64,000 nt of DNA, taken from Candidatus Harrisonbacteria bacterium RIFCSPHIGHO2_02_FULL_40_20. Its GTDB lineage: Bacteria > Patescibacteriota > Minisyncoccia > UBA6257 > WO2-44-18. The stretch spans positions 3,157 through 67,156 of the forward strand of contig MHJF01000006.1 of the NCBI GenBank assembly GCA_001818675.1, written 5' to 3'. The notes under the pieces were generated by a model that saw only the letters and a list, made by a program, of their open reading frames with translations, was not told the origin of the DNA and made no database searches. Shown here one piece after another: positions 1-64,000 of this stretch (position 1 is its first letter; the number at the start of each line of letters is the position of its first letter). The position numbers and the translations under genes were made by a program.

Positions 1-419
1 CCTGGATTAAGCCGGATGTTATGAACGGCGTTAATCGGGGAATTGTTAGCAGAATGCCAGCTGATACCATCAAGGGTTGGCATGTTCGGGTGACTGAATG
101 GAATACTCTTAGATTTGTTGTGCGCAGTGGAAATTATGACGTTGCTTGGACTGACACCCATCCGATTTCTGCCGGTCAATGGTATCAAGTCGTGGCTGTT
201 TGGGACGGCGCCAAGCCAATGATTTATGTTAATGGTGTTTTAGATTCAGCTTATGATATTGCAGGCGGACTTAGCACGATTGGTACCGCTGGCCATGCTT
301 ATATTGGTTATGATGAAACTAATAACCGATATTTTGATGGCGCGATTGACGAGGTAAGAATTTATAATAGGGCATTATCAGCTCAAGAAGTTTCCAATCT
401 TTTTAACGCAGAAAACTAA
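1..419 (+). CDS. Laminin-G/concanavalin-A-like lectin domain protein (C-terminal part; 5' end outside window)
   Basis: ORF runs to the window edge with no upstream stop; the C-terminal motif DEVRIYNRALSAQEV is typical of the LamG_3 fold. Confidence 0.5.
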   Translation, partial: WIKPDVMNGVNRGIVSRMPADTIKGWHVRVTEWNTLRFVVRSGNYDVAWTDTHPISAGQWYQVVAVWDGAKPMIYVNGVLDSAYDIAGGLSTIGTAGHAYIGYDETNNRYFDGAIDEVRIYNRALSAQEVSNLFNAEN

Positions 420-429
420 GATTTTTAAT

Positions 430-456
430 ATCTATGGACATCCGATGTCCATAGAT
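430..456. repeat. REP-like palindrome tctatggacatcCgatgtccataga flanking the Y1 transposase
   Basis: 25-nt near-perfect palindrome; its exact reverse complement is found at 1207-1231 on the other side of the gene. Confidence 0.7.
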
Positions 457-459
457 TCT

Positions 460-1173
460 TTATTCTAATAAAGTTTCTTTTATATCTTCTAAATTGAGGT
501 GTTTAATCCATTCTTTTATATTTTTTCCATATTCGGTAGTTCCACCAAAATAGTTTAATAAAAATTCTCTTTGGGTAACGGATTGAAAATTTTTCTTTCC
601 TAAATAATCTATATGGCTACTCCAACGGTAATTTTCTAAAAATTGTATTGCTTTGTTATAATCTTTGATTTTTCTTTCTCTCCATTCCGGCGCTATTAAA
701 TCAAGGGGATTTAAATGAATATAATAGGGGATATGTATGAAATGAGCCTCTTGGTTGATGTGCACTAGTTTATATCTACCCTGAAATAAGGCACCGGATC
801 TTTGATATTTTTCATTGAAATATTTTGCATAACCCATATTAATTTTCTTCATAAACTGAGAAATTCCCTGATCATTCAGCGGTCTTAATAAAAGGTGATA
901 ATGATTATTCATTAAACAGAAAGCCAGAATTTCTACAAGTAATTTTCTTGGCTTTCTTTTCGAATCAATATATGGACGTCCGATGTCCATATATTGATTT
1001 TTCTTGTTTTGGCGGAAAAAGTAATTAACATTATTAGCGGACTCTAAATTATTAAATTCAAATAAGTCGTGAATAAATCGGAATCGATCAGAATCATCAA
1101 GAAACAGTTTTCTTTTATCCACGCCCCTATTAAGAACATGGTAAATATTACCAGCCGTACTCTTTCTTTTCAT
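460..1173 (-). CDS. IS200/IS605-family Y1 (HuH) transposase, REP-associated tyrosine transposase (RAYT)-like
   Basis: HuH motif NHYHLLL, conserved YHVLNRG N-terminus, C-terminal GRYK tyrosine region (COG1943-like); flanked by inverted REP hairpins. Confidence 0.7.
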   Translation of the reverse strand: MKRKSTAGNIYHVLNRGVDKRKLFLDDSDRFRFIHDLFEFNNLESANNVNYFFRQNKKNQYMDIGRPYIDSKRKPRKLLVEILAFCLMNNHYHLLLRPLNDQGISQFMKKINMGYAKYFNEKYQRSGALFQGRYKLVHINQEAHFIHIPYYIHLNPLDLIAPEWRERKIKDYNKAIQFLENYRWSSHIDYLGKKNFQSVTQREFLLNYFGGTTEYGKNIKEWIKHLNLEDIKETLLE

Positions 1174-1206
1174 ATAATATGATTATATATATTTTATAAA
1201 ATAAAT

Positions 1207-1231
1207 CTATGGACATCGGATGTCCATAGAT
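1207..1231. repeat. REP-like palindrome, inverted copy of 430-456
   Basis: tctatggacatcGgatgtccataga; 9 nt downstream of the 3' end of tRNA-Ala(CGC). Confidence 0.7.
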
Positions 1232-1239
1232 TTGAAATT

Positions 1240-1310
1240 TGGACCTAGGCGGAATTGAACCGCCGTCTCGGCAATGCGAATGCCGCGTTCTGCCACTGAA
1301 CCATAGGCCC
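1240..1310 (-). tRNA. tRNA-Ala (anticodon CGC)
   Basis: Cloverleaf read on the minus strand: acceptor GGGCCTA/TAGGTCC with G3:U70, anticodon loop TTCGCAT. Confidence 0.8.
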
Positions 1311-2333
1311 TTATCTTTTCGGCAAGTAATAGAACAGCTCTAAAATAATAAGCACAAACCAGCCGACTTGCAAGATAAAAAATAAGACTATTTGAATTAG
1401 TTCCAGCCGTTCATTTTTAGAAATAGAAAAATTCTCCGCAATGATTGTATATAAATTTTTTAAGGAATCTAATTTTTCTTGAACGGATTTCTTCCACTCC
1501 TCAAGTTTAAATTTTTTAGAAATTAGATCATAAAGCCGGGCGGAATACCAATCGCCGATTAATTTAATTTCTCGTTCTAGGGCATTAAATTCCGCGATAG
1601 ATTGAGATTGGAACAAAATGATATCTTTAAATGCTTGGGCGGTTTCTTTTTGACTAAAAAATGTTCTAGGCCGTTTTTGAATAAGCCGATTGGCCTTACT
1701 TAAGCGGCTATCTAGGTCAAAATCCAACATTCGATAGCGCAGTAAATCTAAATTAGTCAGTTGAAAAAGGTCTACCATAGCTTCAATTTGGTCGTTTGGC
1801 TCAAGAATCAACGCGCCGTCCCAATCCACCACCACTAGATCGTTTTTGGCATATTTGAGCTGAGTAGCCAGCGTGTATTCTATTTCTTTTTCATCCAGCG
1901 GCAACGCCTCCGATTTTAAGAATTTTACTATTTCTGCAGAATGTTTTTTTAAAATATCTTCGGGTTCGCCAACATAACCAGAAAGCACAGCTAGAGAATA
2001 TTCTTCGCTTAAATCAAGTTTACCCCCGTAATTTTTAGAAATTTTATGGCAAGCATCTACTAAGGCATCTCGCAATTTAAAAGTATCATTAGAAAAAAGA
2101 TCAGCAACGTCCGCGATAGCCTCTATCATCAAAACATCTGGGCGATATCCTCGGATAGAAAATTTAATCTGCCGTCCCATAACTTGCATAGTTTCCGAGC
2201 CAATTTCAAATTGTTTCGGCATAGAAGACTCATAGTATTGAGGAGCGCTTTGGATCGGCTTAGATTCTAGGGGGTTGCCGGAGCGGAGTTTTGGCGCTTC
2301 AGCTAGGACAAATGATATAAGTTTTGGGGTCAT
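1311..2333 (-). CDS. hypothetical protein with a C-terminal transmembrane anchor
   Basis: 340-aa ORF with a hydrophobic C-terminus (LIQIVLFFILQVGWFVLIILELFYY); no confident family assignment. Confidence 0.5.
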   Translation of the reverse strand: MTPKLISFVLAEAPKLRSGNPLESKPIQSAPQYYESSMPKQFEIGSETMQVMGRQIKFSIRGYRPDVLMIEAIADVADLFSNDTFKLRDALVDACHKISKNYGGKLDLSEEYSLAVLSGYVGEPEDILKKHSAEIVKFLKSEALPLDEKEIEYTLATQLKYAKNDLVVVDWDGALILEPNDQIEAMVDLFQLTNLDLLRYRMLDFDLDSRLSKANRLIQKRPRTFFSQKETAQAFKDIILFQSQSIAEFNALEREIKLIGDWYSARLYDLISKKFKLEEWKKSVQEKLDSLKNLYTIIAENFSISKNERLELIQIVLFFILQVGWFVLIILELFYYLPKR

Positions 2334-2479
2334 ATTCGTGATCGAGGGCTCTTTATAAAAATGGCCTTATATAGTATATTTTAACATAGAAAGAGGGGGG
2401 AAGATAAAGCCAAAAGCCCAGTAATAATGAGGATTTTTACGGGATAGGCTGAAACTATTACCCCCCTTAATCGTTATCT

Positions 2480-3031
2480 ATGTTAGAAGGCGAAGATAAG
2501 CTAATAAAGCGAGCCCAAAAAGGTGAGGGGGATTGTTTTGGCGATTTATACGACCATTACTTGCCTCCGCTTTATAGATACATTCTTTTAAGGGTGAGCA
2601 GCAAACAAGAGGCTGAAGATTTAACTCACGAAGTGTTTGTCAGCGCTTGGGAAAATCTGAAGGGCTATCGCTTACGTGGATTTCCGTTTTCTAGCTGGTT
2701 ATATAATATTGCCAGGAATAAAGTGATTGATTATTACCGTACCCGCAAGATTAATGTGGATATTGATGAGGTTGATCCAGATTTATTTAAACTTGCATCT
2801 AGCGTGGAAAAAGAAATAGACTTCGCTTTGGATTTTAAAAAAGTTAAAACCGCAATGTCTAAATTAGGAGAAGAACAGCAAGATGTTTTGATAATGCGTT
2901 TTGTAGATGATCTATCCCATAGAGAAATTGCCGTGGCAATGGAAAAGACAGAGGGAGCAGTACGCTTAGTACAACACAGGGCGCTGCAATCATTAAGAGA
3001 AATTTTAGAACATGGAAGACCAAATAATTAA
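2480..3031 (+). CDS. ECF-type RNA polymerase sigma-70 family factor
   Basis: Region 2 (EDLTHEVFVSAWENL...YNIARNKVIDYYR) and region 4 (LSHREIAVAMEKTEGAVRLVQHRALQSLRE) motifs. Confidence 0.85.
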   Translation: MLEGEDKLIKRAQKGEGDCFGDLYDHYLPPLYRYILLRVSSKQEAEDLTHEVFVSAWENLKGYRLRGFPFSSWLYNIARNKVIDYYRTRKINVDIDEVDPDLFKLASSVEKEIDFALDFKKVKTAMSKLGEEQQDVLIMRFVDDLSHREIAVAMEKTEGAVRLVQHRALQSLREILEHGRPNN

Positions 3032-3443
3032 AATTTTACAGTCTGCTCATAAATTAGAGCCAGACCAAGCATTTAAGAACCGTTCTCGCGCGTTGATTTT
3101 GAATCTGCCCAAACCAAAAAAATCGATTTTACGTTTTGGTATTTTTGAAAGCTTGCAGTTCGGCGCTGCCATTGGTTTTGCCACCATTCTTTTATTTGTT
3201 TTGGCCGGTGGACTTACTTATTTTATAGCCAGAGTTTCGCCAACGTTATTGGCAAGTTTTGACGAAAAGGGTTTATTAGAAGAAGCTTCCGGATTAGATT
3301 TTAGAATTCAGCTTGGCGAAGCTAAATATTTTGATGATTCTGCTCAACAGATCGCTGCGGTTTTAGAAGAAATTTCTAAGCAAAATAAAAAAGATAAAAA
3401 TAGTAATTCCGAGGATATTAATCTGAATTCTTTTATATTATAA
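3012..3443 (+). CDS. putative anti-sigma factor (single-pass membrane protein)
   Basis: Overlaps the sigma factor stop by 20 nt; one TM helix; assignment from context only. Confidence 0.4.
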   Translation: MEDQIIKILQSAHKLEPDQAFKNRSRALILNLPKPKKSILRFGIFESLQFGAAIGFATILLFVLAGGLTYFIARVSPTLLASFDEKGLLEEASGLDFRIQLGEAKYFDDSAQQIAAVLEEISKQNKKDKNSNSEDINLNSFIL

Positions 3444-3445
3444 GT

Positions 3446-3563
3446 CCCGTTAGAGACGGGTCGCCAAAGGCGACCGTAACTCGGCCGTTTTAATAAAAAT
3501 CGACTTTTTATGATTAAAATTAAACAATATTGCAGAAATCATAGATTGGTTGTCTCTAGCGGG
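3446..3563 (+). mobile_element. 118-bp MITE-like element, copy 1 (terminal inverted repeats cccgttagagac / gtctctagcggg)
   Basis: Near-identical inverted copy at 31433-31550; ends 3 nt before an ATG. Confidence 0.6.
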
Positions 3564-3566
3564 ATA

Positions 3567-4346
3567 ATGTTTTTACTGGTTTTATTACCGGTTTTTTGGG
3601 TTCATCCCACGAATGCCCAATCCGAAGATTTAAAGACCGCTAAAGAAGCGGTTCAGCAAAGCTATGATAAATTAGTGGAAGTTCAGGGCGAGCAGACGTT
3701 AACTAAAGAAGAACAAGCTAAACAAGAGTTAGAAGCTTTAATTGCCGCTTTAAAAGAAGTTGTGCAATTTACCATTACTGAAACTGAAAGTTTAATTCAG
3801 CATTTATCGGCTATTAAGGGATTATCTGTAGAAACCGCCAAATTACAATTAGATTATTTAAAAGAATTAGACGAATTTTTAATTTATCAGCAAGAATTTT
3901 TGATTAAAATAACTCCTCAAGAAGAGGTTGGAGCCTTGACCTTAGTTGAGATTAAACAATTAGCTTTAGATTTTAAAAATTGGAGAGAAACGGTTTATGA
4001 TCCTGAAATTAAAAAGATAGTTAGTTTTATTATGGTATTTAAGGGTTCCGAGCTATTGAGTATAGCGACTAGCCGTTTTAATAAAATTGCTTTGGATTTG
4101 CGGCTATTCCAAAATTCAAAGTTAATTAAAGTAGATCTTTTGATGCCAGTATTACAGCAAGCCGGCGATTATTTGAAAGAGGCATCAAAATTAAATCAAG
4201 TAGCAATAAAATCTTTATTAGCTACTTCCACTGATCCAGTAGATACTAATAAATTAGTGGAGCGGGTGGTTGGGCTTATTAAATCTTCTTACGGCAAATT
4301 TTTAGAGATGAGTTCTTTGGTGAAGAAGATGCTTAATATCCAGTAA
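3567..4346 (+). CDS. secreted coiled-coil protein (start moved from 3510 to 3567)
   Basis: The ORF-track N-terminus lies inside the repeat element; Met at 3567 starts a signal peptide MFLLVLLPVFWVHPTNAQS. Confidence 0.5.
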   Translation: MFLLVLLPVFWVHPTNAQSEDLKTAKEAVQQSYDKLVEVQGEQTLTKEEQAKQELEALIAALKEVVQFTITETESLIQHLSAIKGLSVETAKLQLDYLKELDEFLIYQQEFLIKITPQEEVGALTLVEIKQLALDFKNWRETVYDPEIKKIVSFIMVFKGSELLSIATSRFNKIALDLRLFQNSKLIKVDLLMPVLQQAGDYLKEASKLNQVAIKSLLATSTDPVDTNKLVERVVGLIKSSYGKFLEMSSLVKKMLNIQ

Positions 4347-4402
4347 TTAAGAGACAACAAAAAATTCCCATTAGGGGAATTTTTGTTTTGATCTTGAAAA
4401 TT

Positions 4403-4681
4403 TTATTTATTCACAGCTTCTTTTAGAGCCTTACCAGCGCGGAATTTTGGTTTGATGGAGGCGGCGATTTGAATTTTTACGCCGGTCTTAGGATTGATAC
4501 CCATGCGGGCAGCTCGCTTGGCAACTTTGAAAGTGCCAAAGCCGGTAAAAGCAACTTCCTCGCCTCGGCTTAGCGCTTTGACGACCGTATCTAATAAGGC
4601 ATCTACTACGGTTTGGGCCTGTTTTTTGCTTTCTAATCCAGCGGTTTTCATCACTGCGTCTACAACATCATCTTTTTTCAT
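4403..4681 (-). CDS. hup: HU family DNA-binding protein
   Basis: GFGTFKVAKRAARMGINPKTGVKIQIAASIKPKFRAGKALKEAVN; start taken at MKKDD (alternative upstream start at 4732). Confidence 0.85.
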   Translation of the reverse strand: MKKDDVVDAVMKTAGLESKKQAQTVVDALLDTVVKALSRGEEVAFTGFGTFKVAKRAARMGINPKTGVKIQIAASIKPKFRAGKALKEAVNK

Positions 4682-4838
4682 ATACTTAAGATTTATAATA
4701 CGAACTATACGAAATTTATACGAATGACACAATTTTTTTGTTCGTGTTATTCGTGTTTAGTTCGCGTTGTTGGTATTATTATTTCCCCTCGACCTTTTTT
4801 AAATAGGTTTTAATATCTTGGTTTTATTATAACAAATG

Positions 4839-6299
4839 CTACCTGGCGTATTCTACCGCTCTAGTCTCTCTCACCACATTAACTTTAATTTCTCCCGGGT
4901 ATTTCATTTCGGTTTGAATTTTATGGGCGATATCTTTGGCTAATTGAAACGCGCCAAAGTCATCAATTTTTTCTGGCACTACGAAGACTCGGATTTCCCG
5001 GCCGGCGGATAAGGCATAGACGGTTTTTACGCCCGCAAAGCCAGAGGCGATTTTTTCCAATTCTTCCAAGCGTTTCAGATAGTTTTCTACGGTATCGCGC
5101 CGGGCGCCGGGACGGGCGGCGGAGATAATATCTGCGGCGGCTACGACAAAAGATTCTGGGGTGGCGAAAGGATATTCTTCATGATGAGCCTCCATAGCCT
5201 GGACTACCTCATCTTTAATGCCATATTTTTGAAGTATTTTTCGCCCCAGTTCCACATGGGTTCCTTCCACTTCATGGCTGATGGCTTTTCCGATATCGTG
5301 CAATAAAGCGCCCTTTTTCGCTGTTTCCACGTTCATTTTTAGTTCTGCGGCGATAATGCCGGAAATGTGGGCCATTTCCACGGAGTGCACTAAAACGTTC
5401 TGGCCATAGCTGGTTCGGAAATGCAGTTTGCCTAAAAGCTGGAGCAGTTCTTTTGGCAAATCAATAATTCCTACTTCTAAAGCGGATTGTTCACCAATTT
5501 CTATCATCCGTTTGTTAAGTTCTTGGCGGGCTTCCTCTACTTTTTCTTCAATTTTTGCTGGCTGAATTCGGCCGTCTTTAATTAATTTTTCTAATGCCAT
5601 TCGGGCAATTTCGCGTCGAACTGGATCAAAAGAAGAAATTATAATACTTTCCGGCGCCTCATCAATCACCAGCTCAACGCCAGTGGCTTTTTCTAGCGTA
5701 CGGATATTTCTGCCTTCGCGGCCAATAATTTTTCCTTTGATTTCTTCGTTAGGAAGCTGGAAAGAAGTAGTGGTGATATCGGCAACGTGGGATCGAGAAT
5801 AACGTTGGATTGCCCCAGTAATTATTTCCAACGATTTTTTTTCTATTTCTTCTTTTCTATCTTTTTCTAGTTTTTGGATAGTTTTTACGATTTCTTCCTG
5901 ATGACTTTGCTCTAGCATTTTCATAAGTTGCGCTAGGGCATCTTTGGCAGTTAAACCGGCGATTTTTTCAAGATCCGCCATGGTTCTTTTTCGTAATTCG
6001 CTTACTTCAAATTTATCGTTTTCTAAAGTTTTTTCTTCTTTTTCTAAGCGACTTTCTTTAAACCGAATATCGCTGGAATATTTTTCCAGCGTTTCTTCTT
6101 TTTTAATCAGCCGTTCTTCTAGGCGATCTAGCTGACTCTTTTTTTCTTGCCCTTCTTTTTTGGCCTCCTCTAGGAGTTGGGCGGCCTTTTGTTCAAGCGA
6201 TTTAGCTTTTTGGGAGGAGAGTAAGTAGTTTGCGAAGTAGCCTACGGCTAAGCCTAATACAAGAAATCCCCCCGCTGTTAATAGGGTTATTGAGTCCAT
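4839..6299 (-). CDS. rny: ribonuclease Y
   Basis: N-terminal TM helix, coiled coil, KH domain (IIGREGRNIRTLEKATGVELVIDE) and HD domain (LLHDIGKA). Confidence 0.9.
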   Translation of the reverse strand: MDSITLLTAGGFLVLGLAVGYFANYLLSSQKAKSLEQKAAQLLEEAKKEGQEKKSQLDRLEERLIKKEETLEKYSSDIRFKESRLEKEEKTLENDKFEVSELRKRTMADLEKIAGLTAKDALAQLMKMLEQSHQEEIVKTIQKLEKDRKEEIEKKSLEIITGAIQRYSRSHVADITTTSFQLPNEEIKGKIIGREGRNIRTLEKATGVELVIDEAPESIIISSFDPVRREIARMALEKLIKDGRIQPAKIEEKVEEARQELNKRMIEIGEQSALEVGIIDLPKELLQLLGKLHFRTSYGQNVLVHSVEMAHISGIIAAELKMNVETAKKGALLHDIGKAISHEVEGTHVELGRKILQKYGIKDEVVQAMEAHHEEYPFATPESFVVAAADIISAARPGARRDTVENYLKRLEELEKIASGFAGVKTVYALSAGREIRVFVVPEKIDDFGAFQLAKDIAHKIQTEMKYPGEIKVNVVRETRAVEYAR

Positions 6300-6348
6300 A
6301 AACGAAATATTGTTTTATAATTTGCATCGACGTGTTAATTCTACCTTC

Positions 6349-6377
6349 TTGCTTTATTGCTGTCAATTTGTTATAAT
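6349..6377 (+). promoter_or_regulatory. sigma-70-like promoter (TTGCTT, 17 nt spacer, TATAAT)
   Basis: Read directly from the sequence in the rny-murB intergenic region. Confidence 0.5.
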
Positions 6378-6384
6378 CGTTTAT

Positions 6385-6478
6385 AGAGTGAGTGTTAGTA
6401 TTCCTTGACGATGATATCGACCAAGGAATGTCTTAACAAATTGTGGCTAAAAGACCCGCTTCGGCGGGTCTTTTAGTT
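6385..6478 (+). ncRNA. candidate small RNA (about 94 nt) with an internal hairpin and an intrinsic terminator
   Basis: Promoter at 6349-6377; hairpin attccttgacgatgatatcgaccaaggaat; terminator gacccgcttcggcgggtc followed by a T-run; no ORF. Confidence 0.4.
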
Positions 6479-6804
6479 TGCGGCAAAAACCTTTCTGTTT
6501 TAATATTAATTTATTGGATTATCCTGTAGAACTGCTAGTCTGTGTGTTGTGCATTAGGCGCCCTAAGGGGCTGCATAGACGCGCACTCACTTAACACCCC
6601 GCACTAAAAATTGGATTGCCCTTTGGAGTCGCCAGGACGCGCACTCACTTAACACAATTTGTATAAGAGGTCACCACTGGCGATTCCATAGGACAATTCA
6701 ATTGATCCAATTTTAGTGACGGGGCAGGCAATTTTGTATTAGGAGGTCACCACATGCAGCCCCTTAGGTTGCTTAGGTGTTGTTGCTGGCAGTTCCATAG
6801 GGCA

Positions 6805-7767
6805 ATGCAAGATTCTCTTTCTATGTTTCAATCCGAGGTTAATTTAAAGCACCTCAGCAATTATAAAATTGGCGGCGGAGCAGATTATTTTTTTAGCGCC
6901 AAAGATATTCAGAGACTAATCGGGGCTGTAGCCGTAGCTGAAAAAAACAACCTGCCAATTTTTATTTTAGGCGGAGGCACCAATCTGCTTATTAATGATG
7001 GCGGCTTTAAAGGGTTGGTATTAAAACCCGATATTAAAAAATTAGAAATTGAAAAATCGGATAAAGAGCAGGTATTAGTCAGGGTGGGCTCTGGCATTTT
7101 GGTTACGGAATTTTTGAATTTTTTGATTAGCAATTCTTTATCCGGAATGGAGTGGGCTGGAGGTTTGCCGGGTACTGTTGGTGGCGCAATTCGAGGTAAT
7201 GCCGGAGCTTTTACTGGCGAAACTAAGGATGCGGTAGCGGAGGTAGTGAGTTTAGATATTTCCAAGAAGCAGCCTAAAATAATTCGTCGCGATAATAAAG
7301 AATGTAAATTTGGATACCGAAATAGCATATTTAAAATTAATGATGGAAGAGAAATAATTACGGAAGCTGTTTTTTATTTTCAGAGAGGAGATAAACAAGC
7401 GATTAAGAAATTGGTGGAAGAAAAAATCAATTATCGCCGTTCTCGGCATCCTATGGAATATCCGAATATCGGCAGTATTTTTAAAAATGTTGATTTAAGG
7501 TTGATTCCTAAAAATAAACAAAAAAACTTTGCTAATATAGTTAAAAAGGATCCCTTTCCGGTTATTCCTACTGCTTATTTAATTTCTGAAGCTGGATTAA
7601 GGGGTGTGAGTTATGGCGGAGCAATGATTTCTCCTAAGCACCCTAATTTTATAGTGAATGCTTTGGACGCGAATGCCAAAGATGTAAAAACGCTTATCAA
7701 TTTAGTGAAGGCTTCAGTTAAAAGAAAATTTGGAGTAAGTTTAGAAGAGGAAATTATTTATGTGTAG
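6805..7767 (+). CDS. murB: UDP-N-acetylenolpyruvoylglucosamine reductase
   Basis: FAD-binding N-terminus NLKHLSNYKIGGGADYF and MurB C-terminal domain; start placed at MQDSLS (ORF-track start 6754 lies inside a repeated segment). Confidence 0.8.
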   Translation: MQDSLSMFQSEVNLKHLSNYKIGGGADYFFSAKDIQRLIGAVAVAEKNNLPIFILGGGTNLLINDGGFKGLVLKPDIKKLEIEKSDKEQVLVRVGSGILVTEFLNFLISNSLSGMEWAGGLPGTVGGAIRGNAGAFTGETKDAVAEVVSLDISKKQPKIIRRDNKECKFGYRNSIFKINDGREIITEAVFYFQRGDKQAIKKLVEEKINYRRSRHPMEYPNIGSIFKNVDLRLIPKNKQKNFANIVKKDPFPVIPTAYLISEAGLRGVSYGGAMISPKHPNFIVNALDANAKDVKTLINLVKASVKRKFGVSLEEEIIYV

Positions 7768-7874
7768 GGGTTAGGGTATGGCCAAAAGCCAATAGGTTAT
7801 AATGAAGTTTTGAAAATGCTACACGGTCTTAATAAATCACTATTGGCTAAACCCTAGACCCTATTGGTTATATT

Positions 7875-8237
7875 ATGAAAATAAATATAAAATACTCTAA
7901 CTTAGATTCTACGCTGGCGATTGAGGAATATATTAATCAGAAGATTGGCGCGCTGGAAAAATTTGTTGAGGCCTTAGATAAAAAAGGCGCCGTTAAAGCG
8001 CGAGTAGAAATTGCGCGTACCACTAAGCATCATCAAAAAGGCGAGGTTTATCATGCGGAGTGTAACTTAGAATTGCCCGGAAAGTTATTGCGCGCGGAAG
8101 CTGAAAATTGGGATATTCGTTTAGCGATAGATGAAATAAGAGATATTCTGGCTTTAGAAATTAAACAATATAGCGAAAAGTTTCGGCCGCAGGACGGCAG
8201 GGGACAGGAAAAGTTGCGTAACTTGCGTGGGAAATAA
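7875..8237 (+). CDS. hpf: ribosome hibernation-promoting factor / RaiA (short form)
   Basis: MKINIKYSNL...LEEYINQKIGALEKF S30AE-family N-terminus; 120 aa. Confidence 0.75.
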   Translation: MKINIKYSNLDSTLAIEEYINQKIGALEKFVEALDKKGAVKARVEIARTTKHHQKGEVYHAECNLELPGKLLRAEAENWDIRLAIDEIRDILALEIKQYSEKFRPQDGRGQEKLRNLRGK

Positions 8238-8239
8238 AA

Positions 8240-8275
8240 AACCCGCTCCGATGTTCTGGAGCGGGTTGATGATTT
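8240..8275. terminator. bidirectional intrinsic terminator
   Basis: aaaaaacccgctccgatgttctggagcgggtt followed by a T-run; lies between hpf (+) and the convergent paralogue gene (-). Confidence 0.6.
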
Positions 8276-8276
8276 T

Positions 8277-8600
8277 TTATATTTCCGGAAGATTTTCTGG
8301 ATTCACAATTTGAGGCGCGATGGTTTCTGTGTTCCAGTTGATTCGGCCTTCTGCGTGAAGTTGGTTCAGTATGCGGGCGATCTTTGTCGCTTTGAACCAG
8401 TCGTGGAGGTCGTGGAAATTACTTGGTGAATTTCTGGGTATTGCGCAATATGATGTGACCCCTGTTCGGAACGTGCCAGCAACTGCAAAATCACGGATTG
8501 TCGGATTTTTGAGATCGTGGCGATCATCCACGAAAAAAGGTGGTTTGGCCGGATCTCTTTGTTTCGGCCACACTGACAGAACCTCTATGAGTTCGTCCAT
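8277..8600 (-). CDS. hypothetical protein, paralogue A of a tandem pair
   Basis: Shares WP(K/R)xRDPxxPFFV, AGTFxxGxT...AIPxN and LNxLHxxGxIxW motifs with the adjacent ORF; start taken at MDELIEV. Confidence 0.55.
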   Translation of the reverse strand: MDELIEVLSVWPKQRDPAKPPFFVDDRHDLKNPTIRDFAVAGTFRTGVTSYCAIPRNSPSNFHDLHDWFKATKIARILNQLHAEGRINWNTETIAPQIVNPENLPEI

Positions 8601-8616
8601 GTTAGGTCTCCTTAGG

Positions 8617-8979
8617 TTACCGAGTTGAGGATTCAAAAATTTGGTTAGTTTCGGCAGCCATTGCGGAGATCAGATCTCCTTTTTCTTGAGATTCACCGTC
8701 TTGAATGATTTTTGGAAGCGCATTACTCCAATCAATTTGCCCCTTTTTATGAAGACGATTCAAGTGTTTTGCCGCTTCCTCGGCTTGCTGAAGATTAGTC
8801 CAATTAAGCCAAGATTTATCTTTAACGTTGGTTGGTATTGCCGTAAGGCAAGTTGAGCCATCAGGAAAAGTTCCGGCAATCACACATCGTTTTATTTCAT
8901 CTTCAAAAACAAAAAATGGGATAGTCGGGTCGCGCTTGCGCGGCCAGAGAACACAAACCTCAATCGGAGATTCGAGCAT
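8617..8979 (-). CDS. hypothetical protein, paralogue B of a tandem pair
   Basis: Homologous to 8277-8600 over about 90 aa; family not recognised. Confidence 0.55.
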   Translation of the reverse strand: MLESPIEVCVLWPRKRDPTIPFFVFEDEIKRCVIAGTFPDGSTCLTAIPTNVKDKSWLNWTNLQQAEEAAKHLNRLHKKGQIDWSNALPKIIQDGESQEKGDLISAMAAETNQIFESSTR

Positions 8980-9092
8980 AACAGCTCCCTTCGGTTTAAA
9001 TAAAGTTTGCGAAGAACTAGCTATATTCTATCACATTATAATAATTTGTCAATCAGGGTCATCTCGGCTTATACTAATAAGACTTACTTTCA

Positions 9093-11615
9093 ATGTTTAG
9101 ATGGTTTTTAAAAATTTTTAAATCTGACAATAAATATGTCCGCAATTTAGTTGCGGCTATTAACGCAATAGAGCCGGAGATTAAAGAATTTTCTAATGAA
9201 CGGCTGTTAGAAGATTCTCAAAGTTTAAGGCGACTGATTCAAGATAAGAAAATGAATTTAGAAGAGGCGTTGCCTCGGGCTTTTGCTTTGGTTCGGGAAT
9301 CGGCTAAAAGAACTTTAAATCAGCGGCATTTTGATGTTCAGTTAATGGCGGGCATTGCGTTGCATCAAGGAAGAATCGCGGAAATGAGAACCGGTGAAGG
9401 AAAAACTTTAGCCGCTACCGCGCCTGCTTATTTAAACGCGCTTTTTGGAAAAGGCGTGCATGTGGTAACGGTTAATGAATATCTGGCAAAAAGAGATGCG
9501 GTATGGATGGGGCAAATTTATCACGCGCTTGGCTTGAGGGTTTCTTGTTTAATTCACGAGGGAGCTTTGGCATATGACCCTTCTTATATTAAACAGTCAG
9601 CCGATGACCTGATTGATAAAGAGCGGGATATTACCGGAAGTTTTTTAGTTCAGGAAGAATTTTTAAGGCCGATTAGTCGTCGCGAAGCTTATTTAGCAGA
9701 CATTACTTATGGCACTAATCATGAGTTTGGTTTTGATTATCTGCGCGATAATCTTGTCCATCGTTTAGAAGATCAAGTGCAGGGCGGCCGCCGTTATTTT
9801 GCGATTGTTGACGAAGTGGATAGCATTTTAATTGATGAAGCTCGGACACCGCTGATTATTTCCGCCCCGGATACGGAATCCAGCCAATTCTATAAAGTTT
9901 TTGCCCGTGTTGCGCAGAATCTTGAGCCGGATACGGATTATTTGGTAGATGAAAAATTAAAAACCGCCGATATTACTCAAGGCGGCATTGATAAAGTGGA
10001 ACAACAGCTTCGGATTAAAGATTTATTTAGCGCGGAGAATTTGCGACTGACGCATTACTTGCAGGAAAGTTTGCGAGCCAAGGCTTTATTTTTGAAAGAC
10101 CGAGATTATGTTGTTAAAGATGGAGAGGTGATTATTGTTGATCAATTTACTGGCCGGATGATGCTGGGTAGGCGTTATTCTGGTGGGTTACATCAGGCAA
10201 TTGAGGCTAAAGAGGGTTTAACCGTGAATCAAGAGTCCCGCACTTATGCTCAAATTTCTATCCAAAATTATTTTCGGCTTTATGAAAAATTATCCGGTAT
10301 GACTGGCACAGCGCAAACTTCGGCGGAAGAATTTGATAAAGTTTATGGTTTGGAAGTTGTGAGTATTCCGACTAATAAAATAATGATTAGAAAAGCTTTG
10401 CCAGACACGATTTATAAAACTATAGAAGCTAAGTATCAGGCGATCGCCCAAGAAATAAAAGCCAGGCATAAAGCTGGCCAGCCGGTTTTAGTTGGCACTA
10501 TTTCTATTGAAAAGAACGAATATCTTTCTAAGATTTTAAAACAAGAGGGCGTGCCTCATGAAATGTTGAACGCCAAAAATCATGAACGGGAAGGTTCTAT
10601 TATTGCGCAAGCTGGCAAACCGGGCGCGGTTACGGTAGCAACGAATATGGCTGGCCGCGGCGTGGATATTATTTTGGGCGGCAATCCTCCGGAAATTTTA
10701 GAGTCGCAGAAGATAAAAGATTTAGGTGGTTTATTTGTTATTGGCACAGAACGGCATGATTCGCGGCGCATTGATAATCAGCTTCGCGGACGCGCAGGTC
10801 GGCAAGGTGATCCTGGATCTTCGCAATTCTTTTTATCTTTGGAGGATGATTTGATGAGGATTTTTGGCGGCGACAAACTTAAAAGTATGATGCAGTGGTT
10901 GAAAGTTCCGGACGATATGCCTATTGCTTCTAAGTCAGTTTCTCGCGCAATTTCGCAAGCGCAATCAAAAGTTGAAGGAATGAACTTTGACGCGCGTAAA
11001 CATTTATTGGAATATGACGATGTTTTAAATAAGCAACGTTTGGCGATTTATTTCAAAAGGCAAGATATTTTGGAGAATGGTGTTGTTGCGAGGATTCCAA
11101 AAAGCGAGGGAGAAGCTTTGCTTGCTGGCAGGCAGGAAATTAATATTAGCGGTGATGAAAATTCGCCCCGTAACAATGAGCCACTATCCCATGGAATAGC
11201 ACGGCAAATTTTAGGGATGTTGGATTTATTATGGATGAATCATTTGGAAAATATGGAAGCTTTGCGGGAGTCGGTTCGTTTGCGCGCGTATGGTCAGCAT
11301 GATCCGTTAGTTGAATACAGGCGTGAGGGGCATTTGCTTTTCCAACAACTGTTGGCGGATTTTGATAAGTGGCTAAAACAATCCGCTGAAGGTGGATTAT
11401 TCGCCCGACCAGATTTAAAAGATAAATCTGGTTTAGGGATGGAGGAAAACAGAGAAAATTTGCAAACTATGACTAATAACAATGACAATAACAAAATACC
11501 GAATCCGGATGTCATTAGTCATTCGTCATCGGTTATTATTAATAATAAGGTAGGTCGCAATGATCCTTGTCCCTGCGGCAGCGGGAAAAAGTATAAGAGG
11601 TGTCATGGAAAATAA
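9093..11615 (+). CDS. secA: preprotein translocase subunit SecA
   Basis: DEAD-like motor, preprotein cross-linking domain and C-terminal zinc finger CPCGSGKKYKRCHG. Confidence 0.95.
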   Translation: MFRWFLKIFKSDNKYVRNLVAAINAIEPEIKEFSNERLLEDSQSLRRLIQDKKMNLEEALPRAFALVRESAKRTLNQRHFDVQLMAGIALHQGRIAEMRTGEGKTLAATAPAYLNALFGKGVHVVTVNEYLAKRDAVWMGQIYHALGLRVSCLIHEGALAYDPSYIKQSADDLIDKERDITGSFLVQEEFLRPISRREAYLADITYGTNHEFGFDYLRDNLVHRLEDQVQGGRRYFAIVDEVDSILIDEARTPLIISAPDTESSQFYKVFARVAQNLEPDTDYLVDEKLKTADITQGGIDKVEQQLRIKDLFSAENLRLTHYLQESLRAKALFLKDRDYVVKDGEVIIVDQFTGRMMLGRRYSGGLHQAIEAKEGLTVNQESRTYAQISIQNYFRLYEKLSGMTGTAQTSAEEFDKVYGLEVVSIPTNKIMIRKALPDTIYKTIEAKYQAIAQEIKARHKAGQPVLVGTISIEKNEYLSKILKQEGVPHEMLNAKNHEREGSIIAQAGKPGAVTVATNMAGRGVDIILGGNPPEILESQKIKDLGGLFVIGTERHDSRRIDNQLRGRAGRQGDPGSSQFFLSLEDDLMRIFGGDKLKSMMQWLKVPDDMPIASKSVSRAISQAQSKVEGMNFDARKHLLEYDDVLNKQRLAIYFKRQDILENGVVARIPKSEGEALLAGRQEINISGDENSPRNNEPLSHGIARQILGMLDLLWMNHLENMEALRESVRLRAYGQHDPLVEYRREGHLLFQQLLADFDKWLKQSAEGGLFARPDLKDKSGLGMEENRENLQTMTNNNDNNKIPNPDVISHSSSVIINNKVGRNDPCPCGSGKKYKRCHGK

Positions 11616-11916
11616 AAATAAATTATTTATTTACGGTACCTTAATTGATCCTGAAATTCAGGAGTTAGTTTGGGGAAGAAAAATTAAAGGCACTGCCGAT
11701 ATTTTAAAGGGATACAAAAAATCAAAAATTAAAATTGACGGCGCAATTTATCCACTGATTGTTTTGAGCAAAAATGGGAAAGTGGAAGGATTAGTGATTA
11801 AAGTAACTGATGATGAGTTAAAGAAGATTGATAAATACGAAACCGACTCTTATAAAAGAATTGAAGTTGATTTGGAAAGTAGAAAATCTGCCTGGGTTTA
11901 CGTAAAAAATTATTAG
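11605..11916 (+). CDS. gamma-glutamylcyclotransferase-like (AIG2/GGCT fold) protein
   Basis: N-terminal LFIYGTL motif; start taken at MENKNK, overlapping the secA stop by 11 nt. Confidence 0.6.
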   Translation: MENKNKLFIYGTLIDPEIQELVWGRKIKGTADILKGYKKSKIKIDGAIYPLIVLSKNGKVEGLVIKVTDDELKKIDKYETDSYKRIEVDLESRKSAWVYVKNY

Positions 11917-12032
11917 GTAAAAAAAGCCCCCCCACTTGCGTGAAGGGCTGGAATACGTAGTGTTGTAGATCGATCTACGTCAGGAGCAAAGCCACTAATT
12001 AGTGGCTATGTAGAAAAATACCCGTCTATTTT

Positions 12033-12179
12033 TTAGAAATATTGTGTATCGTTAGAAAAATCATATGGTTTGTAAGTGCGAGAAAAACGGTAATTTTCTA
12101 GATGGGCGGCAAACTTCAAAAGATTCCAAATTGCAATAAATGGATTAAAGAGCTTCAGGATATAACGCAGATATTTCAT
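12033..12179 (-). CDS. small hypothetical protein (48 aa), absent from the ORF track
   Basis: GGAG Shine-Dalgarno 8 nt upstream of the ATG; MKYLRYILKLFNPFIAIWNLLKF; coding potential only. Confidence 0.25.
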   Translation of the reverse strand: MKYLRYILKLFNPFIAIWNLLKFAAHLENYRFSRTYKPYDFSNDTQYF

Positions 12180-12325
12180 TGTATTTCTCCATTAGAGAAA
12201 TTAAGTTTTGAATTTAAAGTAGCATAATATCTTACCATAAGTCTATGTGTAGTCGTCAATAAAACGCAGTCACGGGAGATAGGGTTATTTTTAACGTCAC
12301 TCCTTCTCCCGGAGCTTCCAATTGT

Positions 12326-12523
12326 TTAGATAATCCATTTTTCTTCTATAAATTTGAGGATGTTTTCTTCAGTCAGCTCTCCGTAATTTTTTACAATTTG
12401 ATTTAGAAACCATTTTATCGGTCTATTTCTTATAATGGCGCCGTCTTGGAGAAAGCCATAAGTTTTTTCCGTGATTTCCGTAGATTCAATCTTGCCATCA
12501 ATCTCAATCCAAATTTTAATCAT
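12326..12523 (-). CDS. small hypothetical protein
   Basis: 65-aa ORF followed by a terminator hairpin at about 12270-12315. Confidence 0.4.
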   Translation of the reverse strand: MIKIWIEIDGKIESTEITEKTYGFLQDGAIIRNRPIKWFLNQIVKNYGELTEENILKFIEEKWII

Positions 12524-12609
12524 CTGCTTCCTTTCTGTGAACCCTAGTATTTGTAAAAGAACTATTTCACTATAATATTAAAGAAGCATTATTTCAAGTA
12601 AAAACTTTT

Positions 12610-12795
12610 ATGAAAATATTAATTTTAGGAATTATTATATTTATAATCGGAGCAATGGGCTGGGTAGTTGCGGTAGTTTTAAGCGTTATTACTGGAGGCG
12701 CTTTTAAGATTCTCGTCAACATTTTTGGTTGGATTATGGTTTTGAGTTTACCAGTGGCAATAATTTGGGTAATTATAAAAAAGACCCGTCGATAG
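12610..12795 (+). CDS. small membrane protein (2 TM helices)
   Basis: 61 aa, almost entirely hydrophobic. Confidence 0.4.
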   Translation: MKILILGIIIFIIGAMGWVVAVVLSVITGGAFKILVNIFGWIMVLSLPVAIIWVIIKKTRR

Positions 12796-13068
12796 TTATC
12801 GCAGGGCCTTATTTTTATAATAAATGTTTTGTAGGATCAAGATTGATGTGAGAATGACTCCCGTTGTATCTGTCACAATGAGGAAGAGATCGGGTTTAGT
12901 CCACGCATAAAGAGTCCAGAGCAGGTAAGAAATAAAAGCGGAATATATTAGAACAGGAGCTATTCCGTCACAATTTTGCCTTTTATAATTTCGGTAAATT
13001 TGTGTCGGAAAACCTACAAGAGCAATAGTCATTGAGGCAATTACCGCCAGTGTTCCAAAGATAGGCAT
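12796..13068 (-). CDS. PQ-loop / SemiSWEET-like small transporter (3 TM helices)
   Basis: 90 aa with a PQ motif in TM1 (GFPTQIYRNYKRQ) and three hydrophobic segments, matching the SemiSWEET architecture. Confidence 0.5.
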   Translation of the reverse strand: MPIFGTLAVIASMTIALVGFPTQIYRNYKRQNCDGIAPVLIYSAFISYLLWTLYAWTKPDLFLIVTDTTGVILTSILILQNIYYKNKALR

Positions 13069-13161
13069 TCGCCACCTTCTTTTATTTTCAAGCCAAACTT
13101 TCTATATATTAAGTTCTTTTTAGAATTTTGGCAAAGTTAATTAAATAATTATACTAATGGG

Positions 13162-13848
13162 ATGAAAAAGATTTTAGTAATCGGGCATCGGGGCGCGTCG
13201 GGTTATGTTTTAGAAAACTCTTTAGAGTCTTTTAAAAAAGCCATAAAAATGGGCGTGGATGAAGTAGAGTTTGATATTCGCCGCACTAAAGATGGTAAGG
13301 CGATAGTTATGCATGACGCGAAATTAAATCGTACTACCAATGGCAGGGGAGTTATTAAAAAGCTAACTTTAAAAGAAATTCGCCGGTTTCGGATGGAAAA
13401 TGGAGAAATTATTCCTACGCTAGAAGAGGTTTTATTAGTATTAAAAAATAAAATTGGTTGCACCATTGAAGTTAAAGATTATGGGCTAGAAAAAGAAATA
13501 GTGCGTTTGATTAAAAAGTTAAAGGTTAAAAATTGGGTGATCGTAGGCAGTTTTAAGAAAACTGTGATTAAAAAGGTTAAAAAACTTATGCCAGAGGCGC
13601 GCACCCAGTTAATTGCTGATCGTGTTTTTTCTGTTAGGCATTTTATTAAAAAGTCTTTAAGTTTAGGAGCGAGTATTATTGCTTTAGATTACAAAAAAAT
13701 AAGTAAGAAGTTCATTGATGTCGCGCATAAAAATAATCTGAAAGTTTATGTTTGGACAGTGAATGATCGCAAAATAGCAAATAAAATGCGCCGTTTAGGC
13801 GTAGATGGAATGGAAGGGAATTATCCGGATCGTCTAAATCAAATCTAA
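13162..13848 (+). CDS. ugpQ: glycerophosphodiester phosphodiesterase
   Basis: IGHRGASGYVLENSLESFKKAIKMGVDEVEFDIRRTKDGKAIVMHD GDPD signature. Confidence 0.85.
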   Translation: MKKILVIGHRGASGYVLENSLESFKKAIKMGVDEVEFDIRRTKDGKAIVMHDAKLNRTTNGRGVIKKLTLKEIRRFRMENGEIIPTLEEVLLVLKNKIGCTIEVKDYGLEKEIVRLIKKLKVKNWVIVGSFKKTVIKKVKKLMPEARTQLIADRVFSVRHFIKKSLSLGASIIALDYKKISKKFIDVAHKNNLKVYVWTVNDRKIANKMRRLGVDGMEGNYPDRLNQI

Positions 13849-14991
13849 AAATTCCTTTTTAAATCTTTCTTTAGAAAATCTTTTTGCTTTTTCGGCGATT
13901 TCCGCGCGGCTGTTAAGTCCTGAGTTTATCGAAGGATTAAACTTTTTATTTTCAAATTCTTTAATGGCCGTAACGATTGCGTCCGATGTTTGTTCTTGAA
14001 AGAAAATTCCAGTTTTTTTATTTTCTATAATTTCCAGCGCTCCGCCGGCGGCATAGGCAATGACCGGCAGTCCGCAAGCTTGCGCTTCCGCGGCCACTAA
14101 TCCAAAATCTTCCACTTGGGGGAAAATTAACGCTTGCGCTTCGTTATATAGCCCCCTTAATTTATCATCACTGACATTGCCAAGAAATTCTATATTTTTG
14201 ATTTTTGTCCGCCGGCTGGCGGATTGATTTTTGATTTTTTTTTCTTCTGGCCCCGATCCAACAATTTTTAAAGGCAATCCTAAGTTTGCAAAAGCCTCAA
14301 TAATTAAATCAAAGCGTTTGTAGTGCATGAGCCGCCCAACGGCTAAATAGTAGGGCGTTCGAGGTTCGAGGTTCGAGGTTCGAGGTTCAAAGAAGAAATT
14401 ATCAGTATTCACTGGCGGATAGATTACTGTCGCTTTTCGGTTATAATACTTTTTGATTTTATCCGCGATAAATTGAGAGTTGGCAATTAAAACATCTGGC
14501 TTTTGCGCTGTTTTATAATCCCATTTTCGCAGAGCGGACAACAGCGGTTTTAAAATCAAATTCCTTAATTTTGAATTTTGAATTTTGAATTTTGAATTTA
14601 TGTATTCCGGTTCCCACGCGTATCGTAGGGGAGTATGAATATAAGAAATGTGTTTGGTGTGAGATGTGGGATGTGAGGGGTTGCGGGCAACGCGAATTCC
14701 TTTTGCGTATCCAGCTGTGTCGGAAATTATCAGGTCGTAATCCGCGTTTAACTTCAAACTGCTAACAGCCAACGGCATTAACGGAATAAACCAGCGATGA
14801 TATTTTCGGATAAATGGAATATCTAAAAAACTGGTTTTTTGTACCCGATCGTGAAAACGATTGAGGGTTTTTTCTGGGTCATGAAGTAGGGTATAAATTG
14901 GAGCCTCTGGAAAAATTTCTATTAGTGTCTCTAAAACTCGTTCTCCGCCTCCGAGTTGGTTGAGATAATCGTGCAATAAAGCGACTTTCAT
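13834..14991 (-). CDS. GT4-family glycosyltransferase
   Basis: GT-B fold with the C-terminal EDFGLVAAEAQACGLPVIAYAAGGALEII motif; contains two in-frame heptanucleotide tandem repeats. Confidence 0.85.
   Translation of the reverse strand: MKVALLHDYLNQLGGGERVLETLIEIFPEAPIYTLLHDPEKTLNRFHDRVQKTSFLDIPFIRKYHRWFIPLMPLAVSSLKLNADYDLIISDTAGYAKGIRVARNPSHPTSHTKHISYIHTPLRYAWEPEYINSKFKIQNSKLRNLILKPLLSALRKWDYKTAQKPDVLIANSQFIADKIKKYYNRKATVIYPPVNTDNFFFEPRTSNLEPRTPYYLAVGRLMHYKRFDLIIEAFANLGLPLKIVGSGPEEKKIKNQSASRRTKIKNIEFLGNVSDDKLRGLYNEAQALIFPQVEDFGLVAAEAQACGLPVIAYAAGGALEIIENKKTGIFFQEQTSDAIVTAIKEFENKKFNPSINSGLNSRAEIAEKAKRFSKERFKKEFLDLI
14357..14391. repeat. heptanucleotide tandem repeat (gttcgag) x4 plus a partial copy, inside the GT4 CDS
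   Basis: Perfect 7-nt tandem copies that encode EPRTSNLEPRTP on the minus strand. Confidence 0.8.
14567..14594. repeat. heptanucleotide tandem repeat (aattttg) x4, inside the GT4 CDS
   Basis: Perfect 7-nt tandem copies that encode NSKFKIQNSKL on the minus strand. Confidence 0.8.
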
Positions 14992-14996
14992 ATATT

Positions 14997-15080
14997 TAGC
15001 GACTAGCGACTAGTGGTTAGCCACTAGTTTACAGGCGTTATTAGTATTCTACTCGTGGCTAGTGGCTAGTGGCTAGTGGC
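14997..15080. repeat. intergenic heptamer repeats (gcgacta x2, palindrome actagtggttagccactagt, tggctag x3.5) in the divergent promoter region
   Basis: Read directly; lies between the GT4 start and the sugar-transferase promoter. Confidence 0.75.
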
Positions 15081-15082
15081 TT

Positions 15083-15092
15083 TGTGTATAAT
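15083..15092 (+). promoter_or_regulatory. extended -10 element tgtgTATAAT, 7 nt upstream of the sugar transferase ATG
   Basis: Sequence match; the tggctag repeats occupy the -35 and spacer region. Confidence 0.45.
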
Positions 15093-15099
15093 AAGTATT

Positions 15100-15687
15100 A
15101 TGCGTAGATTGTTTGATATCACTGGCGCTTTGGTGGGGTTAGCAATAACTTTTCCTTTTTGGCCTCTGATAGTTTTAGCGATTAAAATAGATTCACGGGG
15201 CCCGGCTCTTGTTCGTTTAGCGCGCGTGAGTAGGGGGAAATTGATTTATGTGTATAAATTTCGTTCTATGGTTGCCTGCGCTCATCTTTTGAAGAATAAG
15301 TTTTTTAATCTTAATGAGCGCCAAGACGGGCCATTTTTTAAGATTAAACAGGATCCGAGATTAACTCGCGTGGGTAAAATCATTAGAAAATTTCGTTTAG
15401 ATGAGCTTCCGCAATTCTTTAATGTTTTAAAAGGAGATTTGGCGCTAGTTGGCCCTCGGCCTCATGAGCCTGAAGAAGTCATTCATTATCCGGATGAATA
15501 CAAACATTTAATTTTGGCAAAAGCTGGCCTTACCGGTTTGTCACAGGTGAATGGCGCTTCTAGTTTGCCATTTTTATCCGAACTTAATTTAGACCATTAT
15601 TATGTTAAAAATCGAACTTTGGGTATGGATATTCAGATATTAAAGAAGACGATCGGGGTATTTTTTACCGATTCTACAGCGGTTTGA
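15100..15687 (+). CDS. undecaprenyl-phosphate sugar phosphotransferase (bacterial sugar transferase, WbaP/PglC C-terminal domain type)
   Basis: DELPQFFNVLKGDLALVGPRP motif; N-terminal TM helix; start taken at MRRLFDITG. Confidence 0.8.
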   Translation: MRRLFDITGALVGLAITFPFWPLIVLAIKIDSRGPALVRLARVSRGKLIYVYKFRSMVACAHLLKNKFFNLNERQDGPFFKIKQDPRLTRVGKIIRKFRLDELPQFFNVLKGDLALVGPRPHEPEEVIHYPDEYKHLILAKAGLTGLSQVNGASSLPFLSELNLDHYYVKNRTLGMDIQILKKTIGVFFTDSTAV

Positions 15688-15751
15688 ATATTGTTCTCTT
15701 GTGGATAAGCCCCCCTACTTTAAAGGTCGCATTTAGAGTATAATCATTATT

Positions 15752-16138
15752 ATGAAAACATTTTTTAAAAAATTTTTATATTTATTGGTCGTTTTAGCGA
15801 TAGCGGTCGTATTTTTCCTTTTGGTTTGGAAGGTTATTTATCCCGCAATTTCTAGCACTATTGCGAGGGGCGGAAATTATCAGGGAGTATTTTTGGATGA
15901 TGGCACAGTTTATTTTGGAAAAGTTTCTAATCTTAGCTCTGCTTTTATTTATATGGAGGATGTTTTTTATTTACAGACTAATAAGGGGCAAAATCCCGTG
16001 TTAGTTGAGTTTGGCACCGTTGAGGCTTATGGCCCAGAAAATCATCTTCAGATTAATAGGGATAAAGTACGGTCTATTCAAGATTTGAAATCCGACTCCC
16101 AAGTGGTTCGAGCCATTCGTGATTACCGCGCTAAATAA
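15752..16138 (+). CDS. hypothetical membrane-anchored protein
   Basis: N-terminal TM helix; no recognised motifs. Confidence 0.45.
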   Translation: MKTFFKKFLYLLVVLAIAVVFFLLVWKVIYPAISSTIARGGNYQGVFLDDGTVYFGKVSNLSSAFIYMEDVFYLQTNKGQNPVLVEFGTVEAYGPENHLQINRDKVRSIQDLKSDSQVVRAIRDYRAK

Positions 16139-16149
16139 TAAATAAAAAT

Positions 16150-16347
16150 ATGTTTGATAAAATTTTTAGATTATTTCGGAAAGCTGATCAGGCGATGAGC
16201 GCGGCGGAAAGCATGCAGCGCACTGTTCAGCGGACAGAATATCAGGCGCAGAATGTTTCTAGTGTCAGCGCCAGTGGCAAGAAGTGGAAATGGGTTTTAC
16301 TTATAGTGATTTTGGCGGTAGCGGTGTTATATATAATATTCGGATAA
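16150..16347 (+). CDS. small hypothetical protein with a C-terminal TM helix
   Basis: 65-aa ORF followed by a terminator. Confidence 0.4.
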   Translation: MFDKIFRLFRKADQAMSAAESMQRTVQRTEYQAQNVSSVSASGKKWKWVLLIVILAVAVLYIIFG

Positions 16348-16393
16348 AAAACCCCCTCTTTTTACACATTCGTGTGAAAAAGAGGGGGTTTTT
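16348..16393. terminator. long bidirectional terminator hairpin (ccccctcttttt ... aaaaagaggggg); a second copy is at 57489-57536
   Basis: 12-bp GC-clamped stem with T-runs on both sides. Confidence 0.6.
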
Positions 16394-16397
16394 GTTT

Positions 16398-16469
16398 TGT
16401 CCCCGCGAAGAATCGAACTTCGATCTACTCCTTAGAAGGGAGTCGTTCTGTCCATTGAACTACGGGGAC
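16398..16469 (-). tRNA. tRNA-Arg (anticodon TCT)
   Basis: Cloverleaf: acceptor GTCCCCG/CGGGGAC, anticodon loop CTTCTAA, T-loop TTCGATT. Confidence 0.75.
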
Positions 16470-16573
16470 ATCGGACAAAAAAATATTAGCAGATTCTATT
16501 GACATTAGCCACTTTTGTATTTTAAAATCTCTTTAGATTTTTGAAACCTCAGATTAGATAGAAAGGAAGAAAA

Positions 16574-17833
16574 ATGACTTATCGGCAACTGCGCACTGAT
16601 TTTGGAGCCTGGCTTTATGTGGCAGGAATGCCTCACGTCCATAGTGTTTCTTCCGGAGTCTTGGTATATGCCGGCACTATAGATGAAAGTTGGCCAAAAG
16701 AAGCTGGATTAGCCCATGCTTTTGAACATATGGTTTTTCAGGGGACTGCCCGTTTTCCTGATAGCCGGTCTGCCGCTGATTATTTGGAGAGCGTGGGTGG
16801 TTCGTCTAATGCTTGGACTTGGAAAGAGCACACTTTTTTCCACGCGCACGCGCCCGATACTGATTGGAAAAGGACTATAATTTGGCTGGCGGAAATTTTA
16901 AACGCCCCGCGATTTGATTCTAAGAAGATCGGTTCCGAAATGAAAATTATTTTAGAGGAGATTAAACGGCATCGGGACAATCCCAGTTCTTATGTCGGCG
17001 AGGCGGGTGAGGCGTTATTATATAGCGATCACCCTTTAGGCCGGTCTACTTTAGGGCTGGAAGAATCAGTATCGAGTTTTCAGAAAGAGGATTTTTTATC
17101 TTGGCAGGCGCAACATTATTATCCGGAGAATTTTGCTTTTTTGGTTGCCGGCAATGTAAATGCGAAAAGTGTATTAGATTTTATCAATAAATCTTTTAGT
17201 TCCGCAGCTACTAAACAGAATCGGAGATTGCCGCTTTTTGATCTTCCGCATCCGCCTGATTTTAAGCCGCCGATTAATGCGGAAAAAATTGTGGAGCGGG
17301 AAGTTGAGCAGGTGAATATTTATCTCGCCGCTCCGATTCCCGGTTTTTATACTCGAGAAACCGCAGTTTTGGATTTTTTTTCTGATATGTTGGGCGCTGG
17401 ATCGTCTTTCCCTCTTTTCCAGGAAGTTCGGGATAAGCTTGGTCTTTGTTATTCTATCGGGTCTGGGGTATATCGGTGGGACGATGTCGGTTCTTTTATT
17501 ATTTTTTTAGGAACAGACGTTAAACGTTGGAAGCTGGCTTTGGATACTATTTTTAAAGTTATTCGGAAAAGCGCTGGTGATCCGGCGCTGCTTAAAAAAA
17601 CCAAGCGGGTATTAAAGGGCCGGTTGGCGATAGGCGTGGATAGTTCTTTTGAAGTTCTTAATAAAATGTCTATGGATATGGTTTTTTGCGGATTGCCTCG
17701 GGGTCTTGAAGAAACGTTGGCGGAAATTCAAAGCGTTACTTTAAATGAAGTGTGGCAGGCAGTTAGACATTATTTAACTCCGGAAAAATTTGTGCGCGCG
17801 TTTGTTGCCCCGAAAGGATTTAAAACCAGTTAA
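16574..17833 (+). CDS. M16-family zinc peptidase (pitrilysin/insulinase-like)
   Basis: HxxEH zinc-binding motif HAFEHMVFQG and the two-domain M16 architecture. Confidence 0.8.
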   Translation: MTYRQLRTDFGAWLYVAGMPHVHSVSSGVLVYAGTIDESWPKEAGLAHAFEHMVFQGTARFPDSRSAADYLESVGGSSNAWTWKEHTFFHAHAPDTDWKRTIIWLAEILNAPRFDSKKIGSEMKIILEEIKRHRDNPSSYVGEAGEALLYSDHPLGRSTLGLEESVSSFQKEDFLSWQAQHYYPENFAFLVAGNVNAKSVLDFINKSFSSAATKQNRRLPLFDLPHPPDFKPPINAEKIVEREVEQVNIYLAAPIPGFYTRETAVLDFFSDMLGAGSSFPLFQEVRDKLGLCYSIGSGVYRWDDVGSFIIFLGTDVKRWKLALDTIFKVIRKSAGDPALLKKTKRVLKGRLAIGVDSSFEVLNKMSMDMVFCGLPRGLEETLAEIQSVTLNEVWQAVRHYLTPEKFVRAFVAPKGFKTS

Positions 17834-17870
17834 TAAATTTTTCTCCCCCGCAAAGCGGGGGATTTCTTTT

Positions 17871-17926
17871 TGGACCTACGGGGAGTCGAACCTCGACTTT
17901 CCCGATGTCCATCGGGACGTAACATC
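17871..17926 (-). pseudogene. tRNA-Ala-like 3' fragment (T-arm plus acceptor arm) containing a REP-like hairpin
   Basis: GTTCGACTCCCCGTAGGTCCA matches 18 of 21 positions of the 3' end of the adjacent tRNA-Ala; contains the hairpin tcccgatggacatcggga, which shares the REP core cgatgtccat; no 5' half is present. Confidence 0.45.
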
Positions 17927-17930
17927 TTTT

Positions 17931-18004
17931 TGGTGGACCTAAGGAGAATCGAACTCCTACCTTTTCCATGCCATGGAAACGTAATACCATTTTACTATAG
18001 GCCC
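17931..18004 (-). tRNA. tRNA-Ala (anticodon GGC), CCA encoded
   Basis: Acceptor GGGCCTA/TAGGTCC with G3:U70, anticodon loop ATGGCAT, 3' CCA present. Confidence 0.8.
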
Positions 18005-18101
18005 TAAAACAATTATTGAATAATTGTTCGGGCGATTCACTAGTTGGTGAATTTAGCCCGAGCAGGCAAAATTTGCCCTTGAAAAGGATTATAAAGTAAA
18101 T

Positions 18102-18548
18102 TTATAAAATAACAATCTCGGCTTTTTGAAGCCCGAATTTACGGGCTTGAGCAGTGCTGGCAAACCAAATATCTACGCGATGAAAATAACGCGAAGCCAT
18201 GCGGTCTTCCACAATAAAAATCTTATCGCCATAAAGTTCTGGAATTTTAATTTTAGCTCCAATTTTTAAAAAGTTAGCTGCTACAATACCATCACGAACA
18301 TGAGTTCCCGAAGCTGTAATAAACGGAGTGTTATCAGTTTGATCAGGAGTAGAAGAATAAGCTGTGATATCCACAGTCAATCTAGTAGGTTGATATAATT
18401 GAGGAGCCATAATCAGATTGATTGAGGTAGAATTGATTTGATCCTCAAAAAGCTCTTTTGTAATAGAAATAGGGCCCGAAAAATTAAGGGTTTGAAAAGA
18501 AAACGCTAGAAATAAAGCAAAACTTAAGCTTTTGGTCATAGGTTTCAT
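18102..18548 (-). CDS. 3D-domain (MltA/YuiC-like) cell-wall-associated protein
   Basis: ITAYSSTPDQTDNTPFITASGTHVRDGIVAAN...IFIVEDRMASRYFHRVDIWF; signal peptide; start taken at MKPMTKS. Confidence 0.65.
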   Translation of the reverse strand: MKPMTKSLSFALFLAFSFQTLNFSGPISITKELFEDQINSTSINLIMAPQLYQPTRLTVDITAYSSTPDQTDNTPFITASGTHVRDGIVAANFLKIGAKIKIPELYGDKIFIVEDRMASRYFHRVDIWFASTAQARKFGLQKAEIVIL

Positions 18549-18644
18549 AATGCTTTTTATCACTGGAGGTAACAAAAAATGCCCTTTCAGGCAGTAGTGT
18601 TTGTACTCTTCAGTTTGGATATATACTAGCAAATGGCAACCGAT

Positions 18645-18673
18645 TTGTCAAGTGCCTTAAAATCTGGTATAAT
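18645..18673 (+). promoter_or_regulatory. sigma-70-like promoter (TTGTCA, 17 nt spacer, TATAAT) for the tRNA cluster
   Basis: Consensus-like boxes about 30 nt upstream of tRNA-Arg(CCT). Confidence 0.55.
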
Positions 18674-18704
18674 ATTGGCTATAATTAGCCAGAGAGCAAC
18701 AAAT

Positions 18705-18776
18705 GCCCTCGTAATTCAATGGACAGAATAGCTCCGTCCTAAGGAGAAAATGACTGTTCGATTCAGTCCGAGGGCA
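18705..18776 (+). tRNA. tRNA-Arg (anticodon CCT)
   Basis: Acceptor GCCCTCG/CGAGGGC, anticodon loop GTCCTAA, T-loop TTCGATT. Confidence 0.75.
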
Positions 18777-18778
18777 AA

Positions 18779-18832
18779 GGCTAAATCTGCCAGCTGGCGG
18801 ATCGCCCGATTGCCAATAGCGGTTTAGGGAGG
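18779..18832 (+). promoter_or_regulatory. partial copy of the recurrent ggctaaatc...ccagctggcgg...gtttagggagg motif in the tRNA-Arg/tRNA-Ser spacer
   Basis: First 32 nt match the motif upstream of 40929 and 55413; 3' end overlaps the 5' end of tRNA-Ser. Confidence 0.5.
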
Positions 18833-18914
18833 GTTGGCAGAGTGGTTTAACGCGCCGCACTCGAAATGCGGTTGGGGAGAAATCCCCTCGGAGGTTCGAA
18901 TCCTCCACCCTCCG
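18828..18914 (+). tRNA. tRNA-Ser (anticodon CGA)
   Basis: Long variable arm; anticodon loop CTCGAAA; acceptor GGAGGGT/ACCCTCC. Confidence 0.8.
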
Positions 18915-18916
18915 TT

Positions 18917-18987
18917 GGGCCTATAGTTCAGTGGCAGAACGCCTCGTTTGCAACGAGGAGGCGCCAGTTCAATTCTGGCTAGGTCCA
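18917..18987 (+). tRNA. tRNA-Ala (anticodon TGC)
   Basis: Acceptor GGGCCTA/TAGGTCC with G3:U70, anticodon loop TTTGCAA. Confidence 0.8.
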
Positions 18988-19013
18988 TTACAGAAAAGGT
19001 ACGGGGCAAGTGA

Positions 19014-19044
19014 GGAAGCGCGAGTTCGATTCTCGCCGAGTCCA
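19014..19044 (+). pseudogene. tRNA 3' fragment (T-arm plus acceptor arm), a diverged copy of the 3' end of tRNA-Ala(TGC)
   Basis: GGAAGCGCGAGTTCGATTCTCGCCGAGTCCA; no matching 5' half. Confidence 0.4.
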
Positions 19045-19081
19045 AAATTTAATTTAAATTTACTGGTACCTACATTTATTT

Positions 19082-19660
19082 ATGGAGAGCAAAGAAAAAC
19101 ATTATAAGGAAATATCCGCAACTTGGAGGAATTTTGAACAAATTATCGAAGAGTTAAAGTTAAAACAAGAAGACTTAGAGGATAAAATAATTCTTGATAT
19201 AGGTAGCGGTGGCGGCGGTTTTGCCGCGGGCGTTAAAGAAAATCCCGAACTTAACTCAAGAGTTATTTCTCTTGACCCTAACTATAATCTAGAAAAATTG
19301 TCGGAAGAAAACGCCAATTTAATTAAGAAGGCTGTACGAGAATTAAAATCAGAGCAATTACCAATGGTAGCGGGTTTATCTCAAGAGCTTCCGTTTAAGG
19401 ATGAAAGCATAGATTTAGTAATATCCAACCACGCCGTTCCGTGGCACATATTAGATAGCGCAGACAAGGTTTCTAAAAGCATTAAGGAGATGATAAGAGT
19501 TTTAAAACCTGGAGGCGAAATAAGGCTTCATCCGGTAGATGAAAAAATTTATAACATAGTCGCCATCATCATAGAAGGCGTTAAACGAAAAGAATTAGAA
19601 TTAAAAAGACGAGAAGATTTGGTTATTATAAGAAAAGTTGTTATGGAAAATAAAGAATGA
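19082..19660 (+). CDS. class I SAM-dependent methyltransferase
   Basis: Motif I ILDIGSGGGGFAAG and post-I LKPGGEIRL. Confidence 0.7.
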   Translation: MESKEKHYKEISATWRNFEQIIEELKLKQEDLEDKIILDIGSGGGGFAAGVKENPELNSRVISLDPNYNLEKLSEENANLIKKAVRELKSEQLPMVAGLSQELPFKDESIDLVISNHAVPWHILDSADKVSKSIKEMIRVLKPGGEIRLHPVDEKIYNIVAIIIEGVKRKELELKRREDLVIIRKVVMENKE

Positions 19661-19675
19661 TACCATAAACTTACG

Positions 19676-20098
19676 ATGAGATTTTTTGGAGGAATGGGAA
19701 TGTATGAAGGAATGATGGAATTTAGTGATGTTTCCGTTTTTATCGGCAGGTTTTTCGGGTTTTATCTTTTGATAGTGGCGGTGGCCTTGCTGGTTAATCG
19801 CAAGCGTCTAATTTCAATTGTAAAGAGTTTTGCTGATAATCCGGCATTGATGATCTTCTCTGGATTTGTGAATTTAGTTTTGGGGCTTTTAGCGGTAATG
19901 TTCCACAATATTTGGGTTAGTGATTGGCGGTTGGTGGTGACTATTTTAGCTTGGTTGACTTTAGTAAAGGGGCTTGGTCGCTGGTTTTTCCCGGACGTCG
20001 CTAAAAAAATGGCCGTTAAAGTGAATGATCGCTGGGTGGTTATCACCGCTTTGAGTTGTTTGGTTGTCGGGTTATATCTTCTTAGTAATACTTTTTAA
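19676..20098 (+). CDS. hypothetical integral membrane protein (about 4 TM helices)
   Basis: Hydrophobicity pattern only. Confidence 0.45.
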   Translation: MRFFGGMGMYEGMMEFSDVSVFIGRFFGFYLLIVAVALLVNRKRLISIVKSFADNPALMIFSGFVNLVLGLLAVMFHNIWVSDWRLVVTILAWLTLVKGLGRWFFPDVAKKMAVKVNDRWVVITALSCLVVGLYLLSNTF

Positions 20099-20183
20099 TT
20101 TTAATCATCATAGTTTTTCTTTGAAAAAATCTGGTAATAGCTTATTATATTCTTAGTTCTTTAATTATGACGAGGAGGAATTT

Positions 20184-20702
20184 ATGAAAAATTTGCGGTC
20201 CAAGAAAGTTTCGGAATCCGCGACGAATGATCATACTCATCTTCTTTTCCCCAATGATCTTAATGCCATTGGTACGGCTTTTGGCGGCAGGGTAGTGGAA
20301 ATTGCCGATCGCTTGGCATCCACTGTGGCGCGCCGCCATAGCGGCAGAACTTGCGTGACTTTACTTATAGATTCCGTGCGTTTTTTGGGTCCGGCCGCTC
20401 AAGGCGAAATTTTAGTTTTTAAAGCCGCGGTCAATCGAGTCTGGAATACTTCTATGGAAGTAGGCGTGAAAGTGCTGGCAGAAAATTCAAAAATCGGGAA
20501 GCAAAGGCACGTGGCCTCAGCTTATTTTACTTTCGTAGCGATTAATTCTAAAAACAGTCCGGTGAAAATTCGATCGGTTGTATCGGAAACTGAAGAGGAA
20601 AAGCGGCGTTATCGTGAAGCCGATGAGCGGCGCGAAGAACGGCTACGTCATTGTATAGTTAAAGGATGTCGTAATAAGAAAGGAGCAAAGAGTGGCGACT
20701 AA
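20184..20702 (+). CDS. acyl-CoA thioesterase (hotdog fold, YciA-like)
   Basis: LFPNDLNAIGTAFGGRVVEIADRLAS...LLIDSVRFLGPAAQGEIL; GGAGG ribosome-binding site. Confidence 0.75.
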   Translation: MKNLRSKKVSESATNDHTHLLFPNDLNAIGTAFGGRVVEIADRLASTVARRHSGRTCVTLLIDSVRFLGPAAQGEILVFKAAVNRVWNTSMEVGVKVLAENSKIGKQRHVASAYFTFVAINSKNSPVKIRSVVSETEEEKRRYREADERREERLRHCIVKGCRNKKGAKSGD

Positions 20703-21135
20703 AAAAAGTTCGATTTTGCGGCTGGCAGAAATAAATCATCTTTTAAGCCAGCTCTCGGAAAGAGCTAAGCCCCTTACTTTAAAAAAGTTTAATGAAACAA
20801 TTCTTAAGCAGAAGAATTTTTGTCTTCTTAGGGCCTATCTTGAAGATTCTTCTGAAACCGGACAGTTAGTTGGTATGGGAAGTATTTATTTTGAGCATAC
20901 ATTGAGCGGGTTTAAGGGTTATATTGACGATGTGGTGGTTGATAAGATGTATCGCGGATTAAGCATTGGCGAGCAGATTACTCGCGGTTTAATTAGGGTC
21001 GCAAAAAAGCGCGGGGCAGAATGGATTGATTTGACCAGCAATCCAAAGCGCAAAGCCGCCATCGCTTTGTATAAAAAATTAGGATTCCGGAAACGAGACT
21101 CTAAGCCCTATCGCTTAGTTTTGAAGAAAAAATAA
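20692..21135 (+). CDS. GNAT-family N-acetyltransferase
   Basis: Acetyl-CoA-binding motif YRGLSIGEQITRGLIRVAKKRGA. Confidence 0.75.
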   Translation: MATKKSSILRLAEINHLLSQLSERAKPLTLKKFNETILKQKNFCLLRAYLEDSSETGQLVGMGSIYFEHTLSGFKGYIDDVVVDKMYRGLSIGEQITRGLIRVAKKRGAEWIDLTSNPKRKAAIALYKKLGFRKRDSKPYRLVLKKK

Positions 21136-21326
21136 CTTTTGTAAGTTGATATTGAAATAGCGTCTCAAAGACGCTATTTTTATTAGAGTTGGTGGGGGTG
21201 GTTTGACTACCGCCGTTGGCGGGGCCTCGCTATGAACGGTGGGTGGTTTAAAGAGTTTGTCTTGTTTTCGTTTTGTTTGATCTGCCGGTTGGCGGAGAAG
21301 CTACAAAACGCAATCCCGCACAAAGC

Positions 21327-21413
21327 GGAAGGTTGGCAGAGTGGTCTAACGCGCCGCACTTGAAATGCGGTATCCCGGAAACGGGATCGGAGGTTCGAAT
21401 CCTCCACCTTCCG
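21327..21413 (+). tRNA. tRNA-Ser (anticodon TGA)
   Basis: Long variable arm, anticodon loop CTTGAAA. Confidence 0.8.
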
Positions 21414-21460
21414 AAAAAATAAAAATCCTCGACGTAAGGTCGGGGATTTTGTGTATAAAT

Positions 21461-22603
21461 TTATTCGTTTTTTCGAATTTCAAATCTTGGATATAATTCT
21501 TTCATTCGTTCCACTAAACCGGTGTAAGCGATTTCTTCTTCAGAAGCCATCGCGACTCCGAAAAATCCTTGTTCGCGCATATAGCTGGATTTAGCTAGAG
21601 CTTTTTGTCGCGCCTCTTCCCATTCCAAGCCTTCAAATATATCAATCTCTTCTTCGGTAAATTGCCCATTTTGATTCATAGAAAAAGCGAGACAAGAAAC
21701 AATTGGCTGGCAATATCCGCCGCGCACTGGCGTTTGAATAGATACTGGCATCAGAGCCATTGTATGGCTGCCGCGGCAATCGCCAGTGACAAACGGGCAG
21801 TCTTTAAACGGTTCTACAACTTCTTCTGTCGCCGAGAAAATTCCTTGCGTTCGGACAATCATTATAGGATCATCTTTACCGGTGTATTTTCCGGCAATAT
21901 TGTGCAGGCGCGTGGCGGAAACAGATACGAATTGTTCATTAGGATAAGCGTTAGAGTAGGCCGCTTCTATGGCAAATCGATCAATATTTCTTAAGAGCGC
22001 TGCTAATTTGATATGCCCAAGCCCTTCAGCTGTATTAATTTTGATAATTCGATCAGTATTTTTGTCTTTATGGTCCATATCAATGACGGTTGCGGTAAAT
22101 CCTAGGAAGAGTTTTGGGGAAAGAAGTAATCCGCCGTTTCGCATCGGATTGCAGAGTGTGTTCCAAAGCGCGAAATTGTACGCGCCCGGGCCGCATTTAT
22201 CCGCGGCAAACACTAAAAATGCTTCGGCTGGCCGATGGTTAGGTAAAAGTTCAAATTCTGTTTCTGCCACTGCCGGGCCTGCGCCCCGAACGTTCCCCGA
22301 AGGCGCATCCACTAATAGATCCTGCCCCGCTCCATAAAAACCGTAATGCTTGGCGATACGAGTTGCTTCTTTAAAAACATTCCAAGCAAATAAATGAATT
22401 AACGAAGCGCCTTTGCCAAGAGTATGGCTCATAATTAAACAAAGATCGTCGCCGGTGTAAGTAACTATTCCGTCAATCAATAAACCGGAGGTTTTGGCTT
22501 GGCGCATTAAATCTTCGCAAGATTGAACCATCGTATCGCCTGGTTTAGTGTGGCCACCAATACTTCCTACATCAGCTTTGATCACTGATAGAGTAACGCG
22601 CAT
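21461..22603 (-). CDS. fbp: fructose-1,6-bisphosphate aldolase/phosphatase (class V FBPase, archaeal type)
   Basis: N-terminus MRVTLSVIKADVGSIGGHTKP and full-length similarity to bifunctional FBP aldolase/phosphatases; GC content above its surroundings. Confidence 0.8.
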   Translation of the reverse strand: MRVTLSVIKADVGSIGGHTKPGDTMVQSCEDLMRQAKTSGLLIDGIVTYTGDDLCLIMSHTLGKGASLIHLFAWNVFKEATRIAKHYGFYGAGQDLLVDAPSGNVRGAGPAVAETEFELLPNHRPAEAFLVFAADKCGPGAYNFALWNTLCNPMRNGGLLLSPKLFLGFTATVIDMDHKDKNTDRIIKINTAEGLGHIKLAALLRNIDRFAIEAAYSNAYPNEQFVSVSATRLHNIAGKYTGKDDPIMIVRTQGIFSATEEVVEPFKDCPFVTGDCRGSHTMALMPVSIQTPVRGGYCQPIVSCLAFSMNQNGQFTEEEIDIFEGLEWEEARQKALAKSSYMREQGFFGVAMASEEEIAYTGLVERMKELYPRFEIRKNE

Positions 22604-22609
22604 AGTCGT

Positions 22610-22670
22610 CTCCCTAAATCAAAACGGGGTTTTGATCGGCTATAGCCCGATGGGCTCGCCCATTTAGGGG
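22610..22670 (-). promoter_or_regulatory. 5'-UTR structured motif, fbp copy (cccctaaatgggcgagcccatcgggctatagccgatcaaaaccccgttttgatttagggag)
   Basis: Minus-strand copy of the ctaaat...caaaacCYCgttttg...atttagggag motif, 6 nt upstream of the fbp ATG. Confidence 0.55.
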
Positions 22671-22793
22671 CGAACAATTTACGAAGCAAATTGTTTTAGC
22701 CTTTTCAATTTTAAAGAACATTTTTCGCTAAAATATTAGCGTACTAAATATAACTTGGTCAAATGCGAATTAGTTATTTGATATAATAAAGAA

Positions 22794-25394
22794 GTGATTA
22801 CAAAAGACATTTTAAGCCGGAGTTTTTGGGCGCTTCCGAAGCATGAAGTTTTAGATATCTTAGAAACTAGTTTTGACGGTTTAGTGGAAGAGGATGCTAA
22901 AGAACGGCAGGGGATTTTTGGAAAGAATATTTTATTAAAGAGGACGCGGACCGCCGCGCTTCAGATTTTTTTACGCCAATTTGAGAGTCCGCTTATCTTT
23001 TTGCTTTTGATCGCTGTTGCTATAACGGGATTTTTACAAGATTACAAGGACGCGGTTTTTATTGGCTTAGCGGTAGCCATTAATGTCGCTTTGGGATTTT
23101 ATCAAGAGAATAAAGCGGAATCGGTTATTGCCCATATTCAAAGCTATGTTCGAGAAAAAGCAAAGGTTTTTCGAAACAATCAAGAATTAGAAATAGATGC
23201 GGAGGAATTAACGCCAGGAGACATTGTGCATGTTACCCAAGGCGACCGAGTGCCTGCTGACTGCCGGTTGATTTATATCAATGATTTAATGGTAGATGAA
23301 TCAATTTTAACAGGGGAGTCTTTGCCTTCTGTTAAAACCACCGAGCCTTCTAGTTTTAAAGCGGTTCTAGGAGATCAGCGATCCATGATTTTTAAAGGCA
23401 CTTCTGTTGTGCAAGGTTTTGCTAACGTTGTTGTTTGCCGAACTGGATTAAATACAGAATTGGGTAAAATCGCTTCATTGGTAGCGGCGGCAGAAAAAGA
23501 AAAAACTCCTTTGCAGCTTGCTATTAGCCGTTTTGCCCTAAAAGCCAGTATTTTTTTAATATTTTTAACCACCGTAATTTTTTTCACAGGCATTGCTTTG
23601 GGCAAGTCAATGCTAGAAATGTTTTTAACTTCGGTAGCAATCGCTGTTGCCGCGGTGCCGGAAGGATTGCCGGTTGCGATGACGGTGATTTTAGCGATTG
23701 GCGTCCAGCGTTTAGCAGAAAGGCGTGGCGTAGTGAGAAAATTATTAGCGGCGGAAACTTTGGGGAGCACGTCTATAATTCTTACTGATAAAACCGGAAC
23801 GCTTACGGAAGCTAAAATGTCTCTGTCTTTAGTGGAGTGTTTTGCGTCTACTTGCGATCGGGATGATTTATTAAAATTCGCGCTTTTAAATAGCGATGTG
23901 GTGATTGAAAATCCTCGTGAACATCCGGAGAATTGGCGAATTATCGGGCGCCCCTTAGAAGCGGCGATGGTGAGTTCGGCGGCTGGTTATGGAGTATTAC
24001 TGCCGAAATTAAGAAAAGAAAATAAAATTATAGACTCCCTGCCTTTTAATTCTTCTAATAAATTCTCCGCTTCGTTATTAGAACATGCCGATTACCATCT
24101 TTTGACGATGTTTGGCGCTCCGGAGATATTGTTAAAATTTTCTGATTTGCCGGCAGAAGAGAAAAAACGCATTAATCATGAAATCAATAAGTTGGCTACT
24201 AGCGGCGAGCGAGTTTTAGCTATTGCCACAAAAAGATTTACTCCAGAAAGCGAAATCTTTTTGCGGGATAAAAAAACTTATAATGATATAAATTTTTTGG
24301 GCATTGTGGCTTTTCGCGATCCGGTCAGGCCACATGTTAGAGATGTTATTGAACGCGTTAAAGAAGCAGGCGTCAAAGTGGTTATTGTCACTGGAGATCA
24401 CCAAGGGACTGCAGAAGCTGTAGCAAGAGAGGTGGGTTTGGCGGCGCGGCCCGACGAAATCATCAATGGCGCTGAATTGGATGCATTAACTGAAGATGAA
24501 TTAAAAATGAAATTGCCGATTTTAAAAATCGTTTCTCGGGTAAGTCCGGAAGGCAAAGTTCGCATTGCTAAAGGCTATAAAGCTTTAGGTGAAACTGTGG
24601 CGATGACTGGTGATGGTCTAAACGACGCGGCGTCTCTAAAAGAAGCCGATATCGGAATTGCTATGGGATCGGGCGCTGATGTGGCGAAAGATGTTTCCGA
24701 CCTCGTTCTTTTAGATAATGATTTTTCTACGATTGTTACTGCTATTGAAGAGGGTCGAAGAATTTTAGAAAATATCCGGAAAGTGATTGTTTATTTAATG
24801 TCTTCGATTTTTGATGAACTAATTTTAATAGGCGCTGCTTTGGCTTTTGGAGTGGCTCTTCCTTTGAACGCGCTACAAATTTTATTTATCAACTTTGTTA
24901 CAGATAGTTTTCCGGCTATGGGATTAGCCTTTGAAGATCATATTGATTACTTAATGACAAAGCGCCGGAAAGCTAGTTTAAATTTATTTGATAAAGAAAT
25001 GAGATTGCTGACTTTGACGATTGGAATACCTACCAGCCTGATGCTGTTTGTAATTTATTGGGGCTTATTGAAATATGGATTAGACCCTGCTGAAGTTAAA
25101 ACTTTTATTTTTGCCGCTTTCGGAACTTATTCTTTGTTCCTGATTTTTTCTGTTCGGAGCTTGCGCAAGCCCATTTTTACTTATAATCCTTTTTCCAATT
25201 TTTATTTATTGGGCGCGGTATTTTTCAGCGCTGGCTTTATAGTTGCCTCTATCTATTGGATTCCGCTACAACAACTTTTGGGAAATGTTGCTTTATCGCC
25301 ATTGTGGTTAGTGGGAGTTGCTGGTGTGGGATTAATCAATATCATAGCGGTTGAGACGGGGAAATTTTTTATACGTAAAAAGGCAAATCTATAA
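22794..25394 (+). CDS. P-type cation-transporting ATPase (type II, Ca2+/Mg2+-like)
   Basis: DKTGTLT phosphorylation motif, TGDGLNDAASLKEADIGIAMG hinge, 10 TM helices. Confidence 0.9.
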   Translation: MITKDILSRSFWALPKHEVLDILETSFDGLVEEDAKERQGIFGKNILLKRTRTAALQIFLRQFESPLIFLLLIAVAITGFLQDYKDAVFIGLAVAINVALGFYQENKAESVIAHIQSYVREKAKVFRNNQELEIDAEELTPGDIVHVTQGDRVPADCRLIYINDLMVDESILTGESLPSVKTTEPSSFKAVLGDQRSMIFKGTSVVQGFANVVVCRTGLNTELGKIASLVAAAEKEKTPLQLAISRFALKASIFLIFLTTVIFFTGIALGKSMLEMFLTSVAIAVAAVPEGLPVAMTVILAIGVQRLAERRGVVRKLLAAETLGSTSIILTDKTGTLTEAKMSLSLVECFASTCDRDDLLKFALLNSDVVIENPREHPENWRIIGRPLEAAMVSSAAGYGVLLPKLRKENKIIDSLPFNSSNKFSASLLEHADYHLLTMFGAPEILLKFSDLPAEEKKRINHEINKLATSGERVLAIATKRFTPESEIFLRDKKTYNDINFLGIVAFRDPVRPHVRDVIERVKEAGVKVVIVTGDHQGTAEAVAREVGLAARPDEIINGAELDALTEDELKMKLPILKIVSRVSPEGKVRIAKGYKALGETVAMTGDGLNDAASLKEADIGIAMGSGADVAKDVSDLVLLDNDFSTIVTAIEEGRRILENIRKVIVYLMSSIFDELILIGAALAFGVALPLNALQILFINFVTDSFPAMGLAFEDHIDYLMTKRRKASLNLFDKEMRLLTLTIGIPTSLMLFVIYWGLLKYGLDPAEVKTFIFAAFGTYSLFLIFSVRSLRKPIFTYNPFSNFYLLGAVFFSAGFIVASIYWIPLQQLLGNVALSPLWLVGVAGVGLINIIAVETGKFFIRKKANL

Positions 25395-25418
25395 GGCGTT
25401 CGTAACGGCTTAGATAGA

Positions 25419-26135
25419 TTATTCGGCTTTGGCTATCGTAATGGCGATTATCTTTTTAGCGCCGGAGGATTTTAAAGTTTTCGCGGCTTCGGTTAGGGTA
25501 GATCCCGAAGTTACGATGTCATCCACCAGCACAATAATTTTCCCTTTTATTAATTCAGGATTTTTTACAAAAAAAGAATTAACAACGTTCTTAGTTCTTT
25601 GTTCAAGGTTTTTAAGTTCCATCTGGGGCAGGGTATTTTTATTTTTTAATAGGCAATTTTTAACTAAAGGCAAGTTTAATTTTGCGCTGGCGGTTTCGGC
25701 AATTAATTTAGATTGGTTAAAGCCGCGTTGGCGTTCTTTTGTGGGATGAAGCGGAAGAGGAATAACGATCGGGCTTATTCGGCCAATTGGGCTGATAAGC
25801 TCAATAAGCTGAAGTTTATTCAGATAAGTTTCCATAATCATTTTTAATGGCTTGGCGGCCGCGGTTTTCTTGTTATATTTTAATTCCCAAATTATTTTTT
25901 TTATTGGATCGGCGTATTTAGTCGCGGATCCTAAGACGTAGAGAGAATTTTTATGGCAGATTTTTTTATTTTCTGGCAATCGCGCGCGGCAAAGGCCGCA
26001 AAAGAGCGTTGAATAGATAGGAATTTTAGCAAAACATTCAGCGCAAAGGAAAGACTCTTCTTTTTTTACAATCTTGTCGCAGTTAAAACACAGTCGGGGG
26101 AAAATGGCATTTAGTATGTGATATAATAATGACAT
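25419..26135 (-). CDS. comFC: ComF-family competence protein (phosphoribosyltransferase domain)
   Basis: N-terminal double CxxC zinc finger and a C-terminal PRTase motif IVLVDDIVTSGSTL. Confidence 0.8.
   Translation of the reverse strand: MSLLYHILNAIFPRLCFNCDKIVKKEESFLCAECFAKIPIYSTLFCGLCRARLPENKKICHKNSLYVLGSATKYADPIKKIIWELKYNKKTAAAKPLKMIMETYLNKLQLIELISPIGRISPIVIPLPLHPTKERQRGFNQSKLIAETASAKLNLPLVKNCLLKNKNTLPQMELKNLEQRTKNVVNSFFVKNPELIKGKIIVLVDDIVTSGSTLTEAAKTLKSSGAKKIIAITIAKAE
26117..26127 (+). promoter_or_regulatory. extended -10 element tgtgaTATAAT, 9 nt upstream of the pilM ATG
   Basis: Sequence match; implies a leaderless or very short-leader pilM transcript. Confidence 0.4.
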
Positions 26136-26136
26136 A

Positions 26137-27198
26137 ATGGCTTTCTTTGGAGATAAAACTTATTTGGGCGCGGAGATTGGCACTACCACCATCAAATTAG
26201 TGGAATTAATTAAAAGCGGCAAAGAGATAAGGTTGAAAAACTACGGAATTTTAGAAACTTATGGTTATTTAGAACGGTTTAATAACGCTCTTCAAACCAG
26301 CAGCCTGAAGGCTTTAGAGTCCGAGATTTCCGCTTATCTTAGCATCATTTTGCAGCGCGCCAAAATCAGGTCGCGCAATGCCACAGTTTCTTTGCCGGCT
26401 TTTTCCGCCTTTACTACCTTGATTGAATTGCCGGATATTCCAGAAGGGGAATTGCCATCCGCAATGGCGTTTCAAGCGAAACAGTACGTTCCTTTACCCA
26501 TCGCTTCAGTAAAACTAGATTATATTAAAGTGGGAGAACGGACGGATGAAAATGGTTTAAAGTTACAGCAGATTTTTTTGGTTTCTATTCCCAATGAACA
26601 GATAGATCGTTATCAAAAAATTTTTAATGGAGCAAGCCTTAATCTGAACGCTTTAGAAGTTGAGGGCATGAGCTTGGCCAGAGTTCTTACAAAAGGCATT
26701 AAAGAGGCTACGATGATTGTGGATTTGGGCGCTCGATCTACTTCTTTTGCGGTTGCTAAAGATGGATTTTTGCGTTTTGAGGCGCAGACCGATTTTGCCG
26801 GAGGATCTTTAACGCAAGCTTTGGCTTCGGGCATGAACATTTCTCCGCGCCGGGCCGAAGAATTAAAGCAACAGCGAGGCTTGTTAGCGGCTGGCGCCGA
26901 GTCCGAGTTATCCACACTGATGTTGCCGATATTGGATGTTATAATTAATGAAGCAAGGCGGGCAAAAGAAAACTTTGAAAAAAGCTATAAAGAGGGGATT
27001 ACGAGTTTAGTTTTGACAGGTGGCGGCGCTAATTTGCTTGGCATAGAAGACTACTTTACTAAACAATTAGCCGTTAAAACTGTCAGGGCAAATCCGTTTA
27101 GAAATATTATTTATCCCCCAGAAATTGAGCCGATTATTAAAAAATCTGGCCCGGCCTTTGCTGTTGCCTTAGGGGCAGCTATTAGGAATTTAGTTTAA
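26137..27198 (+). CDS. pilM: type IV pilus assembly protein PilM
   Basis: Actin-like ATPase fold with N-terminal GAEIGTTTIKLVEL; sits within the pil cluster. Confidence 0.8.
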   Translation: MAFFGDKTYLGAEIGTTTIKLVELIKSGKEIRLKNYGILETYGYLERFNNALQTSSLKALESEISAYLSIILQRAKIRSRNATVSLPAFSAFTTLIELPDIPEGELPSAMAFQAKQYVPLPIASVKLDYIKVGERTDENGLKLQQIFLVSIPNEQIDRYQKIFNGASLNLNALEVEGMSLARVLTKGIKEATMIVDLGARSTSFAVAKDGFLRFEAQTDFAGGSLTQALASGMNISPRRAEELKQQRGLLAAGAESELSTLMLPILDVIINEARRAKENFEKSYKEGITSLVLTGGGANLLGIEDYFTKQLAVKTVRANPFRNIIYPPEIEPIIKKSGPAFAVALGAAIRNLV

Positions 27199-27200
27199 AA

Positions 27201-27734
27201 ATGGATACCCAAAATCTTTTAGAAAGAGAGCGAATGACAACTGTCTGGCCCTGGCGTCTTTTTGTTACTTCCTTAATCGTCTTGATTGCGGCGGTTTTAT
27301 ATTATGTTGGTTTGGCTTTTGGATACAAAACTTATTTAAATAGCGGCATTGAAAAAAAAGACGTGGAAATTGCTGAACTCGCCGCTTTAATTCCGAAAGA
27401 AGATCAGGCTAGGCTGATGAGATTTTATAATCAGATTCAGAGTTTGAAGAATCTTTTAGACCAGCATGTTGTCAGTTCTAAAATTTTGCCCTTAATAGAA
27501 AAAAATACTAATAAGAAAATTTTTTATAATAAGCTGGATTTAGACGTGGCGCAACGGAGTTTAAATTTAGACGGCATCGCGGAATCTTATCAAATTTTAG
27601 CCCAACAATTAGAAGCATTTAAACAGACCCCGGGGGTGGAAAGATTCCTTCTTAACAATTCGCAATTTAATCAAGGGGTAGTGCGGTTTAATGTAACTGT
27701 GGTTTTAAAATCAGAATTATTTAAATCCAAATGA
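27201..27734 (+). CDS. pilN: type IV pilus assembly protein PilN-like
   Basis: Single N-terminal TM helix plus a periplasmic coiled coil; position after pilM. Confidence 0.55.
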   Translation: MDTQNLLERERMTTVWPWRLFVTSLIVLIAAVLYYVGLAFGYKTYLNSGIEKKDVEIAELAALIPKEDQARLMRFYNQIQSLKNLLDQHVVSSKILPLIEKNTNKKIFYNKLDLDVAQRSLNLDGIAESYQILAQQLEAFKQTPGVERFLLNNSQFNQGVVRFNVTVVLKSELFKSK

Positions 27735-28273
27735 GCTCTTCCACTAAAAGATCTACTAGCGTTTTATTAAGCCTTTTATTTTTAGTTGGGGCTTTAGCGG
27801 TTTATGCCAATTTTGTCCGTCCCGAGTTTAAAGAAGTTCAGCAGCTTCGCGCCATGTTGGCCGCGAAAACCCAGTTATTAGAAAATCAAAAAACCATTAT
27901 GGTCCAGATTCAAAATCTGCTAGATCAGTTTAAAGGCGCGGTGCAGCTCCAACAGACTGTGAATATGGCTTTGCCCACTAACGAAGATGCTGCCGCTATC
28001 GTTCAGCAAGTCAATGCTATTGCTAATGCCAACGGTTTGGTTGTGCAAGCCCTTGGATTAAATCCTTTAGCTCTTAGTCCGACTAAACTAGGCTCAGTGA
28101 GGGGCACTCTTAGGCTCATTGGAGCCTATGATGGAATTAAAAAATTCCTCCAAGCGTTAGAAACCAATGTCAGGGTGATTGATTTGGTAAGCCTGCGTTT
28201 AGAGCAAGGATCAAAGGCTAATCAAGATGTTTATGCCTATACGGTCGTGTTTAACGCGTATTATCAACAGTAA
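27731..28273 (+). CDS. pilO: type IV pilus assembly protein PilO-like
   Basis: Single TM helix plus coiled coil; overlaps the pilN stop. Confidence 0.55.
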   Translation: MSSSTKRSTSVLLSLLFLVGALAVYANFVRPEFKEVQQLRAMLAAKTQLLENQKTIMVQIQNLLDQFKGAVQLQQTVNMALPTNEDAAAIVQQVNAIANANGLVVQALGLNPLALSPTKLGSVRGTLRLIGAYDGIKKFLQALETNVRVIDLVSLRLEQGSKANQDVYAYTVVFNAYYQQ

Positions 28274-28274
28274 C

Positions 28275-28565
28275 ATGGCAATTATTATACAAGAACAAAA
28301 AAAATCTATTAATTTATTCGCGATTATTATCGTGGCGATTATTTTATTTGTTATTCTTCTTAGCGTCTACTTTCTATTTTTTGCGTCTCAACCAGTTATT
28401 GAAATTATTGTTCCAGCCCCCTTAGAAACAGCCGCGGAAATTACTAAGGCGCAATTTGATCCGGCGATAGTTATTAATAGTTCAGAATTTCGAGCTCTTC
28501 GTTCTTATGCTGGCTTGCCGACCGTTGGTTCTCTTGGCCGGTCAAACCCGTTTATTAGTTACTAG
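28275..28565 (+). CDS. small membrane protein in the pil operon (PilP-like position)
   Basis: Start taken at MAIIIQEQ; one TM helix; assignment from context only. Confidence 0.35.
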   Translation: MAIIIQEQKKSINLFAIIIVAIILFVILLSVYFLFFASQPVIEIIVPAPLETAAEITKAQFDPAIVINSSEFRALRSYAGLPTVGSLGRSNPFISY

Positions 28566-28587
28566 CAGCTAATTAACATTCATTGTT

Positions 28588-30315
28588 ATGGAAAATAATC
28601 GTCTTTTAACTGCCTTAGTTGAGGCGAAACTTTTAAATAGCGGGGATGCCTCTAAATTAGAGGCGGATTCCGTTAGTCTAAAAAAAGACGCTGAAAGCCT
28701 TATTTATCAGCGTCATTTAATTAGCGAAGAAGAATTAGCAAAAGTTAAGGGAAAAATTTTAGGCATCCCTTATAAGAAAATTGATTCTAAACAGATTAAA
28801 GACGATTTATTAGAATTAATACCTAAAGAAACCGCTTTTTCTTATAAAATAGTTCCTCTCTCTAAAGTTGATAATATGCTGGTGGTGGGAATGGTGGCTC
28901 CTGATAATCCTCTTGCTCAAAATGCCTTAAAATTTATTGCTAAACAAAAAGGTTTCAATGTTGGGGTTTATTTAATTACTCCTACCGATTTCGATCTTTT
29001 GTTGCGTCGCTATTCTCCCTTGAGCGATGATGTTCAGCAGGCGTTGGGCGCTTTAAGCGGGCGCAAGGGGCAACCTCTAACTTTTCAGCAAATTATCCAG
29101 TTAGAAGAAACTAAAAGCGCCATTGCCGAAGAAGCGCCCATCATTAAAATAGTCGCCTCGTTATTAAAAGAAGCCGTTAATATTCAAGCTTCGGATATTC
29201 ATATTGAGCCGCAGAGAAAGCAGATGCGGGTGCGATTTCGGGTGGATGGGGTTTTGCAAATTGTGCAGGTTTTGCCGATTGAAATTTATCAGCAGATAAT
29301 TTCTCGCATCAAGGTTTTATCAAATTTGAAACTCGATGAGACTCGGATACCCCAAGATGGTCGTTTTAGAACTATAATTTTTGATCGGGAAATTGATTTT
29401 CGTATTTCTACTTTTCCGACTCCTTTGGGAGAAAAAGCGGCCATTCGGGTTTTGGATCCGAATGTAGGATTAAAAGGCTTTGGGGATTTAGGTTTAGTTG
29501 GCAAGAACCAGCAAGTTTTTTCTGAAGGATTAATTAAACCCTATGGTATGGTTTTGCTTACTGGCCCAACGGGTTCGGGGAAAACCACCACTTTATACGC
29601 GGCTATGCAAATTCTTAATAAAGAAGGGGTAAACGTTGTTAGTTTGGAAGACCCGGTAGAATATTCTATTGACGGATTGAATCAATCTCAAGTTCGGCCC
29701 GAAATTGGCTATGATTTCGCTTCGGGCTTAAGGCAAATTTTGCGGCAAGATCCCGACGTGATTTTGGTGGGAGAGATTCGGGACAGCGAAACCGCTTCTT
29801 TGGCTGTGCACGCCGCGTTAACGGGCCATATTGTCCTTACCACTTTACACACTAATAATGCCGTTGGAGTTATTCCTCGCTTGGTAGATCTAAAATTAGA
29901 GCCCTTTTTACTGCCGAGCTCGGTTAATTTAATGGTGGCGCAACGATTAGTGGCGCGGCTCTGCCAAAATTGTAAAAAACCTAAAGAAGCGCCGCCGTCA
30001 GTGGCTTCTATCATTAAAAAGAATTTGGAAGTTATAGGAGAAAAAAAATATAAAGAGCCTTATAAAATTTATTATTCTCCAGGCTGCGGTATTTGCAAAA
30101 ATAAAGGCACCACTGGCCGGTTGGCTTTATTTGAGGTTTTTGCCATGACTCCAGAATTAGCCGATATTCTTGCTGAAGAAATTTCTGAAAATAAACTGAT
30201 CAATGAAGCTAAACGGCAGAATATGATCAGTTTGCGGCAGGACGGAATATTAAAAGCTTTAGATGGATTAGTGATGATTGAAGATGTTTTAAGGGAAACC
30301 GAAGAGTTATGGTAA
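28588..30315 (+). CDS. pilB: type IV pilus assembly ATPase PilB (GspE family)
   Basis: GSPII_E N-terminal domain, Walker A LLTGPTGSGKTTTLYA, tetracysteine motif. Confidence 0.9.
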   Translation: MENNRLLTALVEAKLLNSGDASKLEADSVSLKKDAESLIYQRHLISEEELAKVKGKILGIPYKKIDSKQIKDDLLELIPKETAFSYKIVPLSKVDNMLVVGMVAPDNPLAQNALKFIAKQKGFNVGVYLITPTDFDLLLRRYSPLSDDVQQALGALSGRKGQPLTFQQIIQLEETKSAIAEEAPIIKIVASLLKEAVNIQASDIHIEPQRKQMRVRFRVDGVLQIVQVLPIEIYQQIISRIKVLSNLKLDETRIPQDGRFRTIIFDREIDFRISTFPTPLGEKAAIRVLDPNVGLKGFGDLGLVGKNQQVFSEGLIKPYGMVLLTGPTGSGKTTTLYAAMQILNKEGVNVVSLEDPVEYSIDGLNQSQVRPEIGYDFASGLRQILRQDPDVILVGEIRDSETASLAVHAALTGHIVLTTLHTNNAVGVIPRLVDLKLEPFLLPSSVNLMVAQRLVARLCQNCKKPKEAPPSVASIIKKNLEVIGEKKYKEPYKIYYSPGCGICKNKGTTGRLALFEVFAMTPELADILAEEISENKLINEAKRQNMISLRQDGILKALDGLVMIEDVLRETEELW

Positions 30316-30333
30316 AATTTTTATATACCCACC

Positions 30334-31401
30334 ATGGATTTTAAATCAAAACTTAACGAACTTCTTTTAATAACTGCCCAACAAAATGCTTCTGATTTGC
30401 ATATTGCGGTTGGTTTTAAGCCCACTATTAGAATTGACGGCGATTTAGTGCCTTTAGCTAAAGAACAGATTGTTAATAGTGAAATCGCGGAGGGATTAGT
30501 TGGCGCGCTTTTAACGTCCGAACAGAAAGCTAAATTTTTGCAAGATCAGCAACTGGATTTCGCTTATACTTTTGAAGATAAAGCTAGATTTAGGGTTAAT
30601 GTCTTTTTTCAAAGAGGCTTTATGGCTGCAGCTTTGCGGTTAATTCCTAATAAAATTCGCACTATACAAGAATTAAGTTTACCTCCGGTGCTTTATGAAT
30701 TTACCAAGCTTTCCCAGGGGTTTGTTTTGGTGGTAGGCCCGGCCGGACATGGCAAATCTACGACGCTCGCCGCGATGTTGGATGAAGTTAATCATCAAAG
30801 AATGAATCATATTATTACCGTTGAAGATCCTATTGAATATCTTTTTACTCAAGACCGCTGCATCATTTCGCAAAGAGAAGTAAAAGTAGATACCCCTAAT
30901 TTTCACTCCGCCCTTAGTTCTCTTTTACGGCAGGACCCAGATGTGATTATGATCGGCGAGATGCGCGATGCCGAGTCTATGGCCGTAGCAATGACCGCCG
31001 CGGAAACTGGCCATCTGGTTCTGGCTACTTTGCATACTAATTCGGCGGCCCAGACTATTGATCGCATCATTGACAGCTTCCCTCCAGCCCAACAAGGGCA
31101 GATTACTTCGCAATTAGCTTCTACCTTAGTGGGTATTATTTCCGAGCGTTTAATTCCCAGAATGAATGGCGGCCGCATACCAGCGTGTGAAATTATGATT
31201 GCTAATTCTGCGGTTCGCAATTTAATCCGTGAGCGCAAGGCTTATCAGATTGATTTAGTGATTGAAACCAGCATGCAAGAGGGCATGATTACCCTTAATC
31301 GTTCCTTGGCGCATTTAGTGAAAAATAAACAGATTTCCGTAGAGAACGCGGAACTCCACTCTTTAAATCCAACCGAGTTAAGGTTGTTGTTGAAAAGATA
31401 A
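30334..31401 (+). CDS. pilT: twitching motility (pilus retraction) ATPase PilT
   Basis: Walker A VLVVGPAGHGKSTTLAAML and PilT family motifs. Confidence 0.9.
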   Translation: MDFKSKLNELLLITAQQNASDLHIAVGFKPTIRIDGDLVPLAKEQIVNSEIAEGLVGALLTSEQKAKFLQDQQLDFAYTFEDKARFRVNVFFQRGFMAAALRLIPNKIRTIQELSLPPVLYEFTKLSQGFVLVVGPAGHGKSTTLAAMLDEVNHQRMNHIITVEDPIEYLFTQDRCIISQREVKVDTPNFHSALSSLLRQDPDVIMIGEMRDAESMAVAMTAAETGHLVLATLHTNSAAQTIDRIIDSFPPAQQGQITSQLASTLVGIISERLIPRMNGGRIPACEIMIANSAVRNLIRERKAYQIDLVIETSMQEGMITLNRSLAHLVKNKQISVENAELHSLNPTELRLLLKR

Positions 31402-31432
31402 AAAATAAAAGTTGTATAATTAGTACATGAAT

Positions 31433-31550
31433 CCCGTTAGAGACAACCAATCCATGATTTCTGAAATATTATTTGATTTTAGATATAAAAAGTCGATTGC
31501 CGTTAAAACGGTTGAGTTACGGTCGCCTCTGGAGACCTGTCTCTAACGGG
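31433..31550 (-). mobile_element. 118-bp MITE-like element, copy 2 (inverted orientation relative to copy 1)
   Basis: Its reverse complement aligns with 3446-3563 over the full length; ends immediately before the pilC ATG. Confidence 0.6.
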
Positions 31551-32759
31551 ATGAAATTTCGATACAGCGCGAGGACAAAATTAGGAGAGCTTCAAGTCGG
31601 TTTTGTAGAGGCGGCTAGCCGAGAAGCAGCTTTTGGCCTTTTGAGCGGTCACGATCTTTTTATTTTGAAATTGGAAGCAGAGCTGGAGAAGCGGCCGTTC
31701 GCCGCATTGTTGGGTATTTTCCGCCGCGTGAGCAGAAAAGATTTAATGATTTTTACTCGGCAGTTCGCGACTTTATTGCAAGCCGAAGTAGTATTGGGGG
31801 ATTCTTTAAAAATCCTTCATACCCAAACTTCCAATAAAACTTTACAATCAGTTATTTTAGAAGTTTCCTCGGATATTGATGCTGGACTTTCTTTATCTCA
31901 AGCCCTGGAAAGGCATGGCGATATTTTTTCAGAATTCTATATTAATTTAATCCGTTCCGCGGAGGTCACTGGGCGTATGGATGAGTCTATGAGTTTTTTA
32001 GCCGACTTTTTAGAAAAGGATATGAATCTGGTGGCAAAAATTCGGAACGCTTTAATTTACCCGGCTTTTATTTTAGGTTTATTTTTTGTGGTGGTAATTA
32101 TTTTGGTAGTGGCGGTTTTCCCCCAATTGCGGCCGATTTTTGCAGATGCCCAAGTGGATTTGCCGTTAGTTACGAAGCTGCTTTTGGATGGCGGCGCTTT
32201 GCTTCTGGACTGGTGGTGGGCGATGGTTGTTATCTTTGGCGTTTGTATTTGGGTGATTATAGATTATTTTCGCACTAAAGAGGGAAGGGCTGTTTGGAAT
32301 CAGCTGATTATTGGTTTGCCTGTACTAGGCCAGGTTTTTAGAAAAATGTATATAGCGAGATTTGCTGAAGCGGCTAGAATTTTATTAAAAGGCGGTATTC
32401 CTATTGCTCAAGCCATAGAAATTAGCGGACATACTTTAGCCAATGTGGTTTATCGGGAAGTTTTGCAAGAAGCAGCGGAAGGAATCCGCAGAGGGGAATC
32501 GTTATCCCAGATTTTATCTAAATATTCTTCAGCTTTCCCGCCGTTAGTGAGTCAAATGGTTGCGGTTGGAGAAAGCACTGGGCGTTTAGAAGAAATGTTG
32601 GGGCGAATAGCGACTTTTTATATTCGAGAAGTGGATACGGTGGTAGATAATTTAGTAGAATTAATTCAGCCAGTGGTAATGGTGATAGTGGGTGTTTTGG
32701 TCGGATTGCTTTTTGCTTCAATTTTGATCCCGATTTATCAATTGGCGCAAGGGTTCTAA
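31551..32759 (+). CDS. pilC: type IV pilus inner-membrane platform protein PilC (GspF family)
   Basis: Two GspF repeats; start moved to MKFRYSARTK because the ORF-track N-terminus lies inside the repeat element. Confidence 0.85.
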   Translation: MKFRYSARTKLGELQVGFVEAASREAAFGLLSGHDLFILKLEAELEKRPFAALLGIFRRVSRKDLMIFTRQFATLLQAEVVLGDSLKILHTQTSNKTLQSVILEVSSDIDAGLSLSQALERHGDIFSEFYINLIRSAEVTGRMDESMSFLADFLEKDMNLVAKIRNALIYPAFILGLFFVVVIILVVAVFPQLRPIFADAQVDLPLVTKLLLDGGALLLDWWWAMVVIFGVCIWVIIDYFRTKEGRAVWNQLIIGLPVLGQVFRKMYIARFAEAARILLKGGIPIAQAIEISGHTLANVVYREVLQEAAEGIRRGESLSQILSKYSSAFPPLVSQMVAVGESTGRLEEMLGRIATFYIREVDTVVDNLVELIQPVVMVIVGVLVGLLFASILIPIYQLAQGF

Positions 32760-33034
32760 AATTATGATAAAATAATTAAAACGGTCGAGAAAGAACCCAT
32801 CTTAATAATAATTCCTAAGCGCGTTGAGAGAATAAATAGAATAGATCGAGGAATGACGACGAAACTGTGCTTTTAGCACGTTGAGGAGGAATGACGCTGA
32901 AATATTCTATTTAAGCCGCAACCCTTCGGGATACTGCCAATTTATATTAATAACTGCGTTGTTCGTCGAAGATGTAGACTATCTACAATCTTCTCCTCAC
33001 GCCTTGTTCTAAATAAAATTGGCAAGTATCGCGC

Positions 33035-33547
33035 TTGGAAGCTATTATTAAGATGGGTTCCAAAATAAAACTTATGATAAGAATTACTAATTCAAGATTT
33101 TATAATAAAAAAGGTTTTACGTTAATTGAAATGCTGATTGTCATTTCTATTATTGGCATTTTGGCGTCTATTGTTTTAGTTGGCTTGGGAGCTTTTCGTT
33201 CCCGGGGCCGCGATACTAGAAGAATTGCTGATTTAAGGGAGGCGCAGGGAGCTTTGGAGCTTTACTATACTAAGTTTCAGCAATATCCAAGCAGCGGTTT
33301 AAATTCTTGGGGTACTATGAGCCAGGCTATTATCAACGGAGGGGTTGGAGTGAATACTGTTTCTAATGATCCATTATCGCCAGCCAAAACTTATGTTTAT
33401 GGCGCTAGCTCCGATCAGCAGCAGTATGTTTTAATGGCTACTTTGGAAGAAGCTTCGCATCCAGGCTTGAAGGATGATGTAGATGGCACTGTTTTTGGAG
33501 TTAATTGCGGTGATGCTCCACAAGGAAATTATTGCGTAAGACTCTAA
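33035..33547 (+). CDS. pilA: type IV major pilin (prepilin)
   Basis: Class III signal KKGFTLIEMLIVISIIGILA; the true start is probably an internal Met (33053 or 33074). Confidence 0.85.
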   Translation: MEAIIKMGSKIKLMIRITNSRFYNKKGFTLIEMLIVISIIGILASIVLVGLGAFRSRGRDTRRIADLREAQGALELYYTKFQQYPSSGLNSWGTMSQAIINGGVGVNTVSNDPLSPAKTYVYGASSDQQQYVLMATLEEASHPGLKDDVDGTVFGVNCGDAPQGNYCVRL

Positions 33548-33557
33548 TTTAGAAGAT

Positions 33558-34460
33558 TTGCCTATGGTCTATTTTTGGTACGCGTTTTTATTTTTCATTG
33601 GCGCAGCCATAGGCAGTTTTTTAAATGTCCTGGCTGTTCGTTATGATCCTGGTAAAAAAATTTTAACCCGGGATATATTTTTGGGCAGATCGCATTGCGT
33701 TCATTGCGGAAAAGTTTTGCGGTGGTACGAGCTTTTTCCAATTTTTAGTTATTTAATTCAGAGGGGAAAATGTTTGAGCTGCGGAGCCTCTCTTTCTTTC
33801 CAATATTTTGTTGCTGAATTGATTGCCGGGGCGATTTTAGTGTTTTTTACTTGGCATTTTTATAAATTTTTTAATTTAGCGGATATTATTTCGCAAGGCG
33901 GGAATATTGGGCCATACTATATTTTTTTGTGCGTTTGGATTCTGGTGGCTTACGGCCTTTTATTAATGTCGCTGATAGATTTTCGTTTAAAGATTATTCC
34001 TGATCAGATTAATGTTTTTTTGTTAGTATTAGGGGCAGCTCTTGTAGCGCTCAAATATTTTTATTCTTTTACTAATACTTCTTTTCTTGGCAAATACTCG
34101 TTATTATTCAATATTTCTGCTCAACCTTTGTTAAGCCATTTTTTGGCGGCTATTTTTGGTTTATTTTTATTCGGCTTAATCGTGGTTTTAAGCCGAGGTA
34201 GGGGAATGGGAATAGGCGATGTGAAATTAGCCGGAGCTTTAGGTTTATTATTAGGATTACCAGATATAGTTTTCAGTTTTTTTAGCAGTTTTATTATAGG
34301 AGCGATCGTTGGGGTTTTTTTATTACTGTTGGGTAAAAAATCCTTAAAAGACGCGGTGCCTTTTGGGCCATTTTTAGCTCTCGGAGTTTTCCTAACAATT
34401 TTCTGGGGTGAAAATTTACTGGATTATTACTTTAGCTTATTTCAGTTTTTAACCTATTAA
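33558..34460 (+). CDS. pilD: prepilin peptidase / N-methyltransferase (A24 family)
   Basis: Cytoplasmic CxxC...CxxC motif and polytopic membrane domain with a catalytic Asp. Confidence 0.85.
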   Translation: MPMVYFWYAFLFFIGAAIGSFLNVLAVRYDPGKKILTRDIFLGRSHCVHCGKVLRWYELFPIFSYLIQRGKCLSCGASLSFQYFVAELIAGAILVFFTWHFYKFFNLADIISQGGNIGPYYIFLCVWILVAYGLLLMSLIDFRLKIIPDQINVFLLVLGAALVALKYFYSFTNTSFLGKYSLLFNISAQPLLSHFLAAIFGLFLFGLIVVLSRGRGMGIGDVKLAGALGLLLGLPDIVFSFFSSFIIGAIVGVFLLLLGKKSLKDAVPFGPFLALGVFLTIFWGENLLDYYFSLFQFLTY

Positions 34461-34484
34461 GATTAAGTGTTAAAATATATATAC

Positions 34485-34979
34485 ATGCAAAAAGGGTTTA
34501 CTTTAGTAGAAATGATGATTGTTATCACTATTTCCGCGATTTTAATGGCGATGGTGATTTTTTATGGCAGGGGCGGAGAGAAGCAGATTATTTTATTAAC
34601 CGAGCAAGCAAAGCTTGTGAATACTATTTTACGGTCAAAATCTTTGGCTATTCAGACTTTTAACCAGCCACGACGCCCTTGCGGTTACGGGGTGCATTTT
34701 GTCCCCAACGGTTATATCTTATTTAAAGATCTTTCCGAGGATTGTTCGGTCAGTGATAAAAGGTATTCTGGGCCAGATGAGGACGTGGAAAATATTATTT
34801 TAAATAAAGCGGTGAAATTCTTGCCGCCTCCTCTTTTAGATGTTCTGTTTATTCCGCCCGATCCGACTGTTATTTTAATTCCATCGCAACCAGAGGCGGT
34901 GCTTACCATTGCTACTTTAGATGAAGCTTCTTCTTTAAAAGTTAAAGTTACGGAAGCTGGCCAGGTGACTTTTCAATAA
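34485..34979 (+). CDS. minor pilin / pseudopilin
   Basis: Prepilin N-terminus MQKGFTLVEMMIVITISAIL. Confidence 0.7.
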   Translation: MQKGFTLVEMMIVITISAILMAMVIFYGRGGEKQIILLTEQAKLVNTILRSKSLAIQTFNQPRRPCGYGVHFVPNGYILFKDLSEDCSVSDKRYSGPDEDVENIILNKAVKFLPPPLLDVLFIPPDPTVILIPSQPEAVLTIATLDEASSLKVKVTEAGQVTFQ

Positions 34980-34991
34980 GATAACAAGACT

Positions 34992-35495
34992 ATGATTCTA
35001 AAAGCTAAAATTTATAATTTAAAATCTCAAAGTGGCCAGTCTCTTATAGAAGCTATTATTGCTATGTCTATAATTTTTTTTGGGATTTTAGGAGTCTACG
35101 GTTTAGCGGCAAGGGCTGTCAGTTTAAATCGTGTTGTGGCCGACAGATACATAGCTATTTATATTGCTTCGGAGGGCGTTGAGCTGGTTAAAAATATGAT
35201 TGATGCCAATATTCTTGAACGCCGTCCGTGGAATGACGGATTGTTTAGCGGCGCTTATGAAGTGGAATATCGCGACCAAGATTTGCGTTTAAGCCAGGGC
35301 CGGACGCTTCTTTTTGATGAAAATAACGGAACTTATAATTACATTTCTGGAAAAGAAACTACTTTTCAGAGAACCATTAAGATTGAGGTTTTAGGCAATG
35401 GCAATGAATTAAAAGTAAATTCTCAAGTCAATTGGCTCTCCCGAGGAGGAGACTATAGCGTTGATTTAGAAGACCATTTCTTTAATTGGAGATAA
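34992..35495 (+). CDS. minor pilin / pseudopilin
   Basis: GQSLIEAIIAMSIIFFGILG prepilin-like N-terminus. Confidence 0.6.
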   Translation: MILKAKIYNLKSQSGQSLIEAIIAMSIIFFGILGVYGLAARAVSLNRVVADRYIAIYIASEGVELVKNMIDANILERRPWNDGLFSGAYEVEYRDQDLRLSQGRTLLFDENNGTYNYISGKETTFQRTIKIEVLGNGNELKVNSQVNWLSRGGDYSVDLEDHFFNWR

Positions 35496-35498
35496 ACT

Positions 35499-36023
35499 AT
35501 GAAACAACTAAAATTTAAAATTCAAAATTTAAAATTAAGGCATGGTTTTACAATGATAGAGCTCTTGGTGGCAATGGGCGTATTTATTATAATTGTTGGC
35601 GTTTCTATAGGAATCTTTGTAAGATCTTTGCGCACCCAGAGAAATATTATTAATTTAATGGCTATTAATGATAATGCCAGCTTAGCCATTGAACAGATGA
35701 CAAGGGAAATTCGCACTGGACAGTTATTTTCTTCTTTAGGCCCATCCGCTTTAAAATTTCTTAATTATCAAGGTAGGGACATAACTTATAGATGGAATAC
35801 CAGCGCGGAATCTTTAGAGCGTGGAGAAGGAGATATTTTTAAGGCTATTACGGCAAGCGAAGTAAAAATTAAACGATTGCAATTTATTTTATCTGGAGAA
35901 GAGGATGGAGATAATATTCCTACTAGGGTTACGGTCGTATTAGGTGTCGGTTCTAATCAGCGAGACTTAACCGGAGTTTTGAATAATATTCAAACCACAA
36001 TTTCCCCGCGGGTTAACCAATAA
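35499..36023 (+). CDS. minor pilin / pseudopilin
   Basis: HGFTMIELLVAMGVFIIIVGV prepilin N-terminus. Confidence 0.7.
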   Translation: MKQLKFKIQNLKLRHGFTMIELLVAMGVFIIIVGVSIGIFVRSLRTQRNIINLMAINDNASLAIEQMTREIRTGQLFSSLGPSALKFLNYQGRDITYRWNTSAESLERGEGDIFKAITASEVKIKRLQFILSGEEDGDNIPTRVTVVLGVGSNQRDLTGVLNNIQTTISPRVNQ

Positions 36024-36035
36024 TATTTTTAATCT

Positions 36036-36386
36036 ATGGCAATGTTTAAATACATCAATTTTCAAGGAAAAAATAGCGGGCAGGTTTTGATCTTAACCGT
36101 TTTAATTTTATCCGGAACAGTTTTAGCGGTTACTACCATTGCGGGCATTTTGATGGTTTATCAAATACGGCAGACGGGCAATGTGACGGATTCCGCTAAG
36201 GCGATTTTTGCCGCTGATACTGGATTAGAATGGGAATTATACAAAAAAATTAAAGATCCAGATTATCCAAAGCCAGTTTTTACTAATCGCGCCGATGTGG
36301 AGACTTCCATATCCGAGGATGGCCAGGCGATTAAATCTATTGGCAGCGCCGGAAATGTCCGCCGCGCGTTTGAGCTCAGGCTTTAA
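36036..36386 (+). CDS. pilin-like small protein
   Basis: NSGQVLILTVLILSGTVLAV N-terminal hydrophobic helix; context in the pil operon. Confidence 0.45.
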   Translation: MAMFKYINFQGKNSGQVLILTVLILSGTVLAVTTIAGILMVYQIRQTGNVTDSAKAIFAADTGLEWELYKKIKDPDYPKPVFTNRADVETSISEDGQAIKSIGSAGNVRRAFELRL

Positions 36387-36443
36387 AGTATTGTGAGGCG
36401 CCCCTTGAAAAAAATAGCCGATTTGTATTATAATATTTTTCAT

Positions 36444-37241
36444 ATGTCAGTTGTTGAAGATATTGCTGAAGTAAAAAATAACGCTTCTGAAAATACCGAA
36501 GAGGCTATTAAGGATTTTCCTATTTTGGAAGAAATGGCTCAGGCCGGCGTTTTATATGGAAGAAAAAAGGCTAGTACCCATCCCAAGATGCTGGGTTTTA
36601 TTCAAGCAGTCCGTAATGGCGTAGGTATTTTTGATTTACCCCAAACTTTAGAAGCAGTTGAGAAGGCACGGGTATTTTTAAAAGATATTGTTCAAAAAGG
36701 AGGCCAAGTTCTTTTGGTGGGGACTCAACCCTCCGCGAAAGATCTTATTAAGCAGTTTTCGGAGAAATTTAATTTTCCCTACGTGATTCAGCGATGGTTG
36801 GGGGGCACTTTAACTAATTTTAAAACCCTATCTACCCGCATCAATCGTTACCTTCAATTAAAAGCTGATCGGGCAGCTGGCAAGTTAGATAAATATACTA
36901 AAAAAGAACGGTTAGATTTTGATCGGGAGATAGATCGGATGGAAAGGCTCTTTGGCGGTTTGGATAATATGCAGAAATTGCCTGACGCGGTTTTATTAGT
37001 AGACTCTAAGGTCCATATTACCGCCCTTAAAGAGGCTAGTCTTTTAAAAATTCCGGTCGTGGCTATTATTAATAGCGATAGCGATCCGGATTTAGTCCAG
37101 TATCTCATTCCTGCCAATTCCGGATCTAAAACCAGTGTTCAATGGATTCTTGCAAAATTAGAGTCTGCGATGGAGGAAGGGAAAAAGTCCGGAGTAATCG
37201 CGAATAATGCGAATGCGATTCAAAATAATGCGAATAAATAA
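36444..37241 (+). CDS. rpsB: 30S ribosomal protein S2
   Basis: ILEEMAQAGVLYGRKKASTHPKM...LLVGTQP; start taken at the ATG at 36444 (the ORF-track GTG is at 36393). Confidence 0.9.
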   Translation: MSVVEDIAEVKNNASENTEEAIKDFPILEEMAQAGVLYGRKKASTHPKMLGFIQAVRNGVGIFDLPQTLEAVEKARVFLKDIVQKGGQVLLVGTQPSAKDLIKQFSEKFNFPYVIQRWLGGTLTNFKTLSTRINRYLQLKADRAAGKLDKYTKKERLDFDREIDRMERLFGGLDNMQKLPDAVLLVDSKVHITALKEASLLKIPVVAIINSDSDPDLVQYLIPANSGSKTSVQWILAKLESAMEEGKKSGVIANNANAIQNNANK

Positions 37242-37685
37242 TTGATGAGCAGCGATGTTAAAAAATTACGGGAGGTTACTGGGGCTGGAGTGATGGAGTG
37301 TAAAAAAGCTTTTGTGGACGCCAAAGGAGATTTTGATGTCGCCATCAAATTAATTCAGGAGCGAGGCATAATTAAAGCGGAAAAAAAAGCCACTCGAGCC
37401 ACGGGCGCTGGTTTTTTGGAGTCTTATGTCCATAATGGGCGCGTAGGCGTCTTGTTAGAAATACGCTGTGAAACTGATTTTGTGGCTCATTCTGATCTTT
37501 TTAAAGATTTGGCGCATAATTTATCCATGCAAATAGCGGCGATGAATCCGGAAAATATAGATGGGCTTTTGAAACAGCCATATATTCGTGATGAAGCCCT
37601 TACTGTTGAGCAATGCATTAAGGGCGTAATTGCTAAAGTAGGAGAAAATATTAGGATAGAAAGATTTTGCCGATACGAGTTATAA
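37242..37685 (+). CDS. tsf: elongation factor Ts (short form)
   Basis: LREVTGAGVMECKKAFVDAKGDFDVAIKLIQERG UBA-like N-terminus and dimerisation core. Confidence 0.85.
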   Translation: MMSSDVKKLREVTGAGVMECKKAFVDAKGDFDVAIKLIQERGIIKAEKKATRATGAGFLESYVHNGRVGVLLEIRCETDFVAHSDLFKDLAHNLSMQIAAMNPENIDGLLKQPYIRDEALTVEQCIKGVIAKVGENIRIERFCRYEL

Positions 37686-37903
37686 GGCTTGGTTGAAAAA
37701 TTCAAGTCAAATGCGTAGTATTTTTCAATACCAAACCTTACCCCGCCCTCTATGCGCGGAGAATAAATATGTAGCTATATGAATAAACTAAATATAAAAA
37801 TAAATATCCAAAAAAGGTCCAGGTGCTTAGAGGGCGGGGTGCTCGGTTTTGTAGCTAAATTGTCTTCGCTACATACGGGCTCTAAAATTTAGACAAAAAC
37901 GGC

Positions 37904-38227
37904 ATGTATGAATTTATATTACAACTAGTTATATTTTTGAGTTTGGGCGTAATCCTTTTTATAATGGCGCGAGCGGTGCCGCGGATTCAGTCAAACTCTG
38001 AAGTTATTTCACAAGGCTCTAAATTTGATTATTTTGATCGCATTTTAGCAAAAATTCCTTTGAATAGATTGGACTTTTTAATGAATACTTTTTTAAGTAA
38101 AACTCTTCGAAGGATTAAGGTAGTGGTTTTAAAGATTGATAATTTTATTACTAATTATCTTAATAAGTTGTTGAAGAAAACTCATAATAATGGCACAATA
38201 AACGGTGGCAACGATAAGCCGGAGTAG
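37904..38227 (+). CDS. small hypothetical membrane protein
   Basis: One N-terminal TM helix. Confidence 0.4.
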   Translation: MYEFILQLVIFLSLGVILFIMARAVPRIQSNSEVISQGSKFDYFDRILAKIPLNRLDFLMNTFLSKTLRRIKVVVLKIDNFITNYLNKLLKKTHNNGTINGGNDKPE

Positions 38228-38376
38228 AGTTGGGCAAGCCCAGCACCGAATCGAGTATTTCGTTTTTTTCAACGCTGGCAACCCAATGTAATTTAAGGCT
38301 TAGAACGGGTATTATTAACTCTCAAAATATAGTAGGCAAAAACGTTTTGAGCGTTGCAATACTCGATCTGGTGACT

Positions 38377-38460
38377 GGGCAGGTGGCAGAGCGGTCAATT
38401 GCATCTCGCTGTAGACGAGACGCCTTTCAGGCTACGGGGGTTCGAATCCCTCCCTGCCCA
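38377..38460 (+). tRNA. tRNA-Tyr (anticodon GTA)
   Basis: Long variable arm, anticodon loop CTGTAGA, acceptor GGGCAGG/CCTGCCC. Confidence 0.75.
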
Positions 38461-38505
38461 TAAAAATTCCCGAAGCAGTATTTATGCTGCTTCGGGAATT
38501 TTTAT
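38461..38505. terminator. perfect palindromic bidirectional terminator aaaaattcccgaagcag...ctgcttcgggaattttt
   Basis: Read directly. Confidence 0.6.
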
Positions 38506-38557
38506 GGATGGATTCGAACCTAGTAACTCTTGATGATTTTTAGTATAATCTACTGAT

Positions 38558-38628
38558 GCCGGTGTAGCTCAATGGCAGAGCAACGCTTTTGTAAAGCGAA
38601 GACAGGTGTCCGATTCACCTCACCGGCT
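38558..38628 (+). tRNA. tRNA-Thr (anticodon TGT)
   Basis: Acceptor GCCGGTG/CACCGGC, anticodon loop TTTGTAA, T-arm AGGTG-TCCGATT-CACCT. Confidence 0.7.
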
Positions 38629-38724
38629 CCCAAGCGGCAGACCTCGCATTATGCGGGGCCTTTATGTTTTAGAAGGCTTCATAGTTGGAAAGAACTTGGT
38701 TTGTTGATTTTTTAAAATAGCAGT

Positions 38725-39321
38725 ATGATGTTATTAATGTTATCAAAAGAAAAATTACAAACGCTTTATTTTAAAAGAGGGAAATCAATGCAGGATATTG
38801 CAACAATTTTGAATTGTTCTTTAAGCAAAATTAAATATTGGATGGAAAAATATTCTCTACAAACTCGATCAATTAGTGAGGCTATTTATTTAAAACATAA
38901 TCCCGATGGAGATCCATTCCGATTTAGATACCCAAAAAATATAAAAGAAGGAGTATTGTTTGGTTTGGGTCTTGGATTGTATTGGGGAGAGGGTACTAAA
39001 GCCAATCTGAATTCAATACGTTTAGGTAACACAGATCCGCAGCTTATTAAAAAATTTATTGAATTCTTGGTTCATTTTTTTTCAATTAAAAAACGAGATT
39101 TTAAATTCGGACTGCAATTATTTAATGATATAGGGGTTTTAGAGGCTATGGACTTTTGGACAAAAAACCTTAAAATAAATAGGAGCCAGTTCTTTAAACC
39201 AACAATTACAAAATCTGGCTCCATAGGCACTTATAAAAAGAAAAGTAAGTATGGGGTCATAACGGTAATGTATCATAATAAAAAATTAAGAAATTTGCTG
39301 GTTAGTTTATTGCCAATGTAG
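38725..39321 (+). CDS. LAGLIDADG-family homing-endonuclease-like protein (single-motif type) with an N-terminal HTH
   Basis: LFGLGLGLYWGEGTK occupies the LAGLIDADG position and downstream blocks are I-CreI-like (DFKFGLQLF); the stop overlaps the first 10 nt of the intron-containing tRNA-Thr. Confidence 0.45.
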   Translation: MMLLMLSKEKLQTLYFKRGKSMQDIATILNCSLSKIKYWMEKYSLQTRSISEAIYLKHNPDGDPFRFRYPKNIKEGVLFGLGLGLYWGEGTKANLNSIRLGNTDPQLIKKFIEFLVHFFSIKKRDFKFGLQLFNDIGVLEAMDFWTKNLKINRSQFFKPTITKSGSIGTYKKKSKYGVITVMYHNKKLRNLLVSLLPM

Positions 39322-39577
39322 CTCAGCTGGTAGAGCAACTCCATGGTAGGCCGCTGGCCCTGCCCACTATGCAGGTAACCGCATAGTGAATCCTGAATAA
39401 CGGTTAAAGACCTTTCGTTAGGTTAAGACCGTGGCACGTAAAAAGGCCCGAACGACTGACAAGGGTTCGCCTAAGGCGGAAAGATACAGTCTAGCCCTTC
39501 TATAATCCGTTTAAGCTACGGAAAAATGAAGGTATAAGCGAAGGAGTAGGTCGCCGGTTCAATCCCGGCCATTGGCT
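39312..39577 (+). tRNA. tRNA-Thr (anticodon GGT) interrupted by an intron of about 193 nt (exons 39312-39347 and 39541-39577)
   Basis: 5' half GCCAATG..GCTC-AGCTGGTA-GAGC-A-ACTCC-ATGGT; 3' half AA-GGAGT-AGGTC-GCCGG-TTCAATC-CCGGC-CATTGGC-T; the acceptor and anticodon stems pair perfectly across the gap. Confidence 0.7.
39348..39540 (+). other. putative group I intron in the anticodon loop of tRNA-Thr(GGT)
   Basis: 5' exon ends in U, intron ends in G (omega-G); gccg just inside the intron can pair with the exon end UGGU to form P1; internal blocks resemble the R/S core elements (agatacagtctagccc); length is similar to the small bacterial tRNA group I introns. Confidence 0.5.
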
Positions 39578-39747
39578 CAAAAATCGCTTCGCGATTTTTA
39601 CTTTTTTGATCTAATAAAAAAGTTGAAATATCATAATTCAGTCAGTACTAAATCTTTGCGACAACACATTTCTCTTGAAATTTTTCGGACAGAAGAGTAT
39701 TCTTTATGTAGAAGAAATTAGAAGGCGGGAAAAACAGATTAATTCGT

Positions 39748-39915
39748 ATGCCATCAAAATTCAGCGCTAATTTAATCAAGTTAAAATGTTCGGTTTGTAG
39801 CCGGTTTAATTATTCTACCCGTAAGAATAAAAAATTGGTGACTCGAAAAATAGAATTTAAGAAATTTTGTAATCATTGCCGCAAACACACGATACATAAA
39901 GAATCTAAGAGATAA
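39748..39915 (+). CDS. rpmG: 50S ribosomal protein L33 (absent from the ORF track)
   Basis: MPSKFSANLIKLKCSVCSRFNYSTRKNKKLVTRKIEFKKFCNHCRKHTIHKESKR with a zinc-ribbon CxxC...CxxC, followed by a terminator hairpin. Confidence 0.8.
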   Translation: MPSKFSANLIKLKCSVCSRFNYSTRKNKKLVTRKIEFKKFCNHCRKHTIHKESKR

Positions 39916-40010
39916 AAAATCCTCTGTTATTCAGGGGATTTTTTATTATGTACAAATCATCATTTATAGGTATAATCTTTTTATCGGTTTTGTACTTTGA
40001 AAGGAGAAAA

Positions 40011-40649
40011 ATGTTTTGGTTCCAAGCAGTTGGAAATCTGTTGATGGGAATTTTAGATATGGCAGTGGGTATTTTCGTAGTATTTTTTATTGGATCATTA
40101 TATGGCCACGATGTGGGTTGGGCAGGTTATTTTTTAGGCGCGGCTTTAGGTGTATCTCCTGATATTGATCTTGTTTATCTTTTAATCCGCCGCGGCGGAT
40201 TTTCTGAAAATCATCACGAATATCTTACTCATCGTCCTATTATCGGTATTCCTGCGGCAGTTTTAATTGGCGGATTATTGGGTGGATGGTTTTGGGCGTT
40301 TATTGCTGGGATTTGCGTTTGTTGTCACTACGTACATGATACTAAAGGATTTGGGGGCGGGGGAATTGCTTGGTTCTGGCCATTTTCTAGATTTTATTAT
40401 TCCCCGTTTGGAATAGGGGATCCGGAACAGACTAAGAAAGTTAGAAATCATCATAAAGCGATTGAGCGCTTGATGCTTTCTCCTAGCCGTAAAGTGATCG
40501 TAGAGAATGCTATTGTCGCGATTTTAATTATGATTGTTGGAGGTAATCTTTGGGGTTGGCAGATTGGATTTTTATTAGCTGGCGCTTTTTGGGTCGGTAT
40601 CTTTACCATTTGGTTTTTATATTCTCGGTATGCTGTAAAAAGTTTATAA
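40011..40649 (+). CDS. membrane-bound metal-dependent hydrolase-like protein (DUF457/YdjM-like)
   Basis: Polytopic membrane protein with His-rich motifs (ENHHEYLTHRP, CHYVHD); start taken at MFWFQAV. Confidence 0.4.
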   Translation: MFWFQAVGNLLMGILDMAVGIFVVFFIGSLYGHDVGWAGYFLGAALGVSPDIDLVYLLIRRGGFSENHHEYLTHRPIIGIPAAVLIGGLLGGWFWAFIAGICVCCHYVHDTKGFGGGGIAWFWPFSRFYYSPFGIGDPEQTKKVRNHHKAIERLMLSPSRKVIVENAIVAILIMIVGGNLWGWQIGFLLAGAFWVGIFTIWFLYSRYAVKSL

Positions 40650-40712
40650 ACCAGTTTCGACTTAATGTTGAAACTGGCTTTTTTTATCAAATTTATTAGA
40701 ATCAAGAAGCAA

Positions 40713-40783
40713 GGGGGTGTCGTCCAACGGCAGGACTCTGGTCTCCAAAACCAGGTATTACGGTTCGAATCCGTACGCCCCCG
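40713..40783 (+). tRNA. tRNA-Trp (anticodon CCA)
   Basis: Acceptor GGGGGTG/CGCCCCC, anticodon loop CTCCAAA. Confidence 0.75.
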
Positions 40784-40866
40784 CAAAATTTTTCGATTCC
40801 TTCATAATTGGCAATTCTCAAATTGCGTGATAAAATTTTGACAGCGGATTTTTGAAAATTAAAAAA

Positions 40867-40924
40867 GGCTAAATCCGCCAGTTGGCGGATCGCCCGATCA
40901 AAACCTCGTTTTGATTTAGGGAGG
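40867..40924 (+). promoter_or_regulatory. 5'-UTR structured motif, copy upstream of the 40929 gene (ggctaaatccgccagttggcggatcgcccgatcaaaacctcgttttgatttagggagg)
   Basis: Matches 55349-55406 at nearly every position; ends 4 nt before the ATG and contains the Shine-Dalgarno sequence. Confidence 0.6.
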
Positions 40925-40928
40925 AAGC

Positions 40929-41894
40929 ATGAGCCGCTTTTGCCTATTATTTTTATTAACGCCATTTTTCACCTTGCTTTGTTCCTGTGTTCACTATCAG
41001 ATGGATAACCCCAGTTACGCGGGTCCAAAGCCGTTGCCTGATGAAATAGCCCAGCTATATTCCTATGAAAAACACTCGATTAAGTATATAGAAAAAATAG
41101 TAGAGGAAAGCCCGAGATATACCCTTAAAAGAGTTGAGTTTATTGCGCCAGTCAAAGTTGCGGCGATTAAAAAAACCAAGATTGAAATTGATTATTACGA
41201 TGTTAAAGAACCGAAAATCGCTCCGGTTATTTTGGTCTTGCCAATTTTAGATGGCAATAGCGCTATATCTAATTTTTACGCGAAATATTTTGCTAATAAT
41301 GGTTACGCCGTTTTAATAGTAAATCGCAACGCCACGATTTTGCAGGCAGAAAGCATTAAGGGAATTGAACTTGCCCTTAGGCAAAATGTTATAGACCTAA
41401 AACGGGTACTGGATTGGGTAGAAACTAAAAATGATTTGGATAAAAATAATATCGGGGTTTTTGGAATTAGTTTAGGCGCCATCAACAGTGCTCTGATTGC
41501 TGCGTTGGATAAACGGATTAAAGCAGCGGTTTTAGGATTAGCCGGGGGCGACTTGCCTTATATTTTAACTCATTCTCACGAAAAAACCGTTCAAGAAGGA
41601 ATCGCCCGAATTAAAGAAAAAAATCATTGGAACGACGATGTTTTTTATTGCGAACTCCGGTGCGCGATCCAAACTGATCCGATAAAATACGCCAAATATA
41701 TAGACGCGCGGAAAGTTTTAGTGGTGGTCGCATTATTGGACAACGTAATTCATACCAAAAAAGGGAAGGCGTTGATTGCGGCGATTGGTATGCCCGAACG
41801 GATCTATATCGTTAGCGGCCATTATACTGCTATTTTTTATATTTTTTATACACGAAGCAAGACTTTACAGTTCTTTAATGAACGTTTGCGATAG
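40929..41894 (+). CDS. alpha/beta-hydrolase fold esterase-like lipoprotein
   Basis: Signal peptide with Cys (FFTLLCSC); nucleophile elbow GISLG; dienelactone-hydrolase-like layout. Confidence 0.55.
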   Translation: MSRFCLLFLLTPFFTLLCSCVHYQMDNPSYAGPKPLPDEIAQLYSYEKHSIKYIEKIVEESPRYTLKRVEFIAPVKVAAIKKTKIEIDYYDVKEPKIAPVILVLPILDGNSAISNFYAKYFANNGYAVLIVNRNATILQAESIKGIELALRQNVIDLKRVLDWVETKNDLDKNNIGVFGISLGAINSALIAALDKRIKAAVLGLAGGDLPYILTHSHEKTVQEGIARIKEKNHWNDDVFYCELRCAIQTDPIKYAKYIDARKVLVVVALLDNVIHTKKGKALIAAIGMPERIYIVSGHYTAIFYIFYTRSKTLQFFNERLR

Positions 41895-42041
41895 AAACGT
41901 GGCGCCCTATTAGAAATAGGGCGCTATTTATTATTTCCTAACCAATACCACGGGCGTAAGCCCGTGGTTATTTACTTAATTGTTCCAGCTTTGCAGCCTC
42001 TTTTCGCTTATCCACAACGCTTGGTTAAGCGTTCATAACGT

Positions 42042-42052
42042 TGTGATATAAT
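42042..42052 (+). promoter_or_regulatory. extended -10 element tgtgaTATAAT, 11 nt upstream of the 42064 ATG
   Basis: Sequence match. Confidence 0.4.
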
Positions 42053-42063
42053 AAATTATAATA

Positions 42064-42303
42064 ATGTCAAAATTATTTTTTATTGCTATTGTGGTTGTCG
42101 CGTTAGTTGCGGCAGGAATTTTGTATTGGTTAAATCAGCCGGAGCCAATCAAAACTACCGGCGATGCTATTGAAGCGGTATCCGAATCGCCTCTGGCTGA
42201 CATTGGCACCGAAAGCAATCCTGGAAAGAAATTGCCGGATGTCAATCCAGTCACCCAAACCAATCCTTTTAAAGATGTTTATCAAAATCCTTTTGCTCCT
42301 TAA
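42064..42303 (+). CDS. small secreted/membrane-anchored hypothetical protein
   Basis: N-terminal TM helix, Pro-rich tail. Confidence 0.4.
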   Translation: MSKLFFIAIVVVALVAAGILYWLNQPEPIKTTGDAIEAVSESPLADIGTESNPGKKLPDVNPVTQTNPFKDVYQNPFAP

Positions 42304-44241
42304 ATGATAAAACTCAAAGTTTATTTTTCTAAAGATTTTTTAGTAACAGCTATTATTTTTTTGTTCGCGGTTTTAGCGAGCGGCTTTATTATTCAGGCAA
42401 CTTACGCTCAAGTCAGCCGGAATTCGTCCATTTCTTTTAAAAAAGACTCACAAGGGCTTTTTACTGTAACGATTAGAGATCCGCAAGGCATTAAGGAATT
42501 TTCATTACAGCCTAAGGGTAAATTTCCTTATGGCGGAGGAATTAGCCAGTGTCCGACGAGTCGGGTGATTGCCAATGTTGCTTTTGATGATCCTTTTGAT
42601 TTTACTCCAGCAATGGGCGCTTATGTTATTGATTGCCAGAACAATCAAGATGATTTGCAGATTCCGTCGCCAAAGGATGGGTTGACAGTATCGGCTCGGG
42701 TTGGAGTGGAGGCAGAGCTAAAAAAAGAATCGGTTCAAGAAGCTCCTGCTTCAGTAGCGCCGGTTAAACCAACTTCTGCTCCGGAAAAAGCGCCTTTGGC
42801 AGAAATTATTTATCCGGTAGCGGAATTGGGAAATTGCGGCACGGAATTTGAGTGTCGAGCTTATTGCGATCAGCCGGAGAATTTAAACAAGTGTGTTGCG
42901 TTTGCCGAATCTCATGGATTGATGACTAAAGAAGACGCAGATTTAGCCCGAAAGTTTAAAGACGTTGTGAAAAATGGCGGTCCTGGCGGCTGTAATTCTC
43001 AACAATCTTGCGAAGCTTACTGCAATGATATTGACCACATTGATACTTGCCTTGTTTTTGCGGAGCAACATGAAATTTTAAGCGGCAAGGAATTAGAAGA
43101 AGCTAAAAAAGTTCAGTCAGCGATTAAGCGGGGAGCGAAAATGCCCGGCAATTGCCGCAGTAAAGGCGCTTGTGAAGCTTATTGCACCAACTCCGATAAT
43201 ATGGATGAGTGTATCGCTTTTGCCAAAGAGAATGGTTTTATGACAGAAGAAGAATTAAGGGAAGTAGAAAAGTTTTTGCCATTGATGAAGAGCGGGCAAA
43301 CTCCTGGCGCTTGCAAATCTAAGACAGCTTGTGAAGCTTATTGCGAAGCAGAGGGAAATTTTGATGAATGCATTGCTTTCGCGGAGAAAGCCGGCCTGAT
43401 CTCCGATGAAGAACTTAAACATATAGATAAATTTAAAAAAGCCGGAGGCGTAGGTCCGGGCGGATGCCGCGGCCGGTCTTGCCAGACTTATTGTGAAAAG
43501 CCGGAAAATCAAAAAGCCTGTTTTGCGTGGGCAAAAGAAAACGGTTTTATTGAAGAAGCGGATTTGCGGCGGATGGAGGAAGGAAAGCAGCAGTTGAAAA
43601 AGGCGTTGGAGCAGATGCCGCCTGAAGCTAAAGAATGCGTGGATGCGATTATCGGGCCGGGCGGCTTAGAAGGCGATTTCGTTGGTGGGCCGGAAATCGG
43701 CGATCAAATTCGTGTTTGTTTTGAACAGGCATTTTCTCAATTTAGCGGTCCAGGCGGCCCTGGTGAACATGGAGGTTTTCCAGGGGGCGATTTTTCGGGT
43801 CCCGGCGGTTGTACTAGCGAAGAAGAATGCCAAGTTTATTGCCAAGAAAATCCGGATGATTGTCAGGGATTTGGTCCGCCGGGCGGCGGAGGCGGTCCAG
43901 GCGGTGGAGGATCTGGTGGTGGCGGTTTTTCCGGTCCCGGCGGCTGTAGTAATCCGACAGAATGCATGTCTTATTGCAAGGAACATTATAATGATCCTGC
44001 TTGCAGTGCTTTTGGAGGCGGTGTTGAATCCAGCTCTGTTCCTAGCCAGAATTACCAACAACAATATCAACAGTCACCGCTAGTTCCTCAATATATTCAA
44101 CCTTCTGGCGGGTCGTCATACGAAATTCCTATCACGCCGGAGCTTTGCGTTAACTTCCAAGCCGTTCCTGCTTGTTCTTATGTTGGGGCGCCAGATTCTC
44201 AAAATTATCAGCTTTGTAAAAAGTGTTATCCGGATAAATAA
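42304..44241 (+). CDS. secreted repeat protein with seven tandem 4-Cys modules (C-x5-C-x3-C-x7-9-C followed by an AFAxxxG helix), a Gly-rich linker and a Gln-rich tail
   Basis: N-terminal signal/TM; repeated CxxxxxCEAYCxxxxxxxEC(I/V)AFAxxxG units; family not recognised. Confidence 0.6.
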   Translation: MIKLKVYFSKDFLVTAIIFLFAVLASGFIIQATYAQVSRNSSISFKKDSQGLFTVTIRDPQGIKEFSLQPKGKFPYGGGISQCPTSRVIANVAFDDPFDFTPAMGAYVIDCQNNQDDLQIPSPKDGLTVSARVGVEAELKKESVQEAPASVAPVKPTSAPEKAPLAEIIYPVAELGNCGTEFECRAYCDQPENLNKCVAFAESHGLMTKEDADLARKFKDVVKNGGPGGCNSQQSCEAYCNDIDHIDTCLVFAEQHEILSGKELEEAKKVQSAIKRGAKMPGNCRSKGACEAYCTNSDNMDECIAFAKENGFMTEEELREVEKFLPLMKSGQTPGACKSKTACEAYCEAEGNFDECIAFAEKAGLISDEELKHIDKFKKAGGVGPGGCRGRSCQTYCEKPENQKACFAWAKENGFIEEADLRRMEEGKQQLKKALEQMPPEAKECVDAIIGPGGLEGDFVGGPEIGDQIRVCFEQAFSQFSGPGGPGEHGGFPGGDFSGPGGCTSEEECQVYCQENPDDCQGFGPPGGGGGPGGGGSGGGGFSGPGGCSNPTECMSYCKEHYNDPACSAFGGGVESSSVPSQNYQQQYQQSPLVPQYIQPSGGSSYEIPITPELCVNFQAVPACSYVGAPDSQNYQLCKKCYPDK

Positions 44242-44243
44242 GA

Positions 44244-44459
44244 ATGGAAAAGTTACCTACAGAACCAAGCCGTGAAAATTTAGAGTTAGAAATTAATCAG
44301 CTTTTAGAGCGATTAGATGAGTTGGGTGATTTATATAGCCCGGAATTAGCGGAACAGTGGTGGGCCGTAGAAGAAGAAGCGAGATGCGGCAAGGACCGGC
44401 AAAAAGCCAAAGAACGCCTTGGAGATTTTATAAAACTATTAGAATCGGCTAAAAGATAG
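44244..44459 (+). CDS. small acidic hypothetical protein
   Basis: 71 aa, starts 3 nt after the preceding gene. Confidence 0.4.
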   Translation: MEKLPTEPSRENLELEINQLLERLDELGDLYSPELAEQWWAVEEEARCGKDRQKAKERLGDFIKLLESAKR

Positions 44460-44540
44460 ATTATATTTTTTTGTTTAAGATATTTGGTGTAAAGAAAGAC
44501 TATTTTAACGCCGTTTTTTAATGATAATATAAGATATATA

Positions 44541-45332
44541 ATGAAATTTTTTGGAGGCGAACCTCAGCATTTAGAAACAGAAGAAAAACCTCATTCGGCA
44601 GGAGAGAATTTAGAAACTCAAAAAGAAAAAGCATTACAATCATTAGAAATAGAGCGGAGCGTTAAATTAATCGGCAATGCTAATAATAAGAGAATTAATG
44701 AGGTGTTTTTGGTAGAGTTGCATGGCGATGGCTCAGCAATATTTAAGCCGGCCAGTGGAGAAAAGTTTCCATTTGATTGGGCCGGGGAGCTTTATAAAAA
44801 TGAACGGGCGTCCTATTTGGTGGATAAATTTTTAGGATTTAATTTAGTGCCCACGACTGTTATCAGGGAAGTAAATGGGGAAATCGGCAGTATGCAGGAA
44901 TTTGTTTTTGAATCGACAGTCGGATTGGAAATTGACGATAAATTATTAAAAACTAATTATCGAGATGCTCTTAAAAAAATGTGGGTTTTTGATTATATAG
45001 TTTGGAATGGCGACAGACATGACGCAAATTTTCTTGTTAATTCGGATGGTTTACATGCTATTGATCACGGATTAACGTTTGTAAGGGAGCATATTCAACC
45101 CAGTATATATGAAGACTTTTATGACGAGTCGATGCCGGAAGATATTATTAGAAATTTGGAACAATTCTCTGATTCAGCCGAACAACAAAATCTTTTACGA
45201 CAGGCAATGTTAGAAATTTTAAATGAAAGAACAGTGGATGCTTGTTTGAAAAGAATTGAATTTATGGCCGCCATTTTAAAGAAATATAAAGGCGTAATAC
45301 CCAAATCGCTAAAGCCGTCTTTAAATTACTAA
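44541..45332 (+). CDS. atypical protein kinase with a PI3/PI4-kinase / HipA-like catalytic core
   Basis: Catalytic loop WNGDRHDANFLV and activation segment AIDHGLTF (GDRHxxN ... DxG). Confidence 0.45.
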   Translation: MKFFGGEPQHLETEEKPHSAGENLETQKEKALQSLEIERSVKLIGNANNKRINEVFLVELHGDGSAIFKPASGEKFPFDWAGELYKNERASYLVDKFLGFNLVPTTVIREVNGEIGSMQEFVFESTVGLEIDDKLLKTNYRDALKKMWVFDYIVWNGDRHDANFLVNSDGLHAIDHGLTFVREHIQPSIYEDFYDESMPEDIIRNLEQFSDSAEQQNLLRQAMLEILNERTVDACLKRIEFMAAILKKYKGVIPKSLKPSLNY

Positions 45333-45348
45333 AATTGTCTAAATTTTC

Positions 45349-45615
45349 ATGCAATTTGTAGAAATTTATAAATTAAAAACCGGCGGAGAACAAGAAGTAA
45401 TCGCGCGATGTGAAATAGGGGATGGCGGTATTGTTAAATGTTTAGGCGACAAAATTTTTGTTAGTAATTTAGAAAAAGAGGGGATTTTTGAATATTCTGA
45501 ATCCGGCAGATCAGAAACAAAACTTTTTCCTAAAGACGGATTAAAATTTTTAGAACAGTTGTCATATAATTTTAAATCTGGTTATCTAAACGCTTCGGAT
45601 ATTAAAAATATTTGA
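45349..45615 (+). CDS. hypothetical protein
   Basis: 88-aa ORF. Confidence 0.35.
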   Translation: MQFVEIYKLKTGGEQEVIARCEIGDGGIVKCLGDKIFVSNLEKEGIFEYSESGRSETKLFPKDGLKFLEQLSYNFKSGYLNASDIKNI

Positions 45616-45696
45616 CGCGACTTGTTCTTTATGGAATACTAACTCAAGAGTTAGATGCTAGTTGTTCTTTAAAATTCTTTTTTAAAGGAGGCGATC

Positions 45697-47046
45697 ATGA
45701 GGCGTTTTTGCGTGTTGCTAGCGTTGGTTTTTAGTTTTTCTTTGACTGGCTGCCAAATCTGCCTTACCGTTCCTAATCCTGTAAAAATAGTTTGGGATCT
45801 TTTTGATAAACCAAGCGGAACGGAAGTTGTTTTCGGGACATACCAAGATTTAGAGCGTTTATTTTATGATCCGATGCGTTTAAAGCCATCTAGGCTTTTT
45901 AATGCCGCTCTTGATGGTATAGCGGAAGAATTGAAATCTAAAAACGCGGAGTTTAATTTTTCCAGGATTGACGATTCCGCGTCCGTCGTAAAAGCAAAAA
46001 AACATTTTGCTGCCGAATATAAAAAAGCTGAAGATTTAAACGCGGCTATTAATAACAGCGCGCAATTGGAATTTGCGGCGTTAAAAGGATTATTGGATGC
46101 CGTAGATAGCTCCCATACCGCTTTTATCACGCCTGAAAGGCTTAATGAGATTAGAAAAAGCAGAAGAGGAAAAAGCGGGTATGCCGGCATTGGCGTAGTT
46201 TTAAAAAAATTAGAAGATAATTTTTACTATATTGATTGGGTTACGCCTGGCAGTCCGGCTGCCGAAGTTGGCCTGCGAAAGTTCGATCGGCTGGTTAAAG
46301 TTAACGCGCTTGCTATTCCAAACGATATTGGCGAAATTTTTAAATTATTTCGAGGGGAAGAAAGAATTTCAGTTAAAGTTACGGTTGAGAGAGGAGGGAA
46401 AACTCTTGATTTTACTATCGCGCAAAGAGAGTTTGATTTACATTTAATCACTAGCCGTTATATTAACAGCGGGAATTCACGCTTTATCTATATTGAGCTC
46501 CGCGGTTTTGATCCTGATTCGGCTACAAAACTCAAAAATATTATCCGGCGCGCAGAGAAAGAAAACGTAAAAGGCATTATTCTGGATTTAAGAGGAAATC
46601 GCGGCGGACTGCTTGATTCCTTGATGGTGGCTTTAGAAATTTTTTCGAAAAAGGAAAGCGTAATGTTTATTCGCAGGCATTATGAAGAACAAGAGCTTCT
46701 TGTTTCTGGTAATCCCTTAACTGATTTGCCGATGGTGATGCTGGCAGATTCCCGTTCAGCTTCAGCCGCCGAAATTATGGCCGCTGTTCTTCAAGAAGCA
46801 AAAAGGGCGATAGTGGTAGGAACGAAGACAGCCGGCGCGGTGGAAGTTTCCATTCAGATATCCTTGCCATTAGGTTCGGCTATGACAGTGGCAATCCAGG
46901 AAGTTTTTACTGCGGAAGGAACAGTATTGGAAAAAGTGGGCGTTAAACCGGACAAAGAAGTTCAACTTTCTAAGGATGATATCAGCGCCGCTCAAGACAT
47001 GCAGTTAGAAGCGGCCCTAGTTGAATTATCCAAGTTAGTGAAATAG
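45697..47046 (+). CDS. ctpA: S41-family C-terminal processing peptidase (lipoprotein)
   Basis: Lipobox LTGC; PDZ-like region; catalytic motifs ILDLRGNRGGLLDS and Ser/Lys VMLADSRSASAAEIMA. Confidence 0.8.
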   Translation: MRRFCVLLALVFSFSLTGCQICLTVPNPVKIVWDLFDKPSGTEVVFGTYQDLERLFYDPMRLKPSRLFNAALDGIAEELKSKNAEFNFSRIDDSASVVKAKKHFAAEYKKAEDLNAAINNSAQLEFAALKGLLDAVDSSHTAFITPERLNEIRKSRRGKSGYAGIGVVLKKLEDNFYYIDWVTPGSPAAEVGLRKFDRLVKVNALAIPNDIGEIFKLFRGEERISVKVTVERGGKTLDFTIAQREFDLHLITSRYINSGNSRFIYIELRGFDPDSATKLKNIIRRAEKENVKGIILDLRGNRGGLLDSLMVALEIFSKKESVMFIRRHYEEQELLVSGNPLTDLPMVMLADSRSASAAEIMAAVLQEAKRAIVVGTKTAGAVEVSIQISLPLGSAMTVAIQEVFTAEGTVLEKVGVKPDKEVQLSKDDISAAQDMQLEAALVELSKLVK

Positions 47047-47047
47047 A

Positions 47048-47082
47048 TAAAAGTAAAAGCCCACCGACATTATGTCGGGGGC
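47048..47082. terminator. bidirectional terminator aaaagcccaccgacattatgtcgggggctt
   Basis: Hairpin with the gacat..atgtc core between convergent genes. Confidence 0.55.
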
Positions 47083-48240
47083 TTATTTTATTAGATCAGC
47101 TACATATTCGGCAATTGCCATACTGGACGACAAGCCGGGAGATTCAATGCCGATTAAGTTAATTAAAGGCGGACTTTTTCGATCCATTTGAATAATGAAA
47201 TCATGTTCGCCGGGATTGTTAGTAATTTTCGCTCGAATGCCGGAATAAGCCCATTCTAAATTTTCCGGTTTTAAGGAAGGGCAGAATTTTTGCACGGCTT
47301 TCAAAAAATCTTCTTTTGGGGTTTTATTTTCAGTATAGTAATTTTTACTGGGCACAGGCCTCGTGTTTGGGCCGATGAATAAATCGCCATTAACGCGTGG
47401 GCTGAAATGAATGCCTTTGCCTGGAGAACTCGCGGGTATCGCCGGATAGATCAATCGTTTCATGAATCCTGCCGGTTTTCCAATAATTTTATAATATTCG
47501 CCTCGCCAGGGATAAATTTCATAACCGTAATATCCCGCCAGACGAGAAATTTTATCGGCGTAGAGTCCGGCGGCGTTAATAATCATTTTCGTTTCTACGC
47601 CCATATTCAGTGTTTGAATACGATAACCGCCAGAAATTAATTCAATATTGTTTACCGGATTATCAAAGAAAAATTGCGCGCCATTTTTTTTCGCGTCCGC
47701 CCAAAGTTGCCTTGTAAATATCAGCGGATTAATCACCCAGACTGCCGGAATAAAAATGCCTCCTAGCCCTCGAATATTTGGTTCTAAGGCACGGATTCCG
47801 ATTGGACTTAAGAATTTGAATTTTATGCCCTGCGCTCTGCCGCGTTTAATCAGCTCAAACAGCGACCAAACTTCTTTATAAAGACCGCTCCGGATTGCCT
47901 CTAAGGAAATTACTACCATCATGCCGGTATGAAGAATTGGCAGTTTTTTTGACTGGCAATATTTTACTGCCAGCTGATTTCCTCGAAACGACAGTCGCGC
48001 TTTCAGCGAACCTGGTTTTTGATGCAAGCCGGTATGAAGCACGCCGCTGTTGAATTGACTGGTTTCCATTCCAGAATTGGATAATTTTTCCAAAACAACA
48101 ATTTTTTTATCCGGATAGCGCAAGGACAGTTCGCGCGCGATAGCGCAACCCACAACCCCAGCGCCTATAATGACAATATCGTACTTCATTGTTAGTTTCT
48201 TTTTAGCAACCCCTTTATTTAATAATATCAAAGTTCTCAA
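47083..48240 (-). CDS. FAD-dependent oxidoreductase (L-2-hydroxyglutarate oxidase / glycerol-3-phosphate dehydrogenase-like)
   Basis: Rossmann motif YDIVIIGAGVVGCAIARELS and DAO-family layout. Confidence 0.7.
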   Translation of the reverse strand: MRTLILLNKGVAKKKLTMKYDIVIIGAGVVGCAIARELSLRYPDKKIVVLEKLSNSGMETSQFNSGVLHTGLHQKPGSLKARLSFRGNQLAVKYCQSKKLPILHTGMMVVISLEAIRSGLYKEVWSLFELIKRGRAQGIKFKFLSPIGIRALEPNIRGLGGIFIPAVWVINPLIFTRQLWADAKKNGAQFFFDNPVNNIELISGGYRIQTLNMGVETKMIINAAGLYADKISRLAGYYGYEIYPWRGEYYKIIGKPAGFMKRLIYPAIPASSPGKGIHFSPRVNGDLFIGPNTRPVPSKNYYTENKTPKEDFLKAVQKFCPSLKPENLEWAYSGIRAKITNNPGEHDFIIQMDRKSPPLINLIGIESPGLSSSMAIAEYVADLIK

Positions 48241-48328
48241 TTATCAATTGAATACAGCTTCGCAGGCAGTTGTCAAATAAGCTGGGCTTTGTTAAAATGC
48301 CCTCGGCATCTTTTAAAGGAGGTGGCAT

Positions 48329-49057
48329 ATGAGAACCGCTAGTTTTTTATTGAGTGTTATTTTATTGCTTGGCGCTAGTGATTCGCAAAGTCCGGTTGGG
48401 CTACGCCTAGAAGAAATAGCCATTCTGAAATTTGATAAAGAAGTAGAATATGATTTTCAAAAGGACGACGATCGAAATTATAAATTAATTTTTGTGGCAT
48501 TCCCGCCTGAGTTCAGCGTGCCAATTAATTTATACGCCTATCCTCAATCTATAACAGTGGTGGTGAGAAAGGATGGCAAAGATTTTACAACGTTGTCGGC
48601 CGAACTAGCCGAGCCGATGGCAGAATTTGAAGGCCAGGGGCGTTATCGCTGTAAATCTCTGACGATTAAAGTTCCGGTAGAAGAGGATGCCGAGCGTTGG
48701 CAAAAATACGTGGAAGGAAAATATAAATTTGTTTCTTTCAATTCCCTTTATAAATATTCTCCTGATCAATATTATTCTCACTGGCTTATTAAAATCGGGG
48801 AATTTGGGCCGGATGCTTTGGTCCCGGTGGACAAGATAGATTTGGTTTTAAAAGAAAAGGTTAGCGATAAAGAGCCGGTAAAGATTTTTCTGGCTGTAGA
48901 CGCTGATGATTTTGGAGGAATTTTGTACTCGGCTCGATCCGCTACGATCTATGCTTTTAGCCAAGAAGAATACAGCCGACTACAAAAAGATTTGGAGGAA
49001 ACTAAACAAAAAAGAGATGATATGAAACAGCCGAAACGTGTAGTGCCTAATAAATAA
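48329..49057 (+). CDS. secreted hypothetical protein
   Basis: Signal peptide MRTASFLLSVILLLGASDS. Confidence 0.45.
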   Translation: MRTASFLLSVILLLGASDSQSPVGLRLEEIAILKFDKEVEYDFQKDDDRNYKLIFVAFPPEFSVPINLYAYPQSITVVVRKDGKDFTTLSAELAEPMAEFEGQGRYRCKSLTIKVPVEEDAERWQKYVEGKYKFVSFNSLYKYSPDQYYSHWLIKIGEFGPDALVPVDKIDLVLKEKVSDKEPVKIFLAVDADDFGGILYSARSATIYAFSQEEYSRLQKDLEETKQKRDDMKQPKRVVPNK

Positions 49058-49122
49058 TATTGAAAATAAAACATTGTTTTGCTATACTATTTTTAGATTT
49101 TTAAAAAATATGGGAGGGATTT

Positions 49123-49374
49123 ATGGCTTGGTATCGAGCAGAAGTTAGTGGAATTGGCTTTACTATGCAAGCCGGGGAAAAGTTACGAGATGTTAAGGCT
49201 GTTTGTTATGAATTTTCGGCTGACAACGACGAAAATGCCATTGAGAAAGCTGTCCAGTTTGCGAAAACCGGGCAGGTCATTGAATCATTCTGGTTTGATG
49301 GCACCTATACAAAAATTAACATAATGAAATTTATTACTCCTCTGCCAACTGAATCAAAAGCTTATCTTGTTTAA
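49123..49374 (+). CDS. small hypothetical protein
   Basis: 83-aa ORF followed by the terminator ttacccccgacataacgtcggggttttt. Confidence 0.4.
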   Translation: MAWYRAEVSGIGFTMQAGEKLRDVKAVCYEFSADNDENAIEKAVQFAKTGQVIESFWFDGTYTKINIMKFITPLPTESKAYLV

Positions 49375-49476
49375 AACTCTTCACCCTGAGTGAATTTACC
49401 CCCGACATAACGTCGGGGTTTTTATATACCTAGAGTTATGCACATCTTTAAGGCTGATTTATGGTAAATTTATTAT

Positions 49477-49620
49477 ATGCCCGGTAGCGACAACTGCGAT
49501 AAGGGCAATTCGATGCGTCAATGAATTTAACTAAAACTATGTTTTTTCAAAGGTCATAATCAATAATAATGATTGCGAGACATTGTCTAAAGCAGCGCAA
49601 TCGCAATTGTAGCACCGGGT
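49477..49620 (+). mobile_element. 144-nt repeated element, copy A (closing inverted repeat cccggtagcgacaactgcgat / atcgcaattgtagcaccggg; contains a 15-codon mini-ORF MPGSDNCDKGNSMRQ)
   Basis: Near-identical copy at 61266-61410; ends exactly at the ATG of the 49621 gene. Confidence 0.55.
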
Positions 49621-52335
49621 ATGAGAAAAATTGTCACTTTAATAAGCGCGGGAGTGTTTCTTTTCTTTTCTGGAGCTTTAGCGCAGGTTTCCGCTCCTAC
49701 TAATTTTCCATCGCCTATAGATGAGCCGGAATTAGCCGCCGTGGAACCCATATCCGCGATTGAGGCCACCAGGCCGATTGTTTATCTTCAAGATTTTTCT
49801 CTTTCCGGATCGGAATTTAAACCGGGAGGAAGCATAGGTATTAGATTTACCGCGGTTAGCGGCAATGAAGTTGCTTTAAGCGACGTTCAATATTCCGTTG
49901 CCCTTTTAAAAAATGTGTTATTGTTTGACGAAAAAATTTTTGAGGAAAAACTTTTAATCTATCCAGAAGATAAAATCAGAAAGAGTATCCAATATAAATT
50001 GCCGGAAAAGCTGGCGGATGGAGAATATTTGATCGGCGTTTATTTAGTGAATGCGAAAGGAATGACTTATGGTTTTGCTGACCCTTTGCCTATTAAGATT
50101 TCCGGAGGCGGCGCGTTTGTGGAGCTAAGTAATCCCCAGATTATTGTTCGCGGCGCAACCTATCCCGCGGCTGCTGGAGTAACAGTTAAATCTAATGACA
50201 CGATAAGAGGCGAAGCAGCTTTCCATAATCTGTCTAATGAAACTATTTTAGTAATGCCACGCGTCAAAATTTTAAAACGAGGATTGAGCGATCAAATTCT
50301 TCAATCTTATGATGAACCGGCATTTTCTTTAGACGGCGATGACAGCGATATTTTATCTTTTGATTTTAGATATAAATATTCGGATCCGGAAGCGTTGGTT
50401 GCTGATATAGTTCTACTTGATAAAGAGGGCAATACAATTTCTAATCATGCTTTATTTAGATGGGTAACCGAGGGTATCGGAGGAGAAGTGGTGGCTATTC
50501 AAGCTCTGCCGCCTGACCCCACTTTTAAAACTTATAAAGCAGTTGTTTATTATTATGGGCCTGCTGATGCCCAAACTAAAGCCGGATCGGCGGAATTAGT
50601 AGTTACTTTAATTGATCAAGGCAAAGTTATCGGGCAAACAACAGAATCCATTAATCTTAATAGATTAGATAGTAGAACGGTTACGGTGATCGCCAATGCT
50701 TACGCGGAATCGCCCGAGATAAAAGCAGAAATAGTAAAAAGCGGGAAAGTTTTGGATAACTATTCTATTACTCAACCGCCGATTAAAGCCGTTTTTCCAG
50801 CCACTGCGGCATTATGGATTGTTGTTGCTAGCTTAGCAGCTGGCTTAATCGTGTTTTTAGTAAAAAAAATAGGTATGAGAAAATCACAAGTTATTTTACC
50901 TCTTTTGTTTGTCGCTGGATTTTTATTTTTAAACGTGGACATTGCGAAGGCCTCTATTGTTGAAGTTCGTAATGATTACGGTTTTGGTTATTCTTTGCAA
51001 GACCCAACGCATAATCAGACTGTGATAGCTGGCGATACCATCAGGTTTTCTGGCCAAATTTATCAAGAAGGATGTGGGAATGTTACTAATACTTCAGATA
51101 AAGATAAAATTAAATTTTATATTGACAATACGGAATTATCCGGTTATTTATCCCTAACAGAAGTTTTTTGTGGAGCGGGAAAATATTGTTTAAGTTTTAA
51201 TTATTCTTTTTCCGTACCGGCGGATTTAGCCGCGGGACCGCACAAAGCCGGATTTTTCTTTGCTGGTTATCATCCTTGGATTTGCGAAGCCGATCCTAAT
51301 AATCCTGTTTGCCAGAGGCCGTTAGAAGAGCAAGGATATTATTATTTAGATGTTTACGAGCATATTTTAGTGAGTAATCCGGGAACAGAGCAGCCAACTA
51401 ATCTTTCCAGTTTTTGTCCGGTTCCCGGAACTCGAGCGACGATTGCTTGGTTCCCGGTTAGCGGCGCGAAATTTTACGCTTTGAGAATTAATAATTTAGC
51501 TGATGATTGGACAGGGACTTGTTCATCTGCGGCCGGCGATTTTTGCCAGGATATTCAAGCTCCAGCCACTTCTTTTAGTTTTATTTCTCGCCTCAACAAT
51601 GCTTATCAATGGTGGGTTCATGCTTGTAATGATATTTCTTGCGGCAATGCGGCTTTAGGCCAAAATTTTATTTGTCGGGATCGTTTGCCCCAATGTTCAG
51701 ATTCTTTAGATAACGATGGCGACGGAAGAATAGATTATCCCAATGATCCGGGCTGTTCTTCGGCTGATGACGATGATGAAACTAATATCGTAAACCCGCC
51801 TCAATGTTCCGATGGCTTGGATAATGATGGCGATGAGCTTTCTGATTATCCCAATGATCCGGGCTGTTCTTCGGCTGATGACGATGATGAGCTTAATGAT
51901 GGAGGTAGCGGCGGAGGCGGCAATGGCGGTGGAAGTGGAGGAGGTAGCGGCGGAGGTGGAGAACAATTGCCCCAATGTTCAGATTCTTTAGATAACGATG
52001 GCGACGGTTTGCCGGATTTTCCAAATGACCCTAGCTGTTTTTCGGCAACCGACAATAATGAAAATGTTTCTTTCATCATTGAATTCAATTCTAGCCCAGC
52101 GTCTATTGGAATTGGAGGCGTCTCTAATCTTATTTGGTCTACTGTTGGTTTAAATTCTTGCTCTATTAATCAGGGCATTGGATCGGTTTTGGTTAATGGT
52201 TCACGCCCGGTGAGCCCCGCCCAGACTACAACTTATACCCTCAATTGTTTGCAGGGGCCAAATTCTAATAATCCGATTTCTCGACAAGCCACTGTGCAGG
52301 TTAGAAGTTCAAGTTTAGAAGAGGTTATCCCTTAG
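49621..52335 (+). CDS. large surface protein with three TSP3-like Ca-binding repeats (CSDSLDNDGDG...DYPNDPGCSSADDDDE), a Gly/Ser linker and an internal TM hairpin
   Basis: Signal peptide; internal DNA repeats of about 120 bp at 51688-52030. Confidence 0.55.
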   Translation: MRKIVTLISAGVFLFFSGALAQVSAPTNFPSPIDEPELAAVEPISAIEATRPIVYLQDFSLSGSEFKPGGSIGIRFTAVSGNEVALSDVQYSVALLKNVLLFDEKIFEEKLLIYPEDKIRKSIQYKLPEKLADGEYLIGVYLVNAKGMTYGFADPLPIKISGGGAFVELSNPQIIVRGATYPAAAGVTVKSNDTIRGEAAFHNLSNETILVMPRVKILKRGLSDQILQSYDEPAFSLDGDDSDILSFDFRYKYSDPEALVADIVLLDKEGNTISNHALFRWVTEGIGGEVVAIQALPPDPTFKTYKAVVYYYGPADAQTKAGSAELVVTLIDQGKVIGQTTESINLNRLDSRTVTVIANAYAESPEIKAEIVKSGKVLDNYSITQPPIKAVFPATAALWIVVASLAAGLIVFLVKKIGMRKSQVILPLLFVAGFLFLNVDIAKASIVEVRNDYGFGYSLQDPTHNQTVIAGDTIRFSGQIYQEGCGNVTNTSDKDKIKFYIDNTELSGYLSLTEVFCGAGKYCLSFNYSFSVPADLAAGPHKAGFFFAGYHPWICEADPNNPVCQRPLEEQGYYYLDVYEHILVSNPGTEQPTNLSSFCPVPGTRATIAWFPVSGAKFYALRINNLADDWTGTCSSAAGDFCQDIQAPATSFSFISRLNNAYQWWVHACNDISCGNAALGQNFICRDRLPQCSDSLDNDGDGRIDYPNDPGCSSADDDDETNIVNPPQCSDGLDNDGDELSDYPNDPGCSSADDDDELNDGGSGGGGNGGGSGGGSGGGGEQLPQCSDSLDNDGDGLPDFPNDPSCFSATDNNENVSFIIEFNSSPASIGIGGVSNLIWSTVGLNSCSINQGIGSVLVNGSRPVSPAQTTTYTLNCLQGPNSNNPISRQATVQVRSSSLEEVIP

Positions 52336-52341
52336 CTTCTT

Positions 52342-53685
52342 ATGGGCATTAGTTTTTTATTCAAGTTTAGATTGGTTTTTGCCGCGGCTGTTATGATATT
52401 TTTAACAGTTTCAGCTTTTGCGCAAATAGCGCAACAGGTAATTTTTACCTTTGTTAATGGAGCAAGCCCGGTGAGTAACCTTACTTTATTTATATTTTTT
52501 CCGGAACAAATTCAGCCTGTAAATTTAAGCGCTGGGATGGTTTGGAATTTAGGAACTCGAACTCTGAATGTGGCGATCAGCCAAGTAGAGTCTAATCAAA
52601 AAGTAAGTTTGCCAGTTTCCATTATTGGTCCGGCTGGGACTTATCAAATTTCCGGAAAGTTGCGCGGACAATGGACTCAAATAGGCCAAAACTTTGAAAG
52701 CGATTTGATTACAGTGGAAACCACGATTCGCGGTACGGGCGCTGTATCGGTTGTGCAATCTATTCGATCTAATCTGCAAGTAGTGGCAGTTGCTAAAAAT
52801 GTAGCTTTGCCAATAGCAATCACTTTAGAGGTGGCTGGAGCTAGCGCTTTAGTAAGTAGCGCTGTTACTGCTAACGCTTCTTTAGCAGTTCATATTGCTG
52901 AAGCATTAAGGTTTCTGCAGTTTATTGGTTTAGGATCATTTCGCATTAGGCGGCATAAACCCTGGGGAAAAGTTTTTAATAGATTAACTGGCAGAGCTAT
53001 TAAAAATGCCACGGTCAGGGTTTTTGAGGTTACATTTCAGAAATTAAAAGATACTCAATTTACGGATGAAAACGGGCGTTTTGGATTTTTAATTTCTCCG
53101 GGGTCCTATTATCTGGTTATTTCTAAAGAAGGATTTCAAGATGTAAAAACAGCGGCATTGAATGTCAAAGGCGGAGAAGAGGCTTTTAACATAGAAGTGG
53201 CTTTAATACCCGAAAGCGGCGCTATTGCCGTAGCGAAGCCATTAGTTAAATTTTTGAATTCTTTAATGAAAATTATTAACATTCTTAATCCTTGGATTTT
53301 GGCTCTTGGAACGCTTGCGAGCATCGGAATTTTAGTGATTTTACCGACACTTTTTAATGTTATTGTTTTGTTAGTTTATGTCAGTTTAGATATAGCCAAA
53401 TTTTTCTTATCTAAGAAAATACTTAAATCTTTTGGTCGGGTAATAGATAAATTAACTCAACAGCCTTTAGCTTTAGTGGTAGTAAGAATTTTTGATGTAG
53501 ATAAAAATTGGCTTTTAACCAGTAGGGTTACCGATGCCTACGGAAGGTTTAAATTTTTAGTCACGCCGGGAAACTATTATATAACCTGCGCTAAGGAAGG
53601 CTATAGGGCTTATGCTTCACAGCCTTTGGCGGTTACTAAAGCCAGTTTGGTAAGTTGGGATATTATTTTAGAACCAGGGGTTTAG
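52342..53685 (+). CDS. membrane protein with two carboxypeptidase-regulatory-like (CarbopepD_reg/Cna-B-like) beta-sandwich domains
   Basis: Two copies of the RxxDxxNGRFxFLxxPGxYYL pattern plus TM segments. Confidence 0.45.
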   Translation: MGISFLFKFRLVFAAAVMIFLTVSAFAQIAQQVIFTFVNGASPVSNLTLFIFFPEQIQPVNLSAGMVWNLGTRTLNVAISQVESNQKVSLPVSIIGPAGTYQISGKLRGQWTQIGQNFESDLITVETTIRGTGAVSVVQSIRSNLQVVAVAKNVALPIAITLEVAGASALVSSAVTANASLAVHIAEALRFLQFIGLGSFRIRRHKPWGKVFNRLTGRAIKNATVRVFEVTFQKLKDTQFTDENGRFGFLISPGSYYLVISKEGFQDVKTAALNVKGGEEAFNIEVALIPESGAIAVAKPLVKFLNSLMKIINILNPWILALGTLASIGILVILPTLFNVIVLLVYVSLDIAKFFLSKKILKSFGRVIDKLTQQPLALVVVRIFDVDKNWLLTSRVTDAYGRFKFLVTPGNYYITCAKEGYRAYASQPLAVTKASLVSWDIILEPGV

Positions 53686-55225
53686 CTTCACTTAAAAGAC
53701 TTCGGCCAGCCATCTCTTTTGCTTTAGTAATACTCATAAGCTCTAAAATAGTGGGCGCCACATCAGCAAGAATGCCGTTAGGAATAATCGGTTCTAGGTT
53801 CGGTTCACCCGGGTTTTTTAATTTTAAGTCTTGAGCAATCATCCAACATGGCACAGGATTGGTAGAGTGTTCTGTATCTACTTTGGTTGTAGCTAAATTG
53901 ATCATTTCTTCGCAATTTCCGTGATCCGCAGTAATGACCAAAGCCCCATTATTTTTTTCTAAAACGGTCCAAATTTTTCCCAAACAATCATCTACGGCTT
54001 GGATAGCTTGGATAGCGGCTTCAAAATTACCGCTATGCCCAAGAATATCCGTAGCGGCAAAATTTACTGCTAAAAATTCGTATTTTTTTGACTCAATCGC
54101 TTTGATTAATTCTTCGGTAATTTTATAGCTAGACATTTCCGGGGTTTTTACATATCCAAAAGCGTCTACTTTTGGAGAAGGAACAATAATGCGCTCTTCT
54201 CCGGAGAAAGCTTTTTCTGTGCCGCCATTTAAAAAATAAGTTATGTGGGCGTATTTTTCAGTTTCGGCTACATGAAATTGTTTTTTCCCTGATTCCGCAA
54301 CAACCTTAGCAAGGGGATTATGGATTGCTTGGGGAGTCACAGCAATTTTCAGGGGATAATCTTTGTTATATTCCGTCATAGTTGCCAAGAGCATTTTTTT
54401 ATAGTTTTGTTTTAGGAAAACGTCCGTTAATTGCCTGGCGCGATCAGCGCGAAAATTATAAAAGAAGACAGAATCATTTTCTTGAATTAATCCTTTTTCA
54501 TCTAAAAGCGTGGGTTCAAAAAATTCATCTCCAGAGTTTTGTGAATAATTTTTATCTATTACTTCTTGCGGAGATTTGGCCTTAGCCTCACATTTTCCTT
54601 CGGTGAGGCAGAGAAAGGCTTTTTCGGTTAAATCTATTTTTAAGCTTTTATCCATTGCGTAATAACGGCCCATTATCGTGGCAACTTTGGCAATTTTTAA
54701 TTCCTGCATTTTCTTTTCTAGCATATTAAAAAAAGTGAGCGCGGATTTTGGGGAAACGTCTTGACCATCAGTAAAAACATGGATATAAACTGGGCGACTT
54801 ACTTTTTTAATGGCTAAAATATTTAGGATCTCTAAAAGATGGTCAATATGTGAGTGAATGCCCCCATTAGAAAGTAGGCCCATTAGTTGAATGGAAGATT
54901 TATTTTTTTCCGCGTGTTCAATGAGCTCATCCCAAATCTTTAACTTAGCAAAAGATCCATCTTGGATGGCAAATTGGATGCGGGATAAACTTTGATAAAC
55001 AATTAAACCCGCCCCTATATTAATGTGGCCGACTTCTGAATTGCCCATTTCTCCCCAAGATAGCCCAACTTCAACGCCAGAGGCTTGCAGAGCAACGCCG
55101 GGGAAATTACGGCTAAAAAATTCTAGGTTGGGAGTCTTAGCGGCTAAAATGGGATTGCCGCGTTTTTCGCGCCAAATGCCGAATCCGTCTAAAATTGCTA
55201 AAACTACCGGACGAGATTTTGCCAT
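53663..55225 (-). CDS. gpmI: 2,3-bisphosphoglycerate-independent phosphoglycerate mutase
   Basis: MAKSRPVVLAILDGFG N-terminus and the iPGM phosphatase/transferase domains. Confidence 0.9.
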   Translation of the reverse strand: MAKSRPVVLAILDGFGIWREKRGNPILAAKTPNLEFFSRNFPGVALQASGVEVGLSWGEMGNSEVGHINIGAGLIVYQSLSRIQFAIQDGSFAKLKIWDELIEHAEKNKSSIQLMGLLSNGGIHSHIDHLLEILNILAIKKVSRPVYIHVFTDGQDVSPKSALTFFNMLEKKMQELKIAKVATIMGRYYAMDKSLKIDLTEKAFLCLTEGKCEAKAKSPQEVIDKNYSQNSGDEFFEPTLLDEKGLIQENDSVFFYNFRADRARQLTDVFLKQNYKKMLLATMTEYNKDYPLKIAVTPQAIHNPLAKVVAESGKKQFHVAETEKYAHITYFLNGGTEKAFSGEERIIVPSPKVDAFGYVKTPEMSSYKITEELIKAIESKKYEFLAVNFAATDILGHSGNFEAAIQAIQAVDDCLGKIWTVLEKNNGALVITADHGNCEEMINLATTKVDTEHSTNPVPCWMIAQDLKLKNPGEPNLEPIIPNGILADVAPTILELMSITKAKEMAGRSLLSEAKPLVLK

Positions 55226-55348
55226 ATCTTAAATATTGTACAATTTTTAATTTTTAATTTCTAATTTTAGATTAAGAGGCCACTTGATTTTTTAAAAGTT
55301 TTCCGCGAAAATCATTTTAGTAGTTTTCCGCACCTTAATAAATGAAAA

Positions 55349-55406
55349 GGCTAAATCCGCCAACTGGCGGATCGCCCGATCAAAACCTCGTTTTGATTTA
55401 GGGAGG
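55349..55406 (+). promoter_or_regulatory. 5'-UTR structured motif, copy upstream of the 55413 gene
   Basis: ggctaaatccgccaactggcggatcgcccgatcaaaacctcgttttgatttagggagg, 6 nt before the ATG. Confidence 0.6.
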
Positions 55407-55412
55407 TATGCA

Positions 55413-57488
55413 ATGACAAAGAAAGTGGTTAGTCCCGAATTGACGGCGATAGAACAGAAGATGGTAGAAATTTTAACTGCCGGTCCTTGTCATATTAAGA
55501 CATTATCTTCGGCTTTAGATAAGTCTTCAGCTGGCGTTGTTGAGGTGGCGCAGAAACTTCGTGATAAAGGGATTTTTATTGTAAAGCATGAAGAGGTTTT
55601 TTATCTAGGCAATGCGTCAATTGAATTATCGCCTGAAGATATGATGATCAAAGATTTTGAAGTGAAAATCGGTTTTATTGCGGATACAATGTTAGGTAGT
55701 AAATCTGAACAGCCGACGAATTTGTGCCGCGCTTTTCAGATTGCGGAAAATGAAGGCGTGGATGTTATGATTCACCTTGATGTTTCCGCCGGTAAACCAA
55801 CGCCTCTTAAGCAAGATGAATTTCATAAATTAACTGCTGATGAGCAGGCGCAGTATATTGTTCAGAATTATCCTCAATCTAAGAAATTTAGAACTCGCCT
55901 TATTTCCGGTTATCACGATATGCAATGGCGAAAAGATGGCAGGAATATTTTAGCGGAAATTTGTATGCAGCGTGATGATCTTGTCTATCGCGGAGATTGG
56001 CAATCTGATTTCCCTTTACGGCGAGGCCCCGAAAAAGGCAAACGTTGGCCAGTTTTAAAAGCCGCTTATCATGGCGGTGATGATTCGCCTTATTCCAAGT
56101 CTTATCCTATTCAGGGATTTGCGGAAAATCTTATTCAGGACGTGAAAGATCTTTATTCCGGCGATCGTCCAGATATTGTGGCGGTGGCTGGGCAAGGTAT
56201 TTTCTGCGATCTTTCCGGCGGTATTATTCCGGAGTTAATTTCTGTCCCGGGTTTGCGAACGATTCCGCAGTCAATGATGAGAAAGAAGCGCCGTTCGGTA
56301 GTTCCGACTATCGGGTTAACAATTCTCAATATTCGATTCACTAAAGAAGGCGCATTTTCGGTTCAAAAAGCCATTTATCCGCTTTTAGCGATTAAGGATG
56401 ATTATCGTGAAAAATTCTCCGATAACGAATCTATTATGAAAAGCTTGACTGTTGATGGCAAAAAGATTTTGAAATTATTGGAGCAATCTCCAAAGAGTTT
56501 AGGCGAACTTACGCAGGCCATGGATCGTAGCGATGATTCCGTGAAGGCTTTGATTATTAAGCTGCAAAAAGTTGGATTTAATATTCAAGAGCCGGATAAC
56601 GGAGAGAATCCGTCTAAAAATTATCAACTTTGGATGGGTTCACGAGCGGGTTTTAACGCTCCCAAAATTGATTTTAAGAAATATTTTCACACAACCATTA
56701 GGCGCGGCGGAGTTTCCGACACCCATATTGGGCACAATTCTGAACTTTTAAAGATTGTTCACGAGGCTTACGATCTTTTTGTGGAGAAAAAAATTGAAGT
56801 TGTGTATCATTGCGGCGATATTACTAATGGTTTGCCAAAACACGAAGAATACAATAAAGGTGAGGTGCGTGAATCGCGCGCTACGCCACTGACTAATGAT
56901 GTGATTGCTCTTTTTCCGGAACGCAAAGGCATTACGACTCTTGCTATTACCGGAGATCACGACCGTTGGTTTTTAGATAAAGTTGGTTATGATCTTTTAG
57001 ATCCGATTTCAAAAATTCGCCCAGATATTAGGCATCTTGGCATTCAAGAAGGTGAACAATCAGATGGCCAGATTATAACTTGGCTTCGGCATTACAACTG
57101 GGGCACTGGATACGCCAAGTCGTATAAGGGCCAGCAGGTTGCCGAGGGCTTACTGAAAGAAATTGAAAAGGAAAATTCTAAGTATCGCGGTAAAATTTTT
57201 TCTCTGTTGTCGGGTGGCGGCCATGTTTATTGCGCTATGCTTTATAAGGGCATTGTTTTCATTATGATGCCCTGCTTGCAGGGTAAGACGAAATTTATCA
57301 CTGGCTTAGGAAAGCTTTCTGATGTCGGGTATGTGATTTATTCGATTACCCATAGCGAGTCTGGTTTGTTAACAAGATTTACGATTGAATATTTTGATCG
57401 CGGCGCTGAAGCCCTAGCTTTGATTCGTCAGGATGTTGAAATAAGAAAGAGAAACCTTGAAACGGTTTTAATTAAATCTAAAAAGTAA
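55413..57488 (+). CDS. duplicated-module protein: [winged helix + degenerate metallophosphoesterase] followed by [winged helix + intact calcineurin-like metallophosphoesterase]
   Basis: C-terminal half carries MPE motifs SDTHIGH, GDITNG and GDHDRW; N-terminal half has degenerate equivalents (IGFIADTMLG, VMIHLDVSAGK); two wHTH-like segments. Confidence 0.5.
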   Translation: MTKKVVSPELTAIEQKMVEILTAGPCHIKTLSSALDKSSAGVVEVAQKLRDKGIFIVKHEEVFYLGNASIELSPEDMMIKDFEVKIGFIADTMLGSKSEQPTNLCRAFQIAENEGVDVMIHLDVSAGKPTPLKQDEFHKLTADEQAQYIVQNYPQSKKFRTRLISGYHDMQWRKDGRNILAEICMQRDDLVYRGDWQSDFPLRRGPEKGKRWPVLKAAYHGGDDSPYSKSYPIQGFAENLIQDVKDLYSGDRPDIVAVAGQGIFCDLSGGIIPELISVPGLRTIPQSMMRKKRRSVVPTIGLTILNIRFTKEGAFSVQKAIYPLLAIKDDYREKFSDNESIMKSLTVDGKKILKLLEQSPKSLGELTQAMDRSDDSVKALIIKLQKVGFNIQEPDNGENPSKNYQLWMGSRAGFNAPKIDFKKYFHTTIRRGGVSDTHIGHNSELLKIVHEAYDLFVEKKIEVVYHCGDITNGLPKHEEYNKGEVRESRATPLTNDVIALFPERKGITTLAITGDHDRWFLDKVGYDLLDPISKIRPDIRHLGIQEGEQSDGQIITWLRHYNWGTGYAKSYKGQQVAEGLLKEIEKENSKYRGKIFSLLSGGGHVYCAMLYKGIVFIMMPCLQGKTKFITGLGKLSDVGYVIYSITHSESGLLTRFTIEYFDRGAEALALIRQDVEIRKRNLETVLIKSKK

Positions 57489-57536
57489 AGTTTACCCCCT
57501 TCTTTTACACATTTGTGTGAAAAGGAGGGGGCTTTT
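57489..57536. terminator. long terminator hairpin (cccccttctttt...aaaaggaggggg), second copy of the 16348 hairpin
   Basis: Same acacattYgtgtg loop and G/C-clamped 12-bp stem. Confidence 0.55.
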
Positions 57537-57748
57537 TATTCTCTATGTGTGTCATTGCGAGGCCATAAAGCCGAAGCCCTGCCTGCCGGCAGGCAGGAAT
57601 CTAACATTAATGTTTTTTGTAAGATCGCCGCGCTCCTTGCGGTCGCTCGCGATGACAAAACAAAATAAGGGAGTTGCCAAATTTATTTTTCAGATTATTA
57701 TTAAGAATAGTCAGTTGAAGCGTACTTTAAAAATAAAATCTTGATTTT

Positions 57749-59215
57749 TTGAAAGGAGCCGGTATGACTAGCAAAGAAAAAAAACGTGCTCCAAAGTTTC
57801 TAAAATTAGATTTTGGAGAATTGTCTCCGGAAACTCGGGAAATTTTAAATGTTTGCCAACGTTATATTAAGGGGCAAAATAGGGCTTTAGAATATGTTGT
57901 GGATGCTTTAGAGGTTTTTAAAGCTGGAATGAGAAATCCGGAAAAACCTATTTCCGTAATGGCGTTTCTTGGCCCCTCTGGTGTGGGGAAAACTCGTGTT
58001 AGCGAGGTTTTGGCAAAATGTTTATTTGGGAATTTTAACGCTTTTACTAAAGTTCGTTGCGCGGAATATAATCACGGCCACGAAGCCTCCCGTTTAACTG
58101 GCGCGCCTCCTGGTTTTATCGGTCATGTTAAAAATTCTCCGGAAGATCCTTGGGCAGAACAAAAATATTTGCCATTTTCACAATTTAATCTTGATAGATT
58201 TGATCTTTTACAAAAATTAAGAACTGGGGAATTAATAAATATTTTATCGGTTAATAATACTAGTGATCAAATTAATCTTGCTAAGTTGAAGACGGAGATG
58301 GAAAAGAAACTCGAAGAATCAAATAAAAGAGCCGCTTATGATGCGGAGGCTAAAAAATCGGCTGAAATCCTTAAAAAAGCGATCCTTAAAATAGAAAAAG
58401 TGGCGCGCAATCATAATGAATATTATCAATGGCTTGTGGAGTGCACAAAAAATAATCAAGTAGAGTCCTTACCCATTGAAACTTTATTGGATATTCATAA
58501 AACATGTTCTGAACTAATGAAATTTAACTCCATTATTTTATTTGATGAAATTGAAAAAGCGCACCCGGACTTTCGTAAACATTTATTAGAAATTATGGAT
58601 CGGGGAGTATTGGGAGTTGGAAGTGGCGTTACTTCTTTTAGGAATTCTTTTATTTTTATGACGTCTAATGTTGGCAGTGATGAAATAGCCGCCTTGTTGG
58701 GAATGAAAAAAGCTAATTTAGGTTTTTATCCCGCCACAGAGGCTCCGCGAGATTCAGCGTTATTAGATAAAGAAATTTTTAAAGTTGCGAATGCGGCGGC
58801 TGAAAAAGAATTTAAGCCAGAATTTTTAGGACGGATTGATAAAATTGTAGTTTTTCGGCCGTTAAGCCGGGAAACAATGTCCGAAATCTTTGATTTAGAA
58901 CTGGATCTTTTTAATGAGCGTAATTTAACCCAGGGAATTTTAGGCATCATTGTCCGATTTACTGAAGCAGCTAAGAATTTTATTCTTGACGGGGCGATGA
59001 AATATAATTCTTATGGAGCGAGAATGATTGAAAAGAGATTAGATAGAATATTAAAAGTTGGGCTGGCTCGATTAGTGAATCAAAAAAAGGGCTTGATTGT
59101 TAACGGAGATGTGCTCTGGGTTGATCGGGATGGGGAAGAATTAATCTTTAAAAAAGAAATTTTTGAAAAAGATCAGCTTGCTGGTGGAGATTCGCCCGTA
59201 ATAATTAAACTCTAG
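57749..59215 (+). CDS. stand-alone AAA+ ATPase related to the D2 domain of ClpA/ClpB/ClpC, with a coiled-coil insertion of about 140 aa
   Basis: Walker A GPSGVGKT, substrate loop YNHGHEASRLTGAPPGFIGH, Walker B ILFDEIEKAHPDF, sensor 2 EFLGRIDKIVVFRPL. Confidence 0.65.
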   Translation: MKGAGMTSKEKKRAPKFLKLDFGELSPETREILNVCQRYIKGQNRALEYVVDALEVFKAGMRNPEKPISVMAFLGPSGVGKTRVSEVLAKCLFGNFNAFTKVRCAEYNHGHEASRLTGAPPGFIGHVKNSPEDPWAEQKYLPFSQFNLDRFDLLQKLRTGELINILSVNNTSDQINLAKLKTEMEKKLEESNKRAAYDAEAKKSAEILKKAILKIEKVARNHNEYYQWLVECTKNNQVESLPIETLLDIHKTCSELMKFNSIILFDEIEKAHPDFRKHLLEIMDRGVLGVGSGVTSFRNSFIFMTSNVGSDEIAALLGMKKANLGFYPATEAPRDSALLDKEIFKVANAAAEKEFKPEFLGRIDKIVVFRPLSRETMSEIFDLELDLFNERNLTQGILGIIVRFTEAAKNFILDGAMKYNSYGARMIEKRLDRILKVGLARLVNQKKGLIVNGDVLWVDRDGEELIFKKEIFEKDQLAGGDSPVIIKL

Positions 59216-59334
59216 ACCGGCAAATGCCGGTCTTTTTTTGGCTATTTGACATATTGTCTTACGTTATGCTAATATATAAAAACTTAAGCAACTTTGCTTA
59301 AGCGCACCCCAAATCTATTTCGGAGGAACCGGCT

Positions 59335-59613
59335 ATGTCTTTTAAGTGCATGTTCGGTGATGGACACATCACTCTTCCTGGTCAGCGGCAAATTTTAGTT
59401 CCTACGACGATTCGTAGGGTTCAGGATCGTCATCTTTATGGCTGGAATCCGATTAAGGGCGAGGCGAGGTTTCAGAAGTTTGGAGAAGGCACAGAGATCG
59501 TTCACACGGAAGCTTTCTGTGATGAACATGCGGCGATAGTTGTTCCTATTGAGATGGAGGAAGTTGCGCGGCGCACTCATTTCCATCGGGATGGTGTTTT
59601 GGCCCGAAGATAA
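59335..59613 (+). CDS. small GC-rich hypothetical protein
   Basis: 92-aa ORF; GC content well above its flanks. Confidence 0.35.
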   Translation: MSFKCMFGDGHITLPGQRQILVPTTIRRVQDRHLYGWNPIKGEARFQKFGEGTEIVHTEAFCDEHAAIVVPIEMEEVARRTHFHRDGVLARR

Positions 59614-59666
59614 ATAAAACCCTCCTTCAGCATTACGTTGAAGGAGGGCATTTTTTTAAAAAATTG

Positions 59667-59737
59667 AGCGAGAGACGGGAATCGAACCCGCGTATCCTGC
59701 TTGGAAGGCAGGCGCACTACCACTGTGCTACTCTCGC
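59667..59737 (-). tRNA. tRNA-Gly (anticodon TCC)
   Basis: Acceptor GCGAGAG/CTCTCGC, U73 discriminator, anticodon loop CTTCCAA. Confidence 0.75.
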
Positions 59738-59816
59738 AGACAATTCTTCTTTTGGTGCGGAAGAAAAAATGGGCTTACTTGCTAAGAAGACGCCTATATA
59801 CTATAAATAATTTAAG

Positions 59817-60422
59817 ATGAAATTAAAATCAAGATATAGAATTTTCATAATCGCAGGCATCTTTGTGGGCGGTTTTATTTTATTAGGCAAGATGGTGTTT
59901 TTTCCGTCTACGTACATACCAGCTAAATTCACCGAGGCTAGGCTGGAAGGCGCCGCTATTGCCCAAAAAATCGTTGCTTTATCTGGAGGAGCGTTGGCAA
60001 GTTTAGAAAAAATATCAGAATATGATAAAAATGGCGAAACCGCCGAAGCTTTGATTTTAATTTCTCAGCAATTGATTGCTAACCGCGTTACTCAAGAAGA
60101 AGCAGTTAATCTTTCCAGACAGTTAGAAAAAATGGCTCGATTTTTATCAAGTATTAAGCCATCGAATGCTCGCCAGAAAGCTATGGAAGCCATAACTTCG
60201 GAAGTCGCTTTAGTTAGCCGATTGATAAGTTATAATGATTATTTAAAACAGCTTTTTGAAGTATTAAGCGCTAAATTTAATCATCGTTACAGCAATATTT
60301 ATGAATCCAGGGATCAAGTAGGGGGATTGATCCAAAAAGTGAACGAAGAAGCGCAAGCTATTAATGAATTTGACGGGCGTTTCAATAAAGCCCTCGCAGA
60401 ATTAGATAAAATCGTATTATAA
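59817..60422 (+). CDS. hypothetical membrane-anchored protein
   Basis: One N-terminal TM helix, then a helical domain. Confidence 0.45.
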   Translation: MKLKSRYRIFIIAGIFVGGFILLGKMVFFPSTYIPAKFTEARLEGAAIAQKIVALSGGALASLEKISEYDKNGETAEALILISQQLIANRVTQEEAVNLSRQLEKMARFLSSIKPSNARQKAMEAITSEVALVSRLISYNDYLKQLFEVLSAKFNHRYSNIYESRDQVGGLIQKVNEEAQAINEFDGRFNKALAELDKIVL

Positions 60423-60518
60423 TTGCAAGAAGTGTTTGGTCAGGCAACCGGAGTGTAGTATAACGGCAGTACCTGCCTGCCGGCAGGCAGGCGCGTGTCT
60501 ACCCCGTATCAAAATTAA

Positions 60519-60589
60519 CAGGGTATAGTGTAACGGCAGCACGAGTCCTTTGGGAGGATTTAGTCTCGGTTCGAATCCGAGTACCCTGA
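60519..60589 (+). tRNA. tRNA-Pro (anticodon TGG)
   Basis: C1:G72 pair, anticodon loop TTTGGGA with G37, T-arm CTCGG-TTCGAAT-CCGAG. Confidence 0.7.
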
Positions 60590-61265
60590 TAGAAAATTTT
60601 TGGTACGGGGCTTTGGGAGCCCAGTACCAGAGCAAAGCTCGGTACTGGACAAGCACGTAGCCTGGGTTCCCGCCCCGATCGCAGTCGGGGCGAGGCTCGC
60701 CCAAAATAAATTTGGGCGGCAATTCCCAGCACTCCGAAGAAAGAATGTTTAAAAATATTATTGTTAGATTTTTAAGATGGATTGAGATTCAGAGATCTCT
60801 AATTATGGTTTTAACAGCCTTTTTATTTGTTTGGCAGTTAATCCATCTTTATTGATTGACTGCTAATGTGGTGGCTTTGCGTTTATTGGATAGAAGTTTT
60901 TTAGAATTATCTGACATACTTAATATTTTAATTGCTTTAGTGGATTACACAGAAATTCCGGCTTTAATCACTGCCACCCTGCTTTATTTCGGCCAGTTTT
61001 ATACTCAATTTAATTGGAAGAGCCTTTGGTTTTTGATTTTAATTAATAGCCAATGGCCGCACCTTTTATGGATAACTGATGAATTTGTAGTGAATCGTTT
61101 TTCAGAAGCTGGCCATGTAATTTTTCTGGTTTAGCTAGCCTGGATAGCAATTTTTATTGATTATCTTGAACTGCCTGTATTTTTTGACACCCTTAAAGAT
61201 TCTTTCAAAATTGGGCTCAATAAAATACGTAGTTTATGATAAAATTATATTCATAGAGAGTTTTT

Positions 61266-63462
<2,197 letters not shown>

Positions 63463-63472
63463 AATATATCGT

Positions 63473-63769
63473 ATGTCAGAAATCAATAAAAAATCCTTAG
63501 AACATTTAGCGGATTTGGCTCGTTTAGAGATTAATCCTAAAAAAGAGGAAAAATTTATTAAAGACCTCCAGAGCATTCTTGGTCATTTTCAAGAATTGCA
63601 AAGTTTAAATACAGAAAATGTTTTGCCAATGACCGGTGGGACCCAAATGAAAAATGTTTTCCGGGAAGATGATCAAAAAAGAGACAAAACCGTGGAAACT
63701 CGCAATGTCGTTGATGCTTTCCCTGAAAGAGAAAAAGGATACCTTAGAATACCCCCGGTATTCAAATAA
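63473..63769 (+). CDS. gatC: Asp/Glu-tRNA amidotransferase subunit C
   Basis: LEHLADLARLEINPKKEEKFIKDLQSILGHFQEL. Confidence 0.8.
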   Translation: MSEINKKSLEHLADLARLEINPKKEEKFIKDLQSILGHFQELQSLNTENVLPMTGGTQMKNVFREDDQKRDKTVETRNVVDAFPEREKGYLRIPPVFK

Positions 63770-63845
63770 ATTCTAAACACCAAATCCTAAATAAATTTCA
63801 ATGACCAAAGTCCAAAACGTTTAGGATTTAAGATTTTAATTTTGT

Positions 63846-64000
63846 ATGCATTTACACGATCTTACAATTAAAAAATTTCATCAAGGGCTTTTAGACAAGA
63901 AATTTTCTGCCGCAGAAATAGTTAAAGAATATTACAATCGTATTGAAGTTCGAGATCGAGAAATCAATGCTTATTTGTCTTTAGCCAAAGAAGACGCTTT
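63846..64000 (+). CDS. gatA: Asp/Glu-tRNA amidotransferase subunit A (N-terminal part; continues past the window)
   Basis: MHLHDLTIKKFHQGLLDKKFSAAEIVKEYYNRIEVRDREINAYLSL amidase-signature N-terminus. Confidence 0.75.
   Translation, partial: MHLHDLTIKKFHQGLLDKKFSAAEIVKEYYNRIEVRDREINAYLSLAKEDA

Follow-up and report, generated by a model that had tools for sequence, protein, structure and literature searches.

RAYT proteins and their REP sequences illustrate best how a domesticated transposase can coexist with miniature repeats of its own. How the specificities of protein and hairpin stay matched in such systems is, to our knowledge, poorly understood. In IS200 elements, the 5′ hairpin doubles as a terminator that shields the transposase gene. 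Class 2 of the Y1 HUH nucleases, which holds the RAYTs, carries the signature Y---NP, whereas IS200 proteins carry Y---Q (PMC6006769), and IS200 copies within one genome are about 99% identical (PMC6006769, Table 1). Subclass 2.1 of Quentin et al. 2018 has the motifs NH[YF]H, FQ and Y[IV]HLNP and a median length of 238 aa (PMC6006769, Table 1), and corresponds to the TIRYT group of Di Nocera et al. 2013 (PMC3733652) and to Bertels group 1. TIRYT genes have terminal inverted repeats with GGGGWSAS and were reported not to be associated with REP sequences (PMC3733652, PMC6006769). A limited literature search found no relevant paper on RAYT, REP or IS200 systems in Patescibacteria, CPR or Parcubacteria.

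The locus that we compare with these systems lies in a 64-kb stretch of DNA, here called the window, from a tiny groundwater member of Candidatus Harrisonbacteria (Patescibacteria/CPR). The Y1 HUH nuclease gene, RAYT/TIRYT-like by its ORF, Pfam match and motifs, occupies 460-1173 on the minus strand and encodes 237 aa, confirming the HuH transposase with NHYHLLL that the earlier note had read from the letters (Pfam Y1_Tnp, PF01797, E 7e-11, 42.7 bits against a cutoff of 23). In minus-strand order, a 340-aa MJ0711_N-like gene (2333-1311) comes before tRNA-Ala(cgc) (1240-1310, minus strand), the immediate upstream neighbour of the cassette, which stands outside the system and was correctly placed by that note beside the right-hand hairpin (gap 6-8 nt). 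Next come the upstream hairpin (arms 1203-1217 and 1219-1233, a 31-nt perfect palindrome centred on G1218 on the plus strand, C on the gene strand), the Y1 gene with a further hairpin in its reading frame (arms 963-980 and 982-999, centre 981, residues ~59-70, NQYMDIGRPYID), and the downstream hairpin (arms 430-442 and 444-456, 27 nt, centre C443), which starts 3 nt past the stop codon. The 3′ end of a Laminin_G_3 (LamG)-domain gene (21-419, plus strand), a convergent neighbour only, stops 10 nt short of the downstream hairpin. The Y1 gene is present once in the window, and there is no TnpB gene near it.

We read 24 contigs carrying this exact protein and grouped them by neighbouring genes into ten places, all of which share a common genomic context except the fold-back contig L001. 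The nine other contigs shown derive from several samples; in them, the locus and its flanks are 99.4-100% identical and the cassette is always present, so that no empty site was seen in the same species. L001 (ERZ27254845 k141_672032) mirrors the whole locus around a point near 12140, most likely an assembly artefact rather than biology.

The Y1 protein carries the HuH motif as H91-Y92-H93 (NHYH at 90-93), FQ at 130-131 and a Y motif that reads Y151-I-H-L-N-P156 (YIHLNP), and residues H91, H93, Y151, N155 and P156 are invariant among 50 homologs. Judged by its Y---NP signature, it is a class 2 protein with the RAYTs and not an IS200 protein, and the combination of NHYH, FQ, YIHLNP and a 237-aa length fits the TIRYT-like subclass 2.1 most closely by motifs. 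REP_Tyr_transpos (NF047646) is its sole NCBIfam match, at 42.6 bits and below the curated cutoff of 80. These features, along with the lack of a nearby TnpB gene and of near-identical copies, bear out the earlier classification of the protein as RAYT-type rather than IS200. Structure does not separate the two: the best 27 matches of the AlphaFold model (pLDDT 75.5) among solved structures are only the IS608, ISDra2 and IS200 transposases and the E. coli RAYT 4ER8 (E from 4e-4), with IS608 TnpA, ISDra2 TnpA and E. coli RAYT matching about equally, and a sequence search of solved structures gave a weak ISDra2 match and nothing else. The C-terminal region of the model (143-234) is helical, with no Pfam match to Bac_DnaA_C, HTH_23 or HTH_28 at E <= 0.01. 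Homologs at 60-73% identity number more than 7,900 and are essentially all from Patescibacteria; the clade comprises 321 gene-hairpin pairs in species-representative genomes and thousands in metagenomes.

The palindromes on either side of the gene (430-456 and 1205-1231, the latter extendable to 1203-1233) are exact reverse complements, as the earlier note described, over 27 nt rather than the 25 nt it gave. They differ from each other in the central base only and, with their own flanks included, match at 94% over 34 nt. The third palindrome that had been placed inside the coding sequence is also there, in frame at 968-994 and extendable to 963-999, with one altered base; it encodes YMDIGRPYI, and its single A.C position on the gene strand is a G.T position on the opposite strand. 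Folded as single-stranded DNA, all three hairpins reach -10 to -14 kcal/mol with z-scores of -6 to -9. The pattern TATGGACATCSGATGTCCATA (21-nt core, <=3 mismatches) occurs 3 times in the 64-kb window against 0.00 expected in 100 shuffles, and a search with the family-skeleton pattern revealed no other copies of the hairpin family there, leaving 62 kb of the window without any further copy.

Each of the three hairpins is followed by a T-rich tail in one direction, on the gene strand for the upstream copy and on the opposite strand for the internal and downstream copies. The upstream hairpin looks like a terminator for tRNA-Ala because ATTTTATAAA comes after it on the gene strand, and it also overlaps the likely -35 region of the Y1 gene. 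On the plus strand, TCTTTATTCT comes after the downstream hairpin, which gives this copy the look of a terminator for the convergent LamG-domain gene. The foot of the hairpin in the window reads (A)AATCT / AGATT(T), and the GT[AG]G guide was absent from the 5′ foot of the hairpins in the window, as was GTAG from the clade-wide skeleton.

The same layout was found across the clade when we sampled 80 homologous loci from species-representative genomes. Nearly every gene is accompanied by two palindromes, one no more than a few tens of bases from the start and the other at the stop or just past it, which match within a locus but differ between genes, with a clear matching flank pair at 69 of 81 loci. 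The gene's own repeat recurs at codons 45-80 in 57/69 cases, compared with 4.5% for the repeats of other loci. The internal palindrome, which had been treated as a curiosity, is present as claimed, but proved to be a near-universal, covarying feature of the clade. Because circularity had to be avoided, we anchored a second test on the protein alignment, fixed at Ile69, and scored 14 pair positions in a 31-nt window: at least 9 of the 14 positions were paired at 67 of 76 loci (88%), and in 0.7% of control windows in the same genes. In this Ile69-anchored alignment, 79% of cells were paired, against 61% when shuffled and 29-41% with a slid partner, and all 14 stem pairs show compensatory changes, with substitutions on both sides. 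Across loci, the in-frame hairpin covaries with the flanking ones.

The peptide encoded by the in-frame hairpin varies freely (YMDIGRPYI, SIVIARRYI, LEVGLPNI and others) and synonymous third positions track the pairing; therefore, the constraint on this copy is at the nucleic acid. Conservation of the peptide as the cause of the internal palindrome was ruled out, as pairing is kept while the peptide varies widely, and a recent REP insertion was ruled out as well, as the segment is homologous in all members of the clade. The hairpin lies in an insert of about 34 residues between the first helix and the HuH strand, seen by comparison with non-Patescibacteria relatives, which forms a low-confidence loop of the AlphaFold model. 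Arg66 may account for the one A.C position in the window's internal copy. The clade-wide skeleton reads AAT.T...GAC.TC.GA.GTC...A.ATT and varies at +-3, +-7 to +-9, +-11 and the centre. Where the centre is asymmetric, as in one subclass (CTTGCGATG), the internal copy almost always points the opposite way to the upstream one, and the downstream copy can take either orientation. Mismatches in internal copies, read on the gene strand, are A.C in 30 cases and G.T in 11, which hints that the opposite strand folds better than the gene strand, a signal too weak to build on.

Copies of the hairpin are also found away from the gene, in agreement with the earlier suggestion that the repeat is not unique to this locus. 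In the same organism, two more copies lie just outside the window: a perfect fourth copy about 340-367 nt before window position 1, between two LamG-domain genes (L003 11513-11541), and a fifth with one mismatch 3.8 kb beyond the window (L003 15003-15035; L002 ~15327-15359), inside a called 620-aa gene on the minus strand. At least 118 metagenome stretches carry the hairpin core; about a quarter of the matches are at Y1 genes and the remaining three quarters are intergenic-like or in frame in long ORFs. Around the homologs, 960 kb of sequence held 25 extra cognate copies (~1 per 38 kb), and a locus's own core was 19 times commoner in distant flanks than the cores of other loci. Within one genome, the hairpin of a paralog was also located on a different contig. 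Dispersed copies are mostly single, and back-to-back inverted doublets resembling REPINs were seen at L131 20281-20331 and in the downstream flanks of L142, L132, L154 and L196. On an unrelated contig of higher GC, with no Y1 gene within its 11 kb, an intergenic region near nusG holds a 35-nt hairpin (L053 9758-9794) with 97% identity to that of the window, which suggests that this hairpin type is common to different organisms.

The association with tRNA-Ala 3′ flanks proposed earlier did not hold: only 5 of 60 homologous loci lie within ~250 nt of a tRNA, the tRNAs are of assorted identity (Lys, Gln, Thr, Glu and Ala), and about 2 such cases are expected by chance by our estimate, so we rejected it as a rule. 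The other hairpins in the window that had been assigned to the family do not belong to it either. The one at 17901-17916 (cccgatgtccatcggg) has only a 10-mer in common with the family and a different stem, and we estimate that ~1-2 such 10-mer matches are expected by chance in 64 kb; the hairpins near 47060 and 49400 have gacat alone in common with it and are GC-rich terminators of the ordinary kind. At 17871-17926, where the earlier note saw a tRNA-Ala 3′ fragment, neither ARAGORN nor Rfam calls a tRNA; the stretch 17871-17930 is a tRNA-like 3′ fragment, with a T arm and a tRNA-Ala-like acceptor end, adjoining tRNA-Ala(ggc).

Two further repeats in the window have copies beside tRNA genes. 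An Rfam scan of the window returned nothing but tRNAs. The first is a 62-nt repeat made of two small hairpins followed by GGGAGG, with three copies (18775-18836, 40863-40924 and 55345-55406) that are 68-97% identical; the copy at 18775-18836 takes in the 3′ end of tRNA-Arg and extends into tRNA-Ser, and that at 40863-40924 begins 79 nt past tRNA-Trp. A possible role for this repeat is that of a shared leader or terminator. The second is a perfect 20-nt GC-rich palindrome, CCTGCCTGCCGGCAGGCAGG, found twice (57578-57597 and 60472-60491) with a variant at 11112-11148. The copy at 60472 is contained in a tRNA-like stretch (~60443-60515), perhaps a disrupted or intron-bearing tRNA, that directly precedes tRNA-Pro.

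We propose that the locus is probably a REPtron-like cassette whose nuclease belongs to a large clade of class-2 Y1 HUH proteins specific to Patescibacteria; the clade is related to the RAYTs, and its motifs bring it nearest to the TIRYT-like subclass 2.1. If the protein acts like E. coli TnpA-REP and IS608 TnpA (PMC3333891, PMC3479197, PMC8266576), it would bind its own 27-31-nt hairpin in single-stranded DNA, and Tyr151 and the His91/His93 metal site would then cut and rejoin the hairpin DNA. Now and then, the nuclease would copy or move hairpins and, over long periods, the entire cassette. Transcripts of tRNA-Ala and of the LamG gene plausibly end at the flanking copies, which would shield the gene from read-through, and the in-frame copy would be kept by selection at the nucleic-acid level. 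Some features speak against this REPtron-like explanation: copy numbers are far below those of classical REP families, the GT[AG]G guide is missing, and the NCBIfam RAYT score falls short of its cutoff.

The notable part of the system is the conserved, covarying in-frame hairpin. The leading ideas are self-regulation, with this copy as the target, and the keeping of a protected reference copy of the substrate. Part of the co-variation could arise, without any function, from gene conversion among three nearby copies, but gene conversion alone is the weaker alternative because the palindrome has long been kept in coding sequence. More tentatively, and with some doubt on our side, the in-frame hairpin might be an obligatory cis element, such that the nuclease gene holds its own substrate within its reading frame. 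It could then serve as a self-target that curbs expression or activity through binding or cutting of the gene or its transcript, or as a selection-protected master copy that regenerates the flanking and dispersed hairpins and keeps them matched to the specificity of the protein. If true, this would be a new coupling of a transposase-like enzyme to its substrate and would explain why one skeleton is found clade-wide, whereas ordinary REPs differ between species.

An explanation without mobility, which we consider unlikely, is that a domesticated host factor is encoded here, with the palindromes as its double-stranded operators, as intrinsic terminators or as both, and with the internal copy acting as an autoregulatory operator or roadblock. 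The palindromes are near-perfect two-fold symmetric sites, and a dimeric protein with a double-stranded operator would account for perfect palindromes just as well; the directional T-rich tails on all three hairpins, the position of the upstream copy over the likely -35 region and the low copy number are also consistent with such a role. A factor of this kind is harder to reconcile with copies lying in frame inside unrelated genes and with gene-specific hairpins scattered over other contigs of the same genome, and the catalytic HuH and Tyr residues, invariant across the clade, would be needless in a pure DNA-binding protein.

It is rather improbable that the locus is a minimal autonomous IS200-type insertion sequence, hairpin-tnpA-hairpin, that moves as a unit with the hairpins as its left and right ends. 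Mobility of a cassette-sized piece is suggested by two related genomes (L187 and L208), which differ by an indel of ~844 nt comprising hairpins and gene upstream of rpmE; this is the one empty site seen, and it separates genomes more distant than the same species. Hairpins at both ends of the gene and a model fold that fits IS608 and ISDra2 TnpA as well as RAYT would suit such an element, but the hairpins that flank the gene are in inverted, not direct, orientation, other hairpins stand alone with no gene beside them, and the Y motif is of class 2. Some genomes do hold 2-3 family members, as a multicopy element might; in eight other genomes, however, the paralogs are 54-72% identical and each has its own hairpin, far from the near-identity of IS200 copies. 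We argue against an IS200-type element because of these divergent paralogs, the one copy in the window, the one genomic context of the contigs shown and the lack of a TnpB gene. Chance palindromes or an assembly artefact, for which only the chimeric fold-back of one locus-bearing contig (L001) could be adduced, can be dismissed, as this reading is refuted by the zero matches expected in shuffles, by the near-identical locus and flanks in nine other contigs from several samples, and by the same layout in dozens of divergent genomes.

Among known systems, IS200/IS605 TnpA (IS608, ISDra2 and Salmonella IS200) appears to share fold and chemistry with the protein described here, and by analogy its end hairpins, which are binding sites of the protein, would correspond to ours. 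Other IS200 features are missing here, namely Y---Q, a length of ~150 aa, near-identical multicopy elements, direct end hairpins and a frequent TnpB. TIRYT/subclass 2.1 is the best match in protein motifs: it has the same NH[YF]H, FQ and Y[IV]HLNP motifs, ~238 aa, low copy number and divergent paralogs (PMC3733652, PMC6006769), and identity to plasmid TIRYT-like members is 22-30% by tblastn and 29-34% by alignment. Such homologs on plasmids of Pseudomonas, Sporomusa, Rhodospirillum and Iodobacter (L209-L212; Proteobacteria and Firmicutes) carry 19-34-nt terminal inverted repeats with GGGGWCAG, as in the published TIRYT consensus, and lack both the internal hairpin copy and the ~34-aa insert. 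The Patescibacteria clade differs from TIRYT genes in using self-complementary hairpins in place of terminal inverted repeats, and no such repeats with GGGGWSAS were found in the window. Subclass 2.1, earlier reported as not REP-associated (PMC6006769), has a hairpin-associated branch.

The E. coli TnpA-REP (RAYT, YafM) REPtron is similar in its organization, with a single-copy class-2 Y1 HUH gene between inverted cognate palindromes (PMC3333891, PMC3479197, PMC8266576). As here, the palindrome is also found elsewhere in the genome, protein and hairpin co-evolve, and distinct pairs coexist; in Patescibacteria, even ultra-small genomes maintain several such systems. The cassette differs from the REPtron in having the skeleton described above instead of a GT[AG]G guide, in its far lower copy numbers, in its longer protein (237 vs 165 aa, and below the NCBIfam RAYT cutoff) and in its obligatory third copy in frame. 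Each natural gene-hairpin pair combines a conserved skeleton, a few variable positions and a copy locked into coding sequence, and this clade would allow a direct test for a code by which protein residues recognize hairpin bases. The in-frame copy has its closest counterpart in RAYT subclass 2.4 of Cyanobacteria and Bacteroidetes, in which a cognate REP is also found within the nuclease gene, with the frame intact and in a surface region (PMC6006769). What sets the Patescibacteria clade apart from subclass 2.4 is that a single hairpin occupies one fixed position before the HuH motif, at 88% of 76 loci, and covaries there with the hairpins that flank the gene.

Follow-up and report, generated by a model that had tools for sequence, protein, structure and literature searches.

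Two inverted copies of a probable MITE-like repeat in a Patescibacteria contig belong to a family that abuts start codons

Within the 64,000-nucleotide stretch of DNA analysed here (the window), a gene for a secreted coiled-coil protein and pilC, which sits inside a conserved pilB-pilT-pilC operon, each begin against one of two inverted copies of the same short repeat. A reading made from the letters alone (hereafter, the sequence-only reading) had described the pair as a MITE-like element with terminal inverted repeats (TIRs), aligning over its full length at about 85% identity. This description was borne out: pairwise alignment of 3426–3583 on the forward strand with the reverse complement of 31413–31570 gave a gap-free match ending, as in that reading, at 3446–3563 and 31433–31550, and a repeat search returned the pair as the longest inverted repeat of the window (arms 3445–3565 forward and 31431–31551 reverse, 121 nt, 86% complementary). 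The 12-mer CCCGTTAGAGAC matches exactly at 3446, 31433 and, on the reverse strand, 31539, and with one mismatch at 3552 on the reverse strand; allowing up to two mismatches it occurs seven times, against 2.1 expected, a number reached by none of 100 shuffles. The TIR is really 13–14 nt long, the 12-mer being flanked by T/A and, in copy 2, by AT/AT, and its arms pair perfectly in copy 2 and with one mismatch in copy 1. The element is 118–120 bp long, and the only open reading frames of its own are a read-in upstream ORF (uORF) and a 19-codon in-frame stretch. A subfamily profile search of the window detected no further or decayed copies beyond these two in 64 kb. The features of the two loci are as follows.

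3441..3444, forward strand: TAAG, possible decayed left target duplication (right partner TAAT, 3565–3568)
3445..3564, forward strand: copy 1, with the hairpin end leftmost and thus reversed with respect to the way in which the family normally faces the downstream gene
3445..3457, forward strand: left TIR of copy 1, TCCCGTTAGAGAC
3459..3475, forward strand: subterminal hairpin of copy 1, GGTCGCC-AAA-GGCGACC, with family-wide covariation
3510..3566, forward strand: in-frame ATG and 19 codons (MIKIKQYCRNHRLVVSSGI), almost wholly within copy 1; candidate replacement N-terminus
3552..3564, forward strand: right TIR of copy 1, GTCTCTAGCGGGA; its one mismatch, G3559, is a U-G pair on the forward strand
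3567..4346, forward strand: secreted coiled-coil protein gene; ATG 3567 is Met7 of the ancestral protein, the native start MKKPFL being lost
31415..31420, forward strand: TATAAT, native −10-like box with leaderless-type spacing, 6 nt before the original ATG and outside the element
31427..31546, forward strand: uORF from the original pilC ATG, 39 codons (MNPVRDNQSMISEILFDFRYKKSIAVKTVELRSPLETCL)
31428..31431, forward strand: upstream TGAA target-site duplication, from comparison with the empty sites L169, L127, L128, L129 and L170
31432..31551, reverse strand: copy 2, canonical orientation, hairpin end adjoining pilC
31521..31537, forward strand: gene-proximal subterminal hairpin of copy 2, GGTCGCC-TCT-GGAGACC, one mismatch
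31551..32759, forward strand: pilC (T2SSF), 402 aa; true start is the regenerated ATG 31551
31552..31555, forward strand: downstream TGAA target-site duplication, forming pilC codons 1–2

Five relatives lack the element at pilC (PilC identity 94% in L169, 92% in L127, 81% in L128, 83% in L170 and 67% in L129), with pilT-pilC junctions of 25–53 nt, and the window differs from them by the element plus a TGAA duplication. Their leaders carry TATAAT and then ATGAAATT; the window reads ATGAAT, the element and then ATGAAATT, so that the duplicated target is TGAA; precise excision would leave ATGAAATTT joined to the TATAAT region. Copy 2 ends directly before the pilC start codon, as the sequence-only reading had it, in that the 12-mer stops at 31550 and the ATG occupies 31551–31553; the final base of the full element, A31551, is itself the A of that ATG. 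These comparisons indicate that, as copy 2, the element entered the pilC start codon recently and in the canonical way. The original ATG lies 124 nt from the regenerated one and is thus out of frame with it, and its uORF runs to a TAA (31544–31546) that falls in the right repeat, 4 nt short of the pilC start. The TATAAT box that had been placed just upstream of copy 2 is present, at 31415–31420 rather than at 31412–31417, and since it is kept in the element-free relatives it is native pilC upstream sequence and no evidence of an element-borne promoter. Its distance to the ATG is 6–7 nt in the three closest of these relatives (L169, L127 and L128) and 14 nt in L170 (83%). The suggestion of outward-facing promoter activity found no backing in consensus scans of both copies, which returned neither an outward promoter nor a terminator. 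Two public assemblies of this organism (L006 and L007) break in or just after copy 2, as is usual at repeats. We rejected an invertible switch, as 10 assemblies covering pilC, and likewise 4 covering the copy-1 locus, all show the same orientation; four further assemblies from this population carry copy 1 unchanged, and the filled allele occurs, for instance, in ERZ27254767.

Copy 1 tells a different history. Orthologues of the coiled-coil gene begin MKK(P/L)FLM.., read from an ATGAAG overlapping the stop codon upstream, and three orthologous loci (L130, L131 and L132) read ...ATATTATGAAGAAAC..TTTTTAATGC.. with no element. In the window the native ATG and six codons are missing, which excludes both 3567 and 3510 as the ancestral start. 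Copy 1 does end 3 nt before ATG 3567, as reported, but it does not merely stand in front of a start: the orthologues show that the native start was destroyed. The element entered the start region of this gene in the rare inverted orientation, and 15 nt as well as the native start codon were lost along with it. The TAA at 3441–3443 now serves as the stop of the upstream gene (3012–3443). A check for target-site duplications gave TGAA/TGAA at copy 2 and a possible decayed duplication, TAAG/TAAT, a three-of-four match, at copy 1, where the 15-nt loss and one or two substitutions are needed as extra events. Locus L130 is 99.9% identical downstream but more divergent over a 45-nt upstream part, and may be recombinant or a chimeric short contig; the ancestral state was therefore rested also on L131, L132 and the protein alignment.

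At both loci the automated ORF calls run into the element (3510..4346, 278 aa, and 31473..32759, 428 aa), adding 19 and 26 codons relative to ATGs 3567 and 31551, all of which had been called spurious. For pilC that judgement is sound: the 26-residue extension is, on alignment, spurious, because 120 PilC homologues among the matches listed are about 402 aa long and align from ATG 31551. It does not carry over to the coiled-coil gene, whose native start is lost and for which the 19 residues from 3510 would restore a K/R-rich signal-peptide n-region; they are a candidate N-terminus whose spuriousness is not established. Gene-start calls for this gene disagree, at 278 and 259 aa.

We gathered a family from metagenome-assembled genomes by an exact two-TIR pattern. 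In GTDB it occurs at more than 116 loci among the matches listed, almost all in Patescibacteria (Saccharibacteria, many Parcubacteria lineages, Levybacteria and others), and the subfamily of the window at 32 further loci in metagenomes, counts that, with exact-TIR sampling, do not give copy numbers per genome, decayed copies or the true taxonomic range. The reported MITE-like mobile unit is upheld by the empty sites, the duplications and these additional loci, and the contrary picture of a conserved pilC leader, found in only two places and lacking duplications, is contradicted in all three parts. The repeat is short and non-coding, with TIRs, short site-variable duplications and empty orthologous sites (five for pilC, three for copy 1), as is typical of MITEs. 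An autonomous parent was not found: in about 1 Mb of flanking DNA no TIR pair lies 0.2–4 kb apart, the only two-mismatch pairs being at chance level; the 32 subfamily loci hold no autonomous insertion sequence (IS) and one partial tandem (L144); and viral contigs gave no match to the two-TIR pattern. One classical mark of a MITE, an autonomous copy or transposase carrying these TIRs, was thus not found in the DNA covered. We consider it probable that both repeats are copies of a non-autonomous MITE-like element of a very large family living almost only in Patescibacteria (CPR). Literature searches, including searches for the exact TIR strings, found no description of the element, though literature beyond the search may hold one.

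The 13-nt TIR is the same in more than 150 other copies, and the ends can be written (T/C)CCCGTTAGAGAC ... GTCTCTAACGGG(A/G). Only the outer CCCGTTAGA is invariant; inner positions vary with both arms in step, giving the layout CCCGTTAGA-N-arm ... hairpin-CCT-arm-TCTAACGGG around an AT-rich, unconserved interior of about 70 nt. The subterminal hairpin, AC-GG[stem]-loop-[stem]CC-T, stands at one end and is conserved in structure, not in sequence: gene-proximal segments reach a minimum free energy of −8 kcal/mol or lower in 62 of 92 copies, compared with 5 of 92 distal and 11 of 92 shuffled segments, and all seven stem pairs show compensatory double changes, each in 1–16 of 31 sequences (8–16 for the five inner pairs). 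Invariance of the nine outer bases across a superphylum in which interiors drift points to a probable conserved protein partner. Within genomes, interiors are mostly no more alike than background (0.62 against 0.59), so most genomes show no recent bursts, within the limits that exact-TIR ascertainment sets on this inference. Tandem arrays occur in L022, L044, L111 and L025, internally deleted mini-versions of 27–48 bp, still flanked by TTCAT, in L073 and L119, and in L080 five consecutive gene starts are occupied by one element each.

The sequence-only reading had noted that each copy ends at a start codon. In the 116 non-redundant GTDB copies among the matches listed, on which our flank statistics rest, this is no coincidence: 83 of the 92 T..A-type copies lie directly against the initial codon of an ORF 50 or more codons long. 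The upstream flank has the consensus ATGAAT in 63–86 of 92 ORF-abutting copies, CCT precedes the gene-proximal repeat in 84–89 of 92, and orientation is fixed in about 95%. Duplications are usually 4 bp and sometimes 3–5 bp, typically the TGAA of an ATGAA start; perfect ones number 71 (4 bp) and 11 (3 bp) among the 116, and 60 and 8, together 68, among the 92 T..A-type copies. Within one subfamily they differ from site to site and match on both flanks (TTCA, TCCA, TTTCA, TGGG, TCAA), and are therefore target-derived. Because the element's terminal A (or G) is followed by the duplicated TG, an ATG (or GTG) is rebuilt and the gene keeps a start codon against the element; the old ATG stays upstream and reads into it as ATG AAT CCC GTT AGA GAC. 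Upstream of the duplicated ATG the frame stays open for a median of 7 codons, which places these sites at the 5′ ends of genes and not in their middle. On these flanks, ending at a start codon that the duplication contains appears to be the defining property of the family. No described bacterial repeat is known to use its terminal base to rebuild start codons. Downstream lie housekeeping genes that have nothing in common (their 91 proteins represent 121 Pfam families, with no functional bias found among them), including those for S2, L9, MetRS, GluRS, RNase III, RNase J and PilC. Hardly any Shine-Dalgarno motifs precede the targeted genes, and leaderless-type −10 spacing recurs there.

How host genes stay expressed may be read from the uORFs, and we infer from sequence both a translational relay and a mechanism of targeting. 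Ribosomes would still initiate at the original start codon, and by translating the first 6–7 codons would open the long terminal stem from its 5′ arm, leaving the 3′ arm unpaired and the regenerated ATG accessible. Within the 118-nt subfamily, translation would continue through the element to the right-repeat TAA, 4 nt before the gene's ATG; in another frame it would end at a TGA overlapping that ATG; and either event could lead to termination-reinitiation at the gene. The uORF is open to the TIR stop in 22 of 75 copies, compared with 6 of 150 in other frames, and in all 7 copies of the window's subfamily whose frame leads to that stop, whereas none of 21 frame-0 copies is open as an in-frame fusion. 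In 53 of 75 copies, however, the uORF stops inside the element, and in 17 of 92 the upstream ATG is lost; a read-through relay is therefore not the general mechanism. TIR mismatches give G-U pairs on either strand, depending on the copy, and action of the stem as RNA is therefore unsupported.

The position at start codons could result from true targeting, selective retention or both. One possibility, which we hold tentatively, is a start-codon-homing element whose machinery would recognise the start site itself, for example as melted DNA at leaderless-type promoters, and which would be translationally transparent by design, even a host-maintained module setting translation or processing for numerous genes across Patescibacteria. 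In such an element the terminal base may rebuild ATG or GTG, the old ATG may serve as a relay uORF unwinding the terminal stem, and stops in two frames may fall at the new ATG. The pilC −10 box, 6–7 nt before the ATG, is an example of such a promoter, and L080 has one element per consecutive gene start.

Likewise short of an even chance is filtering in place of targeting: the element would insert at any A/T-rich, (A)TGAA-like site, genic insertions would be lethal and intergenic copies quickly deleted in streamlined genomes, so that survivors are seen at starts. Copies between a promoter or start region and a regenerated ATG could be lost only by precise excision, and would therefore accumulate. 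The TGAA consensus can be taken as plain sequence preference, C..G-type copies use TTGA, TCAA, TTTA and CAAG with 15 of 21 away from starts, the mini-versions of L073 and L119 with their TTCAT flanks exist, and about 10% of the window's subfamily is inverted, all as filtering would allow. A crude census of the same loci found unoccupied ATGAA sites at 115 ORF starts, 411 intergenic and 2014 genic positions, from which sequence preference with loss of genic insertions predicts about 22% of copies at starts, against 90% seen, figures for which ORF calls, gene-start calls and the census are all crude. Duplications always keep TG or ATG while the rest varies (TGGA, TGAG, TGCG, TGCA), and a second family in the window duplicates TATG, another register on the same codon, two features that together indicate the start codon itself and not a 4-mer. 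Retention alone also leaves unexplained the orientation polarity of about 95%, the open uORFs (22 of 75, against 4% by chance) and the five consecutive occupied gene starts in L080.

As to the mover, we consider it unlikely, though worth weighing, that the element travels without a DDE transposase, as single-stranded DNA handled by a host-encoded, vertically inherited Y1/HUH tyrosine transposase in the manner of IS200/IS605 PATEs or REPIN-RAYT systems. Such an enzyme would recognise the covarying hairpin and the long terminal stem. The structurally conserved hairpin lies 13–14 nt from one end, orientation is strongly polar, no autonomous IS was found in the flanks of about 1 Mb or the 32 subfamily loci, and the overall layout, a pair of inverted arms separated by about 90 nt, resembles that of REPINs. 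An outer TIR shared across the superphylum, with interiors unrelated even in one genome, fits long co-residence with a host enzyme, and the window itself contains a RAYT-like Y1 gene, at 460–1173 on the reverse strand, with homologues in element loci L071, L038 and L061 and a marginal contig-edge match in L112. IS200/IS605 elements and REPs, however, leave no target duplication, whereas here 71 of 116 copies have perfect, site-variable 4-bp duplications; the local hairpin is at one end only; the GTAG motif of REPs is missing from the arms, neither of which forms a palindrome by itself; and 4–5 RAYT matches in about 1 Mb are not clearly above chance. The RAYT-like genes are flanked by palindromes of their own, unrelated to the element (e.g., ATCTATGGACATCCGATGTCCATAGAT). 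The window's gene was rejected as the mobiliser on the grounds that its hairpins are unrelated and that its homologues occur in only three other loci (plus the marginal L112), each with its own hairpins.

Movement as a cassette by a site-specific tyrosine or serine recombinase, with the duplication left by crossover in a spacer, seems improbable. The joined ends would form a lox/dif-like site with 13-nt inverted arms and a 4–6-bp spacer (GTCTCTAACGGG-ATGAAT-CCCGTTAGAGAC), a junction present exactly in the tandem arrays; flanking 6-mers are often near-palindromic and fully repeated (GTTGAC, GTCAAC, GTGAAC, ATGAAT), and the target base just 5′ of the duplication tends to be the one with which the element ends. 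Against these stand targets that share no arm sequences and only about 5 nt, the lack of a recombinase gene linked to the element, and duplication lengths of 3–5 bp, which are more readily explained by staggered cuts than by an overlap region of fixed size. The order GTTAGA/TCTAAC is opposite to the R''/R' of integron attC, in which 5′-RYYYAAC ... GTTRRRY-3′ core sites bound a cassette ORF in an array next to intI; attC sites themselves were rejected, the motif order being reversed (5′ GTTAGAG ... CTCTAAC 3′) and the elements lying inside conserved operons.

A conserved, immobile cis-regulatory RNA leader or small RNA gene is very improbable: both strands do fold far better than shuffles (z about −5), the hairpin covaries and the element lies directly upstream of coding sequences, but it is absent from orthologous leaders of close relatives, precedes unrelated genes, has an unconserved interior and target duplications, lies at copy 1 antisense to copy 2 relative to the downstream gene, and matches nothing in Rfam, whose hits in the window at gathering score are tRNAs only and at E<10 noise (best FasX, 22 bits against a gathering score of 100).

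If the pattern of the MITE-like family holds in complete genomes, it describes a mobile element with the start codon as its niche, tolerated without lethality on essential genes for ribosomal proteins, aminoacyl-tRNA synthetases and the pilus machinery. Gene callers are systematically misled by it in CPR genomes, as in the false N-terminal extension of pilC and the 278- and 259-aa calls at copy 1, and the elements also break assemblies. They offer a natural system for studying translation starts in Patescibacteria, and the probable protein partner of the invariant outer bases could be sought by phylogenetic profiling.

Several known repeats share parts of this design. ERIC/IRU and other enterobacterial MITE-like repeats are likewise palindromes, imperfect ones of about 120 nt, that share transcripts with adjoining genes, and ERIC/IRU have orientation-dependent effects on mRNA; ERIC, however, is intergenic at variable positions unrelated to start codons. 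PATEs derived from IS200/IS605 share a subterminal hairpin, strict polarity and a short target motif at one end (here TTCAT on the hairpin strand), but they lack TIRs and duplications, carry hairpins at both ends and insert 3′ of a fixed tetra- or pentanucleotide, whereas the element described here has TIRs, variable matched duplications and a hairpin at one end only. Rickettsia palindromic elements (RPEs) are also short, palindromic and mobile, tolerated in essential genes of small genomes with frame or expression spared. They insert into ORFs in frame and become part of the translated protein; in contrast, none of 21 frame-0 copies here is an open in-frame fusion, the start codon being restored and the protein left free of the element. 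For copy 1 alone, RPE-like translation may occur from the in-frame ATG at 3510. REPIN and REP-RAYT systems resemble the element in their two inverted arms and spacer, total length of about 110–120 nt, lack of an internal transposase and diverse within-genome populations, and the window holds a RAYT-like gene. REPs are palindromes with a GTAG head, without duplications, extragenic, mostly 3′ of genes, and themselves flank the RAYT gene; here the arms are non-palindromic, the duplications real and the position that of start codons, and the RAYT-like gene is flanked by unrelated hairpins. Correia elements (CREE/NEMIS) of Neisseria are similar in size (about 100–150 bp), TIRs, short duplication, many gene-near copies and lack of coding sequence. 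Correia elements are co-transcribed into mRNAs, where their long hairpins can be RNase III substrates, and have 26-bp TIRs, a TA duplication, −10/−35 boxes and an internal IHF site; their distance from genes varies, and both orientations occur. The element here differs in its 13-nt TIRs, its near-fixed orientation with no outward consensus promoter, and its 4-bp TGNN duplication, which holds the start codon so that ATG or GTG is regenerated.

The reverse complement of 31431-31551 aligned with 3445-3565 without gaps at 86% match over 121 nt, and the similarity ended exactly at the element boundaries, confirming the 118-bp inverted repeat described in the sequence-only reading. Both copies, copy 1 before the gene for a secreted coiled-coil protein and copy 2 before pilC, are bounded by CCCGTTAGAGAC and GTCTCTAACGGG (with a single G for A at 3559 in copy 1), and the inverted repeat is 13 nt long once the flanking T...A is included. 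A profile search built from their closest kin (hereafter, the subfamily) found just these two copies in the window. Both strands of the copies folded far better than shuffles (z ~ -5), as expected of any long inverted repeat. The source population is Candidatus Harrisonbacteria (Patescibacteria/CPR) from the Rifle aquifer, and two public assemblies (L007 and L006) have a contig end within or just past copy 2, as is typical of dispersed repeats. Empty sites in relatives and target duplications, TGAA at copy 2 and site-varying matched duplications across the family, show that the element is mobile, non-coding, and bounded by terminal inverted repeats (TIRs) rather than a conserved leader; the earlier finding is thus real and its main interpretation, a MITE-like mobile unit, is right.

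Five element-free relatives (L169, L127, L170, L128, and L129; PilC identity 94%, 92%, 83%, 81%, and 67%) have only a short pilT-pilC or pilB-pilC spacer. The empty site reads gttgTATAATtaaaatATGAAATTT in L169 and gcTATACTtaaagtATGAAATTC in L127, and the filled site in the window reads gttgTATAATtagtacATGAAT[CCCG...CGGG]ATGAAATTT. With the element read as T-CCCG...CGGG-A, TGAA is a 4-bp duplication, and A31551, which completes the pilC ATG, is the last base of the element itself. Judged from these alignments, copy 2 inserted into the start codon of pilC. The old ATG (31427) is retained and opens a 39-codon frame through the element to a TAA (31544-31546) within the right repeat, 4 nt upstream of the pilC ATG. 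The TATAAT noted just upstream of copy 2 lies at 31415-31420, three bases from its earlier placement, and because it is kept in L169, L127, and L128 it is a native, leaderless-type -10 box of pilC outside the element; its spacing to the ATG is 6-7 nt in these three closest element-free relatives and 14 nt in L170.

The ORFs 3510-4346 and 31473-32759 begin within the elements, 19 and 26 codons beyond the ATGs at 3567 and 31551. Both extensions had been called spurious. This holds for the 26 codons of pilC, since all listed PilC homologues are ~402 aa long and align from 31551, but is unproven for the 19 codons at copy 1, where both candidate starts are non-ancestral and public gene calls conflict (278 aa in some records, 259 aa in another). 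Orthologues of the coiled-coil protein always begin MKK(P/L)FLM(L)LLVLLPVF, and three loci without the element have the sequence ...ATATTATGAAGAAAC(C/T)TTTTTTAATGCT..., with the native ATGAAG overlapping the TGA of the upstream gene. The window reads ...ATATTATAAGT[element]ATAATGTTTTT...; here the native ATG is changed to ATA, 15 nt (GAAGAAACCTTTTTT) are gone, MKKPFL with them, and the upstream gene now stops at TAA. Compared with its orthologues, the gene therefore has its ancestral start at neither 3510 nor 3567. The latter is the former Met7 and gives a signal peptide without a charged n-region; ATG 3510, within the element, adds MIKIKQYCRNHRLVVSSGI, with four K/R residues. Copy 1, which lies in the family's rare orientation, probably likewise struck the start codon at a site that has since been damaged, either by insertion at ATGAA followed by deletion and substitutions or by insertion at TAAT followed by deletion. 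One of the element-free loci, L130, is 99.9% identical to the window downstream but diverges more in its 45 upstream bases; this short contig may thus be recombinant or chimeric, and the reconstruction of the ancestral state at copy 1 does not rest on it.

When GTDB was searched, with a single genome for each species, for the two repeats spaced 85-115 nt apart, at least 116 loci were returned. Among the matches listed, nearly all were Patescibacteria (Saccharibacteria, Wolfe-, Yanofsky-, Kaiser-, Nomura-, Jorgensen-, Taylor-, Lipton-, Harrison-, and Levybacteria, Azambacteria, and others), with a few MAGs labeled Omnitrophota, Elusimicrobiota, or Gammaproteobacteria; the viral contigs searched gave no match. 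Copies have only their ends in common, their interiors being unalignable across genomes and mostly within one too. The invariant portion of the repeat is the outer CCCGTTAGA, and the inner arm varies yet stays complementary (GAGAC 150, GAGAT 10, GAAGT 6, GAAGC 4, GAAAC 2, GAAAT 2). Shortened versions of 27-48 bp were also found. We observed tandem arrays at L022 5473-5710, L044 1157-1437, and L111 3071-3304, with a 6-mer, ATTCAT or GTTGAC, as sole spacer, and a 226-nt partial tandem duplication in L144; the arrays show re-insertion into the regenerated target or slippage. One locus, L080 (JAUYLR010000003.1, 429-6504), carries five elements in 7.2 kb, four of them abutting starts of consecutive same-strand genes, with arms (GAGAC, GAAGC, GAAGT) unlike each other but complementary. 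The family could fill a large share of gene starts in some genomes.

Flanks were tallied for 116 non-redundant GTDB copies among the matches listed and for 92 copies abutting an ORF; the copies come from MAGs, were ascertained by exact repeats, and were judged against crude gene calls.

Element copies among the matches listed, grouped by terminal bases
T..A-type: 92 copies; 83/92 lie directly against the first codon of an ORF with 50 or more codons; perfect 4-bp duplication in 60/92; perfect 3-bp duplication in 8/92
C..G-type: 21 copies; 6/21 abut such a codon; perfect 4-bp duplication in 10/21; perfect 3-bp duplication in 3/21

In this large sample the element occupies start codons, keeps one orientation, and rebuilds the codon. 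The upstream flank consensus of the 92 ORF-abutting copies is A-T-G-A-A-T (63-86 of 92), and the frame upstream of the duplicated ATG closes after a median of 7 codons, indicating that the sites are real gene 5' ends. The adjoining genes are unrelated housekeeping genes (121 Pfam families across 91 proteins). A crude census of free ATGAA sites at the same loci counted 115 where an ORF begins, 411 between genes, and 2014 within genes; the observed share at starts is 90%, against ~22% expected from sequence preference with loss of genic hits. Duplications at C..G copies include TTGA, TCAA, TTTA, and CAAG, and where such a copy falls on a start codon the codon is rebuilt as GTG (in L080, ATGAG became an upstream ATGAG and a downstream GTGAG start), which supports a model of a 13-nt repeat with a 4-bp duplication. 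Across 32 metagenome loci of the window's subfamily, duplications vary by site (TTCA, TCCA, TTTCA, TGGG, TCAA) but match on both sides, and are thus target-derived.

The window holds a second start-codon inverted-repeat family, with two ~140-nt copies of 82% identity in direct orientation (49480-49619 and 61269-61409, both +). Its imperfect TIR of ~20 nt (CCCGGTAGCGACAACTGCGAT.../...ATCGCAATTGTAGCACCGGG) matches that of the 118-bp element at 10/12 positions of the outer 12-mer. Direct TATG repeats flank the copies (49476-79 / 49620-23 and 61265-68 / 61410-13); the downstream TATG includes the ATG of ORF 49621-52335 and of ligA (61411-63462), and the upstream ATG opens a 15-codon upstream ORF (uORF). 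Placement on start codons could arise by targeting or by retention. Because TATG covers the same codon in another register, the second family argues that the start codon itself counts more than any given 4-mer. Two further repeats were noted in the window. A 62-nt repeat (40863-40924, 55345-55406, inverted at 22610-22639, and partial at 18775-18836) with two hairpins (ATCCGCCAGTTGGCGGAT, ATCAAAACCTCGTTTTGAT) and a terminal GGGAGG lies a few bases before gene starts 40929, 55413, and 22603(-), and may serve as a leader or ribosome-binding module common to these genes, or belong to a further family of small repeats. A 43-nt G/C-capped palindrome of terminator-like shape, ACCCCCTCTTTTTACACATTCGTGTGAAAAAGAGGGGGTTTTT, lies at two gene ends (16351-16393 and 57494-57536).

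When copies of the 118-bp element are drawn with the gene on the right, CCT stands just before the right repeat in 84-89 of 92, and the same end is thus always turned toward the gene. Immediately before GTCTCTAACGGG-ATG, this end forms a hairpin, AC-GG[3-7 bp]-loop-[3-7 bp]CC-T; folding energies of -8 kcal/mol or lower were found in 62/92 proximal ends versus 5/92 distal ends and 11/92 shuffled sequences. In an alignment of 31 sequences pre-selected for folding, compensatory double changes occurred in 7/7 stem pairs, the five inner pairs showing them in 8-16 sequences.

The uORF from the old ATG is open to the right repeat in 22/75 frames, ending at a TAA 7 nt before the new ATG in 13 and at a TGA overlapping it in 9; the other two frames are open in 6/150, and no open in-frame fusion exists among the 21 frame-0 copies. 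In the subfamily, the frame is open in 7/7 copies in which it leads to the TIR stop, with divergent intervening peptides; in the other copies that have an upstream start it terminates early, several times after seven codons (MNPVRDN*). Shine-Dalgarno-like motifs are nearly lacking upstream of targeted starts, and a TANNNT box peaks 6-7 nt ahead of the old ATG (15/74 copies). In this organism many genes have no Shine-Dalgarno motif, and in several a TATAAT lies 6-9 nt ahead of the start codon (for example at 22794, 26137, and 36393, corresponding to L001 4207, 7550, and 17857), which suggests that leaderless mRNAs are frequent in the Harrisonbacteria lineage. We propose that initiation would persist at the old ATG, keeping the host gene expressed. 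Since the 5' arm of the terminal stem consists of the first uORF codons, their translation should release the 3' arm together with the new ATG, and in a substantial minority of copies ribosomes would arrive at a stop codon that overlaps the new ATG or lies 4 nt ahead of it. That this uORF relay cannot be the full explanation is shown by the 53/75 copies with internal stops and the 17/92 that have lost the old ATG; cleavage of the terminal stem by RNase III or transcription starts inside the element may also keep the host gene expressed.

No transposase gene bearing the element's repeats was found in the fetched loci, the subfamily metagenome loci, or the viral contigs. The window encodes a RAYT/IS200-like Y1 tyrosine transposase at 460-1173(-) (Pfam Y1_Tnp, PF01797, 7e-11; NCBIfam REP-associated tyrosine transposase model REP_Tyr_transpos, 5e-11, score under cut-off), in a region (424-1241) adjoining a tRNA gene (1240-1310). 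REP-like palindromes, ATCTATGGACATCCGATGTCCATAGAT, flank it at 424-466 and 1198-1241, and another copy lies within the ORF (967-1004); these palindromes are unrelated to the 118-bp element, and each homologue in L071, L038, and L061 has dissimilar flanking hairpins of its own; we therefore record this candidate mobilizer as a lead only.

The element matched no Rfam family, and a full-text literature search that included the exact repeat strings found no description of it. It shares four of the five defining features of MITEs; for the fifth, no cognate autonomous element turned up in the loci and viral contigs searched. It differs from Correia elements, whose repeats are 26 bp long, whose duplication is TA, and which carry promoter boxes; from REP/REPIN sequences, which lack a duplication, have a GTAG head, and are located 3' of genes; from IS200/IS605 PATEs, which have neither TIR nor duplication; from Rickettsia RPEs, which are translated in frame; and from integron attC sites, whose motif order is the reverse of the element's.

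Follow-up and report, generated by a model that had tools for sequence, protein, structure and literature searches.

The intergenic region between rny and murB very likely harbors a genuine small RNA gene, whose product of about 95 nt (hereafter sRNA-A) has not been described before and belongs to a group of uncultured Parcubacteria. The explanation that we regard as likely, on the basis of sequence comparison, is that sRNA-A is a dedicated base-pairing RNA, independently transcribed and non-coding, which recognizes a partner RNA (RNA-B) in trans through two seeds; each of the two RNAs is probably transcribed independently. Conservation, structure and intermolecular covariation are supported by computation; transcription, the direction of regulation and the link to murB are what we infer. 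Unless a relative's locus is named, coordinates are positions in the window, i.e. the whole 64,000-nt stretch of contig MHJF01000006.1 (Candidatus Harrisonbacteria, an uncultured CPR bacterium whose only genomes are metagenome assemblies) that was analyzed.

The probable sRNA-A gene and its conservation

The features of the sRNA-A locus are the following:

4839-6299, minus strand: rny (RNase Y), divergent neighbor of sRNA-A
6338-6366, minus strand: rny promoter-like site, TTGACA, 17 nt, TAGAAT (11/12 matches in the consensus scan)
6349-6377, plus strand: putative sRNA-A promoter, -35 TTGCTT (6349-6354), 17-nt spacer, -10 TATAAT (6372-6377)
6383-6479, plus strand: predicted sRNA-A transcript, about 95 nt, with a putative start at 6383-6385 and a 3' end in the T-run at 6471-6479
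6386-6394, plus strand: seed 1 (s1), GAGUGAGUG, at the 5' end of sRNA-A, complementary to segment t1 of RNA-B
6395-6436, plus strand: variable hairpin domain (core hairpin 6400-6429), whose sequence varies while its structure is kept
6437-6445, plus strand: seed 2 (s2), CAAAUUGUG, directly before the terminator, complementary to segment t2 of RNA-B
6447-6479, plus strand: intrinsic terminator, perfect 13-bp arms (6447-6459/6464-6476) followed by TTTTAGTTT

The promoter proposed in the earlier note (TTGCTT, 17 nt, TATAAT) is present at 6349-6377, and its -10 box is preceded by TGt at 6369-6371, which makes it an extended -10 (TGtTATAAT, 6369-6377). Its -35 box is weak, matching TTGACA at 3/6 positions, which is why the plus-strand promoter was not listed by the consensus scan; in most orthologues the -35 box is TTGACT. 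All 15 orthologues examined retain this sigma-70-type -35/17-nt/-10 arrangement, in most cases with an extended -10, and in all 15 it sits at a fixed distance from the conserved RNA 5' end, AGAGUGAGUG. The neighbors named in the same note, divergent rny and murB, are likewise as described, and Candidatus Harrisonbacteria RIFCSPLOWO2_02_FULL_41_13b, a metagenome-assembled genome of the Parcubacteria/CPR, encodes an RNase Y 100% identical to the window protein. The sRNA-A promoter and the strong minus-strand rny promoter (6366-6338) are arranged back-to-back in the window. In 9 of the 15 orthologues the two -35 boxes lie in an inverted repeat, TTGAC..GTCAA, whose halves are 7-9 nt apart; a shared regulator could bind there. 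One genome, L086 (4990-5960, identical to L167), carries three small GC-richer ORFs between rny and sRNA-A, each with its own GGAGG site and with no assigned function.

A 99-nt model of the sRNA-A transcript folds at -39.5 kcal/mol (z = -6.3 versus 200 shuffles). The hairpin that had been reported is found at 6400-6429 (attccttgac...accaaggaat); the corresponding middle region in the relatives carries GNRA or tri-nucleotide apical loops, with an extra hairpin in L002, L162 and L163. The intrinsic terminator with its T-run was also correctly recognized (within 6447-6479), the T-run TTTTAGTTT being interrupted, and a U-rich tail lies 3' of the terminator in every sRNA-A orthologue. As the terminator is symmetric, it could work in both directions.

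Loci with RNase Y relatives were gathered from GTDB genomes, JGI metagenomes and exact-protein look-ups, and labelled L001 and so on. A covariance model of sRNA-A (R1) built from the first six orthologues scores the window copy at 82 bits and matches sRNA-A in L001-L005, L081, L086, L091, L161-L163, L165, L166 and L168 (32-109 bits); the copies of L180 and L181 were recognized by eye rather than by R1. With the window counted, 17 distinct contigs carry a conserved sRNA-A, and in each of them it is encoded divergently from rny. These contigs represent a narrow clade, whose RNase Y proteins share at least 63% identity with the window protein. sRNA-A is absent from about 145 more distant Parcubacteria loci, and it was not seen in the short upstream DNA of the relatives L164 and L182. 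Within the clade, the hairpin and terminator covary: on a model-fitted alignment, which leans towards the model structure, 91.5% of the cells pair and 16 of 23 pairs are compensatory (both sides changed). None of 500 shuffles reaches the observed pairing, and slid controls give 36-53%. For the terminator alone (helix 3), 98.5% of the cells are paired and 6/9 pairs are compensatory. The hairpin, whose conservation in related genomes had been suggested as a check, is thus kept, with covariation, in related contigs.

That the region holds no ORF was not strictly accurate, since a 21-codon ATG ORF spans 6411-6476; the substance of the claim stands, as this ORF has no Shine-Dalgarno sequence and is not conserved. 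It is full-length in the window and its close relative L161 only, and truncated in L086; L002 and L162 contain unrelated ORFs, and the other 10 orthologues have either no ORF or one of at most 4 codons. We therefore rejected the possibility that the unit encodes a small protein. The Rfam search proposed in the earlier note returned no family at gathering threshold for sRNA-A. Indeed, with Rfam 15 nothing in 6250-6850 rose above a gathering threshold on either strand, only the tRNAs of the window passing; the best sub-threshold matches in this interval were rsmX (25.1 versus 56 bits) and istR (20.7 versus 45 bits). The window contains 12 tRNA genes (1240-60589, including a cluster at 17934-18987), and no rRNA, RNase P, SRP or tmRNA gene was found in its 64 kb. 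The conserved promoter, covarying stems, conserved single-stranded segments and lack of a conserved ORF together support the proposal of an independent small RNA with its own promoter and terminator.

RNA-B, a second conserved hairpin beside murB

The 345 nt that separate the sRNA-A terminator from murB fold into a very long hairpin (6513-6810; MFE -127 kcal/mol, z = -6.1), within which lies RNA-B:

6478-6506, plus strand: weak candidate promoter for an RNA-B/murB transcript, TTGCGG, 17 nt, TAATAT, proposed from the sequence alone
6513-6810, plus strand: composite long hairpin with three nested RNA-B-like layers, from inverted repeats and folding (outermost 6513-6538/6786-6810; middle 6555-6576/6754-6775; P-stem 6597-6609/6711-6723; inner 6611-6703)
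6611-6703, plus strand: inner, complete copy of RNA-B, with a 23-bp covarying stem and a 43-nt conserved loop (6635-6677)
6642-6650, plus strand: t1, CACUCACUU, the RNA-B loop segment matched by seed 1; it is repeated in the middle layer (6584-6592)
6653-6661, plus strand: t2, CACAAUUUG, target of seed 2 in the RNA-B loop; AA separates t1 from t2
6667-6677, plus strand: invariant Shine-Dalgarno-like motif GAGGUCACCAC in the RNA-B loop; second copy at 6743-6753
6823-7767, plus strand: murB (UDP-N-acetylenolpyruvoylglucosamine reductase), conserved N-terminus MFQSEVNLK from 6823

The RNA-B core recurs beside the murB start in L001-L005, L086, L091, L162, L165-L168 and L180, and a covariance model of it (R2) scores the window copy at 91.6 bits. 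Its stem of about 23 bp shows compensatory changes in 18 of 31 predicted pairs, and its 42-43-nt loop is nearly invariant (GGACGCGCACUCACUyAACACAAwUUGUAUUGGAGGUCACCAC). Within the rny-murB synteny, R2 detects RNA-B exclusively in contigs that also carry sRNA-A, and murB adjoins rny only in contigs with both RNAs. The rny-hup pair and the murB-hpf pair are each syntenic across the clade. In the window, a symmetric, bidirectional-looking terminator (AACCCGCTCC...GGAGCGGGTT, 8240-8267) lies 3' of the hpf/raiA-like gene (7875-8237), itself downstream of murB.

Directly 3' of t1 and t2, the RNA-B loop carries the invariant Shine-Dalgarno-like sequence GGAGGUCACCAC, and the surrounding GAGGUCACCAC is identical in 8/8 aligned RNA-B sequences. 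The codon located 6 nt downstream of the loop GGAGG varies (AUG, ACG, AUA, UGG, UUA, UUG), so that translation from this GGAGG is not conserved; a leader peptide, or an N-terminally extended MurB, starting there was accordingly rejected as a general feature. A type I toxin-antitoxin system was rejected too, since this codon varies and the downstream ORFs are absent or unrelated. The longest murB ORF of the window opens at ATG 6754, directly 3' of the middle-layer GGAGGUCACCAC and in the same frame as ATG 6823, where the conserved MurB N-terminus begins; the 23-codon extension (6754-6822), which overlaps RNA stems, is probably not translated. A similar in-frame GTG extension is seen in L004. 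Most genomes lack a clear Shine-Dalgarno sequence in front of murB in either RNA-B orientation, a good one being found in L168 and L091. The sequence GGACGCG...CACCA led us to consider a tRNA-like RNA or a (permuted) tmRNA: ARAGORN found none in 6200-6900, and no tmRNA model matched.

The layers of the composite hairpin are related to one another. The outermost stem is a paralogue of the inner RNA-B stem; the middle layer retains t1 and GGAGGUCACCAC, and its loop is broken after ...UUAACAC by the P-stem bearing the complete inner copy. A homologous P-stem-plus-copy module occurs in L004, at a different position in its outer loop. Self-insertion and palindrome-driven duplication are both possible origins of the nested copies; an insertion guided by sRNA-A is unsupported, as the insertion points differ between the window and L004. 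An additional partial copy of the 5' half of the loop (GGACGCGUACUCAC) is present in L002 (3633-3646), about 85 nt upstream of the complete RNA-B. In L008, a run of 100 N (3729-3828) extends from a few bases inside the sRNA-A orthologue to a point within murB; it is probably an assembly gap, and the palindromic RNA-B region may have broken the assembly. A scan of viral contigs with the RNA-B loop pattern gave 10 chance matches, supported by neither covariance model.

The orientation of RNA-B turned out to be variable. RNA-B is always located on the 5' side of murB and, in the window and seven other genomes, points towards it with no terminator between, the hairpin ending 10-20 nt before the murB start (about 15 nt in the window, where RNA-B is the murB 5' leader). 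In four genomes it points away: there it is inverted relative to murB, free-standing, and ends at its own terminator (L005, 6693-6783; L165, 2683-2775; L166, 1484-1574; L168, 1417-1507). In L165, RNA-B is convergent on sRNA-A and the two use the same bidirectional terminator. In most genomes RNA-B is preceded, in its own orientation and at a distance of 10-35 nt, by a -10-like box that often reads TGTATAAT (L002 and L004 being outside this re-examination). Since the close relatives L003 and L005 differ in RNA-B orientation, the rearrangement has recurred. It is not the work of a phase-variable inverton acting through the arms of the RNA-B stem, a candidate we rejected: the flanks, promoter and terminator also differ between L003 and L005, showing that the whole RNA-B gene was rearranged rather than the loop flipped.

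This variability bears on the reading in which all of 6384-6822 is a single cis-acting murB leader, the terminator being an attenuator and s1:t1 and s2:t2 intramolecular long-range contacts. Such a leader would agree with the window, L001, L002, L086, L091, L162 and L180, where sRNA-A, RNA-B and murB follow one another on one strand with no terminator after RNA-B. Against it, unrelated genes follow sRNA-A in L003, L005, L081 and L163 (hup or other non-murB genes, small ORFs among them), RNA-B is encoded on the other strand in L165, L166 and L168 and has its own -10 box in most genomes, and the stretch between the seeds differs among genomes in both sequence and length and shows no aptamer-like core. 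Because the genes downstream of sRNA-A differ between genomes, sRNA-A is not simply a murB leader; unlike a cis leader, riboswitch or attenuator, it does not always lie in the murB 5' UTR on the same strand. The alternative raised in the earlier note, namely that the region is the 5' leader of a longer murB mRNA, fails on the same four loci with other genes downstream and on the three in which RNA-B lies on the other strand. Furthermore, 13 genomes have a complete RNA-B and 4 of them have it outside the murB transcript, so that purely cis control of murB cannot be general. Gene order in the relatives thus excludes a purely cis leader, and we hold the single-leader reading as a whole to be very unlikely.

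Intermolecular covariation and its interpretation

The two unpaired segments of sRNA-A match the RNA-B loop. In the consensus, the sRNA-A 5' end faces t1 (CACUCACUy), and the pre-terminator 9-mer CAAwUUGUG faces t2 (CACAAwUUG). To assess the pairing, we aligned the four segments of 10 distinct genomes without gaps. For s1:t1 and s2:t2 together, 89% of the cells pair and 8/20 pairs are changed on both sides; none of 500 shuffles equals the observed intermolecular pairing on any of five measures, and slid controls give 24-55%. Helix 1 (s1:t1) consists of 9 pairs, with 93% of the cells paired and both sides changed in 5 pairs. The matched segments are as follows:

L002: sRNA-A GAGUGAGUA, RNA-B UACUCACUC
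L168: sRNA-A AUUGAGUG, RNA-B CACUCAAU
L086 and L165: sRNA-A GAGAGUG, RNA-B CACUCUC
L091: sRNA-A UGUGAGUG, RNA-B CACUCACA
window, L162, L002 and L166: sRNA-A CAAAUUGUG, RNA-B CACAAUUUG
most other genomes: sRNA-A CAAUUUGUG, RNA-B CACAAAUUG
L180: sRNA-A UUACUUGUG, RNA-B CACAAGUAG

Compensation takes the form of G:C to A:U in L002, G:C to U:A in L168, A:U to U:A in L091 and U:A to A:U in L086 and L165. In seed 2, an AAAUU/AAUUU swap is matched in RNA-B in the window, L162, L002 and L166, and two double changes in L180 are matched as well. Uncompensated changes are a U.C mismatch in helix 1 of L003 and L005 and a U.U in L166, and the independent compensatory events are few, roughly 8-10. The duplex energies follow the same trend: cognate sRNA-A/RNA-B combinations reach -26.7 kcal/mol versus -22.6 kcal/mol for non-cognate ones, an advantage equaled in 0 of 100,000 permutations (p < 1e-5), and shuffled seeds give -14.9 +/- 0.9 kcal/mol. 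From these comparisons it is very likely that sRNA-A has co-evolved to base-pair with the RNA-B loop, and the two unpaired segments of sRNA-A are conserved because they pair with this partner. An additional pairing, between GUGG..GACC of sRNA-A and GGUCACCAC of the loop, was discarded because it is not conserved.

Pairing must act in trans, given that RNA-B is inverted and free-standing in four relatives. The two RNA genes occupy different strands in L165, L166 and L168, where each is equipped with a -10 box and a terminator of its own; about 5 kb separates them in L003, and about 3 kb in L005, where RNA-B is divergent from murB. As in trans-acting sRNAs, the seed is unpaired and subject to compensatory changes, and the partner is in a different transcript. 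The complementarity could in principle reside in DNA, the same two protein-binding boxes (GAGTGAGTG and CAAWTTGTG) being present at both loci and co-evolving with a DNA-binding protein. Matching double-stranded motifs at two loci would also resemble complementarity, and the segments are near the promoters of rny, murB and both RNA genes. This is nonetheless highly improbable: the boxes would be spaced by at least 42 nt at one locus versus 1-2 nt at the other, with their order swapped; several of the one-sided changes are G.U-compatible (5 core wobble cells plus 1 flanking, versus 2 internal mismatches), which fits RNA pairing; and each region is part of a unit that has, besides a promoter and a terminator, covarying RNA stems.

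The two helices occur in permuted order, with the 5' seed on the 5' target segment, and the gap between t1 and t2 is 1-2 nt, so that simultaneous pairing requires an unusual geometry. The two helices could form alternately instead of together. The permuted order also brings the sRNA-A 5' end up against the 3' end of seed 2, at the t1/t2 junction. This abutment, on a continuous 20-nt template, is what would favor a stable, non-regulatory heterodimeric RNA, for example a particle binding the ribosome or the anti-Shine-Dalgarno sequence, or a splint that places the sRNA 5' end beside the nucleotide following seed 2 for processing or ligation; the co-evolution of the pair as a dedicated unit would agree with it, as would the otherwise unexplained invariance of GGAGGUCACCAC. 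The reasoning is purely topological, the conserved associated protein genes are housekeeping neighbors only and the distribution is narrow, and we find this heterodimer scarcely probable.

In the mechanism that we favor, sRNA-A would run from its extended -10 promoter, back-to-back with the rny promoter, to the intrinsic terminator, and its function would reside in the two unpaired segments (GAGUGAGUG and CAAAUUGUG), separated by the hairpin whose structure is conserved and whose sequence varies. Both segments would pair in trans with t1 and t2 in the apical loop of RNA-B, directly 5' of GGAGGUCACCAC. Most likely, sRNA-A is a dedicated riboregulator that would remodel this loop, for example if seed 1 displaced a weak CUC:GAG contact between t1 and GGAGG that would mask the GGAGG motif; the contact is predicted by folding and, being invariant, is neither supported nor refuted by covariation. 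Such remodeling could change the activity of RNA-B and, where the bound RNA-B is the murB leader, as in the window, it could alter ribosome access, nuclease processing or translation of murB.

Alternatively, RNA-B might be a sponge or decoy that titrates sRNA-A, whose real targets would be mRNAs elsewhere, or sRNA-A might antagonize an RNA-B that acts through GGAGGUCACCAC. In L005, L165, L166 and L168, RNA-B indeed stands alone as a gene, equipped with its own promoter and terminator, and the part of RNA-B that is most conserved, GAGGUCACCAC, is not involved in the pairing with sRNA-A, which suggests that RNA-B has a function of its own. Yet the seeds change freely when RNA-B co-changes, which is unexpected if many mRNAs relied on the same seeds, and no second site matching both seeds was found within the 64-kb window. 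We judge this reading unlikely; it is a variant of the main explanation and inseparable from it on the present comparisons. A sponge of the CsrA/RsmX type was rejected, GGA motifs being absent from the loops.

A further idea, which strikes us as doubtful, is that sRNA-A and RNA-B, instead of being an ordinary sRNA-mRNA pair, form a dedicated, co-evolving two-RNA device of the CPR, in which the loop would be a 20-nt clamp or splint that holds the 5' end and the pre-terminator segment of sRNA-A in permuted order and so switches the exposure of the invariant, anti-SD-complementary GGAGGUCACCAC, and in which RNA-B would appear able to re-insert into its own loop (as the nested copies of the window and L004 suggest). 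If true, it would be a new class of RNA-RNA module, possibly ribosome-directed or self-propagating.

Novelty and comparison with known systems

To our knowledge, riboregulation in the Candidate Phyla Radiation is almost unexplored, and our literature search found no description of sRNA-A or RNA-B, singly or as a pair, or of a comparable CPR sRNA-target pair. A base-pairing sRNA with a dedicated partner is a known kind of element; the novelty lies in the RNA family, in the lineage that hosts it and in the pairing of two seeds, in permuted order, with an apical loop. Here, an sRNA was matched to its partner from sequence alone, through intermolecular covariation, and the pair is located between the gene for RNase Y and a peptidoglycan-synthesis gene. 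Two RNAs of about 95 nt are concrete, synthesizable objects for in vitro or heterologous tests of CPR gene regulation, and they raise a specific question about the invariant Shine-Dalgarno-like motif of the loop.

RsmX (RF02144), the best sub-threshold Rfam match, is likewise a small RNA ending in a CCCGCUUCGGCGGG terminator. Unlike RsmX, sRNA-A has no GGA motifs in its loops, and the match (25.1 bits versus a gathering threshold of 56) aligns essentially the terminator only. The topology of the pairing, and only the topology, recalls the EBS1/EBS2-IBS1/IBS2 contacts of group II introns, in which two adjacent targets are recognized by two separated guides in the same 5'-to-3' order, in a non-nested manner. 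By contrast with these elements, there is here no intron, no reverse transcriptase, no ribozyme domain and no sign of a DNA or RNA insertion reaction, and the RNAs are about 95 nt each.

Antitoxins of the IstR-1/tisB type offer a closer parallel: the sRNA is encoded beside its target without being antisense to it, has one dedicated partner and pairs with a structured leader upstream of a ribosome-binding site. Unlike in IstR-1/tisB, RNA-B is not followed by a toxin-like ORF, and where RNA-B is a free-standing gene a terminator closes it; the sub-threshold match to istR (RF01400; 20.7 versus a gathering threshold of 45) rests on the terminator hairpin. As in OxyS-fhlA and SroC-GcvB, two short helices, each of less than one helical turn, form with a partner region in a loop and, as in the sRNA-sponge pair SroC-GcvB, the partner is itself a small non-coding RNA in some genomes. 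The difference is that the targets are contiguous here in one 42-43-nt apical loop, and that the helices are permuted.

Finally, in its overall architecture sRNA-A resembles RybB and OmrA/B of enterobacteria and RoxS of Firmicutes, being about 100 nt long and transcribed, by prediction, from a promoter of its own, with an unpaired seed right at the 5' terminus, a structured central part and an intrinsic terminator; it also shares with them short (9-bp), imperfect pairing to the 5' region of the target near a Shine-Dalgarno-like sequence. It differs from these sRNAs, to which it has no sequence or Rfam relation, in that it carries a second seed directly before the terminator and has a partner that is apparently single, dedicated and co-evolving.

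Follow-up and report, generated by a model that had tools for sequence, protein, structure and literature searches.

The window, that is, the whole 64-kb stretch of DNA that was analyzed, carries on its minus strand a gene for a class V fructose-1,6-bisphosphate aldolase/phosphatase (fbp), an open reading frame of 380 amino acids with its start codon ATG at position 22603. In an earlier note on this DNA, the sequence in front of the gene (minus strand, 22670 to 22601) had been read as cccctaaat gggcgagcccatcgggctatagccgatc aaaaccccgttttg atttagggag acgact ATG and interpreted as a copy of a 5'-UTR motif. Both the sequence itself and its location 5' of an FBP aldolase/phosphatase gene were borne out, the latter by the PF01950 match of the open reading frame. 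A 23-nt core at the 3' side of the motif, AAACCCCGTTTTGATTTAGGGAG, was found again at positions 40901 and 55383 with one mismatch each, while none would be expected from shuffled sequences; this sole mismatch is the C/T change in the loop of the hairpin P3 that had been noticed before. Searches with two covariance models (cmsearch) yielded a full-length match of the fbp leader with 33.2 bits and an E-value of 7e-6 for model R1, and 36 bits and an E-value of 2.7e-6 for model R2. This match extends from 22608 up to 22703 and not, as previously assumed, only to 22670. Since the identical fbp arrangement was present in four other samples, it is not an assembly artefact. SecA and a Y1 protein assign the window to Candidatus Harrisonbacteria (Parcubacteria, Patescibacteria), and the protein P0241 has 100% identity to one from a RIFCSPHIGHO2_02_FULL metagenome-assembled genome. 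The features of the locus and the other copies of the element in the window are compiled in Table 1.

Table 1. Coordinates of the element copies and associated features in the 64-kb window (R1, R2: covariance models)
Feature	Position	Strand	Score or remark
fbp, class V fructose-1,6-bisphosphate aldolase/phosphatase gene	21461-22603	-	PF01950 416 bits, NF041126 396 bits
Shine-Dalgarno sequence GGGAG of fbp	22610-22614	-	6 nt ahead of ATG 22603
Composite copy in the fbp leader	22608-22703	-	covariance-model match including 4-nt and 6-nt flanks
fbp element proper	C22699 to G22614	-	flanking GG at 22701-22700 and 22613-22612
Host copy, left half	22668-22699	-	CTAAA 22699-22695, P2 22694-22674, TCG and CCC 22673-22668
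Host copy, right half	22614-22637	-	P3 hairpin GATC-AAAAC-CCC-GTTTT-GAT and TTAG
Putative nested partial copy, 28 nt	22640-22667	+	inferred from sequence parse
Copy A (element 40869-40919)	40865-40925	+	R1 52.3 bits, R2 63.8 bits; canonical
Copy B (element 55351-55401)	55347-55407	+	R1 50.9 bits, R2 62.8 bits; canonical
Copy D (element 18056-18004), adjoining tRNA-Ala(GGC)	17998-18060	-	R2 48.2 bits
Copy E (element 18781-18827)	18777-18833	+	R2 45.9 bits
Copy F (element 11373-11436), in frame in secA (9093-11615)	11369-11442	+	R2 54.4 bits
IS200-like Y1/HUH open reading frame	460-1173	-	PF01797 42.7 bits

The 5' end of the fbp copy (22701-22668) is canonical and consists of GGCTAAAA, the hairpin CAATTTGCTTCGTAAATTG and TTCGCCC. 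Parsed as GG CTAAA A-CAATTTG-CTTCG-TAAATTG-T TCG CCC, it contains an ordinary first hairpin P2, ACAATTTG-CTTCG-TAAATTGT, and is almost identical to the left half of the copies at two other loci (L094/L100). The right half with its CC and GG flanks (22639-22612) is canonical as well; the first G of the Shine-Dalgarno (SD) sequence is the last base of the element and is followed by the two Gs of the junction dinucleotide. Between the two halves lie about 30 extra nucleotides that are present in no other copy. It had been proposed that the middle hairpin was replaced here by a different self-complementary sequence and that the fbp copy provides compensatory-change evidence. However, the ordinary first hairpin is retained upstream at 22694-22674, the supposed replacement and the P2 found elsewhere in the family are not homologous, and the presumed strand of P1, cccctaaat, is composed of the CCC of the host copy and the 5' end of the extra segment. 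Even by the pairing given at the time, P1 would be longer by two base pairs and not by one.

Read on the plus strand together with its flanks, the extra segment has the sequence GG/CTATAG CCCGATGGG C TCGCCC ATTTAG/GG (junctions are marked by slashes). Both ends of the element and its junction box can be recognized in it, together with a single small hairpin. The segment lies in the opposite orientation and sits exactly in the central CC of the host copy, this CC being duplicated at 22639-22638. Model R2 also gave a weak full-length match on the plus strand at 22610-22673 (23.3 bits, E-value 0.002). This parse suggests that the 28-nt segment is an antisense partial copy nested in the central CC of the host copy; a local rearrangement would be an alternative to a nested insertion. 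Among the sequences compared, no nested arrangement was seen at other loci of the element.

While four copies had been counted in the earlier note, the covariance model identified six in the window: three at SD sites, two adjoining the 5' ends of tRNA genes and one in frame in secA. Copy A lies in the SD sequence of a gene for an alpha/beta-hydrolase lipoprotein (40929-41894), and copy B in that of a gene for a 691-aa protein (55413-57488) with a weak metallophosphoesterase match; the two copies differ by only 2 nt, located in the P2 loop, and their flanking DNA is unrelated. Copy D overlaps tRNA-Ala(GGC) by one base, the final G of its UUUAG serving as position +1 of the tRNA, and copy E occupies the entire spacer between the genes for tRNA-Arg(CCT) and tRNA-Ser(CGA), the latter starting at 18828 directly after UUUAG. 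Copy F encodes the segment LKQSAEGGLFARPDLKDKSGLG within SecA. The orientations of the six copies in their order along the window are +, -, +, -, +, + over 44 kb and match the local direction of the genes. A further candidate at 6445-6478 (CTAAAA...TTTTAG) turned out to be an ordinary GC-rich terminator.

The unit common to these copies is GG/CTAAAW-hairpin-WTCG-YC-CGATC-hairpin-GATTTAG/GG, with an element of 45-66 nt, corresponding to the RNA consensus R-G-G / CUAAA - (W P2 W) - UCG - Y C C G - (AUC P3 GAU) - UUAG / G-R. In the consensus, the left unit CTAAATC-hp-GATCG is the reverse complement of the right unit CGATC-hp-GATTTAG, so that the element consists of a hairpin unit, a central pyrimidine dinucleotide and the same hairpin unit inverted. 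Like MITEs, it is short, occurs in multiple copies and has terminal inverted repeats, with the ends CTAAA(W)C ... G(W)TTTAG. Relatives were found in metagenome-assembled genomes (MAGs) of Patescibacteria in a scan of one genome per species. A scan of metagenomes with a gapped pattern retrieved at least 119 stretches, many of them from groundwater or small-filter-fraction samples, and at least 93 element copies are among the matches listed; viral contigs gave no match to this pattern. Occurrence outside the Patescibacteria, on a contig of an Atribacterota MAG (L019), is doubtful; over ∼620 nt around the element this contig is the same as L015, which belongs to another bin of the same study.

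To the extent that the homologs vary, their hairpins are maintained. In an alignment of 80 forward-strand matches, fitted to the model, 98.8% of the cells were paired compared with 74.5% in shuffles, and the covariation score of 0.566 compared with 0.124 was reached by none of 500 shuffles and by none of the slid controls (at most 0.073). Variation on both sides was observed for 13 of the 14 hairpin pairs among the ∼80 homologs (P2, 7/7; P3, 6/7), while the four terminal pairs CUAA/UUAG are invariant, which is partly due to the construction of the search pattern with fixed CTAAA, YCCGATC and GATTTAGGR. In copies found only by the model, the base of P3 also varies (GAAC, GACC, GAUU). The real covariation of the hairpins comes from the ∼80 homologs elsewhere and not from the fbp copy. 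At the gathering score, only tRNAs were recognized in the whole window by Rfam 15, and at E ≤ 10 the fbp copy, copy A and the copy at L020 gave noise of 8-22 bits compared with cut-offs of 33-100. As no description was found in Rfam 15 or in the searchable literature, the family appears to be undescribed.

The contexts of the copies exclude a function dedicated to 5' UTRs. Of the 93 copies listed, 18 lie inside long sense-strand open reading frames and are open in frame, compared with 3-6 antisense copies. The host proteins include PheS, which has the insert at the same position, following DTFW, in three species, as well as class I and class II aminoacyl-tRNA synthetases and the SecA of the window, and the inserts are read in two registers, WLKP..GSPD..DLG and AKS..IARS..GFRE. 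The inserted length was divisible by three in 18 of the 20 copies whose excision restores a spanning open reading frame (binomial probability ∼2e-7 by our calculation), while the lengths modulo three were split 26/20/27 elsewhere. Copies within open reading frames are therefore translated and not spliced, and the multiple-of-three and open-frame rules exclude an intron-like excision. On sense strands GG exceeds CC by a factor of 1.54, which explains part of the sense bias in open reading frames; together with the G-richness of SD sequences and tRNA 5' ends, it accounts for much of the sense bias overall.

Comparison with homologous loci revealed filled and empty sites. The SecA of the window reads ...LLADFDKW-LKQSAEGGLFARPDLKDKSGLG-MEENRE..., while in six SecA homologs with 67-69% identity the corresponding stretch is ...FEKWMEENKE... 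or equivalent, precisely the 22 residues being absent. These correspond to 66 nt, the 64-nt element plus 2. The closest fbp ortholog is 86% identical and syntenic with the same divergent P-type ATPase neighbor, and its leader ends in ...ataaaaagaggtaactaaATG; no element was detected there, nor in the leaders of the orthologs with 72, 69, and 67% identity, by model searches with filters off. A canonical copy is present at the SD sequence of one further fbp ortholog (L051). A base-precise empty site could not be derived at fbp, where the intergenic DNA is too diverged for alignment. Neither an excision product nor an empty allele within a population was seen, which counts against mobility, and among the loci compared there was no autonomous parent element whose ends match those of the element.

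A riboswitch-like or protein-operated leader RNA that switches the translation of fbp and other genes would be an alternative explanation for the motif at the three SD sequences. Such an RNA would form a three-way junction in which YCC pairs with the 3' GGR and hides the first Gs of the SD sequence, in competition with the 5' GG. In line with this, the three SD-adjacent copies of the window lie 5-7 nt ahead of the start codons with the SD sequence overlapping their 3' flank, the hairpins covary strongly, the covariation of junction and flanks allows two alternative 2-bp pairings, and the leaders are more stable than shuffles (z-scores of -2.1 to -3.2; for the fbp leader with the element, -37.2 kcal/mol over 113 nt with a z-score of -3.2). 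Small pseudoknot or junction riboswitches that occlude the SD sequence, for example preQ1-II and SAM-II, resemble the element in their compact conserved junction, variable stems and a 3' strand overlapping the ribosome-binding site, but the gene set of the element is incoherent, it occurs in open reading frames and tRNA leaders, it is sporadic among orthologs and it has no Rfam match. Already in the window, the genes behind the three SD-adjacent copies (fbp, hydrolase, and 691-aa protein) are functionally unrelated, copies are found in both orientations, and a switch of 2 bp would be energetically weak. The pairing of YCC and GGR as a riboswitch or pseudoknot was dropped on account of the copies inside open reading frames and the empty orthologous sites, among them those of the closest fbp orthologs, and we consider a leader RNA of this kind very unlikely. 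We found no evidence for a regulatory RNA dedicated to fbp. One promoter-like site, TTGACC-18-TAATAT, is located upstream of the fbp element at 22762-22733, which does not exceed the chance expectation of 0.9 sites; if it is used, the element would be transcribed as part of the leader.

What had been called a 5'-UTR motif is thus recurrent, has maintained hairpins and adjoins SD sequences as stated, but the term does not describe the element properly, since copies are located also at the 5' ends of tRNA and tmRNA genes, in terminator loops and in frame within open reading frames, and the nearest fbp orthologs are without it. The earlier observation is accordingly confirmed in part, and its interpretation is partly supported. 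Several copies that seemed to stand alone lie in the GRA loop of a pre-existing strong hairpin (GC-GRA-GC), for example at L015 (-24.4 kcal/mol), L061 (-22.2 kcal/mol), and L020 (-13.1 kcal/mol), some of them followed by a T-run. The covarying outer closing stem, which could have been taken for part of a standalone small RNA, belongs to a terminator that was there before the element inserted into its loop.

In eight of nine co-oriented cases, the downstream tRNA or tmRNA gene starts 0-1 nt after UUUAG. This abutment of the mature 5' ends could point to a module that punctuates transcripts, being cleaved at its 3' edge by itself, by RNase P or by another nuclease and thereby freeing tRNAs, tmRNA, and mRNAs. 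A highly conserved junction core with variable stems, as in small ribozymes, and the existence of tandem arrays would also be compatible with such a role. However, the exact abutment is explained by targeting of GG and regeneration of the tRNA 5' end, including the antisense cases: two antisense copies adjoin tRNAs that begin with GCC, as follows from the GG rule on the opposite strand. Copies in open reading frames keep to the rules of multiples of three and no stop codon; an obligatory cleavage would not easily agree with their being read through. In addition, the models of hammerhead, twister, pistol, hatchet, and HDV ribozymes showed no similarity at E ≤ 10. The reading as a processing or RNase P site was consequently rejected, and we regard it as highly improbable.

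The junctions follow simple rules. The flanking positions 3 and 4 match positions 57 and 58 on the other side, and both are complementary to the internal positions 33 and 32. Among the copies listed, positions 4 and 58 are identical in 89 of 93, and positions 3 and 57 in 85 of 93; the triples at positions 4, 32, and 58 are GCG (73), AUA (12), and GUG (3) with few exceptions. Taken singly, the pairs at 4-32 are GC (66), AU (10), and GU (3), and those at 32-58 are CG (64), UA (10), and UG (3); one copy has the combination A3/U33/A57. The pairings with the left and the right flank score alike (96.3 and 98.1% paired), but the pair 33-57 is without exception while eight exceptions exist for the pair 3-33, which is why the right dinucleotide probably belongs to the element. 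The same dinucleotide at both junctions fits equally well with a true target duplication and with a terminal GG carried by the element and set beside a GG of the target. The net gain per insertion is the element plus 2 nt, as seen in the 66 nt of secA and in the multiple-of-three rule.

When the element plus 2 nt is removed, the reconstructed target is purine-rich (a-GG/a-g-a), with GG at both junctions in most copies and GA and AG as variants. The site of copy A becomes AAAAGG/AGGAAGCATG and contains the SD sequence AAGGAGG, the site at tRNA-Ala becomes ctgctcGG/GCCTATAG with an intact tRNA 5' end, as is likewise the case for tRNA-Ser and the tmRNAs, and the site at fbp becomes GAAAAGG/AGACGACTATG. 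Tandem copies share a common junction GG (L007).

Taken together, we favor the reading that the sequence in the fbp leader is a copy of a short, non-autonomous insertion element of MITE/REPIN/RPE-like type that targets GG and is dispersed in Patescibacteria, to which we assign a probability of about 0.7. As judged from the junctions, the element would insert at a purine dinucleotide, usually GG, which is complementary to its own central dinucleotide, and an enzyme would drive the insertion, either by way of the hairpins when the DNA is single-stranded or by a 2-bp crossover. As the last base of the element is a G that is followed by GG, an SD sequence is regenerated when the element enters AAGGAGG, and the 5' end of a tRNA or tmRNA gene is regenerated when it enters the first few bases of the gene; copies at these places are tolerated. 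Within open reading frames, copies survive only as whole numbers of codons without a stop codon and are translated. At fbp, the element would have landed in the SD sequence and a 28-nt partial copy would later have landed antisense in its central CC, resulting in a long and strongly folded leader. We infer that the element has no function for its host.

Among known systems, REPINs and Rickettsia palindromic elements (RPEs) are the closest in form and behavior. To our knowledge, no covariation between an internal dinucleotide and the target has been found in RPEs. REPINs are inverted doublets of REP hairpins (PMC3116915) that are mobilized by RAYT Y1 transposases (PMC3116915, PMC3337134). The element resembles them in having two short inverted hairpin units with a short spacer, many copies per genome, a structure that is kept while the sequence of the stems drifts, long persistence and a RAYT-like HUH/Y1 gene in the host genome. 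Unlike REP sequences and REPINs, which are extragenic, it has 18 of 93 copies in open reading frames, and its conserved foot is CTAAA/TTTAG and not GTAG. RPEs insert in frame into genes (PMC10969869), and the element shares with them palindromic in-frame insertions in unrelated and often essential protein genes as well as insertions beside or within genes for stable RNAs. In proteins, the translated inserts form additional peptide segments at the surface, where they are tolerated. However, RPEs measure ∼100-150 bp, are confined to Rickettsia and are unrelated in sequence, while the element measures 45-66 nt and occurs in Patescibacteria.

The Y1/HUH open reading frame of the window has the motifs NNHYHLLL and LFQGRYK, and its best NCBIfam match is "REP-associated tyrosine transposase" with 42.6 bits, under the cut-off of 80 bits. 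The protein family is highly conserved across Patescibacteria (60-73% identity). The gene in the window is bordered by a palindrome different from the element, every homolog examined is bordered by its own species-specific palindrome, again unlike the element, and a model search of 91 kb around five homologs found no element copy. A role of this gene as the mobilizer of the element is therefore unsupported, and the association constitutes a further difference from REPINs. No resolvase-type match was obtained for the part of the window's open reading frames that was scanned.

Two other types of transposon bear on the junction rules. In IS608, an internal guide located next to a hairpin recognizes both the target and the cleavage sites through base pairing (PMC3201880, PMC5934647). 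The element shares subterminal hairpins with the IS200/IS605 family, and a guide pairing of this kind would explain the covariation of flanks and junction, which fits an IS608-like guide pairing and an RNA pairing with two alternative 2-bp pairings alike. In contrast to the separate guides per end and the tetranucleotide sites of IS608, a single dinucleotide matches both junctions of the element; IS608 has no terminal inverted repeat and an orientation linked to the replication fork, whereas the element has inverted-repeat ends and alternating orientations, and this alternating orientation, which follows the genes, argues against insertion directed by the replication fork. The serine transposases of IS607 exchange strands over a GG core that is present at the target and at the end of the transposon (PMC6188088). 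Insertion at GG with GG at the terminus is similar in the element and implies an exchange over an identical 2-bp core, but IS607 is kilobase-sized and without terminal inverted repeats, and its mechanism does not predict a complementary internal dinucleotide. Since the element departs from each of these known systems, the REPINs and RPEs included, in at least one defining trait, we file it as a member of none.

A more specific mechanism may be considered. The element could be a minimal, guide-directed mobile unit whose central Y32 C33 pairs both with the two target purines and with the 3' junction of the element itself, so that an internal change would retarget it, with a preference for single-stranded purine tracts. 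The variants GG, GA, and AG of the target bear on such retargeting, and the preferred sites would be SD sequences, the 5' ends of tRNA and tmRNA genes and terminator loops in transcribed DNA or RNA. We put this forward as a tentative possibility, at odds clearly below even.

A further possibility is that the element spreads by insertion but has been domesticated, its RNA or single-stranded DNA form serving the host as a platform for a conserved protein of the Patescibacteria or as a stabilizer of transcripts of highly expressed, translation-related genes. Copies are enriched near translation genes with a sense-strand bias, and orthologous sites are kept with compensatory changes in the hairpins (pheS, rplJ-rplL, upstream of secE and the leaders of tmRNA and tRNA-Ala). 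In particular, the hairpins of the copies in pheS after DTFW, at the 3' end of rplJ and upstream of secE are retained across species while their sequence has changed, and such conservation could mean that the host selects for the RNA and that the element is not purely selfish. REPIN-RAYT systems have also been argued, in a preprint, to persist vertically for very long (bioRxiv 10.1101/2021.07.10.451892). However, translation genes predominate in the small genomes of Patescibacteria in any case, the same pattern would arise if the element inserted repeatedly at permissive GG sites or if its copies underwent gene conversion, and the element is absent around the five homologs of the Y1 gene. We therefore consider a domesticated element unlikely.

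With respect to the annotation of Patescibacteria, our results imply that recurring "leader motifs" at ribosome-binding sites should not be taken for riboswitches. Essential proteins, among them SecA, PheS, and other aminoacyl-tRNA synthetases, gain 16-22 residues from the element, which also lengthens the leaders of tRNAs and tmRNAs. The six copies within 64 kb stand against the expectation that extremely reduced genomes harbor hardly any selfish DNA. At orthologous sites, copies have persisted in different species with intact hairpins. The three-way covariation of the two junction dinucleotides and the internal dinucleotide leads to the testable hypothesis that an element of ∼50 nt chooses its target by base pairing. 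If the guide-directed reading is true, the element would be a tiny transposable element with a mechanism of a new class, thriving in bacterial genomes that are among the most streamlined, and would supply essential proteins with new peptide segments.

In two loci outside the window, the short two-hairpin element occurs in tandem and partial arrays. In L007, three full units share the junction GGs with their neighbours, while the array in L004 runs from a left half through a full unit to four right halves in tandem (TCAAAACNNNGTTTTGATTTAGGA, period 24 nt). These arrangements suggest that recombination between half-units lies behind the arrays. Element clusters also adjoin LAGLIDADG homing-endonuclease genes in two unrelated loci (L007 and L088), which may be a coincidence or a clue to mobility.

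Table. Coordinates of the features discussed; positions refer to the window unless a locus is named
Feature	Location	Strand	Details
Tandem/partial element array	L004: 693-850		
Tandem/partial element array	L007: 5918-6087	-	
Tandem/partial element array	L007: 3489-3661	+	
LAGLIDADG homing-endonuclease gene	L007: 4728-5477	+	Pfam PF14528/PF00961
LAGLIDADG-like ORF	L088: 24 nt downstream of element copy (2478-2533, -)		N-terminus FFGIMIGDGGI
tRNA genes	1240-1310, 16397-18004, 18704-18988, 21326-21414, 38376-38630, 40713-40784, 59666-60589		
IS200-like Y1/HUH, RAYT-like gene	460-1173	-	PF01797, 42.7 bits; motifs NNHYHLLL and LFQGRYK
Perfect palindrome ATCTATGGACATCSGATGTCCATAGAT	430-456, 972-990, 1203-1233		
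Perfect palindrome CCTGCCTGCCGGCAGGCAGG, 20 nt, two identical copies	57578-57597, 60472-60491		

The site at which the window's secA carries its in-frame element copy was also compared with a SecA homolog of 72% identity (P0123). The extra segment of this protein is a different one (W-LHNFSQTQINADQNADKRGL-LYED...), and behind it comes another, large insertion. Insertions may hit this site repeatedly, as a hot spot. Twelve tRNA genes were found in the window, including three tRNA-Ala isoacceptors and one tRNA-Arg/Ser/Ala cluster, in which the Arg-Ser spacer is an element copy over its whole length.

The contig assigned to Atribacterota (L019, Candidatus Oleincola secundus MAG) shows no differences from that of Bacterium isolate M50B90 (L015) over the ~620 nt shown around the element. 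Both come from one study but are assigned to different bins. This is probably a binning error, and the occurrence of the element beyond Patescibacteria is therefore not established.

Other palindromes are present in the window. The two CCTGCCTGCCGGCAGGCAGG copies, of which one neighbours the ClpB-like gene and the second tRNA-Pro, lie 2.9 kb apart and may be members of another small repeat family. The Y1/RAYT-like gene, directly preceded by a tRNA-Ala, has ATCTATGGACATCSGATGTCCATAGAT on either side and a third copy within its ORF, where it encodes the peptide YMDIGRPYI. Members of this gene family share 60-73% identity over many Patescibacteria classes, each homolog having its own flanking palindrome. 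The gene of the window looks like a domesticated transposase that is inherited vertically.
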